From contig NC_090328.1 of the NCBI RefSeq assembly GCF_035084215.1, positions 56,544,001 through 56,608,000 on the forward strand: a DNA stretch of 64,000 nt, written 5' to 3'. The stretch comes from Heptranchias perlo. Its lineage: Eukaryota. The position numbers were made by a program, and so were the translations under genes. The notes beneath the pieces are model-generated. The model searched no databases and was not told where the DNA came from. It saw nothing but the letters and a program-made list of their open reading frames with translations. Below are positions 1 to 64,000 of the stretch, one piece after another; the first letter of the stretch is position 1; each line of letters opens with the position of its first letter.

Positions 1-178
1 GGTGCAGCCGGCTACACCGCCGATGTCTCTCAGTCGTCTGCGCGGAAGAGCCCTGCAAATACACCTGCACCTACTCTGCAGTAACACGATGGGTGGCATC
101 AGTGGTGGGTCCTCATAGTGATACCCAGGAGCGGGCATTATTGGACACAACGGACAGGATTCGCGGAGACATGGCAGT
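1..178 (+). mobile_element. PIF/Harbinger transposase remnant, truncated by window start
   Basis: Frame 1 reads GAAGYTADVSQSSARK, resembling the HARBI1-type 'GaaGD..gVSQSSah' segment; CpG-rich relative to flanks. Confidence 0.5.
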
Positions 179-3100
179 TTCGTAGCTTTAGCTTAATTTA
201 GTTGAAATCAGTCTCCAGGCTTGAAACTGCTGGAGATCTGCTGTGCTGGAATAATGGAATGGAGCCCCCCACCCTAGCTCCTGGCTGGAGACCCTGTTCC
301 AAATCTTAGGCACAGGGTCATCTGAATGGCCGGGGCAGGTTGCTGCTGTCTGCAAAAGCAGATCAGCGGTGCCCCCTCTGAGCTGCCGGCAGAATATCAG
401 AGCAGTGCTCTGCTACTCCGATGGTAGAGTGAAAACCTGGCAAAGCCAGAGAAGTGACCTCTTGTAGTCTTCTGCACCCAATAGTGCAAGCTGGCCTCTT
501 TGGGAAAATAACTGATTTTCTCGGAGATCGATTATCTTTCCGTAGTAAAGCTTTGGGATCTTCTTACAGGTTTCAACAGTATTCACGCCAGTTCTGAGGT
601 CTTACAGGGTGGAATTTCCCAGGGATGCCTGGGACCTCCCCCAGGCATACGCCCTTAAAGGTAGGGGAGGGGATACAGGCCAATGACCTCCCCTAATGGA
701 AAGTAGCTGCAAGCAAAAAATAGGATGCAATCCTGGCAGAACTATGTTCTGCCCCAAATTTCAGCTGCTAGTGGCTGATTCACCTGCTCTCCTCCCTTGA
801 TTTGGGCCAGACTTTGGGGAGCTCTGTAGTTTTAATATCCAAATTTGAGATGTGGCTGGTCACGTTAAATGTAATTACTGTATGCTGAGAGTGAATCTCA
901 GCTGTCTGTTACTCTGTGCATTTTTTTTGTGTTGGAGAAGATCCATATCATGGTCTAGTATGCAAAATGTCATTTCAAAAGCAGACAATCAGAATCTAGG
1001 TGGATGATTTAACAATGATTCTTTGCCAAGTTCACATAGATCACTTAATATTGCTTACCTGACTGCTGGAGACAGAATTATTTGTCACATCAGGGAGTCC
1101 TGATAGCAAGGCTCTCACAGCTTGGCTTTGTCCAGGAATAGATGAAAGATTTGAAACAGGTTTCTGACGAGTGACGATCTCAAGTTCAGGTTATCAGGAG
1201 CTATTCATTCTGAGAATAAATGCGATGGCTTTCTCCCTGTTCTTCTGAGTCTAGACAGAGGGAGACAAAACCTTACATCTGTTATGGACGCTAGTCGAGG
1301 TTTAGTATTACTAAGAGAATAAGCACACTGTCATGTCTTGATTATTTTCTTGTGTTCAAAGAGATTTAAGTCAAAAGTTCTGTAATAAGTAAAATCAGCT
1401 GTTTTGGTTATCTACTACTGCCTACTTTTAATAAATCTGATTTGTAGTTTATAGCCCAAGTTCCACTATCTGAAGACTAGGAGAACATGAGAGTGCTCTT
1501 GTAAATTCAGTGAGCTTATTACAGCAACAAGTAATTCTTTTGTGTCCATGGAAAGTACTACAATACCAGATATTGTGCGGATAACATCACACTCTGGTTT
1601 GTAGTCAGTGAGGGCTTGCTTACGTACAGTCTTTTGTAGCTTATATACCAGCATAGCCAATAGCAATTATGTGCTCAATATTTAAGTTTATAGCATTAGC
1701 GAAAAGGCTTATAACCTCTCTGCTGCAGAAATGGTTGGACCATTGGGTCAAATTTGAATCATTTTCTGTGGTAGTCTAGTTCCATTTCTCTCTGCACTAG
1801 CTGGTGATGGCATTTAGGGTATGCCTTCTGGGGGTTCTCCACAATCAACTTTTCAATCTTGGTTCAACAGGCATCTTGTTTTCTGTTTTCTTCTAACTTA
1901 CCAAATTAACTACAATACTGCTGGATCTATCTCTAAACTGAATTGACATCTTAGGTTCTGCTCCTGCACAATTTTATTTCTGTTTATCCCATATTGCTAA
2001 TCCAACAGGAAGCACTACTTGACCTGCTTCTGGGTAATGTACCTAAAAATAGGTGAGTATTAGGGAAGAACGTACAATGTAGTTAGGTTCAGTATATGAA
2101 TATATAAGGGGGAAAAAGTTGAGGACCTGGTTCTGATGAGGCTTTGCACCTTTTTTTAAAATTGTGAAATTCCAACTGGTGGGGCTTGGCACTTCCTGCC
2201 CCCTTCCATTGTAACATCACTGCAAGAGATGGGACTGGTGGGATAACTTCTGTCCACCAAAAATCCTCCGAATTCTGCTTTTCCTGTGGTGAAGATAAAG
2301 TACACCTGCATGAAGCATACTTACCGACTGTATCAAAATGGACTTGTGGGGACTAATGCTAATAGTAAAGCAGCTACAAAGAATTTGTTGCCATTTTTAA
2401 AAATTCAACTCTTTGACCAAAACAGCCAGCCTCTTTTCCCTGTTCTGCCTCTACCACCACCAGCCCCCCAATCCGAGCCATAATTCCTCATTAAGGAACA
2501 TTCTGGGGTTAGCACCCAATCTATGCTTAGGGAAGAGTGATGCCTAAATTTGACTTGCTGATCTGTCTTCTATCAACCAGTTACACAACCAACCCCTTAT
2601 TAGAATATGCAGAAGCTACTAAGTGAATGAATTAACCCCCTTGCCGAATCATTAAAGACAGAAGGTAGATATGGTTAACTGACAGAATAAATAATGGAGT
2701 TTATAAGGGCAGTTCAGCTATGTCACAATAATTCAATTTGCTGATTATAATTTGATTGTTAAGATTAGTGTCAGAGATTAATATAAATTGGTGAGAGTTT
2801 GTGGTTAGACACCTTATATAGCTGAAAAATTACCAGCATTTTGTCTGTTGGATATATTAACGTCTACTTAGTTCAGCTTATTACTGTTTCAGGAGTGATT
2901 CCAGGAACTTACACAACCTCGTCCTCCTGAGTTGGTGTCGTGGAGTTGGTTGCCTCTGGGATGATGGTGTTAGCCTCCTGGAATGTGAAGATGATGAACT
3001 TCTATCCATAAATGTGATATTCATTCCATCCTGGATCCTCTGCTCCTGGGTAGATCCACCTGTGCTGGTAGCTGTGTTTGGACTAGCTGGCTCAAGTCTC

Positions 3101-3260
3101 ACTTCCCTTAATTTCAGGGCAAGTTCTTGTACATCTGACACACTTAATGTCTGCCTGTATGTGGCTAGTATAGCCATAAATCTTTTAACTTCTGTGATCT
3201 CTCTCTGTCCTTTCAAAGGATGAAAGCTAATTTTGGCCAGAGATCATTTTCCACCTTTTC

Positions 3261-3440
3261 AGACACCCATATGCACATACAGACACCCATATGCACATAC
3301 AGACACCCATATGCACATACAGACACCCATATGCACATACAGACACCCATATGCATATACAGACACCCATATGCACATACAGACACCCATATGCACATAC
3401 AGACACCCATATGCATATACAAACACCCATATGCATATAC
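3261..3440. repeat. Minisatellite, 9 x 20 bp (AGACACCCATATGCAYATAC)
   Basis: Directly visible tandem units; explains the repetitive ORFs in six frames at 3213-3513. Confidence 0.98.
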
Positions 3441-4172
3441 TACTACCACCTTCCACAACTTAATAGTATCATGTATGACTCTTTTTAGTGTCATATATCT
3501 TACATATCTTTGATTTTCATATAAATATCCTCAATCTGAATGATACATATATTACAAGAGTTCACTGTGTGAGGTGTCAATCATTTTAAAGAGCCATGTC
3601 AGGAATCGTGATGACTAGGTTAAACTAGTCTGTATTAGGGGGAGAAAACATACATGTCAGGTGACGATTTCACTCCCTTAACCTCTCAGCCTTTTTAAAC
3701 AATCAAATTAAATAAATTCAGTTATAAGGTAACATGTTTGTAGTCTTCTGACATGCCATTTTTGAGCTGCGTCTCCAACAGCTTAGGGCTATCTGTTTTT
3801 CTGAGGAATGCCTTATTTCATATTAGCAGCCGTGATTTCCTTTCAAGAAAAATCAGGCGGCGTGTATAATGGGTGGTCGATCCGCTACCGCCAGTTTACA
3901 ACCCAGCAGTGAAAGTTAAAATATACCCCAATGACACATGGAATTAAAGGGAGTGTTGGGGGGAAGAAAGTAAAGGGTAGAGACAAAGGGAAGTTTCTTG
4001 AATTGGTGAGTGATGCTCCACAAATCCACTCTTATTTATTGTATATGTAAATGATCTGGGTTGTAAAAGACTGTAGGAGGACAGGTGAGGCAGCTTCTCT
4101 CAAGGTGATGCCACATCAGAACCATGAAGTGCACCACTTTCCCTTCCCTCTGCAATATGTTAAAAAGCATGC

Positions 4173-4222
4173 AGGACTAGCCAGCTGCCACACATATAGG
4201 ACTAGCCAGCTGCCACACATGT
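4173..4222. repeat. 25-bp tandem duplication
   Basis: AGGACTAGCCAGCTGCCACACATAT followed by AGGACTAGCCAGCTGCCACACATGT. Confidence 0.95.
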
Positions 4223-4609
4223 GGCAAACACAAATGCACAACCACTTGAATCCTAAGTGACTCACACTGAAACGACGAAGCCAGCCATGACACTTACTCC
4301 TTTCACTGCAGAATTACTTAGAAGTCACAAATTAGGAGTTAGAAGTTGAACATAATGCAGAGGCCCTTAAGGAAAGCACTGTGGGAAAATACAATAATAC
4401 ATGATGCAAGGTAGATGAATAAATTGGTTGCATTTATTTGACCTTTGCCTTGAGGGTTTCTTTCGAGTGGTGTAGAATATAGTAGCAGTTCAGAAAAAGA
4501 TAGACATTGATGGGAGTTGATGTAATAGCAAAGATAATGTGGGGGATGTGTTCTGCACCATTTGACTTTGTACATGAAGGAGGTTTCGTTGAAGAGCCAA
4601 CACAGGCAC

Positions 4610-4870
4610 TTTCATCAAATTGGGGCATTTCACAGATTGTGATGAGAATTGTGAAAGGCTGCAGGAGGTCATAGATAGGCTAGCAGGTTGGGCAGAAAGA
4701 TAGCAGACGCAATTTAACATTGAAAAATATTGGAAGTAAGAATAAGGAAGGGAAGTGCATCCTAAATGGTAATATTTATAGAGGAGTAGAAGAGCAGAGG
4801 ATCTTGGTGTGCAAATACATGTTACTAAAGGTGGTAGTGAAAGTACATAAGGTTAGCTGGGACCTTAGTG
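4610..4870 (+). mobile_element. Decayed CR1 LINE ORF2 fragment
   Basis: RLQEVIDRLAGWAER*QTQFNIEK and EEQRDLGV, typical of the CR1 RT C-terminal part. Confidence 0.75.
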
Positions 4871-5249
4871 CTTTTTACTTCAATTAATGCACAAATTGCA
4901 GAAATAAGTTTAGGAAACATTTGGTTAAACATCAATACTTTTTAAAACTAAAACATGAATAATAAGCAGAACCCTAGCTGCCTCCTGGAAGCAAACTAGA
5001 AAAATATTGTCACCAAAATGTAGGAAAAATAGAGGGTACTTTCCACAATCAGAGATTTTCTTTCCCCTTATTACCTATGCGTAGGGAGAAGAATGAGAGG
5101 ACTTCCAGTCAATAACACTTTCAGTCTTTCAATTTAGAACCTTGTGCATGAAAACTTTCAAAGCTAATTTTCTAGTTCGTTAACTTAACCTGAGTGGCTC
5201 AAGGACTTGTATAATAATTTGTAAAATTGTTCATGAACTGAGAACTCTA

Positions 5250-5730
5250 GAAGCTTACAGCACAGAAGGAGGCGATTCAGACCAGCTCTTTACTAAAGCA
5301 ATCCAAAACTAATCCCATTGTCCCACTCTCCCCCTAGCCTGTAACTTTCTCTGCTTCAAATATTTGTGCAATTGTCCTTTAAAAGATGCAACGGTTGCTG
5401 CCTGAAACACTCTCTGTGGAAAGCATTCCATGCCCCAACAACCCCCTTTGTAAAGAAATTTCTCCTAACCTCTCCACTCAGTGACAATTTTAAATTGATG
5501 ATCACTGATCACTGACTCCCCAATCAGAGGAAATAATCTTTCCCTATTCACTCTATCAAAACATTTCATAATTTAAAAACCTCTATAAAATCTCTTTTGT
5601 TTTTTACTGCTCAAGTGGAAATAGTCCAACTATCTTAAATCTCTCCTCATAATTATAGCTTCCCATTCCTGCCATCAGCCTGATAAATCTACGCTGTCCA
5701 CTCTTCATGCCTATAATGTCATTTCTATAA
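5250..5730 (-). mobile_element. Decayed CR1 3' fragment
   Basis: ACAGCACAGAAGGAGGC... and related segments match the reverse-complement CR1 3' ends elsewhere in the window. Confidence 0.65.
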
Positions 5731-6214
5731 TTTGCAACTGTAATTTCAGTGTAGTTGGGTTCTTTCTGTTAAGGCACATTGCTGTTTTTGCTCTTTTCAA
5801 GTCACTGTTTCCATCCTATGTTCCCGTTGTTGGACAAATTAAGGTATGGAAACTTCTTTGAGCCTCCCTGATAGATTCTTAAATCTGTACTGCATCTGTC
5901 ATTTGTGCCTGTTTGTTCATTGAACAGTGCCGATCTGAGAGGAGCTATGGAAATCCCTGTGGGCATAACTTTCTATCCACAGGCTCTGGGGGAGGACAAA
6001 GATCAGAGCTGGCATGCTGCATTATAACATGTCCTTACATCACCTCCCACACTTAGAGGGCAAGGCTATCTTATCAGGATATGTCTGGAAAAATCTGCAT
6101 GCGGAGACTAAGATTCTAGAAAGTCATAACAGAGCTGAGGCGGGTATATGGAGTTAGGTCACAGGTCCAGCATGATCTCATTGAATGGCGGAACAGGCTC
6201 GAGGGGTTAAATGC

Positions 6215-7222
6215 CACTGCCACTTCCTGCCTCCTGTTATGCGCCACCTTCGTCTGCAAGAAAGCGAGACGTGTATCTGGGTGATGTACCTATCATGGTT
6301 GAATAGCTGCCAGTGCGTGTGGCCTGTGAGTTGTGGGTGGGTGGCTTGCAACAGTTGTAATGTGTAAGGTGAGAGGAAGCATCTGATTGGAAGAATTGAG
6401 TACTGATGGAAAAAGTTTGTTGGTATGTGGGTGATGGGGGTGTAGAGTGTGGAGCAGTGGATGCGGCTAGTGGTGCAGTTGGTAGGAAATGCCACTTGAC
6501 AGTTAAACTCACTCACCTTGACCATTTGTGTCAAAGCTTTGAACTTCTTCCTGCGCTACATCCATGTTCATGACGCTGTGTGCCTGGCATTGACTTCGTC
6601 CCCCACTGCCTCCCACTGCCTTTTGGCCATATGCCTGGAGGGCCACTTTCCCCTCCCCCCCCCCCCACTTCGTGGATATAGGATATCCCTCCTTCTGTCC
6701 AGCTCTTGCACCAAGGCCTCTAGTGTATCAGCAGAGAACTTTGGTGCACGCACTCTCACAGGCCTGGTACCAACTCAGATCGGCAGATTGGTGAGGTCTG
6801 GAATGCAGATTGGAGGATGTGGGATTTAGTAGTGCGCAACCTTTATTCAATGTTTTAACATAATTTATCAGTGCGTAAACATAGGGACGGGACCTGCATC
6901 TGTGTTTTACGTGTGTGATGTCTGATCTCCGTTCAGACTCCATGCAGACAGCAGACTATTATTTTTAGCAAAAGCAAGTACCAGCTACCTTTAAGAGATT
7001 TGAAGAGATATCCTCTCTTTAAGTGATTGGGACTCCCCATGCTGGTGGAAAGTGGGAATTGTATTGAATCAACTTGCAAGGCCTGGGTTTCAACGCAGAT
7101 TGATGGTGAGTACTGAGGCTGGACAAAGTTCTTGTCCTGCCGGTGCAGGGGCCATTGGGCACGGGTTAATAGCGGATCACGCTACCCACGCCCAACAATA
7201 GGCCCTATTGAATTTTTCCCCC
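6215..7222 (-). mobile_element. PIF/Harbinger element remnant with Myb/SANT-like gene first exon (6518-6759)
   Basis: RAPKFSADTLEALVQELDRRRDILYP...RQWEAVGDEVNARHTAS*TWM*RRKKFKALTQMVK followed by a GTGAGT donor is a Harbinger Myb/SANT protein with stops. TIR-like GAATTTTTCCCCC at ~7210-7222. Confidence 0.8.
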
Positions 7223-7479
7223 ATAGCTTGAGTTTAATTGGAACAGTATATGAGGCCAATGACTGAGATGTCAGAGTGGGAATGGAAGAGGGAGTTAAAA
7301 TGATGAGCCATAGGCTCGGGTGAGACAGCATCACTTGTTGTGCCACTCCATTCATGCTGCTCTTTATTTTAGGGTGATCTCACACCCAACAAGAGTCACC
7401 CTTCTCTACAAGACCTCTTTAACTCTATAACTAAATGAGGCAGTTCTCATTCTTTGGCTGCCTCCTGTCATTTTCCCCC

Positions 7480-9545
7480 GCAGTTGCAGAACAGCTTAAA
7501 GGGGAACCAATGGTAAATTCTGAATAGGTTAAAAGTGAGTTAAGAGATGTCATATTAAATAAAAGGAAAGAGTATGAAAAGTTAGTTAAGCTAATGGAGG
7601 ACAAAGTGCCTGAACCGGATGCATCCAAGCATCCTGAAGGAAATGGGGGAAGAGATAGCAAATACCCTAGAAATTATATTTCAGGGTTTTATTGAGAGTG
7701 CATGTATGCTAGAGGACTGGAGAGTGGCCAGTCTAATGCCCAATTTCAAAACAAGACACAGAGCTAATTTTTATTTTATTTGTTCATGGGATGTGGGCGT
7801 CACTGGCGAGGCTGGCATTTATTGCCCATCCCTAACTGCCCTTGAGAAGGTGGTGGTGAGTCGCCTTCTTGAACCGCTGCAGTCTGTGTGGTGAAGGTTC
7901 TCCCACAGTGCTGTTAGGTAGGGAGTTCCAGGACTTTGACCCAGCGACAATGAAGGAACAGCGATATATTTCCAAGTCGGGATGGTGTGTGACTTGGAGG
8001 GGAATGTGCAGGTGGTGTTGTTCCCATGTACCTGCTGCTCTTGTCCTTCTAGGTGGTAGAAGTCGCGGGTTTCGGAGGGGCTGTCGAAGAAGCTTTGGCG
8101 AGTTGCTGCAGTGCATCCTGTGGATGGTACACACTGCAGCCACTGTGCATCGGTGGTGAAAGGAGTGAATGTTTAGGGTGGTGGATGGGGTGTCAATCAA
8201 GCAGGCTGCTTTGTCCTGGATGGTGCCGAGCTTCTTGAGTGTTGTTGGAGCTGCACTCATCCAGACAAGTGGAGAGTATTCCATCACACTCCTGACTTGT
8301 GCCTTGTGGATGGTGGAAAGGCTCTGGGGAGTCAGGAGGTGAGTCACTCGCCGCAGAATACCTAGCTTCTGACCTCCTCTTGTAGCCACTGTATTTATAT
8401 GGCTGGTCCAGTTAAGTTTCTGGTCAATGATGACCCCCAGGAGGTTGATGGTGGGGGATTCAGCAATGATAATGCAGTTGAATGTCAAGGGGAGTTGGTT
8501 AGACTCTCTCTTGTTGGAGATGGTCATTGCCTGGCACTTGTCTGGGGCGAATGTTACTTGCCACTTATCAGTCCAAGCCTGGATGTTGTCCAGGACTTGC
8601 TGCATGCGGGCTCGGACTGCTTCATTATTTGAGGGGTTGCGAATGGAACTGAACACTGGGCGATTACAGGTCAGTTAGTTTAACATCTGTGATATGGAAA
8701 ATTTTGGAATCTTTAATTAATGATTAAATACTTAGATGAAGACAATATAATTAGAAGCAGCCAACACAGATTTCAGAAAGGAAGATCATGCTTGATAAAC
8801 CTGATGGAGTTCTTTGAAGAGGTGACAGACATGGTGGATGGGGGAAATGCAGTGGATGCGGGAAATGCAGTGGATGCGGTGTGCATGGACTTTCAGAAAG
8901 CTTTTGACAAGGTACCAAACTGAAGACAACTGGAGAACATTAATGGATATGGAATTAGAGGGAGGGTAGCAAATTGGATTCGAGAATGGGAGGGGGAAGA
9001 GATTGAGACTGGGGACTTTGGGCTTGGGAAGCGAAGGTGGACTGAAGATGAGGGATTGGGGAATGGGAGGCCGGAGAGAGATGGAGACTGGGGGTCAGGG
9101 GATTGGGGCTCAAATGATGGGGGGCGGAATAGGGTGGAGTGGGCATGGGGACCAACATTTCCTGTAGAGCCGGGAGCAGCAGCAACAATGTGGAGTGGGA
9201 GCGAGGCCGAGAGGGGAGCAGCCAGTAAAGGGGTAAGTGAAACCTGGGAACTTTACTGTGGGTAAATGGCGAAAGATTATTTCCACTGGTGGGCGAATAG
9301 AAAACTAGGGAATGGAAATCAAGTATTATCACCTGAAGAACCAAGGGGGAAGGGACGAAGAAGATTCTTGAACTGAGGGCCATTGGACGTGGTATCCTTC
9401 ACCACAGGTAGCTATTGAGGGGAAGACTAAAATTTAATATAAAAGGGAAGGGGATAAATATTTGAAAGGAGGAATATAAAAGGATCTGGGGGCTACAGGA
9501 AAGAACGCCAGCACCAGAGGCCGAAGGCCTCCTTCTGTGTTGCAA
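7480..9545 (+). mobile_element. Decayed CR1 LINE interrupted by a family-B LINE (7768-8657) and a G-rich segment (~8990-9260)
   Basis: HPSILKEMGEEIANTLEIIFQ...EDWRVA before the insert; FQKGRSCLINLMEFFEEVT...MDFQKAFDKVP after it; 3' tail GCCTCCTTCTGTGTTG at ~9530. Confidence 0.8.
7768..8657 (-). mobile_element. 5'-truncated CR1/L2-group LINE ('family B'), RT C-terminus plus 3' tail
   Basis: 274-aa ORF 7832-8656 (WQVTFAPDKCQ, EYSPLVWMSAAPTTLKKL); near-identical to 50150-51040. Confidence 0.92.
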
Positions 9546-9794
9546 TTTCTCACTTTCCCCTCTTTGTCTGCTCGCAGGTGGCCTCCTAGTTCTTGAAACT
9601 TCTCGCAGAACAGCTGCTGGCATGAAACTACAAGCAAAGATACTCAAGTACAGGAGACCTAGCCTTTATATGATAAATGCAAAAACATTTGTAGACGTCA
9701 CGTGATCAGGCATTCCATGGTCAGATGTCATGTGGTCACGTCACGTGATCACAGCTTCAGGAATGTCCGCAACCAGAGTTGGCAACCTCAATAC

Positions 9795-10290
9795 TAACTT
9801 GATAGAGTATTTCAATGAGGTAACAGAGAGGGTAGATGAGGGCAATGTGGTTGATGTGGACTTTCAAAAGGCGTTTGATAAAGTGCCGCATAATAGGCTT
9901 GTCATCAAGGTTGAAGCCCATGGAATAAAGGGGGCAGTAGCAGCATGGATACAAAATTGGCTAAGTAACAGGAACCAGAAGACATAGATTTAAGGTGATT
10001 GACAAAAGAACCAAAGGTGACATGAGGAAAAACTTTTTTACACAGCGAATGGTTAGGATCTGGAATACACTGCCTGGGGAAGGTGGGGGGGGGCTGTTGG
10101 GGGTGGGTGGAGGCAGATTCGATAGTGGCTTTCAAAAGGGAACTGGATAAGTACTTGAAAGGAAAAAAATTGCAGGGCTACGGGGATAGGGTGGGTGAGT
10201 GGGACTAGCTGGATTGCTCTTGCATAGAGCAGGTATGCACTGGATGGGCCGAATGACCTCCTTCCGTGCTTATAACTTTTCTATGATTTT
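9795..10290 (+). mobile_element. Internally deleted CR1 with 3' end
   Basis: TNLIEYFNEVT...DFQKAFDKVPHNRL, then a jump to the 3' region ending TTCTATGATT. Confidence 0.85.
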
Positions 10291-10459
10291 AACTAACATG
10301 CTTGTTTATACTTCAGTTCTGATTAAGGCTATAGACCAGGTTAACTTCACCTTTCTGTTTACTAATACTGACCGAGCTGCTGTGTGATTCCAGCTGTTTC
10401 TGGTTTAACAGTGTTACAGATTTGCACCTTTTTACACTGCACATCGAACCTTCTCCTTC

Positions 10460-10940
10460 CTCCAACTCTCGACGGTCAACAGATATGAAGCTGCTGCAGG
10501 TGAGGGGCAAGAGGTGAGCTCGAGGGGGCGGTCCCTCGAATCACGTGATTAGGTAAAGTGGGCGGGGCCGATAAAGCAGGCCGGTCTCGCGCGGGTGGTT
10601 CTTACGCGTGATGTCACGGGGTGCGTCGGTGGTGACGTTGAAGGGAGCGAGAGGAGCTGAGGAAGAGTGTTGTGTAACTGCGACAGGTGAGCGGGGCCGG
10701 GAGAGGGAAAAGCGGCTTTCTCTTTTGTTTAATGGAGACAAGGGGGCTGTTCTGCTTGAGGCCGGGAGCCAGGGGCCGTGCGGTCGGTGATGTCGAGTGC
10801 CCGCCCCGGACTCTAATGAAGGAGCAGGCGAGCGGTCACCGGCACGGCCCGGCCTCTGGTGGGAGCGAGTCTTTCGCTTCCCTCGCCCTTTCCCACCCCT
10901 TCTGATCTGTTCAACGAGTTTCCACCTGCCGGGCGGACTC
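10460..10940 (+). promoter_or_regulatory. CpG island / YTHDC2 promoter
   Basis: The densest CpG block in a CpG-depleted window. Contains E-box palindrome AATCACGTGATT (10539-10550), GC box GGGCGGGG (10560-10567), CRE-like TGATGTCA (10609-10616) and TGACG (10633-10637); no TATA box. Confidence 0.85.
10620..10686 (+). other. YTHDC2: Probable non-coding first exon of YTHDC2 (start approximate)
   Basis: Strong donor CAG|GTGAGC at 10686/10687 within the CpG island; the first coding exon has an acceptor 7 nt before its ATG. Confidence 0.65.
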
Positions 10941-11214
10941 TGACCTCTTTTGCCACCCTCCCCTTTCAGCTAAATAGGGAGTTATTGAAGCAGAGTTTTT
11001 GGGCTGTTTCTACTTCAGCGTTGAATGATATTGAACACAGGGGACGCCATGTATTTCACTGACTGACCATACCCATTACCTGAACAGTTAGAGTTTGAAT
11101 GTAGTTAATCCAGTAGTGACGCATTTACTGACTTCAGACTAGGTTTGTCCTGTTCTGAATATTCATCACTTGGGTTTGATGTAGATATATAATTCAGAAT
11201 ATATTTATTTATAC

Positions 11215-12990
11215 TTCATAGTATCATAGTAGGCATAGCATAGGAGGAGACCGTTTGGCTCATCGTGTCTGTGCCAGTTCCTTGAAAGAGCTATCTAATT
11301 AGTCCCATTCCCCTGCCCTTTCCCCATAGCCCTGTAGTTTTTTCCCTTCAAGTATTTATCCAATTCCCTTTTGAAAGTTGCTATGGAATCTGCTTCCACC
11401 ACCCTTTCAAGCAGTGCATTCCAGATCATCATAAGTGCTGTGTTTTAAAAAAAAAATTTGCCATGTCGCCTCTGGCTCTTTTGCTGCTCACCTTAAATCT
11501 GTGTCATAAGAACATAAGAAATAGGAGCAGGAGCAGGCCAATCGGCCCCTCGAGCCTGCTCTGCCATTCAATAAGATCATGGCTGATCTGATCCTCTGGT
11601 CACTGACTGTTCTGCCACTGGAAAGAATTTCTCCTTATTTACTCTGTCAAAACCGTTCATTATTTTGAACATCTCTATCAAATCTCCCCTTAACCTTTTA
11701 AAATTGTACCATTTGGTTTATGTTGCCTCTCCTCATTCTTCCTACCAAAATACATCACTTCAAAGTTCTCTGGTAAATTTCATCAGCTGTGTGTCTGCCC
11801 ATTTCACCAGTCTGTCCCCCTGAAGTCTGTTACTAATCTCCACATTGTTTGCTATATTTCCGAGTTTCATGTCATCTGTAAACTTTGAAATTGTACCCTA
11901 TATACCGAAGTCCAGGTCATTAATATATATCAAAAAGAGCAGTTGTCCTAATACTGCCCCCTGGGCACACCACTGTATACTTCCCTCCAGTCTGAAAAAC
12001 AACTGTTCACCATTACTCTCTGCTTTCTGTCCCCTCGACAATTTTGTATCCACGCTGCCACTGGTCCCTTTAATCCCATGGGCTTTAATTTTGCTAACAA
12101 GTCTATTATGTGGTACTTCATCAAATGCCTTTTGATAGTCCATATACATATCAACCCTCTGTGTTACTTCATTAAATAACTCAATCAAGTTAGTCAAACA
12201 CGATTTTCCTTTAACAAATCCGTGTGCTGATTTTCATTTATCAGCCCATACCTTTCTAAGTGCCAATTTATTTTGTCCCAGATTATTGTCTCTAAATATT
12301 TCCCCACCACTGATGATAGGCTGACTGGCCTGTAATTGCTGGGTTTATCCCCCTCCTTTTTTGAACAGGGGTGTAACATTTGCAATCCTCCAGTCCTCTG
12401 GCACCATCCCCATATCTAAGGAGGGTTGGAAGATTGTGGCCAGAGCCTCCACAATTTCCACCCTTCCCTCAGTGACCTCAGTCCCATCTGGACCAGGTGA
12501 CTTTTCTACTTTGAGTACTGCCAACCTTTTAAGCACCTTCTCTTTACCTAATTTTATCCTATCCAATATCACTACTATCTTCCCCTTTTACTGCTACAAT
12601 GGCAGCATCCTCTTTGGTCTCATGTTGGTGGTTGCAGAAACACCTGTCTGTTCCCCTGACTATCACATTGCCGATAACAAATGCATTTCTTTTGCTCCCC
12701 TGTGCAGCTGAGTCTCCCGTGATGCCGTGGATTTGCTCCTGACTGCACTACCCCGAGATGTTAACATCCTCACTGGTATTCAACACTGAATACTGGTTTG
12801 TGAGCCACACTCCCAGGGGACTCCTGCACTGCCTGTCTGTTTCTCCTAGTCCGTCTGGTAGTCACCCACTCACTCTCCGCCTGAACTCTCTGTAGCTGCG
12901 GGGTGATCACCTCCTGAAATGTGTTATCCACGAAACTCTCAGCTTTCCGTATGTGCTCTAGTGATGCCAGCTGCCCCTCAAGCTCAAGCG
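11215..12990 (-). mobile_element. Fragmented CR1 LINE with a nested short CR1 3' end (~11506-11592)
   Basis: Minus-strand ORFs KVEKSPGPDG, PEDWRIANVTPLFKKG, NYRPVSLSSVVGK and DYQKAFDEVPHNRL; 3' tail at ~11215. Confidence 0.88.
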
Positions 12991-13064
12991 CTCTTGAGCA
13001 TTAATTGCACAGCAAAATAGTTTCTGCTGTGGTGCCAAAGTTGAAGTATAACTGCATAAATCCA

Positions 13065-13269
13065 TGATGTGGAGATGCCGGTGATGGACTGGGGTTGACA
13101 ATTGTTAACAATTTTACAACACCAAGTTATAGTCCAGCAATTTTATTTTAAATTCACAAGCACGTCGTTTTCACATCGTTCACCTGACGAAGGAGGAAGC
13201 CTCCGAAAGCTTGTGAATTTAAAATAAAATTGCTGGACTATAACTTGGTGTTGTAAAATTGTTTACAAT
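13065..13269. mobile_element. Penelope-like element terminal relic with inverted repeats and 12-bp TSD
   Basis: TGCATAAATCCA at 13053-13064 and 13270-13281; 63-bp inverted arms 13099-13161 / 13209-13271 (1 mismatch); related copy at 26530-26654. Confidence 0.8.
13179..13217 (+). ncRNA. Minimal type I hammerhead ribozyme motif
   Basis: UUCAC-CUGACGA-A-GGAGG-AAG-CCUCC-GAAA-GCUU-GUGAA: both core boxes, stem I UUCAC/GUGAA, stem II GGAGG/CCUCC, palindromic AGCU stem III and a CUU cleavage triplet. Confidence 0.75.
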
Positions 13270-13699
13270 TGCATAAATCCAATCAGTGATTTGAAAGTGA
13301 AATCCCTCAACAGTGGTGGGAGGGTTCCCCACCAGAAGTGCAAATTCCTTCTTTTGAAGTTGAAGTCTCCAGCGCCTGTTAGATGTGCAGCATCATAACC
13401 TTATTGTATTGACCAATGTGAGTGGGGCTGATTACCAAATTTAGAATTGCAGACAACAAGTGATTTTGGAGTACCAGTACAAATTGGCGTTCTGTCCTCA
13501 CTTTTCTAACTGTTCCCTGTGTGCTATAAATGTGCACAAATGTATTCTGGAGTTATTTAAACTTGTCAGGGGTTCAAGAAGCTGCTCTAAATCACTCAAG
13601 TTTTGCTCTTGTGGTTTATGACATCTGAACCATTTGAAATTAAAGATTTGTCGTCACACTCGGGTATCTTGTGTTTTTCTCATTCCTGTTTTGCATTAA

Positions 13700-14630
13700 T
13701 AAGCTTGCAGAATGGGCATGTAATTGGCAAATGAATTTCAATATAGATAAGTGTGAGGTGGTACATTTTGGTAGGAAGAATAAGGAGGCCACTTATTATC
13801 CAAGGCTTGGATAATAGTCTAAATGAGGTGGAGGAGCAGAGGGATCTGGGGGTACGCATACATAAATCACTAAAAGTAGCAGTGCTGGTTAATAAGACTT
13901 TTTTTAAAAAAAAGCAAACCAAGCACTGGGTTTCATTTCTAGAGGGATAGAATTTGAAAAGCACAGAAGTTAGTTAAACTTGTACCGAACCTTAGTTAGA
14001 CCACACTTGGACTACTGTGAACAGTTCTGGTCTCCATATTATAAAAAGAATATAGAGGCACTGGAGAAGGAGCAAAAAAATTCACAAGGATGATACCAGA
14101 AATGGAAGGATATACTGAACAGGCTGGGGCTGTTTTCTCTGGAAAAGAAGACAGAGGTGACCTGATAGAGGTCTTTAAGATTATGAAAGGTTTTGATAGG
14201 GTAGAAGTAGAGATGATGTTTCCACTTGTGAGGAGACCAGAACTAGGGGCCATAAGCATAAGATCACTAAAAAATCCAATAGGGAATTCAGGAGAAACTT
14301 CTTCACCCGGAGAGTGGTAAGAATGTGGAACTCGCTACCACAAGGAGTAGATGAGGCGACTAGCATAGATGCATTTAAGGGGAAGCTAGATAAACACATG
14401 ACCATATTCTGACTTACTATGCAACGCCACTGCAGATCAACGAGCATTTTTTAATAAAATGTGTAGGGCACACACTTCCTCGCCTTGCTACCTGTTGGAG
14501 AAAGGAATGGAAGGATATGCCGATAGGGTTAGATGAAGTAGGGAGGGAGGAGGCTCGTGTGGAGCATAAACACCGGCATAACCCTGTTGGGCTGAATGGC
14601 CTGATTTTGTGCTGTACATTCTATGTAATA
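13700..14630 (+). mobile_element. 5'-truncated CR1 with a ~97-bp unrelated insert (~14401-14496)
   Basis: WQMNFNIDKCEV, EEQRDLGV, RGDLIEVFKIMKGFDRV; tail GTGCTGTACATTCTATG. Confidence 0.88.
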
Positions 14631-15496
14631 TAGAAGATGGCAGCTGACCTGGGAGAGAGGCTTCAGAAACTTACTCCACAGTCACCTAATGGTCAGAGCT
14701 TGCAACCACATTGTAATAGTTGACATAGCAAAATTGAATGGGAAATATTGACAGAAGAGTATGTCCAAACATTGTGACAACAGGTAGCAAGGAAATGTGT
14801 ACCCTACACATTTAAAAAAATAAAATAATGCTAGTTGATCTGCAGTGGGTGTTGCACACAGTAAGTCAGAGAATATGGTCACTCTCTTACCTGTATCTGA
14901 TTTTGTTTCTTTCTCTGCTCTCATTCTGTTCCCCTCTGTCTCTCCTTACCTTCGCTTCTCTTTCCTCCTGCTTGTCTTTTTTTCTTTTTGGGTGGTAGAT
15001 GGTGGATGGAATGCTGTGGTGGGGAAGAGAGTCACCAACAGCTGCAGGCTGCATTTGCGGTAGGGGTTGCAGGGAAAATGTGGCTTAGTGGCTCGCTTCC
15101 CTCCAAGGACATCCCTTATATGCTTGGCCTCAATATACTTGGTACTCAGCATTTAGGGTGAATTATGCATTGTGTACTGAATATATTTAATGTGCTACTC
15201 ACTGGGATACAGTATGGATAATTTGTAATCAATATGGTGATCATTTGTAAGGGAGTAGAACTAGTAAACATTGAGGGATTGGAGATGTCAAAAATGATGA
15301 AACATGTTGGTGCAAACTAGTGGAATATCATTTAAATTTCATTTTGAACAGTGAAACTCAGCCAAATTACATAGTTTGAGGTAGGAATTAATAGTTTTGT
15401 TTAAATACTTCTGGTATTGCTCATTGTGTAGAATTAATTTAAGATACTTTTACATGTAAAAAATTTCAACACCATTCTTGATTCCTTAGATCTAAT

Positions 15497-15653
15497 ATGT
15501 CAAGGCCTACAAGTGTGTCCCCACGACCTGGCAGCGCCCAATCAAGCCAAGCTGCCTCTAAAGCCAAAGGATTTAAGGATATCCGGATTGATGAAGAAGT
15601 GAAAATTGCAGTTAACATCGCCCTAGAGAGATTCCGTTACAGTGATCAAAAAG
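15497..15653 (+). CDS. YTHDC2: YTHDC2 coding exon 1 (exon begins 15490; ATG 15497)
   Basis: MSRPTSVSPR...KDIRIDEEVKIAVNIALERFRYSDQK; acceptor TTAG|A, donor AAG|GT; ends phase 1. Confidence 0.95.
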
Positions 15654-15914
15654 GTGGATGCAGTAACTGCATTTGTTGCTGAAAAATTCTTTTCGATTTT
15701 CTTTGGCATTAATATTTGGATAATGAAACTTGGATTGTTTTGAAATAGTCATTGGATAATACTTTTGCTTTTGTATTTTGATTTTAAAAACATAATTGAA
15801 AAATAAAATAATTTGTAAGTTAAATTCCATATTGAAGTTTCTATCAAATATTCTGCTTAGACCATGTGCATTACAAAATAAATTTCCTTTTAATTTTCTT
15901 GGGACTATTATTGA

Positions 15915-16800
15915 AGGAAGGAAGGAACTTGACTTTATTCAGTCCCTTATCACGACCTCAGGTCATCCTAACCGCTTTACAGTCAATGGGTTATTTTCAA
16001 AGTGCAGTCAATATTATTAAACAGACAAACACGGCAGTTAGTCTGCATGCTGCAAGGACCCACAAACATTAAATGAATGAATAGCCAGTTAATCTGTTCT
16101 TGTGGTGTTGATTGAGAGAGGACTGTTGGCCAGTACACCGGGAGAACTCCTTGCCTTTCTAATACTGCTATGGGATCTCATGTCTAACTGAGCAGCCTTG
16201 GCTCAGAGGTAGCACTCTTGCCTCTGAGTCAGAAGTTTGTGGGTTCAAGTCATCCTTGAGCACAAAATCTAGATTGACACTTCAGTGCAGTACTGAGGGA
16301 GCGCTGCACTGTCGGAGGTGTCGTCCTTTGGATGAGGCGTTGTACCTAGGCCCTTCTGCCCTCTCTCAGGTGGGCATAAGATCCCATGGCACTATTCAAA
16401 GAAGAGCAAGGGAGTGCTTGCTGGTGTCTTGGCCAATATTTATCCCTCAACCAACAGCACTAAATCAGATTATCTGATCACTATCTTATTGCTGTTTGTG
16501 GGACCTTGCTGGGTTTCCTACATTACAACAATGACAACACTTCAAAAGTACTTCATTGGCTGTAAAGTACTTTGGGAATATCCTGAGGTTATGAAAGGTA
16601 CTATATAAATGTAAGTTCTCTCTCTCTTTGAGCAGGCATACAGGGCTTCAGTTTGACATCTCATCCAAGAGATGGTACCTTCTTCAATCCTGCACTGAAA
16701 CATTCTCAGTACTGCACTGATGTGTCAGCCTTAAATTATGTGATCAAACCTTTTGGGCTTAAACGCACAATTTTCTGAGTTAGTTGAGCCAAGCTGACGT
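15915..16800 (-). mobile_element. Old Deu-domain SINE split by a younger opposite-strand SINE
   Basis: 15915-16190 and 16630-16800 together resemble the minus-strand SINE at 63397-63845. Confidence 0.65.
16192..16628 (+). mobile_element. tRNA-headed Deu-domain SINE (SacSINE1-like) with L2-type tail
   Basis: A box TGGCTCAGAGG, B box GGTTCAAGT, CAGTGCAGTACTGAGGGAGCGCTGCACTG and GGATGAG core, tail CTATATAAATGTAAGT. Confidence 0.82.
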
Positions 16801-16804
16801 GTAA

Positions 16805-18640
16805 GCACTCAACCTATCGTGCCTGTGCTGCTTTTCTGGAAGAACTATCCACTTAGTCCCATTCTCTGCCCTTTCCCTATAGCTTTTAAGATTTTTCTTT
16901 TACAAATACTTACCTACTTCCATTTGAAAGTTATTATGGATTCTGCTTTCACCACTGTTTCTGATCAGGCATTCATGTTCTTTGCATTAATAAAAAAATT
17001 TCCTAACCTCTTGTTCTTTTGAAATTACTAAAGATATTTTAATGCACCACATGACTTTACACAACATTTTTCATCTTTCCCTGTGATCATTGGTTGTCAG
17101 CTTGAAAATCCTTTGTGAAGATAAGTCATAAATTGGGGAGAGCCACAGTTCCAATTAGTGTAAACATACAAATTTGATCTGAGGTAGTTTAAATTTTTAA
17201 TGTGTTAGAATTATACAATTTTATAGGAAAGCTTTTGGCCCATCGTGTCTGTTAGCTGTCTGAAAGAGCTATCGACTTAGTGCCTTTTCAGTATATCGTT
17301 TTTAAAAAAAAATTATTTTTCATAGAATCACACAGCACAGAGGAGGCCATTCAACCCATGGTGCCTGTGCCTGCCCTTTGAAAGAGCTATCCAATTAGTC
17401 CTACTCCCCCGCTCTTTCCCCATAGTCCTACAATTTTTTCCATTTCAAGTATATATCCAATTCCCTTTTGAAGGTTACTATTGCATCTGCTTCCACTACC
17501 CTTTCAGGCATTGCATTGCATTCCAGATCATAACTCGCTGCGTAAAAACATTTTTGCCTCGTCTCCCCCCTGGTTCTTTTGCAAATTATCTTAAATCTGT
17601 GTCCTCTGGTTAGCGAACCTCCTGTGAGTGCAAACAGTTTCTCCCTATCTACTATCAAAACCCTTCCTAATTTTGAACACCTCTATTAAATCTCCCCTTA
17701 CCCTTCTTTGCTCTAAGGAGAACAATCTCAGCTTCTCTAATCTCTCCACATAACTAAAGCTCCTCATCCCTGATGCTGTTCTAATAAATCTTCTCTGCAC
17801 CCTCTCCAAGGCCTTGACATCCTTGCTAAAATATCGTGCCCAAAATTGGACACAGTACTCCAGATGAGGCCTAACCAGTGATTTATAAAGGTTTAGCATA
17901 ACTTTGTTGCTTTTATCTATGCCTCTACATTTAAAGCCAAGGATCCCTTACGGGTTTTTTCACAGCTTTATCAACTTGTCCTCCCACCTTTTTAAATATG
18001 TATTCACTAGATTCTGCTTCCACTACTCAGTCTCGTAGGACATTCTATGTCCTAACAATAGACTGCCTAAAATTAAATAAATACGTTCTTATAACCTTTT
18101 CTTTTGGTGATGATCATAAATTTGTGCAATCAAGTTAAGAACTCATTGACCAGTCTTCACAGTAAGCCATACTCCCTATTGTGACATATACTTGTCACAC
18201 AAGACTTGCCTTTTACAAATCTGCATTGGCTGTTTGTGATTAATCCATGTTGTTGTAAGTGATTATTAATTTTATCCTGTATAAACCTGTAGAAGCTTAC
18301 TACTGATGTTAGGCTGATCAATCTATAGTTACGCAGTTTATCTCTTTGTCCCTTCTTGAGCAGAGATGTTACATTGGCGACCGCCCATTCCTCTGGCACA
18401 ATTTCCATGTCCAGGGATGTTTGAAAGATTGTGGTCAGATACTCTGCTATTTCCTCTTTGGTTTCCCTCAGTATTTTAGGATGCATGTCACCAATTTTGA
18501 CAGAGTTCCACCAACTGCTTCAGTACTTCCTTGTTATCTGTAGTTCTATCTAATTGCTGCACTTTCTCTTTTACCACTGTCACCTATCTTTGAAAACGGA
18601 GGCAAAATCTCCACTCTTTCAGAGACGTTTTTCTTTAGTC
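16805..18640 (-). mobile_element. Cluster of CR1 fragments (main copy ~17320-18000)
   Basis: LYKSLVRPHLEYCVQFW...RGDLIEVFK and HPKILRETKEEIAE...NYRLISLTSVV. Confidence 0.85.
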
Positions 18641-19448
18641 TCTAGTCAGCTTCGTAACTGGCACTGTAAATGCTCTATCATATGTACATTGGTTTGCCAG
18701 TACTTTTTGCTGTGATTCCCTAATGCAACATGTTTTGATTGTAGCTCACGAGAGAGAGTAGAAAACAACTTGTTTTAGTACAGGTAGAAATAGAAAATCA
18801 CTTTGATGAATCACTCTGAGCCACTCTTCTGCATGCACTAATGGGGCAGGGGATTGCAGGCCAGTATTAGTAGGAGCTGGAGCAGGTTGGCTGCCAATGC
18901 TCTTGACTGGAGAATGGTGCATAGCATAGGAACCTGAAACAAAATAATGAAAAGGTGAAGGAATTGTGCAATGTGTATGAGAGGAAAGTTGATACTTGGG
19001 TAGTAATCCTATTTAATGGTTAAGACGTCTTCAGTCTGGAGCACCAAAATTCTAGCAGGTTATCATCTGAATACCAAGATAAGATCACCAAACTGGAAAT
19101 CATTCCCATGATTCCCCTTGTGTAAGATACACTTTGAAGTTAAAGTTATGTTTTGGTTCCATTTCTTTTGTTGACAGCAGATGCCGTGTGTGTGTGGAGG
19201 CCATTGTCCTTGTATAGTAAGCTTTCATTCTAGGGAACATAGTTTATTGTTTTGGTAAGAACTCGAATGAAGATGACTGAGAAAAGAATGTTTCACCATT
19301 CATTGCAAAATTGGGGGTTCTAACAGTATGCTGCAGAGTCTCTTGCTGCGATTTGATGTACTTGAGGCATTTCAAATTATGTAAACTAGGTAAAATATTA
19401 CATAACTGCCATTTGCACCAGCTACAACTGATTTGTTTTTTCTTCTAG

Positions 19449-19539
19449 AAATGGAATTTCCATCCTCCTTGACTAGTACAGAAAGGGCATTTATTCATCG
19501 TCTTGCCCAGTCCCTTGGCTTGATCTCTAAAAGCAAAGG
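19449..19539 (+). CDS. YTHDC2: YTHDC2 coding exon 2 (R3H)
   Basis: EMEFPSSLTSTERAFIHRLAQSLGLISKSKG; TAG| acceptor, |GTGAGT donor; 91 nt. Confidence 0.96.
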
Positions 19540-20349
19540 GTGAGTTGCAAAGATTTGGGACATGTTTGATGCTTGCATGCTATAGTTTCCTGTTACTAGT
19601 GTTACAGAATATTTTGTTCTGGGTAAGTGATGCAGAGTCTTCCAGTTAATAAATACCTAGTACATCAACCAATCACAATTGAAATGCTTTTATATCTCTT
19701 TTAAATGTGAGTTTTAATATATTTACATTCCAAACAATGTATTGAATTGTTTTCAGTTTTCCCTACTATTTTACACCAAAGATGTAAAATATATGTGAAA
19801 ATAAATCACTGATTATTAAAAGGTGCTGTGTTGTATGCATGAAGGAAATGGAAAGATTGTTTCAATTTAATAGCTCCACCAGGCTGAATAAAGCCCCCAA
19901 AGTGAACTCACTAGAATGATCCATTTGCAAATTAAGCACTTTGTCAGCAAAAGCCGACTGAAGTGGAGTTACCCAGTACTGAAGAACTTGCTGTACCCTA
20001 ACCTCCCACAAACAAGCAATAAAACTACTTTTGTGGGAGTTAAATACCTTTATCTCCATGTGGGATGAGAGAAATGTACATGGGGCCAAAGCCTAGGAAA
20101 AAGCTCTTAAAAACCCACATTCGTCAACAGTTGAGTTGATTTATGAAGCAGTGCATTGTCTCCACTTAAAATAAATTTAAAAGTGGACAGATTAAAATGA
20201 AGACTATCTCTACCTGTATGAAAAAAAGAGCCCTTATGTCCTGAGTGATCATATTCAACTTGTGTCTATAGTGAAGTAACAGGAATCAACTTGTAGTTTT
20301 GCACATAACCTTGTTCCAAGAGTTACTATTATCAAATTAATTATAGTTA

Positions 20350-21670
20350 GTGATTATTTGGAATCAGCTCCCTGTTTGTTCTTGCTTCCCCCACCACACC
20401 CCATTTGAATCCCTTCAGTTTTGTTTCCACTCTCTCCACAGTACTGACCGTGTCCTGGCCCAAGTCACCAATTTTGTCCTCTGTGGGGGATGGAGCATTA
20501 TCCTGCTTTGCCCTCAGTGACTTTTCCAAGGCCTTCATTATAATTGACCATTCCATTCTCCTCTACTACTTTTCTATTCACCTTAATGTACCACTGTTGT
20601 ATAGTTCCATTCCTACTTGTCTCAACATATCCAGTTGTACTCCTGCAGAGAGTTCTCCCACCCTCACACAGTCACTCCTGGTTTGCTCAAGCCTCCATCT
20701 TTGAACCGTACTCTGCTATTCTTTCTCAATATATTACCTCTTGTCACTATTATCTTTAAGCTTGGGATCAGTTTTCATATTTACACTGGTGATATTCCAA
20801 CTTTACCATCACCTTGATCTCAGAGTTACAGAGCTATCCAACTACTTGTTCGACATCAAGTTATGGACGAATCAGAGCTTTCCTACCTCATTGACTAGAA
20901 TAAAGCCTTCGTATCAGGCTTCTGCAAGAAACACTGCACCCTAGCACCTGATTTCACTTTCTGGCCCCTTCCTCAGCTGTTCTCTCAGACTGAACCTGCC
21001 AGTGTGCAACCTCTGGTCCTTTTGACCATGAGCTGAGCTTCAAACTTCACATTCTATCCATCACAATGACTGCCTATTTCAAGCTCCTAAAACATCACCT
21101 ACCTTCATCCCTACCTCCCACCACCACCACCACCACCACCGCTGAAATTCTCATCCAAGCTTTCACCTCCAAGATCTACTTTTACAATGAACTCTTTGCC
21201 AGCATCTCACAAATTCCATCACTCACATCCAGTACCAAGTCCTGCTTATCTATTGCCCCTGTTCTTACGACCTACTTCTGGCTCCGTGCCCTTCAACATT
21301 AGTTTCAAAATCCTCGTTTACGAATTTTTCCATGGTCTTTGCACCACTCTTATCATTCACTCTTCCAATGTTGACCTACTGTGTCCTGTTCCCCTCCCCA
21401 CCCTCTGCTCTAATGGTGGCCAAACCATCAGCCATCATGCCCCTGTAGTTTGGAATTCTTTCTCTAAATGCCACTGTCTTGCTACAATCTCCTGACCTTA
21501 AAGCATGCTCAAAACCTGTCCTTTGACACCTGCCCTAATAATTCTTCTCCCAATTGTTGTTCAGTGTTTGCATTCACTTCTCTTCCCCCCCCCCCCCCCC
21601 CCTCCAAAGCACATGTGAAGTCCTCTGGAGCTTGTGGCTAGATTAAAGGCACTACATTAGTGCTTGTTGC
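20350..21670 (+). mobile_element. Heavily decayed L2 LINE
   Basis: DFSKAFIIIDHSILL resembles L2 'DLSAAFDTVDHSILL'; FHIYTGD resembles YADD; L2-like tail TTAAAGGCACTAC. Confidence 0.65.
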
Positions 21671-21999
21671 AGTTTTTATGGATATTTTCATTACATGTCT
21701 ATTCAAATGGAGCTTTGAACACTGCCTGTTATGAAGAGAAAGCAAAATTGTGTTTAAGAAGTTGCAGCACTGTGGTTTAGCTGCACAAAATAATTTGTTT
21801 TATATGTTATGAAATAGTTTTTGTTTTGGTTTAACATTTTTCTTTAATGACTTTTAGTTAATTCACAGTTCATGAAAGCTATACTGCCATACTGCAGTAA
21901 AAAAAAAATGTTTTCCATACGGCAAAGTTCCCTTTTCTGTTTATAGTGCTTTGCCATTTAAAGTTGTTTGAGAAACAGTCATTGATTCTTTCCTTTCAG

Positions 22000-22196
22000 A
22001 AAAGGGGCACACAGATTTCTTACAATAAAGAAAAAAGATGGCTCTGAGATGGCTCAGGCTGTCATGACCTGCACGCTAACTCACAGTATGAAACATGCCA
22101 TTCGCAATCTAATTCAGAGGTTTCCTGTGACTAATAAAGAGCGCACAGATCTTTTACCCAAAACTGAACGTGGGAATGCATTAACTGTTGAAGCAG
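22000..22196 (+). CDS. YTHDC2: YTHDC2 coding exon 3
   Basis: KGAHRFLTIKKKDGSE...LIQRFPVTNKERTDLLPKTERGNALTVEA; CAG| and |GTATGT; 197 nt. Confidence 0.96.
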
Positions 22197-23065
22197 GTAT
22201 GTAATACTGTTTATTTTGGAGGGAGGAAATAAACAGTTGGTAAGTTTATCTCGCAGTTTTAATGGTTAAAAAAAATCTTGCAATTAATTTGGTTACTTTT
22301 TGCAGAGTCCAAACCAGCAGGTGGAGTTGAGGGTGATTACAGGGCTTGCTTTTGGACTTTTTTTGTTGCTGAAAATTCATTGAAGACCATAATATTTAAT
22401 GGCCTAGATTTTCTGATTGGCATTATTTAAAATAAATGGCTGTTGTTAAAAAGATTGCTGATCGGAAAATCCTAATATACAGATGTAACCGAAAAAAACA
22501 TATTTCTGTTTTTAAAAACATAGATTTTGGTATCTGCATTATATTTTAGAAATTTCCAGACAATCCACTCTACGCTGCTTTTAGCCTTCAAAGCAATAAA
22601 TGAGGCACGCTACGTATGCCGCAAAGGTGCATTTTTAAAAATGGAATGGAACTTTGGACAGTTGTGAAAATCTTAATGTATTTTGCAATTAGCATTTAAA
22701 TTGAGGGCATTTTGTAGATTGAAAATTTAATAAAATATTTAGAGCAAAAGAATGACAGTTTCTTCATAATTGTAACTGTTCTAATAGTCTTCAAATCTCG
22801 TGGCAATAAATGCTAACCACTGGGAGTCTAGGTTCACCAAAGCCTGAAGAGGAGCTTGCATGTAAGGTTGCAATAGTTACTAATCTCTACATTGTTGGTC
22901 CAAGTCTTAAACATATATATCTATTCATTATTTTTACAGGTTCATTTTGCGCAAGTCTCATTTTATGAGATACATTGTAATAGTTTGTGTAGATAAGCTG
23001 TCTTTAGTTTTAACATTGATTTTCAAGATGTGCTTTAGTTGGTTACACTTTTCTGCCCCCGCTAG

Positions 23066-23268
23066 AAAACAACCGAGAAATGAATAAGACCAGTGGTAGA
23101 CTCAACAATGGCATTCCTCAAGTTCCACCAAAACGAGGAGATTCCGAATTGGATGCCTTTAGACAGTCTCTGCCTGTTTTTGAAAAGCGAGATGAAATAG
23201 TGAAAATCATAAAAGAGAACAGAGTGATTTTAATAGTTGGAGAAACAGGATCTGGAAAAACTACACAG
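23066..23268 (+). CDS. YTHDC2: YTHDC2 coding exon 4 (helicase motif I)
   Basis: NNREMNKTSGRLNNGIPQ...RQSLPVF...GETGSGKTTQ; 203 nt. Confidence 0.97.
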
Positions 23269-24548
23269 GTGTGACCCCCCTTAATTTTTCAATAATACTT
23301 GTTTTTATATTGCCTTATTATCATATCAAAATGCCTCAAAGCAATTTGATTTGAGCTTTTTTGAGTGCAGCGGTTGTTATATGGGAAAACATAGATCCAT
23401 CAAATCTTTTGGTTTTATATACTAGCATCTTATATGTAGGGAAATGTTGTTGAATTTGTTTTTGGATAATTTTCTGGAGAAGTTTGTGCATTTTATGGCT
23501 TGATGTCATTTGTGTTTATTTTTGGTGAAGTACAGATCCCCATTTTATATCTGCTTTTTGTGCATTGTTACAGGGTTGCCATAAGCCCCTGAGCCTTGGC
23601 TTTGCCAACCTATGCTTCAGTTCTCTGGATTTAGTTAAGTGATGTATGTCCATACAAGGGTCATATATTAGGCAAATCAAAACTTCAACTATGTGGATTT
23701 TTTAATGGTTTGTAGACTCCTAAGTATGGCAAGTAGTCTTTCTGTGTTTCACTCATGGTTAATCCAAAAAATGCATAAACATGTAACATTGGCATTTCAG
23801 CAGAAGTGTGACTGTCTCTGGATCATTTTATTAGGATTGAAATCATGATTTTTTTTTAAATTTTAAAAATGAGCCTCTAAATTTCACGCTGCAATCTTTA
23901 AAATGGCTATCTGATGCAGTAACAGCTGCTTCACAGCCGTGTGACAATTAGGATAAAATGCCAATAGCTTTTGTTTTCTGGACTTAATTATATCTAATGA
24001 ACATATATTTCCCAAGTTTAAAGTATAGATTGCTAAGGGAGGACTGAAATGTATTATAACAAATTGGTTATTCACCTTTTTCAAAAAAAATGAAAATAGG
24101 AGCTTTTTTAAACTTGCCTTTGCCTGAGGTTCTGAAAATAGAGTAATATGAGGATTTTCATATGATAGTGTTTTTAAATGTGTTGATTTACTGTAGAACT
24201 ATATATAGAATATATTCTGCCAATAATAACTAATTTACCTTTATTCCTTTGGTATTTTCTCACCTTTAGTCACTTCTATAACACTTGTTTGCACGATTTA
24301 AGATCAAGCCTTTTATGGTTGCTGTTCAATAGTGTGCCCGTTTTAATGTCATTTTGATCTTTACCTTTTTGGAAACTATTATGGTGCTGGAGATTTTTTC
24401 GGAGAGCGTGTGATTACAAAATACAGAGTCACAGGCACAGTATTCTGAAAATTTGCAAGTATTTTTGCAGCAGTCCTGTACATTTGTTCTGAGTCTGTCT
24501 CTTAATTTGAGAGTGGATGTGTTCACTCTTTATTGTATTATTTTTCAG

Positions 24549-24715
24549 ATCCCTCAGTTCCTTCTGGATGACTGTTACAAGAATGGAATACCCTGCCGTA
24601 TATTCTGTACTCAGCCCCGGCGACTTGCAGCTATTGCTGTGGCAGAAAGGGTTGCTGCAGAGAGGGGTGAGAAGATTGGGCAGACTATTGGTTACCAGAT
24701 ACGACTGGAGAGCAG
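24549..24715 (+). CDS. YTHDC2: YTHDC2 coding exon 5 (motif Ia)
   Basis: IPQFLLDD...[36 protein letters not shown]; 167 nt. Confidence 0.97.
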
Positions 24716-24793
24716 GTATAAAGAAAGAAGCTGTTTAACACAAAAGTGCACTTGATATTTAAGTTTGCTAATGCAAAATTAATTTTGTTTCAG

Positions 24794-24896
24794 GGTTTCC
24801 CCAAAGACACTGCTGACATTTTGTACTAATGGAGTACTCCTTCGAACACTAATGGCTGGAGATGGCACCTTAGCAGCTGTCACACATGTGATAGTA
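24794..24896 (+). CDS. YTHDC2: YTHDC2 coding exon 6 (motif Ib)
   Basis: VSPKTLLTFCTNGVLLRTLMAGDGTLAAVTHVIV; 103 nt. Confidence 0.97.
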
Positions 24897-24949
24897 GTAA
24901 GTTTATCAGAATGATGCATGTATCCATTTTCCCTAACTGAACAGAACAT

Positions 24950-25512
24950 GAAATAAAAACAGAAAATGCTAGAAATATAGGTTCTTCAGCATCTGAAAGG
25001 GGAAGAGCTGTTAATATTATTTTGGTTGTGGTCCTTTCCTCAGAACTGGAGGATATCCCTGTTGTAGGACTGAACAAAACAATCTGTGAGGTAGTGACAG
25101 ACATTCTTTTTTTAAAAAGGTGGGAGTGGAAGCATGGAAATGGGGGCAGACCTGGCCTATGGCCCTGTCATCCACAGCTAAGTGAAAATCTTAGATGAGG
25201 GAAAAAGGACTGGCATGGGGAGTGGTTATCAGAGCAGATACTATGACAATGGAGAAACAGGGAGAAAGGGATGGAGCTGTTGCAGGGTGGAGTGGGACCA
25301 TGTACAGCATGATCCCAGCATGAAAGCACATCTCCTTGCACCTATTCTTTCCCTGTATCCTTCATTTTGCTGAGCCCTTAAAAGGGCTTGATTATCTTCC
25401 AGTTACCAGTTGGAACAAAGGATCTACACCTAGAACATTAACCTGCCATTTCTATTTTCAGGTGCTGATAGACTGAATATCTATTTCCAGCATTTTTTAT
25501 TTTAGATTTGCA
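24950..25512. mobile_element. Decayed Penelope-like relic with degenerate inverted termini
   Basis: AAAAACAGAAAATGCTAGAAATA...CAGCATCTG...TCAGAACTGG is mirrored by CCAGTT...CAGGTGCTG...TATTTCCAGCATTTTTTATTTT. Confidence 0.55.
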
Positions 25513-26009
25513 GTTTGTTTCCCTTTATCCCTACTATGAAACAAGTGGCCACAATGCAAAATTCTAAAACAATTCCAGTATAATTAGCATTTAAAACATT
25601 TAGCAATATAGTTAATTTACTGGAACAAGCAATTTTTGGAATGTTGACAAGGTACTCTGGTGGTGTACTATATTGGTTTTAACCTACATATTAGGTTTAG
25701 GTTTCCCAACAAAACCAATTATATGCCAGGTGCTTGTTCAGGGTGGGGAAGTCACAGGAATTGCTCTTGTGTCCCTCCGAGTGTGCAGGTTACGTTACAA
25801 CAGAGTCCTTGAAGCAGCGCACCTGTTTGGCTGAGGAATTGTGCCTTTTTTTAGGGGAGGAAAGTGGAAGCAGGGAAGCAAGTTTGAAAAGGAGAGAAAA
25901 TGCAAACTAACCAAAAAAGATCTTAGTTTTGAAAAGGTAGTGTTATACTTTGTTTTAAACCAAACTTGATTGATATAACAATTTTAATGAAAATTACCAA
26001 TTAATTTTT

Positions 26010-26872
26010 AACAACAACTTGCATTTATATAGTGCCTTTAATGTAGTAAAATGTCCTAAGATGCTTCGCAGGAGAGTTATCAAACAAAATTTGACACCGA
26101 GCCACATGAGAGATTAGGACAGGTGAAAGAGGTAGGTTTAAAGTTGGACAGAGAGGTTTAGAGAAGGATTTCCAGAGCTTAGGGTCTAGGCAGCTGAAGG
26201 CACAGCTGCCAATGGTGGAGCGAAGAAAATCGGGGATGCACAAGAGGCTGGAATCGGAGGAACGCAGAGATGAGGGCTTTCGAGCTGGAGAAGGTTAGAG
26301 ATAGGGAGGGGCGAGGCTATGGAGGGATTTGAAAACAAGGATGAGAATTTTAAAATCAAGGCGTTGCCGGACCAGGAGTCAGTGTAGGGCACAGGGGTGA
26401 TGGGTGAACGGGACTTCGTGCGAGTTAGGATACAGGCAGCAGAATTTTGGATGAGCTCAAGATTACGGAGCTGCAAGATGGGAGACTGGCCAGGAGAGCA
26501 TTGGAATAATCAAGTCTAGAGGTAACAAATGTAAACAATTTTACAACACCAAGTTATAGTCCAACGATTTTATTTTTAATCGTTGGACTATAACTTGGTG
26601 TTGTAAAATTGTTTACAATTGTTAACCCCAGTCCATCACCGGCATCTCCACATCAGAGGTAACAAAGGCAGGGATGAGGGTTTCAGCAGCACGTGAGGCA
26701 GGGGTGGAGATCAGCGATGTTATGGAGGTGGAAGTCGGCGGTCTTGGTGATGGAGAGGATATGGGGTCGGAAGTTCAGCTTAGGGTCAAATAGGATGCCA
26801 AAATTATGAAGTCTGATTCAGCCTTAGACAGTGGCCAGGGAGAGGGATGGAGTCGGTGGCTAGGGACCGAAG
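26010..26872 (-). mobile_element. L2 LINE 3' fragment, interrupted at 26530-26654
   Basis: LELIQNSAACILTRTKSRSPITPV; tail GGCACTATATAAATGCAAGTTGTTGT on the minus strand. Confidence 0.88.
26530..26654. mobile_element. Second Penelope-like terminal relic, opposite orientation, with perfect 40-bp palindrome and 12-bp TSD
   Basis: AGAGGTAACAAA at 26518-26529 and 26655-26666; arms 26530-26569 / 26578-26617. Confidence 0.8.
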
Positions 26873-26918
26873 ACAGGCTCTCATAGTTTGTAAAGTGTGT
26901 TAGCACTCTATCGTTAGA

Positions 26919-27174
26919 ATGGGAACGCCACCACCTGCGCATTCCCCTCCAAGTCACACACCATCCCGACTTGGAAATATATCGCCGTTCCTTCATCGTG
27001 GCTGGGTCAAAATCCTGGAACTCCCTACCTAACAGCACTGTGGGAGAACCTTCACCACACGGACTGCAGCGGTTCAAGAAGGCAGCTCACCACCACCTTC
27101 TCAAGGGCAATTAGGGATGGGCAATAAATGTCGGCCTCGCCAGCGACGCCCACATCCCATGAACGAATAAAAAA
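26919..27174 (+). mobile_element. Family-B LINE 3' end
   Basis: Reverse complement of 7770-8030 and 50150-50410; ends CCCACATCCCATGAACGAATAAAAAA. Confidence 0.9.
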
Positions 27175-27931
27175 TTACTGGAGCTGCAGTTGACTAAATA
27201 GTGGGAAATTTTACTACAAAAGCTAATCTTAGCCACCCCAGAAAGTTTGGATTTTACGTTTGTGCTAACCAAATTGTAGCTGCATCACTAATTTTATTTT
27301 TCACTAATTTCTAGTTCAATTCTTCCACCCTCCTCCTATTGCTGTATCTTTCTGCAATGTTTTTTCTGTGAAACAGTGTGGTTGTATGGCCTGGACTACT
27401 GCACCTTCAGGATATGCCTGCTTTCTGCTGTCCAGTGCTCCAGATAGCCACTTGGTTAGAAACTATGGAAATTTGTTTAGTAAAAGCATTTCAGTTCAAT
27501 TGACAGTCTGTCCTGGGATTTGAGTTTGTGATCCTCAGAGATGATGCAGCATGGTTATTCAAGAACTTTGTTCACAGCTCAGCAAACTGGCTCTTCTTCC
27601 TTGCAACTCAGATCTGGACTTGTGGAGCAAGACTTGAACATTCCTAATACATGCCACTAAACATTAGGGCACTAATGTGCAGCACCACTTCGCTTAGCCT
27701 GGTTGAATTCATCCTACAAATGCAAAGGCTGTTCACCATGTGAATTGAATGAATTAAGTTAAGTGATAAATGTATGGGAGGGTATATGCTATGCAACAAC
27801 TAACCAGCTAACTGATAAAAGTTGAAGTTGCACAGATTAAAAATTGGATGTTACCATGCTTTTGTTTTACTAAGTGTACAGTTGATGCTTAAGAATACAT
27901 ACCCATCCTTTTCCCTTTTTTTGTGTGCCAG

Positions 27932-28088
27932 GATGAAGTGCATGAGCGAGATCGGTTTAGTGATTTCTTATTAACTAAACTGAGGGATCTGATGCAAAAA
28001 CACCCATCTCTAAGACTTATACTTTCTAGTGCAGCTCTGGATGTTAATCTCTTCGTCAGATACTTTACTGGATGTCCTGTCATTTACA
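27932..28088 (+). CDS. YTHDC2: YTHDC2 coding exon 7 (motif II DEVH, motif III SAA)
   Basis: DEVHERDRFSDFLLTKLRDLMQKHPSLRLILSSAALDVNLFVRYFTGCPVIY; 157 nt. Confidence 0.97.
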
Positions 28089-29465
28089 GTAAGTAAAAGC
28101 TAGTGAACAACATTTTATATGTACCTAGTATCCTGTAATAAAATAAAGTCCACTTTTGTGGTATTTAATTTGCCACGGCCTCGACACTTTGACTATCAGT
28201 CTTCCTTTTTTTAAGTCTCATAAGCTGTTCACTTAAAGAATATTTGGTATTGCCACAAGAGCAGACCTTTTTAAAGTGAAGATAGTTTGGCAAAATATTA
28301 CCATTTGCCACTTCAGTTAAACATGGTCATAAATTTGAGCTTTGAGAGGAAATTTAAACTGCTGATAATTTATTACCAATTAGTACCACATTATCAGTAT
28401 TACTCAGACCAGAAGGATGGGTAGTGTGGTAAATGAAAATGTCGCAATGATACAATAGGAGATGTTTTTCTAGGCTGGGTTAAGATACATTGGACATAGC
28501 AGAGGGAGCTTCTCTGCATCCATGTTGTCCCTACCTGGGGATGCTTTAATCTGATACCAGTTGCCTAAAATGAAGATGTGTTCCCATTTCCCATTGTGAA
28601 CAAAAATAATCCTTATTGAGGTTTGGTACAGTATAACTCTGACCTTAGTATATCATGCTGTCTGCACTGCTCACATATCTTATGTATGCAGTGACCATTA
28701 AGTCAGTGGAGCAAAATGTTTCTTGGTATTAGTTATGGACACTTACAGCAATGTACCTAAGTGGATGTTTTCTGAGGGTTAGTATTTATATAGAGGATGA
28801 AAGAATTTTGTAAAACTAGGCAAATACTTGTTTCATTTTGAGAATAGGAATTTTAGGTAGACTCATGACTAAATACAGGTTACTAAGTGGGGTAGTGAAT
28901 TATGTCATATATTTGTCACTCTTTAAGGCAGAAGGCATCTGGGAAAATTGGAGCTTAATGTACTCTGGGATGGTCACTTCGTTGGCTAACATGTGGATGG
29001 CTCCTCTTGAAGCCAGCTGCAGGACAGCAATCTAAAGTAGCATGTTTCCTTTCACATTGGCTCAATGGATACTGTAGGAAAGAAAAGTTTATATCCGTGA
29101 CTGATCAGGGTGATCTGTTCCAAGTTAGCCTTAAGATGCAAGTTATTGGAACCCTGCTGCCATTTTTTTTACACTCTTGGTTTGGCTAGATTCACCCATG
29201 AGCGGGATTTTATCATCGTCCCTTAGGGTAAAATTAACCGGGACACTGTTTCTTTAAGCAGGTCACTAGGAGGTTACTGGAGTCTTTGGAGCAAGACACC
29301 TGTTCTGTTGGTGAGAGAGTAGTGAGTGGCATTAAAGGGACTTGAGAGATGACAATAATTTGGAAAATGTGTAATAGAACTAACTGACATGCCTTTGTCA
29401 AACTCTTGGTCATGGTAAACAATTTAAAATTATATATTGTATCAGAGAAATTGCAGATTCAACTA

Positions 29466-30373
29466 TGGATTTTGGTGGCATTGTAAGCAGTGTAGATGAA
29501 AACATAAAATTACAAAGCGATATTGGTAGATTAGGTGAATGGGCAAAACTGTGGCAGATGGAATTCAATGTAGGCAAATGTGAGGTCATCCACTTCGGAC
29601 CAAAAAAGGATAGAACAGGGTACTTTCTAAATGGTAAAAAGTTAAAAACAGTGGATGTCCAAAGGGACTTAGGGGTTCAGATACATAGATCATTGAAGTG
29701 TCATGAACAGGTGCAGAAAATAATCAATACAGCTAATGGAATACTGTCCTTTATATCTAGAGGACAAGAGAACAAGGGGGCAGAAGTTATGCTGCAGCTA
29801 TACAAAACCCTGGTTAGACCGCACGTGGAGTACTGTGAGCAGTTCTGGGGACCGCACCTTCGGAAGGACATATTGGCCTTGGAGGGAGTGCAGCGTAGGT
29901 TTACTAGAATGATACCCGGACTTCAAGGATTAAGTTACGAGGAGAGATTACACAAATTGGGGCTGTATTCTCTGGAGTTTCGAAGGTTAAGGGGTGATCT
30001 GATCAAAGTTTATAAGATATTAAGGAGAATGGATAGGGTGGATAGAGAGAAACTATTTCCGCTGGTTGGGGATTCTAGGAGTAGGGGGCAATGTCTAAAA
30101 ATTAGAGCCAGACCTTTCAGGAGCGAGATTAGAAAACATTTCTACACACAAAGGGTGGTAGAAGTTTGGAACTCTCTTCCGCAAACGGCAATTGATACTA
30201 GCTCAATTGCTAAATTTAAATCTGAGATAGATAGCTTTTTGGCAACCAAAGGTATTAAGGGATATGGGCCAAAGGCAGGTATATGGAGTTAGATCACAGA
30301 TCAGCCATGATCTTATCAAATGGCGGAGCAGGCACAAGGGGCTGAATGGCCTATTTTTATTCCTATGTTCCTA
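29466..30373 (+). mobile_element. Young 5'-truncated CR1 with uninterrupted 275-codon ORF2 end
   Basis: WQMEFNVGKCEV...LYKTLVRPHVEYC...RRLRGDLI...WNSLP; tail ATTCCTATGTTCCTA. Confidence 0.93.
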
Positions 30374-30396
30374 ATCTTTGATGCCTTTCTTTCAAG

Positions 30397-30504
30397 TTCA
30401 AGGGAGACCATTTGAAGTAAAAGAACTGTTTTTAGAGGACATCTTACGTACCACTGGGTACACAAATAAAGAAATGTTGAAATATAAAAAAGAGAAACAG
30501 CGAG
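30397..30504 (+). CDS. YTHDC2: YTHDC2 coding exon 8
   Basis: IQGRPFEVKELFLEDILRTTGYTNKEMLKYKKEKQR; AAG| acceptor, |GTAAGC donor; 108 nt. Confidence 0.96.
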
Positions 30505-32360
30505 GTAAGCTCAAATAACCCAGGAGTTTTCTTATTGAATACTGTCTGCTTTTCAATGCAAGCCTGATATCACTCCCAAAATTGAGGCTTACTCTCAAAA
30601 TAGTTTCAATATATTTTTGAATTGTTGCTTGTTAGGAGACTGCTTTACTACTTGAATATTGTACAATGGTTTGTTTATTTATACTAGTCGTTCTCCCATG
30701 GCGTTGCACACTAGGAGTCGAGACCAAGTAGTCTTTGGATAAAATAGGTGAGGAGAGAGGAGTTGAGAGGGGAAGGAAAATATGTTTGATTCCAGAATGT
30801 TTAGTGTTGTATAAGTTTAAGAACTCTCAAAGTCACAATTGATTTAAAATTTTCACAGTTCAATAAGCTGATTTTAAAAAAATCACGCTTCACTATAGGA
30901 TAAAAGTTGAATTTAAAAAAAATCACATCTCTTTTAAGTAAGTTGATTAAAATATTTACAGCACTTCATAATTGAAAATGAGACTGATTAACACAACCTT
31001 GTTTTAAAAAAAATATCAAATACATCTACAGAAAGCTGAGGCTAGACTTACAGTATTCAGGAAGGAAGGTTTTCTCAGTAGGCAAATGGCCAATACAGCA
31101 AGGCACCTGAGACTTCATGGTAGTGAGGGAACACTGGGCAGTAATGGGGGGAACACTGGGATGGAGTGGATGATGGCAGTTATTAGGGCAAGACAGGCTC
31201 CAGTAAGTGTGCATGCACCTACTGGAAGCAGAGCGACAATTATGGCAAGAGTGGGTGGAAGTTATTGGGCAGGGGGAGGCGCAAATGGAAGTCAATGCCT
31301 CTAATAAGAGAAGGCCTGCAGCACAAAGAGGACAAAAAACAAAACAAACAACCAGCAGGCTTCAGCAGGATGTTGTATGTAGCTCCAACCATTGTGGGAG
31401 CCCAATCACCGACAAACACAAGATGGAGAGGGTGAGTGGTATGGCTCTGAAGGCTGCTGAAACTGCTAGTTTTTAAATTGCAATGGTTTATAAACTAATT
31501 ACATTTTAACACATAAAAATTTGAAAGTATAGTATTTTTAAAAAAATGCAATTTAAAAAGTCTATAAAAGCAAGAAGTTGTATTTATATAAAGCACCTTT
31601 CGTGAATGCAGTACGTCCCAAAGCACTTCTCGGCCAAGGAAGCACAATCACTGTTGTAATGTAGGGAAACCTGGCAAGGAGGTTGCCGGTCCTAGTATTG
31701 AATCCTAGATTTGTTTTGAAGGGAAAGTTTAAATTAACAAAAAAAAAATTCCAGCCTTGGCTCTGGCTGTATGGAGTGGCACTGAAGTTGCTCCCAAAAC
31801 AACAGTTGAAATACAGATCTATCAATGGGGTAGTTACTCTTTCACTTTCGGCCCCTTCCCCCCCCCCCCCCCCCCCCCAACCCCACGCTCTAGGTGTAGC
31901 AGATGTAGCAAAATTTTGGACATTTAATACCTTGTGTTACAATGTCTGATTAACCAGCTGTTAAACTGTAATTGACAATATTTTTGCCAAACCACAAAGC
32001 AAGGTTTTATAAATTCAACAAAAATTTGTCCCTTTTTCTGCACTGAAAATGTCCAAATTCCTTTTAAAATATGCAAAACACTCACTCTGAAGGGATTTAA
32101 CCGTTTTAACAGAGATAAATCCAAGAAAGCAGCCTTGACATGAAAAGAAAATATACCAGTGTATCACCTTCCCTACCTGACTTGATTCTAATGAAAAGAA
32201 ATTATATTGAGCCACCAGGCTTGAGCATTAGTCCAGTTTTTGTAAGATTTTAACCTAACAATAATATTCTGTGTTCCTGTACTATTCTTAGTTAAATTTA
32301 AACATACTTAAAATAATTATTGTATTAAATGCTGAGAATAATTATATTTTATCTTCTCAG

Positions 32361-32515
32361 AGGAAAAGCAACAAACAAACCTAAGTGAATGGTATAAAGC
32401 TAAGGAGACCAGCAGTGCTAGCAGATCAGAGTATCAAAGGCAAAGATTTATCCCAAGCCTGACAGCAGAAAACGATTTGCTTGACGATGGTGGTGACAGT
32501 GTATTCAGTCAATTG
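32361..32515 (+). CDS. YTHDC2: YTHDC2 coding exon 9
   Basis: EEKQQTNLSEWY...DLLDDGGDSVFSQL; 155 nt. Confidence 0.94.
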
Positions 32516-33404
32516 GTAATTTGGCTAATTTTTAAATGAGTATCTTGTGATTTTTCTTATTCCTGTCTTCCTGCCCTGCTACCCAACTTGACCATTTATA
32601 TTATTGGTTACAAGGGCATCTGGTTCAATCTACAGACATTTCCAATTTCTATGGATTCTTAGTCCGCTAACAATGAATGTGCTGCAGTAATGGAAGACCA
32701 GCAAATTTCCTTTTCTCCCCAAGATGCCATGGTTGAAACCAAATATCCTACGCCATGAAGCTTGAGTGTAGATGCCAGTTGAGATTGAGATTCACTCAGG
32801 CCTTTTAGTTGAGCGTCCATTGCTGTTGCATTGCAACAGTTGGTTTGCCCTTTGGTCAATTCCATTTTAATCAAAATAGAAAGCATAAGCAAAACGTATA
32901 CAAAAAGAAGGGTGAAAAATGGACATCAAGCCCATCCTTCCAGACACAGTACAACCATGTACACCGTTGACCCCACATGAATCTCCTGGGAGAAGCAAGA
33001 GAAAAAGAATCTGGCCAATTCAGGAAAAACTCTGGGAAATTCCTTGCTGACTCCCTGAGACATCAAACAATGCCCCATGAGGTTGCTGTAGCCCTTCCTA
33101 ATCCCAGCCAACTAGTAGTTTATCCGCTATAACTGGAAATTGCCCTCTTTTCACTGGGAACTTGTAAGTTCCCTATTAAAGAATTGAAAAATAGAGCTGA
33201 AGCAAATAGCAAATGTTATAGTAACAAAACTACTCATGTCTGAAATAGCTTTAGTATGATAACCCTAAACTATAAAAAGATAATTTTGATTTAAAAATGA
33301 GATTATTTGCTTTGATTCTACAGGTCCTGATCCTCTTCTGTTTTTCTCTATTGTTTCCTCTTTCCCATTTTCTTATTGTCTTATTTATTTTGTACCCAAT
33401 TTTC

Positions 33405-34050
33405 CTAGGAATGCTAGTAGGCCATTCAGCCCCTAGAGCCTGTTCCACCATTCAATTAGAGTATGACTGATTTGTATCTTAATTCCATCTACCAACAATA
33501 ACCTCTAACACCCTTGCCTAACAAAAATCTATTAATCTCTGTTTTTAAATTTTTAATTGACCTCACCTCAACAGCTTTTGGAGGAGAGAATTCCAGATTT
33601 CCACTACCCCTTTGTGTGAAGAAATGCTTTCTGACATCACCCCCTGAATGGCTCAGCTCTAATTTTAAGGTTATGCTCCCTTGCTTTGGACACTCCTACC
33701 AGAGAAAATAGTTTCTCCCTATCTTATCCAATCCTTTAATCATCTTAAACGCTTCACTTAGATCACCCCTTAATCTTATATATTCAAGAGAATACAAGCC
33801 TAGTCTATGAAACCAGTCCTCATAATTTAACCCTTTTAGCCCCGGTATCATTCTGGTGAATCTGTGCTGCATCCCCTCCAAGGTCAGTATATCCTTCCTG
33901 AGGTGTGGTGCCCAAAACTGAGTGCAGTACTTCAGATGGGGAATAAGGAGAGGCCCGTACAGCTGTAGCATAACTTCCATCCCTTTGTATTCCAGCCTCT
34001 TTGAGATAAAGGCCAACATTCCATTAGCCTTTTTAGTTATTTTTTGTATC
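33405..34050 (-). mobile_element. CR1 3' fragment
   Basis: MLAFISKRLEYKGMEVMLQLY...RLRGDLSEAFKMIKG. Confidence 0.88.
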
Positions 34051-37000
34051 TAAAATTTACATTAAAACTTGTTTTCTTCCATCACCTATTTTCTGATTGA
34101 CTACAAAGCAGCTCCAGAGGCATACCGATCAGATATCTCTATCCACAATTTCATTGCTACAACTGAAAGGAATTTGGTTTACTTCTAATCTGGTGTACCT
34201 GTTATTTTTTTCTAGTAACATCAACATTGTGAAGCTGTGATTGTTCCATAATATTAAGTTGGCTTCCTTTTTAATAGGTTCCCTACAAAAATTGCTGGGT
34301 TCAGTGCCTGGGTAAATCTGAGCTTTCTTATCACATTCGCAGAAAACTATCAAATTATGATGTTTGAAGATTAATGTTCAACTCATGTTGAATTGTTCCA
34401 CAAAAGATGGGACCAGTGAAATTATATTTTGTGCTGTAATTATCCAGGCAAGTTCAAACCTTAACAAATATATAGTACTGGCTTTTTGGACTCTTGAACC
34501 TTTACTCGTGGAATTTCATAAGTTATGTCAAGTCTACAGCACAGAAACAGGCCATTCGGCCCAACTGGTCTGTGCCGGTGTTTATGCTCCACACGTTCCG
34601 CCCCCCACCCCTCTTCATTTAACCCTATCGGCATATCCTTCCGTTCCTTTCTCCCTTGTGCTTATCTAGCTTCCCCTTAGAATTATAGAATCATAGGAAG
34701 GTTACAGGATGGGATGAGGCCATTTGGCCCATCGAGTCCGTGCTGGCTCTATGCAAAAGCCATCCAGCTAGTTCCACTCCCCCGCCCTTTCCCCGTAGCC
34801 CTGCAAATTTTTTCCTTTCATGTACTTATCCAGTTAAATGCATCTATGCTGCTCAACTACTCCTTGTGGTAGCACGATACACATTCTTGCCACTCTTTGG
34901 GTAAAGACGTGTCTCCTGAATTTCCTATTGGATTTATTAGTGACTGTCTTATATTTATGACCTCTAGTTCTGGACTCCCCCCACGAGTGGAAACATCATC
35001 TCTACGTCTACTCTATCAAACCCCTTCATTATCTTAAAGATCTCTATCCAGTCACCCCTAAGCTGTCTCTTTTCTAGAGAAAAGAGCTCCAGCCTGTTCA
35101 GCCTTTCCTGATAAGTATATCATCCTTGTGAATATTTTTTGCACCTTCTCCGATGCCTCGATATCCTTTTTATAATATGGAGACCAGAACTGGTTCACAG
35201 TACTCCAAATGTGGTCTAACCAAAGTTCTATACAAGTTTAGCATAACTTCTCTGCTTTTCAATTCTATCCCTCTAGAAATGAGCCCCAGCACTTGGTTTG
35301 CCTTTTTTTTTGGCCTTATTAACCTGTGTCACTTCTTTGTGATTTGTGTAACTGTACCCTATAATCCTTTTGCTCCTCTACCTCATTTAGACTTACTATC
35401 CAAGCAGTATGTGGCCTCGTTATTCTTCCTACCAAAATGCACCACCTCATACTTAATCTATATTGAAATTCATTTGCCAATTACATGCCAATTCTGCAAG
35501 TTAATTAATATCCTCTTGTATTTTGTTGCATTCTTCCTTCGTATTAACTATGCCCTCCAACTTGGTGTCGCAGCAAATTTTGAAATTGTATTTCCAAATC
35601 CGGAGTCCATATCGTTAATGTAAATTGTGAGCAACAGTGGTCCCAGCACCGATCTCTGGAACACCACTTTCCATCTTTTGCCAGTCTGAGTAGCTACCTG
35701 TAACCCCATCTCTCTTTTCTGTTCTGTAACCAGCTTGCTATCCATTCTGCTACTTTTTCCCCTAACTCCAGATGCTATGACCTTAGTCATGAGTCCACAA
35801 TGTGGTACCTTAATGAAGGCATTTTGAAAATCCAGAAATATTTCATCAACTGTATTATCCTTGTCTACTCTTTCTGTTACCACTTCAAAGAATTCAATAA
35901 GTTTGGTCAAGCATGACTTTCTCTTCTGAAATCGTGCTGAGTACTCTTGTTATATTTTCGTTTTCTAGATGTTTTTCTATTGCATCTTTGAGTAAAGATT
36001 CCTTTATCTTTCCTACCACCGATGTTAAGCTAACTGGTCTATAGTTCCCTGGCTTTGTTCTGTCTCCCTTTTTAAATATAGGAGTAACATTAGCTGTCTG
36101 CCAGTCCTTTGGTACAATTCCCATTTGTAATGATTTTTTATAAATATATACAATAGTGCCTCTGCTATCTCTTCCCTAACTTTTAATATGCGTGGATGCA
36201 ATCCAGGGGTTTTATCCTGTCTAAGTTTGATTAGCTTATCAATTATCTTTATATCTTTGTTGATCTCTTCTAATGTCACGCCCACCTTGTTAGTCTCCCT
36301 GGTAAATACTGAGGCAAAGTAATTATTCAATATTGCTGCCATTTCGCTGTCATTACCTGTGAGTTTATCTTGTGCATCCCTTGATGGCCCTATCCTCATC
36401 CTGATTTTTCTTTTGTTATTTATGTGCCTTTAGAATACTTTATTATTTATTTTTATATTCCTTGGTAATTTAATTTTGTAGTACCTGTTTGCTTTCCTAA
36501 TTTTTTTTTACTACTTTTCTAACCTCTTCATATTCCCTTTTGTCATCCTTTTCTTTGTTGTCTATGTACTTAGTTTCAATTTTACCCTTATCTCTTTATT
36601 ATTCCATGATGTTTCTTTATTGGCTAGTTTGTTCTTGTTTTTTAGAGGAATATATTTCTTCTGAACTCTATTGATCATTGTTTTAAATATTTTCCAATGC
36701 TGTTCTATCTGTCATTTTTTCCCCAGTTTACCTTCCTTGGTTTCATGCTCATCCACTCAAAATTAGCTTTTTTCCAATCTATTACTTTGGTCTTTGCCTT
36801 ACTTATGTCTTTCTCAATCATTATTTTAATCCTTATTATGTTGTAATTGCTATTGCCTAGATGTTCCCCAACGCTTACATCCCTTATCTGCTCTGATTCA
36901 TTTCCCATTACTCGATCTAGCAGTGATTCCTCTCTTTTTGGGCTTCTCACTTACTGGGTAATAAAGGAGTCCTGTACACACTGTAAAAACTACATTCCAT

Positions 37001-37089
37001 TGTCCCCTTTCCCTACCTCTTGCTAGTTTATTTGGGCGTAGTTGAAATCTCCCATGAATAATAATAATGAACATTGAATAATTTTTTTT

Positions 37090-37256
37090 GTCAAAATCCT
37101 GGAACTCCCTTCCTAACAGCACTGTGGGAGAACCTTCACCACACGGACTGCAGCGGTTCAAGAAGGCGGCTCACCACCTTCTCAGGCAATTAGGGGTGGG
37201 CAATAAATGCTGGCCTCGCCAGCGCGCCCATATCCCATGAATGCATAAAAAAGAAA
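37090..37256 (+). mobile_element. Family-B LINE 3' tail nested in CR1
   Basis: GTCAAAATCCTGGAACTCCCT...GGGCAATAAATGCTGGCC...ATGCATAAAAAA matches 27005-27174. Confidence 0.9.
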
Positions 37257-37418
37257 ATTATTATTCAATGTTTTTTTTACTCCTTTCATAGATTTGCCAA
37301 CATATTTCTTCCTCCACTTCCCTTCCACAGTTAGGTGGTCCGTAGAATATACCTATTAATGTGATCGATCCCTTCTTATCCTTTGGTCAATCCATATGGA
37401 TTCTGTTTCTATCTTATT

Positions 37419-38169
37419 GGGACAGAAATTGCTTGTGAAAACAACAGTGCTCATTATTGCGAGTGGCAAAATGCAGGTGTAAGTTTCGGCGTTCGCACAT
37501 GTGCAGTGAAACGTGGAAATCAAGAACTTGCTCCTACTGTTTCGCAAGCGGTATGACTTGAATTAAAGGTATATCATCGGCTGCTATCGGTGAAATCATT
37601 GAAAAAGCGCTAACTTGCTCACCTCAGCTGCAAAGTAACTAATATTACCACAAAACAGGTACGCTTAAAAAATACCAGTCTAAAATAAGTTTTAATAGCA
37701 TGGTAAGTCTTAATGACTGCCAAACAACTAAAAGTTAACTTTTAAAAATGTGGAGTCTCATTACTCCTTTTAATAGTTTTTGGTCATTTTTTTAAAAAAA
37801 AAGAATTTTTACTTTTCCCCTCTCTCTTTTATTCAGTTTAGTTATTTCTTGCCCTCTCTCTCTTTTCGATGTCTATAACTGTTTTTACAATGATTTTAAT
37901 GTACCTTTCACTTCCTGGTTTTCACATTCCAAGCCTGCAGAGACAGTTAACACAGCTTGTCAAAAATGCTGCAATTCTGATTGGTCGAGGGGAGAGTGTG
38001 ATCCTCTCGCTTCTCCCACAGGTCCTAGCTTCGCTTGAACTGACGCTGGGTTCTCCACCACTTCCTATTCGAGGAAGTGCCCGAAGTAAAGACCGCGGTA
38101 AGTTAGTGGGTTAGTATAAATCAATGGAGTGGGCGAGCAGTGTTCGCCGCTCCGAGCAATTTCTGCCCC
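37419..38169. mobile_element. Non-autonomous DNA transposon (MITE; Harbinger-like termini)
   Basis: 15-bp TIRs GGGACAGAAATTGCT / AGCAATTTCTGCCCC (1 mismatch); the host CR1 resumes on both sides. Confidence 0.8.
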
Positions 38170-38914
38170 ATGTCCCTTTTTTCTACTGCCATTATGTTGT
38201 CTCTAATTAGTACAGCTACCCCACCCCTCTTCTCCAACCTTTCTAAATAAGTTATATCCTGCAATATTTAACTGCCAGTCCTGTTCTTTATGTAACCATG
38301 CCTCAGTTATCCCTACTACATCTGGCTCCTCACTACGAAATATTACCTCCAGGTTCCTCCATTTTGTTTCAGATGCTGTGCATGTTGCTGCACAGGCAAT
38401 TTAAATTATTTTTAATAATTGTTTCCCTCGCTTTATTTTTCAGTCATTTTGTACTTATGTTCCAAACTGTATTTGTTCTCTGACCGTTTGTTACCCTTAT
38501 TCCTTGCTTTGGTCTGACCTTTACTCTCATCTCCTATTTCTTTTATCTTCAGACTAGTTTTATTAGTTTGAAGTCCTATCCACAGCTCTATTTGTCCTTT
38601 CCGCTAGATCACTGGTCCCATTCCAATTCAGGTGGAGCCCATCCCCGCAGTACAGCTCCTTCCTATCCTTGTACTGGTGCCGAGTAAATTTATACTTGTA
38701 ATCATTCATATTGCACACCTATGACAAACGGATGATGCTATTCATGCTTGCTAACAAAATGGCTTTCTGAAAGGATAAATACAAATTTGGAAGTTTTTCA
38801 ATAAATTTTGAACATTCTGTCGGATTGCCTATTATTTCAATTAGTGCCCTAGGTGTACAATTGTGCTTCCAGTACCATAGTCTCAATTGTCTCCCCTTTT
38901 TCTTTACTTCATAG

Positions 38915-39050
38915 AATGAAAAAGATTTTAATTCTCTTGAGCCTTGGCTTATAAAGGAAATGGATGCTTGTCTCTCAGACATCTGGCTGCACAAAGATGT
39001 TGATGCTTTTGCCCAACTCTTTCATCTCATATTAAGTGAAAACGTCAGTG
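38915..39050 (+). CDS. YTHDC2: YTHDC2 coding exon 10
   Basis: NEKDFNSLEPWLIKEMDACLSDIWLHKDVDAFAQLFHLILSENVS; 136 nt. Confidence 0.96.
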
Positions 39051-40957
39051 GTGAGTTTTCTTTTTAGGGTAAGTTTTTTGAGTGTATGCCAGCAGCAAGC
39101 TGCCTTCCTTCCCTCCAGTGAACATTAGAAAATTGTGGGTGCTGTGCTCACAAACCTCCAATCCGCACCGGCGGTGGTTTAGTACAAGCCGTGGCCTCGT
39201 GCTCAAGATTTAGGCTTTTGTCTTATCCTTTTTGTTTTAGTAAAATATTTACTTAAATGTCATCATTAATTTTATTACTAAATGAAGAGGATACATAACA
39301 CAACTTTATCATGGATTTATTTGCAAGATATATTGCCATGTTTTCTGTTTCATGTACCCACTTTTTGATTTATCAAAGTAAATGTGAAATCAATTTTTCT
39401 AAAAGAGCAAACTCAATGCAACCTTACATAAGGAATTGCTATAATGCACAATAGAAGCAGTATGTTAAAAATGGAAGTAATTATGCATTAACATTGTGCA
39501 CAGAATGTTTAGATACAAGTTTTCCGTATGTGCATAATTTAAACTGAAATAGATGTTCAGTTAAAATTTTAATTGATTTTCTTATTGGCTGTAGAATCAT
39601 AACTTTACAAACAATTTAGATCAGAAAAATAGTTTCTCTGTATCCACCCTATCAAATCCCTTTATCATTTTAAACAACTCAATTAGATCTTATAAACGCA
39701 AGGAAATACAGCTAAGTTTAGTTGTTGCAGTTTATGCGACCTGTCCTCATAATTAAACCCTTTACGCCCCTGTGGTTCAGTGCCCAAAACTTAATAAGCC
39801 ATGATATTGTGAAGTATGTAATTTTCTTATGTTGCAAACCTTATTTTGTGCATTATAAATTTCAGTTCCTGAACAAAATATGGCAGGCAAAAAAAAAAAA
39901 ATTTCAAAAGCATTTTGACTGACTCGATTGAATGGAGATCAAATTTCTTTTATTGGTAGGTTCTCCTGACTGCTCTTTCAGAATTGGTTGTTACTATAAG
40001 TTCTTGGTAGCTTATCACTGGTAGTTTTCTAGCCACTGCCTTCACTTTTATTTATACGTGACCTACATCTTCAGTTTTCATTTGCTGCTGTTTCACTTTG
40101 AGCCAATTGATGAAGTGTGATAGCAAATGTATGATGGTGAAAAGGTGACATTAACAGAAAATAAGTGTGATACCTACACATACAAGAATATATATGTGGA
40201 GTGTGTATTGTTCTGGGGAAATTGAGTTTTTTGTGTCACCTGTAATTATACTTTGATCAAGTATTTCCTAGATTTAAATAAACTTAGCTACTGGCTGTGA
40301 AGGCTTAAAATCCATAGTAAGAACTGCTGTCCTGTATTAACTTCGACAATCAATGCTTAATGCCATGGTCTGTAAAAGCTCAACACATTTGTGAGGAACT
40401 TAACATTTGCATAGGACTGACAGCTGCAGCTAAGACCAGAGTTTTAGATTCCAAACCATAATCCAATTAGAACGTAGATTATCGTAAATTAAATTATTTT
40501 ATATTTAAAAGCTGACTGTTCCATAATTGCGATTGTCTGATATTTCTAAGTTATTCTGTTATTTTTCTTACCTCTTGAATGGCACTGTGCTATGCATCAT
40601 ATGTAGCTGAGAACACAGGCTAGAGATCTGCTTCTTTCCCTCTGCCGTTGTGCCTTTGTACTAGAGGGTGGCAAGAAGTTACTGAAGGTCAGATTTTGCC
40701 ATCTTGTGGGCAAGTGCCTTGCTTCCCTATTGCATCAGCTTCCCATTATGGTATGGCTTTATTTTTTAAAAAATAAGGTGTTGATAAATATGCAGAGGAT
40801 GCCAGTAGTAGACACATCTCTGCAATAACATCTTATGTGCTTAATACATTTTGTTAAAGCACTAAGACAAATTTCATAGCTGGTATTTGGATGGTTTTAT
40901 TAAGCTATAATTCTATTATATATCAATCTCTATCCAAATGAGTGTTGCTATTTTCAG

Positions 40958-41084
40958 TTGACTACAGGCACAGTGAAACCAGTGCTACTCCATTAATGAT
41001 AGCTGCAGGCCGGGGCTTCCTCAGTCAAGTGGAACAATTACTCAGCATGGGAGCAAATGTCAATGTTAAGGCTTCAAATGGCTG
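40958..41084 (+). CDS. YTHDC2: YTHDC2 coding exon 11 (ankyrin repeat)
   Basis: VDYRHSETSATPLMIAAGRGFLSQVEQLLSMGANVNVKASNG; 127 nt. Confidence 0.97.
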
Positions 41085-42217
41085 GTAAGGAAACTGGTTT
41101 CTTTCTTTACATATAATGATTATATTTTGATTTAAAATGTGTGCCTTATTCAGTCAAATTAACCAAACACCGTGTCTGTTGATAGATTGGTTGAAGCTTG
41201 TTCCTGAATTGGAGATGATCTGAATATGGATTCTGTTTTTATGGTACTTTTCCAGCCTAGTGAAGATAATTATACTGCAGTTAGTATTTTAATAAACTGA
41301 AAGTTGATAGTTTAGCAGAGAGCAAATACTTCCAATCATATAATCAGGAGTTTGCAAAATTGGGCCTTGGGGCACCCAGACAAATCTGCTAGCCTAATGT
41401 GACAGGTTTTGTCAGTTGTCCGCTGTGGGAAAGAGAAACTTTCTGCTTTTCATTAAATTCTTAGTTTGTTATTAGAATTGTTTAGAAAAGATATTTTCTG
41501 GAATATTTCAGAATATGCAGTATGCCATCAGCTTGAAGCTAAAACTGGTGTCAGCATTGTTTTTGGATGCGTATACAAATATAGCTAGTTCCTTTATCAA
41601 TGGAACAACTTCCTTCAATAATTTGAAGGTGTGATGTTATAGCAATAACACATGCACTATTTGAGAAATTGAATGTAGTCTACACTCCTGTCAGTTTGTC
41701 TGGCCTGTCCTCCATTCCCTGGTAATGAACACGTATGTTATTGACATGGAAGTGCCTCCATTAATTTTTTTAAGACTCCTTGCATACATATGCTTAAAAA
41801 ATGCATCCGCTTTAGTTCTTACATAAAAAGAAATTGATCAACGGTCCACTTATAACTCTAAAATGTTAGTTTACAAATATACTTCCTAAAACAATTTTGC
41901 AACTATAGATTACTAGTCTCAAGAATTTCAAAGTAAACACTTGTTGAAAGAAACTTGGCCAGCTAAAACAGTCAAGAATAAGTTGAATGACTTTTAATTG
42001 GTCTGAATACAGGTCCAACAAAGTTTGGGCTTTGATTCCTCTCTTTGTACTGATGAATATGACTTATGCTAATGGTTATGTATTTCAGCGCTGAGATTAC
42101 ATCAAGAAACTTTCCTTTAGAATGTTTTACTCAGGGAGGGCGGGGTGGACTTTGAAACTAGCTATATAGTGTACCACTTATACTTAAAAATAAATTACAT
42201 TTTTTCAATATTTCCAG

Positions 42218-42283
42218 GATAGCTTTGGACTGGGCTAAACGGTTTGGTCAAACTGAGATTATAGATCTACTAGAATCTTTCAA
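42218..42283 (+). CDS. YTHDC2: YTHDC2 coding exon 12 (ankyrin repeat)
   Basis: WIALDWAKRFGQTEIIDLLESF; 66 nt. Confidence 0.96.
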
Positions 42284-42863
42284 GTAAGTACAGAAATGGT
42301 AATTAGCTGTATTTGCCACATGACTTTGAATAATGAATCTATTAATCACATTAAAAGAAGGGGGAAAACCCATTTGAAGAAAAAGTATTGCATTAAAATT
42401 AGCTCTTTTTCAGTCTTAGAGAATGTGTGCACGCTTCAAGATGATGAATGATGATAGTGTCGGGAATGGAACACTTCCATTTTAGGCACTGAGTGTCAGC
42501 ACAATCATCTGCAGAGTGAAACTCCCTCCATATTGCCTGAACAATGTGTGTTAGCCCTCAACTTTAACAGAACATCCCTATTGCACAATGTGGTATTTCT
42601 ATTTGCTGTATCAGGCATATTTGTTGTCTCCGAGTGAGATTGCTAGTATCAAATTAGGTGCAGTTCTGTGCTGGCTCATTGTGCTGTATTCAGTCCTTGT
42701 CTTAGTATTTAAATAAAATGCTTTATGTACTTATGACTCTGTGTGTAAACATTGTACTGAAGTTCCAACTACAGGTAGAGAAAATGTTTTTAAGTAGCTT
42801 AAATAGTTTATATAGGTTGCTAATATTAAGCAGCTTGCTAAAATGTTAATTTTTGCACCCAAG

Positions 42864-43042
42864 TTCTTCAGTGGAAATAGGAAATCTGGATGAGTGTGTC
42901 CTGGTGCAGTCAGACGGTGGAGAATTAAGTCAAGAAGACAAAGAAATTCTGAGCATCTACCACCACAGCTTTGATGATGAGAAAGTTGACCTGGATCTGA
43001 TTATGCACCTTCTTTATAACATCTTTCAGAGTTCCGATGATG
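42864..43042 (+). CDS. YTHDC2: YTHDC2 coding exon 13
   Basis: SSVEIGNLDE...YHHSFDDEKVDLDLIMHLLYNIFQSSDD; AAG| acceptor fixed by phase; 179 nt. Confidence 0.94.
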
Positions 43043-43209
43043 GTAAGTAAAGACATTGGTTTGAACGTTTCTTTTTGGATTTCTTTTCAAACTGATTGTT
43101 TACCAAGCTAAATTTTTTTTGCGTAATTTAATTTCAGCTGCTGCATGCATTACATCTAGTCCTATATGTTCAAATTGGAATGGAGAAAATTTAGAAATAT
43201 CTGAATATT

Positions 43210-43485
43210 AGATAGAATTTGCAGCATAGAAACAGGCTATTTGGTGTTTATGCTCCACATGAGCCTCCTCCCACTTCTCTTCATCCAACTCTAGCAGCAT
43301 AACCTTCTATTCCTTTCTCCTTCTTGTGTTTATCTAGCTTTCCCTTAAATGCATCTACGCCAGTCGCATCAACTACTCCTTGTGGTAGCGAGCTCCATAT
43401 TATAACCACTCTCGGGTTAAGAAATTTCTCCTGAATTCCCTATTGGATTTATTAATGGCTATCTTAGATTGATGACCTTTAGTTT
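43210..43485 (-). mobile_element. CR1 3' end fragment
   Basis: Matches 34530-34970 and the reverse complement of 14250-14620. Confidence 0.8.
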
Positions 43486-43677
43486 TGGAATATATCTGTT
43501 TGCCTGTTCTGTTTGCTTTTTGAGCATAAAATTTGCTCGTAATCACATGTTGCCTTTTAAAAGGTTTGCAAAGTTAGTAAGCAATAAAAAAATGTTTAGC
43601 ATCACAAACCATTTATTAGTTGAGAGGGTGGGAAGATGTCCCGCTTCTAGGCCTTTTGTAAACCAGGTCATTAGGCG

Positions 43678-44641
43678 GCATAGTATCATAGTAGGTGCAG
43701 CACAGGAGATGGCCATTCGTCCCATCGTGCCTGTGCTGGTTCTTTGAAAGAGCTATCCAATTAGTCCCATTCCCCTGCTTTTACCTCATAGCCTTGTATT
43801 TTTTTTCCTTCAAGTATTTATCCAATTCCCTTTTGAAAGTTACTATTGATTCTGCTTCCACCACCCTTTCAGGCAGTGCATTCCAGATAATTACAACTTG
43901 CTGCATAAAAAAAAAGTTTCCTCATGTTGCCTCTGGCTCTTTTGCTGATCACCTTAAATCTGTGTCCTCTGGTTACCGACCCTTCTGCCACTGGAAACAG
44001 TTTCTTGTTATTTACTCTATCAAAACCGTTCATGATTTTGAATGCCTCTAGCAAATCTCCCTTAACCTTCTCTGTTCTAAGGAGAACAACCCCAGCTTCT
44101 CCAATCTCTCCACATAACTGGAGTCCCTCATCCCTGGTACCATTCTAGTAAATCTCTTCTGCAACATCTCTAAGGCATTGATATCTTGCCTAAAGTGTGG
44201 TGCCCAGAATTGAACACAATACTCTAGCTGAGGCCTAACCAGTGATTTATAAAGGTTTAACTTAACTTCCTTACTTTTGTACGCTATGCCTCTATTAATA
44301 AAGCCCAGGATCCTATATGCTTTTTTAAACAGTCTTCTCAACTTGTTCTGCCACCTTCATAGATTTGTGTACCTACACCTCCAGGTCTCTCTGTCCCTGT
44401 GCTCCCTTTAAAATTGCACCATTTATTTTATATTGCCTCTCCTCATTCGTCCTACCAAAATGCATCACTTCATACTTCACGCTCTCAGCATTAAATTTCA
44501 CCTGCCATGTGTCTGCCCATTTCACCAGTCCGTCTATGTCCTCCTGAAGTCTGTTACTATCCTCCACGTTGTTTACATTTCTGAGTTTTGTGTTATCTGC
44601 AAACTTTGAAATTATACCCTCTATATCCAAGTCCAGGTCAG

Positions 44642-44680
<39 letters not shown>

Positions 44681-46570
44681 TGTGCGTGCGCCCGCCCGCC
44701 CGTCCGTCCGTCCATCCAGCCAGCCAACAGTGGTCCTACGACTGACCCCTGGGGAGCACCACTGTATACTCCCTCCAGTCTGAAAAACAACCGTGCACCA
44801 CTACTCTGCGTTCTGTCCCTTAGCAAATGTCCCTTGAATCCCACGGGCTTTAATTTTGCTAACACGTCTATTAAATGGTGTTTTATCAAATGCCTTCTGA
44901 AAGTCCATGTACATATCAACCGCACTATCCTCATCAATCCTCTGATACTTCATCAAAGAACTCAATCAAGTTAGTCAAACATACTTTTCCAAGTACTAAT
45001 TTATTTTGTCCCAGCTTATTGTCTCAAAGTTTCCCCGCAACCGACTTTGGGGTGACGGGCCTGTAATTGCCGGGTTTATCCCTTTCCCCTTTATTGAACA
45101 GGGATGTAACATTTGCAATTCTCCAGCCTGTCCCCACATCTAAGGAGGATTAGAAGATTGTGGCCAGAGCCTCTGCAATTTCCATCCTTATTTCCCTCAG
45201 TAACCTAGGATGCATCCCATCTGGATCGGGTTTCTTTTCTACTTTGAATACTGCCAATCTTTTAAGTACCTTCTCTTTATTTTTATCCTATCCAATATCA
45301 CTACTACCTCCTCCTTTACTGCTACATTGGCAGCATCCTCTTCTCTAGTGAAGACAGATGTGAAGTATTCATCTTTGGATGCGAGGCATTAATCTTTGGA
45401 TGCTCTTCCTTTCCACCTCTTAGGAATGTGTCTATTCTGTACCTGAACCAACTCTTTCTTGAAGGCCTTCCATTGTACGATTACTGTTTTGCCTACCCAT
45501 TTTTGATTCCAATCCACCAGGGCAAGATCCCTTTTTAACTCACTGAAATTAGCCCCCCTCCAGTTAAGTATTTTCACATTTGATTGTTCCTTTTCATTTT
45601 CCATAACTATTGTAAACCTAATGATATTATGATCCCTGGTCCTCAAATGTTCTCCTGCTGAAATATGCTCCACCTGCCCCACTTCATTCCCCAGAACTAG
45701 ATCCAGCACTGCTTCCTTCCTTAGGCTGGAAAGTTCTCTTGTACACATTTCAGTAATTCCTCCCTCTCTTTGCCGTTTACACTGTTACTATCCCAGTCTA
45801 TATTGGGATCATTGAAGTTCCCCATTATCGCTACTCTATAGTTCTTGCATCTTTTTGTAATTTGCCTGCAAATTTGCTCCTCCATCTCCTTCCCATTATA
45901 GCACTAGTGTAAAGAATAGTTCCGAAATAGGAGGGATCAGACGGAGCAAATACGAGGCAATCTAAGATGAGTTTAGAGTGCATGTGCGTAAATGCAAGTA
46001 GTGTGATAAATAAGGTTGGTTCCCATTATTTGGTGGCCTATAGCTCCTCTTTTGTTCCTTAATTCTAACCAAATAGATTCTGTCTTTGACCCCTCAACTA
46101 TATCACCCCTTTCCAATGCTATGATAGTTTCTTTGATCAATAATGCACCCCCTCTTTTTTCCTTCCCTATCTTTCCTGAATACCTTGTAGCCAGGAATAT
46201 TAAGTAGCCAATCCTCCCCTTCTTTGAGTCAGGTCTCTATTATTGCCACTATATCATAGTCCCATGTGCCAACGTGAGCCTGCAGCTCACCAACCTTATT
46301 TACCATGTTACGTGCATTTACGCACATGCACTCCAATCTCACCTTAGATTGCCTCGCATTTGCTCCCTGTCTAATCCCTCCTATTTCTGAACTATTCTTT
46401 ACACTGGTGCTGTTTGCCTTCCCCAGTGCTCTATGCACCTTGTTTCTCCCCTCCAATGTTTCATCCTGGTGCCCACCCCCTGCCAAATTAATTTAAACCC
46501 TCCTCCACAGCACTAGTTAACCTCCCCATGAGGACATTGGTCCCAGCTCTGAAGAGGTGCAACCCAGCCA
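43678..46570 (-). mobile_element. Near full-length decayed CR1 ORF2
   Basis: LECMCVNARNMVNKVGELQA...DIVAIIET (APE start), LDLVLGNE, ISKFADNTKL, LYKSLVRPQLEYCVQFW; 3' tail at 43678. Confidence 0.92.
44645..44725. repeat. Compound microsatellite (TA)n(CA)n...(GCCC)n(GTCC)n(CAGC)n
   Basis: Directly visible inside the CR1. Confidence 0.95.
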
Positions 46571-47260
46571 TCTTAGACTGAGACAGCTTCTTAGATTGTC
46601 GCAAGTTGACTTGCTCTCATTTTTAAAAAAAATACGATGTACTTTTAAAATCTATTTTACCTCCCTCTTTCTGTAAAAGCAGCTTCCCTAGGCACTTTAG
46701 GTAAGATGGAGCAATCATGTTTTGGATGTTGTGGCTTGGAAATTCATCACTAGCAATGCATTAAACTAGAGCAAGTACACAGGAGCACTGGAACATTCTT
46801 GCCAGTAAGACTTTGTTCTTAATCTTAAAAGTTTGCAGGCTGTATTTTTCAATGAGTGGCTTTCAGATGCGGCTGGAGGAACAGGCACAAGTCGACCTTG
46901 ACATCGATTTTAAGGCCTGAGCTGTGACTGCTGGTGATTTGTGATGGCAGTAGTTGGGGCGGTAACCATTGCAGAAACGGGGAGAAAGTCCAGCAAGAGG
47001 ACACTGGTTGAGTCACGGTGAAAAACAGTGTTTCTTTGATCTACGCTTGTTCCTCACAGGCTGAGCCCATATTTTATCAACTTAGGAGATCAGACAGGAA
47101 AGAGAGTAACATTCTGTACTTATCAAAATTACAGGAATATTACTTTCCTGTATCATTCAATAGGATTTAGTAGTATAATAGTACATCCCCCTATGTTTTA
47201 TAAAATTACAATTACTAAAAAAAAGTATACTTTTAATGTGCCTTTACATTATATTTCTAG

Positions 47261-47357
47261 GAGCAGTTTTAATTTTTTTACCAGGATATGATGAAATTGT
47301 AGGACTCAGAGATCGGATTCTCTACGATGACAAAAGATTTGCAGATAATTCTCACAA
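47261..47357 (+). CDS. YTHDC2: YTHDC2 coding exon 14 (motif IV)
   Basis: GAVLIFLPGYDEIVGLRDRILYDDKRFADNSH; 97 nt. Confidence 0.97.
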
Positions 47358-47639
47358 GTAAGTTTTCAAAACATATATCAAGTACAATTTCTGTAATAGG
47401 AAGTTAAATGAATATTTATATAATTTATCAAAACTGTTTTCATTGTGCTCCAAAACAGTGTTCATTTACACATACTGTATATAGAAATTAGTCATGTTAT
47501 ATACAGTAGGTATCAATCAAATCAATACTAGAACTATATATTTATCATAAATATGTTTCACCATACCCACTCAACATCACCTTTTGCATGAAAATATTCT
47601 CAATTTTTTCCCTCTTGCCAACATAAAGTTTTAGAAGGT

Positions 47640-47835
47640 GATCACAAGTAGGAACCCTAGCTGACTCTCCACCTGGGCTAGGGAAGGGAACTGAAGCTAA
47701 TTGTAATGTTTGTTACCACCCTGGATGAGATCAACTAACTCAGCACAGACTTGGAATTGAACTTAAGAACTTATGTCAGTATGGCTCAATACTGCAGGAG
47801 ATGTGGTACATTTTACCCACCGAGCCACCAGGGGA
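47640..47835 (-). mobile_element. Old tRNA-derived SINE relic
   Basis: Minus strand has A-box-like TGGCTCGGTGG and B-box-like GTTCAATTCC, then CTGTGCTGAGTTAGTTGATCTCA. Confidence 0.55.
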
Positions 47836-48515
47836 GCTATCATGAAAACTGTTTTAAAGAAATTTAACTTCATTCTTTGACCTTTCAATGAGTCCAATAT
47901 AAAAAACTACATGGGAAAACTCTCTGGCTTTGCAATTTAAATTTACAGTATGTTTACTAGAATTGAATGGTCGATATTCCCAAAATATTACCAACAATAA
48001 ATTAAGTATACGATACACAGCACCTATTTGGGCTCTTAAGTTTATAATGCTTCTACTTCTACTTAACAACTAAATTGGGAATCAACTTAAAACTATTAAC
48101 CTTAATTCTGGATACATAAATTTGTTCACAGAAGGTATATATATTGCATATATAATGCTAGTATCTTGGTGTTTATAGTAGATTTTTGGGAATGTACAGA
48201 AAATAATCAGGCACATTCAGCTGCTTTGGCAAGATTAAAGCCGGAAAGAAGTTAACAAAGATAACAGTGCAGAATACAGTGGAACTAGTCATGTACAGCA
48301 TTTGCAGAGTGTAGTCAAATAATCTCTTGAATACACAGCAAAAGTAGTTGTGTGAGTCAAGCTGATATAATTAATTGTTTTTGCAGATGTGCACTGATAA
48401 TGTATGCATTGTAGATTTAGTATGTTCTCTTGGTGTATTGTGAAAATTGTTTAAATTTAATTAACTCAAAATGCAAACAAACATCTGAACAGTACAGTAC
48501 TTTATTCCCTCCTAG

Positions 48516-48603
48516 GTTACAGGTTTTCATGCTTCATTCCAACATGCAGACATCTGACCAAAAGAAAGTGTTAAAGAACCTACCTAGTGGAATTCGTAAA
48601 ATA
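48516..48603 (+). CDS. YTHDC2: YTHDC2 coding exon 15
   Basis: LQVFMLHSNMQTSDQKKVLKNLPSGIRKI; 88 nt. Confidence 0.97.
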
Positions 48604-48694
48604 GTGAGTTCAAAATTATTTAAAATAAAACCACTGATTTAAGTTTTATTTTTTCCTACCCTTACAGCACTATTGATTATTCTCTTTTTTTCAG

Positions 48695-48775
48695 ATTCTT
48701 TCCACAAATATTGCAGAGACGAGTATTACTGTCAATGATGTGGTATTTGTCATTGATTCTGGAAAAGTGAAAGAG
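48695..48775 (+). CDS. YTHDC2: YTHDC2 coding exon 16 (motif V)
   Basis: [27 protein letters not shown]; 81 nt. Confidence 0.97.
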
Positions 48776-48863
48776 GTAAGATTTAATCATCGCGCATCAA
48801 AATGTTTTTACAATACTATGAACTTGGAAACACTTCATTGTTTCAATGACATTTTTGTTCCAG

Positions 48864-48946
48864 AAATCATTTGATGCACTGAACTCCGTCACAATGTTAA
48901 AAATGGTATGGATTTCTAAAGCGAGTGCTGTACAGAGGAAGGGAAG
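48864..48946 (+). CDS. YTHDC2: YTHDC2 coding exon 17 (motif VI start)
   Basis: [27 protein letters not shown]; 83 nt. Confidence 0.97.
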
Positions 48947-49039
48947 GTATAATAATTACTCCATTTTTGTGATCTTAACCGTATTAGTAAGAATATATGG
49001 AGATAGTTACCCTCTCCCTTAGACAAGCTATTAAGCTAT

Positions 49040-49615
49040 GACATTGGCATCTACCTGACAACATAGAAGATTGCCAGGGTATGTCTTATTCACAAAAAAT
49101 AGAGTAAATCTAAATCAGCTAATTACTGTACTGTGTCAGTATTCTCCCAATCATCAGTAAAGTGATGGAAGGAGTGCCATCACGTAACACCAATTCACCA
49201 ATAATCTATTTATTGACTCTCAGCTTGGGTTCTGCCAGGACCACTCACCTCTAGACGTCATTGCAGCCTTGATCCTGACATGGATGCGAGAGCTGAATGT
49301 CAGAAGAGGTGAGAGTAGCTGACCTTTACATCAAGGCGGCATTGGACTGAGTATTGCACAAAGGAGCTCTGGCAAAACTGAAGTCTGTGGGGGTCAACAG
49401 GAAAACTGAACAGTGGCTGGAGTCATACCTGACACACAGGAAGTTGGTTGTGGTTGCCAAAGGCCAGACATCTTTGCAGGACTTCCTCAGGGAAGCGTTC
49501 TCGGCACAACCATCTTCAGCCACTTCATCAATGACCTTCCCTCCATCAAAAGGTCAGGATTGGGGCTGTATGCTGACAATTCCATAGTGTTCAGCTCTAT
49601 TCACAACTTCTCCGA
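49040..49615 (+). mobile_element. Decayed family-B LINE RT fragment (sense)
   Basis: AGLPQGSVLGTTIFSHFINDLPS...LYADN; inverse of ~51030-51600. Confidence 0.85.
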
Positions 49616-49980
49616 TAATATATGTGAACGAGATGAATATCTAGTTCCGATCTCAAGGTGGGTACTGTTACACTTGGGGTTACACTATTGTATTGTTAGA
49701 TATCGGGTAGTACGGCCACACACCTAGATGTAAGATGCCCAGACTGCTAAAGAAAGTGTCTAGCATGAGAGAATAACGCAAGACCCTAAATACTACATGG
49801 AAAAATATCAGTTGGAAGTTGTTTTTCCTTTGATCAATCAGATATTGACTGATTTGAATGATTTCCAAAATCTTTGTCTTATGAATGTTGTCTTTTGGGA
49901 GATGAAATTTTGTGGAATGTTGAATTGTTAGTCTTCTATTGCTTGTTTAACTACACTGCATTCCTGTCTGCTTTTAACAG

Positions 49981-50086
49981 GGCAGGTCGCTGCCGACCAG
50001 GAATTTGCTTTCACCTGTTTAGTAGGTTACGATTCCGAAATCTGTTGGAGTTCCAGACTCCAGAGTTGCTACGGATGCCACTGCAG
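49981..50086 (+). CDS. YTHDC2: YTHDC2 coding exon 18 (motif VI end)
   Basis: RAGRCRPGICFHLFSRLRFRNLLEFQTPELLRMPLQ; 106 nt. Confidence 0.97.
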
Positions 50087-50149
50087 GTGTGTGTTTGCCT
50101 TATTGCTCGTATAATACTTTTTTCCAATGTATAATTGTAAATGTCTGCA

Positions 50150-53100
50150 ATTTTTTTTTTATTCGTTCTGGGATGTGGGCGTCGCTGGCAAGGTCAGCAT
50201 TTATTGCCCATCCCTAATTGCCCTTGAGATGATGGTGATGAGCCGCCGCCTTGAACCGCTGGAGTCCGTGTGGTGAAGGTTCTCCCACAGTGCTGTTAGG
50301 TAGGGAGTTACAGGAGTTTGACCTAGCGACGATGAAGGAACAGCAATATATTTCCAAGTCGGGATGGTGTGTGAATTGGAGGGGAACGTGCAGGTGGTGT
50401 TGTTCCCATGTGCCAGCTGCCATTGTCCTTCTAGATGACAGAGGTCATAGGTTTGGGAGGTACTGCTGAAGAAGCCTTGGTGAGTTGCTGCCATGCATCC
50501 TGTGAATAGTACATAATGCAGCCACTGCGCGCCGGTGGTGGAGGGAGTGAATGTTTAGGGTGGTGGATGGGGTACCAGTCAAGCGGGCTGCTTTGTCCTG
50601 GATGGTGTCGAGCTTCTTGAATGTTGTTGGAGCTGCACTCGTCCAGGCTAGTGGAGAGTATTCCATCACACTCCTGACTTGTGCCTTGTAGATGGTGGAA
50701 AGGCGTTGGGGAGTGAGGAGGTGAGTCTCTTGCCGCAGAATACCAAGCCTCTGACCTGCTCTTGTAGCCACAGTATTTATGTGGTTGGTCCGGTTAAGTT
50801 TCTGGTCAATGGTGACCCCCAGGATGTTGGTGGGGGATTCGGCAATGGCAATGCCATTGAATGTCAAGGGGAGGTGGTTAGATTCTCTCTTGTTGGAGAT
50901 GGTCATTGTGTGGCACTTGTCTGGCGCGAATGTTACTTGCCACTTATCAGCCCAAGCCTGGATGTTGTCCAGGTCTTGCTGCATGCGGGCTCGGACTGCT
51001 TCATTATTTGAGGGGTTGCGAATGGAACTGAACACTGTGCAATCATCAGCGAACACCCCCATTTCTGACCTTATGGTGGAGGGAAGGTCATTGATGAAGC
51101 AGCTGAAGATGGTTGGGACTAGGACACTGCCCTGAGGAACTCCTGCAGCAATGTCCTGGGGCTGAGATAGTTGGCCTCCAACAACCACTACCACCTTCCT
51201 TTGTGCTAGGTATGACTCCAGCCACTGGAGTGTTTTCCACCTAATTCCCATTGACTTCAATTTTACTCAGGCTCCTTGGTGCCACACTCGGTCAAATGCT
51301 ACCTTGATGTCAAGGGCAGTCACTCTCACCTCACCTCTGGAATTCAGCTCTTTTGTCCATATTTGGACCAAGGCTGTAATGAAGTCTGGAGCCGAGTGGT
51401 CCTGGCGGAACCCAAACTGAGCATCAGTGAGCAGGTTATTGGTGAGTACGTTCCGCTTGGTAGCACTGTCGACGACACCTTCCATCACTTTGCTGATGAT
51501 TGAGAGTAGACTGATGGGGCGGTAATTGGCCAGATTGGATTTGTCCTGCTTTTTGCGGACAGGACAGGGAAATTTTCCACATTGTCGGGTAGATGCCAGT
51601 GTTGTAGCTGTACAGGAACAGTTTGGTTGAGGCGTGGCTAGTTCTGGAGCACAAGTCTTCAGCACTACAGCCAGGATGTTGTTGGGGCCCATAGCCTTTG
51701 TTGTATCCAGTGCACTCAGCCGTTTCTTGATATCACGTGGAGTGAATCGAATTGGTTGAAGACTGGCTTCAGTGATGATTGGGATATCTGGAGGAGGCCA
51801 AGATGGCTCACCTACTCGGCACTTCTGGCTGAAGATGGTTGCCTTGTCTTTTGTACTCATGTGCTGGACTCTGCCATAATTGAGGATGGGGCTGTTTACA
51901 GGGCCTCTTCCTCCATTAGTTGTTTAATTGTCCACCACCATTCATGACTGGATGTGGCAGGACTGCAGAGCTTTGATCTGATCGTTTGGTTGTGGCATCG
52001 CTTAGCTCTGTCAATGGTATGTTGCTTCCACTGTTTAGCATGCATGTAGTCCTGTGTTGTAGCTTCACCAGGTTGGAACCTTTTTTAGGTACTCCTGGTG
52101 CTGCTTCTGGCATGCTCTTCTACACTTCTCATTGAACCAGGGTTGATTCCTTGGCTTGTTGGTAATGGTAGAGTGAGGAATAAGTTACAGATTGTGCTAG
52201 AATATAATTCTGCTGCTGCTGATGTCCCACATCGCCTCATGGATGCCCAGTTTTGAGCTGCTAGATTTGTTATGAATCTATCCCATTTAGCACGGTGGTA
52301 GTGCCACACAACACGTTGGATGGTGTCCTCAGTGCGAAGATGGGACTTCGTCTCCACGAGGACTCCTACCAATACTGTCATGGACAGCTGCGTCTACGAC
52401 AGGTAGATTGGTGAGGACAAGGTCAAGTAGGTTTCTCCTTCGTGTTGGTTCGCTCACCACTTGCCGCAGGCCCAGTCTGGCAACTATGTCCTTCAGGACT
52501 TGGCCAGCTCGGTCAGTCGTGGTGCTACCAAGCCACTCTTGGTGATGGACATTGAAGTCCCCCACCCAGAGTACATTCTGTGCCCTTGCTACCCTCAGTG
52601 CTTCCTCCAAGTGTTCCTCAACATGGAGGAGGACTGATTCATCAGCTGAGGGAGGACGGTAGGTGGTAATCAGTAGGAGGTTTCCTTGCCCATGTTTGAT
52701 GCCATGAGATTTCATGGGGTTCAGAGTCAATATTGAGGACTCCCCGGGCCACTCCCTCCTGACTGTATATCACTGTACCGCCACCTCTGGTCGGTCGGTT
52801 GGTCTTGCCGGTGGGACAGGACGTACTCAGAGATGGTGATGGAAGAGGCTTGGACGTTGGCTGAAAGGTATGATTCTGTGAGTATGGCTATGTCAGGTTG
52901 TTGCTTGACTCGTCTGTGGGACAGCTCTCCCAATTTTGGCACAAGTCCCCAGATGTTCGTGAGGAGGACTTTGTAGGGTCGACTAGGCTTGGTTTGCCTT
53001 TGTTGTGTCCAGTGCCTAGTGGTCCGAGGCCGGGTGATCCGTTCGGTTTTATTCTTATTATGACTTTTCGTAGCGAGATTGTACAACTGAGTGGCTTGCC

Positions 53101-53292
53101 AGACCATTTCAAAGGGCGATCAAGAATCCACCACATTGCTGTGGGTCTGGAGTCACAAACAGGCCAGACTGGGTAAGGACGGGAGGTTTCCTTCCCTAAA
53201 GGACATTAGTGAATCATATGGGTTTTTACGACAATCCTGTAGTTTCATGGCCGCAATTACTGATTCCAGATTTTTTAAATTTAATTTAATTA
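50150..53292 (-). mobile_element. Near full-length family-B LINE (APE + RT, frameshifted)
   Basis: TNIWGLVPKLGEL...DIAILTESYL, YRPPS, VGDFNVHH, LDLVLTN (APE); NYRPISLLS, QFGFR, GVPQGSVL, FADD (RT); poly-A-like tail at 50151-50160. Confidence 0.94.
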
Positions 53293-53576
53293 TTCTACCA
53301 AAGTGTTAAATGGTGGAGTGCATTTTGAAATAAATAAGTCACCACCATTGCATACAGAAGTTTTTTTTGCCAGAATAGTGCTATTGAGAGGAGATGAGCA
53401 CTGAAAGTTGGTTTTTCTCATACAACTGATGCATTTCATATTGGATGAGTCTGTGAAAGTATTGAAGCATCATTTTCAATCTGATGAATTAAACATCTAT
53501 AAAAAGACATAATAAAACTGACCATTCTAAAGTATAGTTACGTAATTGATTCATTTGTATGTTTGTATATCTCTAG

Positions 53577-53696
53577 GAACTTTGCTTACATACCAAACTG
53601 CTAGCTCCAATCAATTGTCCAATTGCAGACTTCCTTGCAAAAGCACCAGAGCCCCCACCTTCACTTATTGTTCGAAATGCTGTTCAGATGCTCAAG
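53577..53696 (+). CDS. YTHDC2: YTHDC2 coding exon 19
   Basis: ELCLHTKLLAPINCPIADFLAKAPEPPPSLIVRNAVQMLK; 120 nt. Confidence 0.97.
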
Positions 53697-53781
53697 GTAG
53701 GAGACAATTATCTAATAAATGAGGAATACATTTTAAAATACAGTATTAGGAACACATTTGTTGCACTAATTTTCATTCTAG

Positions 53782-54054
53782 ACTATCGATGCCATGGACA
53801 GCTGGGAAGATCTAACAGAACTCGGTTACCACTTAGCAGATCTTCCTGTGGAACCTCATCTGGGCAAGATGGTTCTTTGTGCTGTAGTTTTGAAGTGCCT
53901 TGATCCTATTCTTACTATTGCGTGTACTCTGGCCTATCGAGATCCATTTGTTCTACCAGTGCAACCTTCACAGAAGCGTGCTTCCATGTTGTGTCGAAAG
54001 CGCTTTGCTGCAGGAACATTCAGTGATCACATGGCTCTTTTAAGAGCTTTCCAG
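53782..54054 (+). CDS. YTHDC2: YTHDC2 coding exon 20 (HA2)
   Basis: TIDAMDSWEDLTELGYHLADLPVEPHLGKMVL...SDHMALLRAFQ; 273 nt. Confidence 0.97.
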
Positions 54055-54719
54055 GTGGGCTTTTTGAATTTATTTTGTGGCACCAGAATAGCTTGTATTC
54101 ACGATCAGGAGTTCAGAGCTTCATAACTATGCTAATTGTTTTTTAAATATCAAACTAACATTATTTACATCACTCCTACCTGAAGTTTCTGCCTTGTATA
54201 TTTGAGGAAATAAACACCTAACAGATATATAGTGTACTGCTTTGTGAATTAAATGTAACTAGCATGCTTGTGAATAGTGCTCTGCCACTGGAGAAAATTG
54301 AGCTTTATCTCAATGTATTTGGTGCCATATTGTGAAAAAGTTGATATTCTAAGATTAATGTTAAAAAGGTAGTTATGTTAATTCAATCAGCGTTTATCAG
54401 TTTTGCCCGGATGCTTGAGTGATGGGTGTATTTTTAGGTTCCCGACCAGAAATTAGTGTTTGAGTACCAGTGTTACAATTTAAAAGTTTGCACACCAGAT
54501 TGTGGGAGTTTCATTGACACTTATTGGCTCACTAGATGTCCTCCAGCTGGTTTTAATTTTTGGGGTAGGCATGCAAGGAGAGAGAGACTAATGCACATTA
54601 ACTTCCCATTCTGAATAGCAAATTCCAGGTAGCAATATAGTCTGTGACCTAGGCACTTCTAGTAAAGGATTTGGGGGATGGACTGAAGAGTGGCGTTTTA
54701 TAGTTGAAATGCACCTTAG

Positions 54720-55450
54720 AAATTTACAGCACAGAAGGAGGCCTTTCAGCTCATTGTTTACACTGGCTCATTGCTAGAACAGTCCAAACTAATCCCACCG
54801 ACCTGCTTTTTCCCTGTAGCCCTGTATATTTTTCTGCTTCAAATATTTATTCAATTTTCTCTTCGAAGATGCAATGGTCTTTGCCTCCGCCATTCCCTGT
54901 TGCCAAGCTTTCAATGCTTCATCAGTTGAGTAAAGAAATTTCTCCTAACCCTTACTCACTTTTTTAGTGACAATTTTAAAATGATTCCCAATTAGAGGAA
55001 ATGGTATTTCTCTACAAACCCTATCGAAACCCTTCATAATTTAAAAAAAAACTCTTATTAAATTTTCACTGGCCAGTAGAAATAGTCCCAGTCTCTCAAG
55101 TCTCTCCTTAAAACTATATAGTTTCCCATCCATGCCATCATCCTGGTAAATCTATGTTCTGTGCTCTTTATGACTTTAATGTCTGTGCAGTGTCCTCTAA
55201 CTGATTTAATCATTGCCGAAATTTATTGTAACCTCCTTGCTTTTCTATCCTCTTTCCCCCCTCCCTCCCTATTTATGAAACCCAAAATGCTGTTTGCCTT
55301 TTTTTTTGGCTTCACCTAACTGCACTTGCATTTTCAGGGGAATGATATATTTGAATCCCTTGGTGTCTCTTTTCATCCGCACCCTTCTATTGCATGTATT
55401 CTCCCCTTCATTCTTTTTCCTTCTAAAATGTATTACCTCACACTTAGACA
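54720..55450 (-). mobile_element. Decayed CR1 3' fragment
   Basis: Similar to 5250-5730; KCEVIHF on the minus strand. Confidence 0.7.
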
Positions 55451-57096
55451 CTCAGAATTTAATGTGGCAATGTTCTTCTGATATCTTTATAGTCCAAATC
55501 ATCTATATCCACTAAGAGTGAGCCCAGCACCCATTAGCTCTAACCTTGTTTTCTGTCCATAATCAACTTTCTATTGTGTTGCTACATTTCCTTTATGCCA
55601 CATATTGTTGTTAAAAGTCCCCTGAGACATTTTATAGAATTGTATGCATTCCTATTATCTCATTAGTTGTGGTTATATTTTTTCTGGTAATCTTATTGTA
55701 ACTACTGTTGGTCTTTACTTATCTATTTCTAGAGTATTTGTTGTACTGATCATTGGTTTAAAGTGTCTAATCTTATAATTAAGGTTTTGAAGGAATAGAC
55801 AGCAGAATTGGAGAGCAGGCTTATTTTACTGATGGAGTTCAGTGAACATGAATGATTCATTGATAATTGATCTTGAATGAGACAGCTAAGGGGATCAGCT
55901 AAGCAAGCTGTATGCAATGCATGTTAGGGAAATGGAAGAAGACTGGAAAGAAATTGGGTAACAGTAAGGAGAAGCTTTAAGCCAAGTGAAAGGATCAGTG
56001 GTGTAATTCTGAGATAGTACAGGGGGTGTTACATAGAGAAGATGAGAAATTAAGGACATAGTGCAATTTAAAGGAGTGAGGGAGAAAGGTAGGAGATTTG
56101 GTGAAATATGTTGACTTTTGGCGAGGCTAGAATTGGTGTTTTTTTTCTCTGCTAGATATGGAGATTTGGGATATTGCGACTGGATAAAATTGTGCAAGAA
56201 ATGGGATATAAGCCGGTGGCTGTTGTACAAGTGGGAATAAATAGCATGAGAGGAAAAAGAGCTGGAGTTGCTCAAAAGTAAGTCTAGGCAACTTGCCAAG
56301 AAATTGAAGGAACACTATAAAGTGCATTTTCCATTTTATTAACCTTAGGTAAAGGCATTGAATTCATGAGAAAAATTTTGAGGATAAATGCATGGTTGCC
56401 AGATGGCACCTGTTGAAGTAATTTTTATAGATGACAAGAATTGTTTTTCACATAAAATAGGGTGGTATGGAGCGATGGCAAAGCTGCTTCATAAGCAGGG
56501 GCAGGCAGAGAAGTTAATGATACGGATGCTTACCTGATGTATAGTCATCCCTCATATAAAAAGACCTCAAGGAAAAGTGCTTACAACTAAGTGGGGGAGG
56601 AAGGAGAATGAAGGGTAATAGAGGGCAAATAATAACAGTCAACAGCCAAATATATACTTTACTTTTTACTCTTTTTTTAATCCTTTATTCTCCTTTTCAC
56701 AAATCCTGAAAGTTGTTTTGTTTACTCTTAGTGTAGGTTTATGGAATTGAAAATATGGGTGTAGGAGGACAACATATATGAACTGTTAACTCTACACTTC
56801 AGCTTTTTAAATCCCTAATTCAATTATATTATCAGACTTGTATGTTACAAATCATGCAATCTAGTGAAATGTTCACAGAAATGGATTTAGATTACAGTTT
56901 GATTGGGTGCCTGAATCTAGTATTCTATAGTTACAAAAAGTATTGGCAGCCTCCTTTGGAAATGCCTAAAGAAGTTATCAATGTTCTTGTTTTTACTGCC
57001 TACATATGGACTTGAGATGACTATTATGAATCTTGTTGAGACTGAGGAAGGGGTCTAAAATTACGATGTTGCGTTCAGAGACTAATAATCTCTGAA

Positions 57097-57478
57097 TTTT
57101 TGTTCATTTTTGAGATGTGGGCATCACTGGCAAGTTGTCTGAATTTTTACAGCTGAGTGGCTTGCTCGGTCACTTCAAAGAGCAGCTAAGAGTCAACCAC
57201 TTTGGTGTGAGACTGGAGTCGCATATAGGTCAGACCGGGTAAGGACGACATGCTTCTTTCCCTAAAGGACATTAATGAACTAGTTGGGTTTTTACAACAA
57301 TTCAATAGCTCCGTGGTTACTTTTTTTTTAAACTGATATTAGTTTTATATTTGCAGATTTTTTTTTAAACTGAATTCAATTTCTCAAACTGCCATGGGAT
57401 TTGAACTTACTTTCTCTGAATTATTCGTCCCAGCCTCTGGATTACTAGTCCAGTAACAACACTACACTACTGTACCCC
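57097..57478 (-). mobile_element. tRNA-headed SINE sharing body and tail with the family-B LINE
   Basis: Minus-strand head GGGGTACAGTAGTGTAGTG...GTTCAAATCCC; body matches 53085-53290; tail matches 50155-50195. Confidence 0.8.
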
Positions 57479-57813
57479 ATATTTTGTGTCCTCCTTTCAA
57501 TTTCTATAAGGAATATTTCTACACTAAGTACAAGTATGCTAACAATGAGAGTGGATGTTTTTTTGTTTTTGGTTGTGTTGAATTCATTAAGCCAATTTTC
57601 ATTTTCCAGATGAAAACTGATGGCCTGGATGTTCTATTCGATCCAGATCTTGGATGCCACTGCAATATTGGATGATATTCAGGGAATCCATTAAAAGTTG
57701 CTGCTAAATTGGGAATTAAATATTTAAATTTACATTAAACAATGTAATAGTTTGATTTTTTTTTTGTGATTTTAGATATTCATTTTACTTTGAAATATTT
57801 TGTTTTCTTTCAG

Positions 57814-57940
57814 GCTTGGCAAAAGGCTCGCAGTGATGGTTGGGAGAGAGCATTCTGTGAAAAAAATTTCCTTTCTCAAGCTACAATGGAAATCATTATA
57901 GGCATGAGGACACAATTGCTGGGACAGCTCAGAGCTTCAG
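57814..57940 (+). CDS. YTHDC2: YTHDC2 coding exon 21
   Basis: AWQKARSDGWERAFCEKNFLSQATMEIIIGMRTQLLGQLRAS; 127 nt. Confidence 0.97.
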
Positions 57941-59398
57941 GTAAGCACAGGTTAGAGGTGAACATAATGCAGGCTGAAATTTATTAACCGGAAGTCCATA
58001 GCCAGCTGAACACACAGGACATCCAGTACTACTTTGAAAAGCGAACCACAACTCTTGATTGCCATTGAGGCATCACGACTTGTTGCTTCTTGGGAGATGA
58101 CCTTTGTGACAATTCTTGTTGATGGTGTTGGCTTACTCTACTTTCTTTTCCAGGATATGATGGTCACAAAGAAACAATTTTCTAATAAAAATAACTGACC
58201 AGAAAGAAATGGGATTTAAAGTGGTACACAGGCAGATATAGGGGTACTGTAAAATCTGATGTATAAACTGTACCTTCATAAGTGTAGAGATTTTATTGAA
58301 AATAGAGGTTCACTTACATTCTGTAAATATCTGTACTTCAAGCTACACTGATCTTTAAAATCTGAAACCCAAAGTAATATTTGATTTTTCAAACATGTTT
58401 AAAAATGCAAATAAACTGCAACTGTTGCTGCAAATAGTTTATTTTTTCCTTGACACTGCAGTTAGTGTAAATGTAGGTTGAATCCAGTGTCAGGACCTGA
58501 ACTGACCCAGAAGAAACCAGTTCGCGACTTCCAGGAGGAGGGCATCTCACTCCGCTTCACATCCCATCAGTCTCTCCTGTGCTTATCACTCGCTGCCACC
58601 AAATTCTCTGGAAACACCAAACTTCTCTTCCTTACTTTTCTTCTCAAACCTTTCAATACTAGCACTCAACATTTACCACTCATTCGCTACCACACCCTCT
58701 TTCCCACTCTTTGCAGCTTCACTTTTCTCTCCTCTTCCACCTACAATGTATCATTCCTCCGCGCCACTCAAACCAAACTCCCCAATGTACATTCATCTGA
58801 CCGTCATGTATTCAACTTCATCCTTACATTCTAACCAGCAGAAAAACTGACACACAAATATGAATTTCTCTAATTTTTATTGTGATTGATATACAAAATA
58901 TTTTATCCAAGTTCAATATGCTGTGACTGAAATTGTGAATATTAATATGTATGAAAAAATCTCTCTTGGGTTAATTATCCTACACGCTTTAAAAAATGAA
59001 CTCAATATTTTATCTGTAATATATTAAAAGTTTTTCATACAGCAGGCACCTCCTGTAAATGTCAGACTTATTTCCCTTCACGTTTGTTCCGTCACACTCA
59101 ACAACATATTCTCTGGCTCAATGAGCAACACCATAGGAGATCTACTTAGTCAATAATTATCTGACTCTGAATACAGAATAATTCACAAACATGCAGGGAC
59201 ACTGGGAAAGAAGGACATGGGAAGAAAATGAGAGACCAACAGGGAAAGACACTTAGAGAAAGAGGAACAAAGTCACAGACAGATGTAGAGATGACAATTA
59301 AATGTAAGTGTTGTCTATAGAGAGAAAAAGAAAGGCAAGACAGTTAAAGGAGAAGAGAATTCTTTTTGTTTAAGAAACACCATAGGAAATAACAAGTA

Positions 59399-60372
59399 CA
59401 GTCCCTACTACTTAAAACGTCAATGTTTAAAACGGGCAGTCGCTTATATCGTCTAAAAAGCAATAACCATTATCCATTTGCACCAATGTCAATTCAAAGT
59501 TGCTGGTTATGGCATCTTAAGTGCTCTGTTTATGTTGGCAGAAACTGTTGTGTTTACTAGTTCACACCTCATAGTGTTCAATTCCCTTTTGTGTACATAA
59601 TCCCTTCTAAGATGCATATCAGAGTGGAGCTAAACAGAAGGAACATTCTTGTTGATTACAGTATGACGTGTGATAAACAATAATGAAGAACTCAAAGCGA
59701 CATGGCAGAAAGTAGATATTTAATCTGAAATCATAAACTAGAAACAGTAATTATATGTATACATAATGGGCAAATGCATATTTACAAAACAATGTACACA
59801 TTGAAAACTAACAATTAAATTGCTCCTTTCTATGTCAGAATCGTTCTTCCATTTTGTTTGTTTCTTGTCTAAATGGAGGAGATTATAAATACACTCAACA
59901 GAGCTAATGAAATGTTGAAGAAACTTACCTTTTTCCACGCTTGGTTAATCGCACTTCAGCCTCATGCAACGGAGGCAAATAGTAGTCGTGTGCCTTTGTT
60001 GATTTGTACAAAGAGAATGGGGCCAGGGTGACTGCTCTGGTTAGTCTGCATAAGCAAAGATGAATGGGCTGGCAGACCTCCACACCAAAAACTTGGTTTT
60101 TATTGTTCCATAGAGTTCAATATTAGATCGCCTGCTGCTCGTTAAAAAAGTCAATATTGTTTGTACTGAAATAGTGTTACCTCATTAGAGCCTTACCAAA
60201 AGTCAGTGACTTGAGAAAAAGAAAAGACAAAAGGGCCATCAGAAAAACCTAAATTTTTTTTTGTTTCAGTTCCCAGAACTTAAATGCAACTATTTTCCCA
60301 CTATACAGGCCATCGCGTATAGCAGGCAAATCGCGTTCGCACGAACACACCTGCTATAAACGGTGGGGACTG
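59399..60372. mobile_element. Old Tc1/mariner-superfamily (Tigger/pogo-like) non-autonomous element
   Basis: TA|CAGTCCCTACTACTTAAAAC ... GCTATAAACGGTGGGGACTG|TA: degenerate TIRs with TA duplication. Confidence 0.6.
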
Positions 60373-60883
60373 TACATTTTAAAACTCTTGCACCTTAATT
60401 GTAGTTATTTTCACGTTTGTGGTTTGGAATCAAGATGTAGCATGCCAGAGCTTAGATCCTATTTTCCAGCATCACCTCCTTGCTGCTGCTTATACAAGTG
60501 GGGGTTTCTTGGAGGCTGAATGAGGATGTATTTACCTTCTCTCGCTGCCAAGCTTCAGAAAAGATTCAAAGTTTGTGATGTCAGTCAGCATGAAGCAAGA
60601 GCTATAAATGCTTTAAAATTTCAAATAATGAAAAAAAATCTACATCTGAGTTTTTAAAAAATTGGTACTTGAGGACAAGATCTTGGAGTATTCTTTAAGA
60701 ACTGCTTGGCTTCAAGTGCACATTGCAAAAGACTCTGACAGTATAGTTGTAGTTAATTTTACCATAATTTTCTATTTGATTTATTTTTATTTGTGTCGCT
60801 ATATTGAATACCAGTTTGATTTGATTGTTTTGATTTGCATTCTTATTGTTTTCCTTTAATCTATGTTTAATATTGACTCTCAG

Positions 60884-61089
60884 GTTTTGTGAGGGCACGA
60901 GGCGGAGGTGACATTCGAGATGTGAACACAAACTCTGAGAATTGGGCTGTGGTGAAAGCTGCATTAGTTGCAGGCATGTACCCAAACCTCATCCACATAG
61001 ACCGAGAGAATTTAATGTTGACTGGGGCTAAAGAAAAGAAAGTCAGATTTCACCCTACCTCAGTACTCAGCCAGCCACAGTATAAGAAG
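60884..61089 (+). CDS. YTHDC2: YTHDC2 coding exon 22 (OB-fold region)
   Basis: GFVRARGGGDIRDVNTNSENWAVVKAALVAGMYPN...VRFHPTSVLSQPQYKK; 206 nt. Confidence 0.97.
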
Positions 61090-61346
61090 GTAGGACTTGT
61101 GCTTTTTGCTATTGGAAGACTTAGTCTGGGATCTTTTTCAACATCTAATAAACTTGGAACATTTTTTTAAACTCTTGATCTGTATTTAATAGATTAATGT
61201 ATATGTTCAAGTTAGGTGAAAAATAACACTAATTTGGCCATTGTATTCAATATCTGCAGTATTTAATTTTTTATTTCAGAACTAAGTATTTATTTGTGAA
61301 AAGAGTATATTAATCTCTGTAATGTACAAACTTCATTTTGTATTAG

Positions 61347-61542
61347 ATTCCCCCAGCAAATGGACAAGCTGTGGCTGTTCAAGCACTGCCCACTGACTGG
61401 CTTATTTATGATGAAATGACGAGAGCACACAGAATTGCTAATATCCGCTGCTGTTCTGCTGTAACACCAATCTCTGTGGCATTATTTGCTGGTCCAGCTA
61501 GACTATCGAGCAGTGCATTACAAGAGCCCTCTTCTCCTCGAG
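61347..61542 (+). CDS. YTHDC2: YTHDC2 coding exon 23 (gene continues beyond window)
   Basis: IPPANGQAVAVQALPTDWLIYDEMTRAHRIANIRCCSAVTP...LQEPSSPR; 196 nt; donor G|GTAACA. Confidence 0.96.
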
Positions 61543-62059
61543 GTAACACATACAGTGAGTCAAAATTATTTCTTAATAAACTTCAGTATATTTTTGTTGA
61601 CGTGTGTCATCTAGTTAAATTTCATTGTACTTCCAGAAATGTTTTTTGTACTTCTACGTATAAGTTAGAGAACAAAGAAAATTAATTTGAAGCCAGCTTT
61701 ATGAGCCCTTTGAAATGTATTCTGTAGATTAAAAATTGCATTTATATAATAATTCTCGGTATCCCAAAAACTAATTAGTACATCAACTTTTTAATTGTTC
61801 TATTCAGTTTCATCAAAAGACCAAACAAGTGAGAATTTCTTTAATAAATCTTGTTTGTATATAACTTTTTTTGGGGGTGGATGATGGAGTAGGTTTTATA
61901 TTTTCTCCTCCTTTCTAAATCCACACACCAGGTCTCTTGCCAAGCCATTAGCAGGCTCAAAGGGGTCTCTTAGAGCAATCTGAAGTGGTCAAATTTGGTG
62001 ATGGTGCTAAACTGAGAGAGGCAGTGAAATCAAGAAAGCAGTTCACAAGTTGCACTGAG

Positions 62060-62815
62060 TTGGATTAAATATGCAGATCAATGGCAGATAAAATTGAATG
62101 TGGTTAATTGCAAAGTACTGAGCATAGGATGGAAAAATGAGCAATAAACGTAATCATTGAATTGTGTTAACATAGCTACGGATGAAGTGGAAAGAGACTT
62201 AGCAGTCTTAGTAGACTCAACGTTTAACATATCCAACCAGCAGTCACAAAGCCAATAGAATGCTAGACTACATAGCCAAAACAGTGGAAATATAACTTGG
62301 AGGAAGTTGCACTCAACTTTTACAGTGCTGTGGTTAGACTACACATTGAGTACTGCATCAAGTTCTGGTTGCTGAGACGTAACAGAGACATTCAAGCACA
62401 GGAGACAGTGCAGGGAAGAACCATTAAGCTGATCCATAGTGTCAGAAGACTGAGTTATGAGGAAAGATTAGAGAGATGCAGGCTATGCAGCCTGGGAAAG
62501 CGGCATTTGAGAGGTGATCTTATAGAGGTGTATAGGATGGTAAATTGTATGGAAAAGGTAAATCTGGAATATTACTATAAATTGAGAGGAGCACAAGGAG
62601 ACACCGGTTCAAACTCTTAAAAAAAACTTTAGAACTGATATCAGGAAACTCATCACGCAAAGATTGCTAAGCTTTTGAAATGGTGCTTCTTGGTAGAGTG
62701 ATGGAGCCAGAAACCTTTTATGGATTTAACAAACAATCGGATGCTGCAATGGGGGTACTATAGGGAACTTCTGGATGCATAAGCTAATATGGACTGAATG
62801 TTCTTCCTCATCTAT
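62060..62815 (+). mobile_element. Decayed CR1 3' fragment
   Basis: FYSAVVRLHIEYCIKFW...LSYEERLE...LRGDLIEVYR. Confidence 0.85.
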
Positions 62816-63396
62816 AATTATCTTGTGACTTTTCCTCCCTTCCTAGTGGGAAAGCGCAAGGCTTGTATTTGCCTCTTGGCACAGTGGGAATCCACTATGT
62901 AGGGAATTAAAAGTTCAAAACCATTTTGTGGCATAGAGGGTAGGAGCTTCAGTTTGCTATGACACTGTATAATATAATAGCCTATCGAAGAAAATATATT
63001 GTAATGGTCTTTAATCATATTCAGCCCTAATTCAGTAATGAAGAGTCTGAAATTTGCTGTGGATTTTTGCATGTTTACTTCGCTTGCCAAAGTGGACATG
63101 CTTGTAATATAACAAATGTATTGTATTATTGCCATAGGTAGATAGAATTTTGTTTGAGTTTTAAGCATTAATGTTTCCCTCTTCATAATTCAACAACCAA
63201 TGTTATATTTTTAACTGTTTTTAGCCAACTGGATTCTTGCATTAATCTAAAGGTGTTGTACATACAATTTTGTACATCTTTCTGAAATCCCATCAACCTA
63301 GAGTGGAAATAAAGTTATTTTATTGGGAGGCATTGTAAATTTTGTTCAGAATTTTAAAAAAATAGTGGAGTAAAACATTGGTGACTTCACCAGAAA

Positions 63397-63842
63397 GAAC
63401 AAACGAACTTGCATTTATATAGCAGCTTTCACGACTTTAGGTTGTCCCAAAACGCTTTATAGCTAATTAAATACTTTTGAATTGTAGTTACCATTATAAT
63501 GTAGGGAAACGCCGCAGCCAATTTGTGCACAGCAAGGTTCTACGAACTGCAATGAGATAACGAACTTGATGATGTTGTTTGAGAGACAAATATTGGCCAG
63601 GACGCTGGGAGAAATCCCCTGCTCTTCTTCGAATAGTGCTGTGGAATATTTTGTGTCCACCTGAGAGAGCAGATGGGGCATTGGTTTAACATCTGATCCA
63701 AAGGATGGCTCATCCAACAGTGCAGCACTCCCTCAATACTATGCTGAAGTGCCAGCCTGGATTATTTGCTCAAGTCTCTAGAGTGGGACTTGAACCCCAA
63801 CCTTCTGACTTAGAGGCAAGAGTGCTACCACTGAGCCATGGC
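63397..63842 (-). mobile_element. tRNA-headed Deu-domain SINE
   Basis: Minus strand TGGCTCAGTGGTAGCACTCTTGCCTC...GGTTCAAGTCCC; tail CTATATAAATGCAAGT; same family as 16192-16628. Confidence 0.85.
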
Positions 63843-64000
63843 ATAGGTAGAACTAGGAATGAGGTTCTGCTAAGACAGTTTGAGGAGCTAGGGTCTAAAT
63901 TAAATCTAAGCAGAACCTCAAAGGTTATAATCTCTGGATTACTACCTGAGCCATGTGCAAATTGGCATAGGGACAAACAAATCAGAGTTAAATGCGTGGC

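What the first reader, a model, noticed from the sequence alone, without database searches (positions are those of the whole stretch)
13179..13217. Intact minimal hammerhead ribozyme on the sense strand of YTHDC2 intron 1
Seen: CUGACGA and GAAA core boxes, 5-bp stem I (UUCAC/GUGAA), 5-bp stem II (GGAGG-AAG-CCUCC), an extra A after A9, a loop-less palindromic AGCU stem III, and a CUU site predicting a cut after 13212. Established: Penelope-like elements carry minimal type I hammerheads that work as dimers, and an extra A at this position is tolerated in some viroid hammerheads. Inference: it lies in sense orientation between the probable first exon and the ATG exon, so it would be transcribed in the pre-mRNA and could cut intron 1.
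Basis: partly seen in the sequence, partly recalled or inferred. Interest (0 to 1): 0.7.

Follow-up and report, generated by a model that had tools for sequence, protein, structure and literature searches.

The report
Penelope hairpin masks its own ribozyme
This 39-base self-cutting-RNA motif in the first intron of a shark's YTHDC2 gene is real, but it is one of 5,238 identical copies left by a Penelope-type jumping gene, and here it sits in a fold-back insertion that is predicted to pair off its own cut site, so it is likely an inert passenger.

Summary
The motif is as described: minimal type I hammerhead at 13179-13217, sense strand of YTHDC2 intron 1 (10687-15489; spliced joint seen in 2 of 4 transcript-like runs). 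It is not a YTHDC2 feature. It is the terminal-repeat ribozyme of a Penelope-like retroelement (Neptune/Nematis type): the identical 39-mer occurs 5,238 times in the genome, related cores at least 52,543 times, and the window's sense arm is 99-100% identical to repeats beside RT/GIY-YIG reading frames. This copy is a 208-bp head-to-head insertion with a 12-bp target duplication. The motif needs a dimer partner, and the nearest sense copy lies 58 kb downstream. Published relatives show no monomer cleavage. About 4% of 4.8-kb introns should hold such a sense core by chance. The scan found this family before on other DNA of this genome. Verdict: real, known kind, likely inert here.

The parts
13053..13064 (+). 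Target-site duplication, left copy (12 bp)
   Evidence: Exact 12-bp repeat with 13270-13281; best flanking repeats of 11-17 bp in 27 of 29 sister copies
13064..13161 (-). Inverted arm: 3' part of the element's terminal repeat plus the 35-nt tail (13064-13098) that ends at the first two bases of the ORF's ATG; it stops inside the hammerhead's stem III, so there is no ribozyme on this strand
   Evidence: 98 of 98 bases align to L114:661-758, ATG at 757; 99% identical to L146/L147 repeats
13162..13167 (.). Six-base junction between the two arms, origin not found
   Evidence: junctions differ among sister copies
13168..13271 (+). Sense arm: 5'-truncated terminal repeat (pLTR) of the Penelope-like element, without tail
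   Evidence: 103 of 103 and 104 of 104 identical to repeats in L145-L147, two of which flank RT/GIY-YIG frames
13179..13217 (+). Minimal type I hammerhead motif; predicted cut after 13212
13099..13271 (.). 63-bp fold-back stem (13099-13161 with 13209-13271) around a 47-nt loop; covers the cut site and stem I 3' strand
13270..13281 (+). Target-site duplication, right copy
10612..10686 (+). YTHDC2 exon 1, non-coding (5' end not mapped), in the CpG-rich stretch
   Evidence: Contig X3 record 17 and joint table; CpG o/e 0.88 at 10501-11000
10687..15489 (+). YTHDC2 intron 1 (4,803 nt, GT..AG), host of the insertion
   Evidence: Spliced joint in X3 and X4
15490..15653 (+). YTHDC2 exon 2 with ATG at 15497
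   Evidence: tblastn of P0001/P0003; joints

Best explanation
The motif is the terminal-repeat hammerhead of a Penelope-like retroelement, carried into YTHDC2 intron 1 by a 208-bp head-to-head insertion, and it is likely inert there because the insertion's upstream inverted arm is predicted to pair off the cut site. Shown: element identity, copy number, target duplication, two-arm layout, position in a spliced intron. Inferred: the element's GIY-YIG nuclease made a staggered cut about 12 bp apart and its RT laid down two short copies of the RNA leader in opposite directions. In the full-length tandem element two hammerheads about 3.04-3.08 kb apart would pair through the AGCU palindrome (probably with the element's protein) to cut out a unit RNA. 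In this intron the left arm is transcribed first, so 13209-13271 zips into a 63-bp duplex, stems I and III cannot form, no partner is near, and the intron is spliced out and degraded.
For: 5,238 exact 39-mers, control 0; 20,976 35-mers plus 31,567 cores with another stem II. Sense arm 99-100% identical to repeats beside frames with YIDD and GIY-YIG-type motifs; sister-subfamily full-length copies have 907-918-codon open frames with a hammerhead at each end; RVT_1 hit on P0121, E 5.2e-9. 12-bp TSD. Hammerhead-compatible fold 16.95 kcal/mol above the ensemble, stem I probability 0.0 in 13064-13271; prefix folding gives stem I at most 0.13. Nearest sense core 58 kb downstream, itself behind an inverted arm. 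Expected chance of a sense core in a 4,803-nt intron 3.9%. Exon 1-exon 2 splice seen. A Schistosoma minimal motif had no detectable monomer cleavage and low dimer cleavage (PMC4209133); the Anolis PLE hammerhead cut only with protein, and no RNA-seq reads ended at its site (PMC11167929).
Against: All inactivity evidence is prediction or from other species. Prefix folding leaves a brief window: for 13064-13217 alone stem I and II are favoured (0.88-0.98), though with 12950 as start stem I is 0.13. The core is intact and the family is abundant in transcript-like contigs, so partners in trans or element protein may exist. Splicing across an intron does not exclude some cleavage, and it is unknown whether the sequenced animal carries this insertion. 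Rfam gives no hammerhead hit and Pfam found no GIY-YIG domain in the two shark fragments scanned, only in a 30% identical relative.
Confidence: 0.88

Rival explanations
1. The copy is cut now and then, when element protein or a second transcript supplies the dimer before the hairpin closes, but this has no selected role for YTHDC2.
For: Intact core; short co-transcriptional window; protein-assisted cleavage in the Anolis element; very many family transcripts or contigs.
Against: Window lasts about 4-6 nt of elongation; the AGCU duplex is worth only -2.5 kcal/mol and unconstrained two-strand folding does not give the hammerhead dimer; CUU is not one of the fast GUC/GUA triplets (PMC3138052).
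Confidence: 0.08
2. One reading: a functional intronic ribozyme that cuts YTHDC2 pre-mRNA and tunes this meiosis gene, like the conserved amniote intronic hammerheads.
For: Sense orientation in intron 1 is confirmed; conserved intronic hammerheads exist in RECK, CTCL, DTNB (PMC6155905).
Against: Identical to thousands of young repeats with intact TSD; location expected by chance; the same gene holds four more insertions of the family, with cores on both strands; cut site masked; no helix III.
Confidence: 0.03
3. The hammerhead shape is a chance reading of a repeat sequence.
For: Bare core pattern is at chance level in the window; no Rfam hit.
Against: Stem pairs covary across subfamilies: 90.9% of 320 cells paired, 4 of 10 pairs with two-sided changes, 0 of 500 shuffles reach the covariation score; the motif sits in the pLTR where PLE hammerheads are described.
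Confidence: 0.01

Closest known systems
Minimal hammerheads (min-HHR) in pLTRs of metazoan Penelope-like elements (Cervera and De la Pena 2014, PMC4209133; read parts 1-2 of 4: results, discussion, start of methods)
   Same: Type I, no helix III loop, palindromic 15.2-16.2, extra base between A9 and G10.1, G10.1-C11.1 pair, stem I of 4-5 bp, place in the pLTR, thousands of mostly solitary truncated copies in fish, coelacanth and frog genomes.
   Different: Stem II is 5 bp (7-8 bp in the Schistosoma families); cut triplet is CUU; sharks were not named in the parts read.
EN+ Penelope-like elements, Neptune/Nematis type, with inverted pLTR, tail and TSD (PMC8557442 and PMC3846280; passages only)
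   Same: RT followed by C-terminal GIY-YIG, CX4CX2C linker and two cysteines inside the GIY-YIG motif, 5'-truncated copy joined head-to-head to an inverted copy, 35-nt tail on one end, TSD.
   Different: This copy has no ORF at all (208 bp); clade not fixed by a tree.
Poseidon element PAc of Anolis (Frangieh et al. 2024, PMC11167929; read parts 1-2 of 4)
   Same: pLTR hammerhead, tail signature, tandem full-length units.
   Different: In PAc the ORF starts at stem II; here the ATG lies 121 nt downstream of C3 and the tail ends at it; Poseidon lacks the zinc-finger linker.
Conserved intronic hammerheads of amniotes: RECK, CTCL, DTNB (PMC6155905; passages only)
   Same: Type I hammerhead in an intron of a host gene.
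   Different: Those are conserved across classes and drawn with tertiary contacts; this one is a young multicopy repeat with a minimal core and a masked cut site.

Membership tests
Minimal type I hammerhead of PLEs | Catalytic boxes CUGANGA and GAAA with NUH site | tested here: met
   H = U, allowed but not among the fastest triplets
Minimal type I hammerhead of PLEs | Helices I and II supported by covariation | tested here: met
   32 distinct of 41 rows; inner stem II pair A-U 11, G-C 10, C-G 2, unpaired 9; stem I wobble changes. Caveat: core and outer stem II pairs were fixed by the search patterns, rows are related, and 11 of the 30 loci were used with all 30
Minimal type I hammerhead of PLEs | Extra nucleotide between A9 and G10.1; G10.1-C11.1; palindromic 15.2-16.2 without loop 3 | tested here: met
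   A13191, G13192-C13204, AGCU 13208-13211 against the criteria
Minimal type I hammerhead of PLEs | Located in the pLTR of an RT/GIY-YIG element | tested here: met
Minimal type I hammerhead of PLEs | Self-cleavage as dimer or with protein | not testable with these tools
   Needs an assay
Rfam hammerhead families | Covariance-model hit | tested here: not met
   No hammerhead family among hits at E up to 10 or up to 5 in 20 loci
EN+ PLE insertion | Inverted 5'-truncated copy, 30-40-bp tail on one end, TSD | tested here: met
EN+ PLE insertion | RT plus C-terminal GIY-YIG with CCHH in the autonomous partner | tested here: met
   RVT_1 on P0121; motifs read in translations; Pfam GIY-YIG hit only on the relative P0131, none on the two fragments
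Neptune clade | CX2-5CxxC linker between RT and nuclease (shared with Nematis) | tested here: met
   CHGNLCKTC; criterion
Neptune clade | RT phylogeny | not tested
   No named reference RTs were fetched
Domesticated intronic hammerhead (RECK type) | Single-copy, conserved across distant species | tested here: not met
   5,238 identical copies and intact TSD; the orthologous site in other sharks could not be read
Non-LTR retrozyme | Tandem units each with a hammerhead | tested here: not met
   One core only in the window; criterion in 10.64898/2026.07.22.740005

The most novel reading that the evidence does not exclude
The family's hammerheads do cut host pre-mRNAs in vivo when unmasked (with element protein or a partner transcript), and the fold-back arm is a built-in safety catch, so selection has left mainly hairpin-masked copies on the sense strand of introns. 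Both sense cores in YTHDC2 sit behind an inverted arm, against 16 of 30 cores in an unselected sample (some being two arms of one insertion). With over 50,000 cores this genome could give a population-scale test of whether minimal hammerheads are active in vivo.
Probability: 0.08. Interest if true: 0.65.

Novelty: new member of a known kind. Interest (0 to 1): 0.12.

Why it matters
As found, little: one of tens of thousands of Penelope remnants, and the link to YTHDC2 is most likely coincidence. The useful point is general: whether minimal PLE hammerheads cut in vivo is still open, and a genome with this many young copies in masked and unmasked form, sense and antisense in introns, allows a statistical test. 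If this copy did cut intron 1, it would be a young transposon-derived RNA switch on a meiosis gene.

Tried and rejected
Rfam scans gave only hairpin-driven miRNA hits below gathering score, no hammerhead. Pfam gave no relevant hit on two C-terminal ORF fragments. No run holding the gene is on record as RNA; the runs used are guessed RNA, contigs only, X1-X4 one sample. Empty-site test: runs X5 and X6 of a related organism laid 0 contigs on 12960-13480 at 88% likeness, and no contig of X1 or X4 bridged the insertion or an empty site in the listed rows; this may be a filter effect and is not used as evidence. Contigs cannot show RNA ends, so the cut site could not be checked; family contigs that run across it come from unknown copies and strands. 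The hammerhead dimer was not recovered by unconstrained two-strand folding, which such models are not built to show. A same-strand pair of exact 39-mers 3.3 kb apart (L145) proved to be separate small insertions without ORF. No full-length copy of the exact stem II subfamily was found among 25 loci or the three; the complete frames seen belong to sister subfamilies. One pair print-out was offset by one base and was not used. Paper searches: Penelope+hammerhead+shark (4 papers, none on this family), hammerhead ribozyme+Penelope+elasmobranch (0), YTHDC2+hammerhead (3 listings, titles unrelated); most subscription papers and repeat databases were not searchable, and supplements of PMC4209133 and the preprint were not seen and may list shark motifs.

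Full report
Observation. The bare core pattern is at chance level in the window (4 matches, 3.73 expected) and Rfam returns no hammerhead model, so the evidence that it is a real motif had to come from elsewhere.

Host gene. An exon of the window matches YTHDC2 proteins, best from sharks. tblastn places all coding exons on the + strand from ATG 15497 to about 19 kb beyond the window end. Contigs of four runs guessed to be RNA (one sample) show a GT..AG joint from 10686 to 15490 in 2 of 4 runs and from 15653 to 19449 in 2 of 4.

What it is. The motif is part of a repeat. The exact 39-mer occurs 5,238 times in the 3.25-Gb genome, 0 for the reversed control; a 35-mer with position 7 free occurs 20,976 times, and cores with a different inner stem II base another 31,567 times: at least 52,543 cores, one per 62 kb. 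The window copy is a 208-bp insertion (13064-13271) between 12-bp direct repeats (13053-13064, 13270-13281). It has an inverted arm (13064-13161), a 6-nt junction and a sense arm (13168-13271). All 29 sister copies that were fetched share this layout with differing junctions, and 27 of 29 have flanking repeats of 11-17 bp. The sense arm is 99-100% identical to repeats lying about 250 bp downstream of frames that carry the RT motif YIDD, a CX4CX2C linker and a GIY-YIG-type motif with two internal cysteines (L146, L147). Sister subfamilies have complete open frames of 907-918 codons with a hammerhead at both ends, 3.04-3.08 kb apart, some in tandem. The related protein P0121 hits Pfam RVT_1; Pfam GIY-YIG was hit only by a 30% identical relative. 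The inverted arm ends at the first two bases of the ORF's ATG. This matches the published layout of endonuclease-bearing Penelope-like elements: 5' truncation, inverted copy, 30-40-bp tail on one end, TSD (PMC8557442 and PMC3846280, passages). The linker points to Neptune or Nematis rather than Poseidon; no tree was built.

Is the fold selected? At family level, yes. In 32 distinct rows of a 41-row alignment, 90.9% of 320 cells pair, 4 of 10 pairs change on both sides, and 0 of 500 shuffles reach the covariation score; slid controls pair 23-52%. The inner stem II pair is A-U, G-C or C-G in different subfamilies but unpaired in 9 rows, and the outer stem I pair is unpaired in 15. The core was fixed by my patterns and the rows are related, so this is support, not proof. 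It concerns the element's history, not this copy.

How it likely works. In the autonomous element, two hammerheads one unit apart would pair through AGCU to form helix III and cut out a unit RNA; this is the model of Cervera and De la Pena (PMC4209133, parts 1-2 read), who found no monomer cleavage and low dimer cleavage for a Schistosoma motif. In the Anolis element the hammerhead cut only when the protein was added, was not needed for insertion in vitro, and left no read ends in RNA-seq (PMC11167929, parts 1-2 read). In the window copy three things argue against cutting. First, the left arm pairs with 13209-13271 over 63 bp at 98%; this covers the cut site and the 3' strand of stem I. With the whole insertion, the hammerhead-compatible fold lies 16.95 kcal/mol above the ensemble and stem I has probability 0.0. 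Folding prefixes from 12950, stem I peaks at 0.13 at 13217 and the arm holds the cut site at 0.998 by 13221; in five native-context loci without a near arm, stem I was 0.07-0.98, so native folding is itself variable. Against this, the shorter prefix 13064-13217 favours stems I and II, so a brief window cannot be excluded. Second, there is no partner: the only other sense core in the gene lies 58 kb downstream and has its own inverted arm. Third, CUU is allowed by the NUH rule but is not among the fastest triplets (PMC3138052, passages). That the two arms were made by two priming events is inference, also proposed in earlier unchecked notes of this scan.

Is the location special? No. The density gives a 3.9% chance of a sense core in any 4,803-nt intron and 1.2 cores expected in the 73-kb gene; four cores were found in it, two sense and two antisense, in five insertions. 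The conserved intronic hammerheads of amniotes (PMC6155905, passages) differ in being conserved across classes. A preprint on animal retrozymes (10.64898/2026.07.22.740005, part 1 and passages) reports tandem hammerhead repeats in one cartilaginous fish and some depletion from Xenopus introns; this copy is not tandem.

Novelty and verdict. New member of a known kind. My searches found no paper on this shark family or on a YTHDC2 hammerhead, but the class is described and the scan has met this family many times in this genome (241 notes fit the look-up). Observation confirmed, interpretation partly supported. Interest 0.12. The boldest reading left open is that unmasked copies cut host pre-mRNAs and selection favours masked ones in sense introns (probability 0.08); 16 of 30 sampled cores have an upstream masking arm within 1.5 kb, which gives the baseline for that test.

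Noticed in passing
window 26518-26666: Second hairpin insertion of the same family in a YTHDC2 intron, opposite orientation, too short to include the hammerhead; 12-bp flanking repeat read by eye.
   Followed up: partly
window 13106: The single mismatch between the arms turns 13100-13113 into a perfect 14-nt palindrome. The variant is in 0 of 84 arms of L002-L060 but recurs elsewhere; of 15 loci chosen for it, 3 had a second scorable arm, 1 sharing it and 2 not. It may be a recurrent template-switch change or a sign of two templates.
   Followed up: partly
L125:240-443: Family insertion in a downstream YTHDC2 intron whose centre repeats the stem II/III segment three times and lacks CUGA, suggesting repeated template jumps.
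   Followed up: no
L125:7147-7691: Head-to-head insertion with a complete core on each strand and a piece of the element's ORF (linker region) in the spacer.
   Followed up: no
L122, L123, L124, L111-L114: Full-length tandem copies with open frames of 907-918 codons and identical hammerheads 3.04-3.08 kb apart: the family looks recently or currently active.
   Followed up: partly
window 13700-14400, 29384-30289, 50448-51923: Fragments of non-LTR retrotransposon RT frames in the introns; family labels not tested.
   Followed up: no
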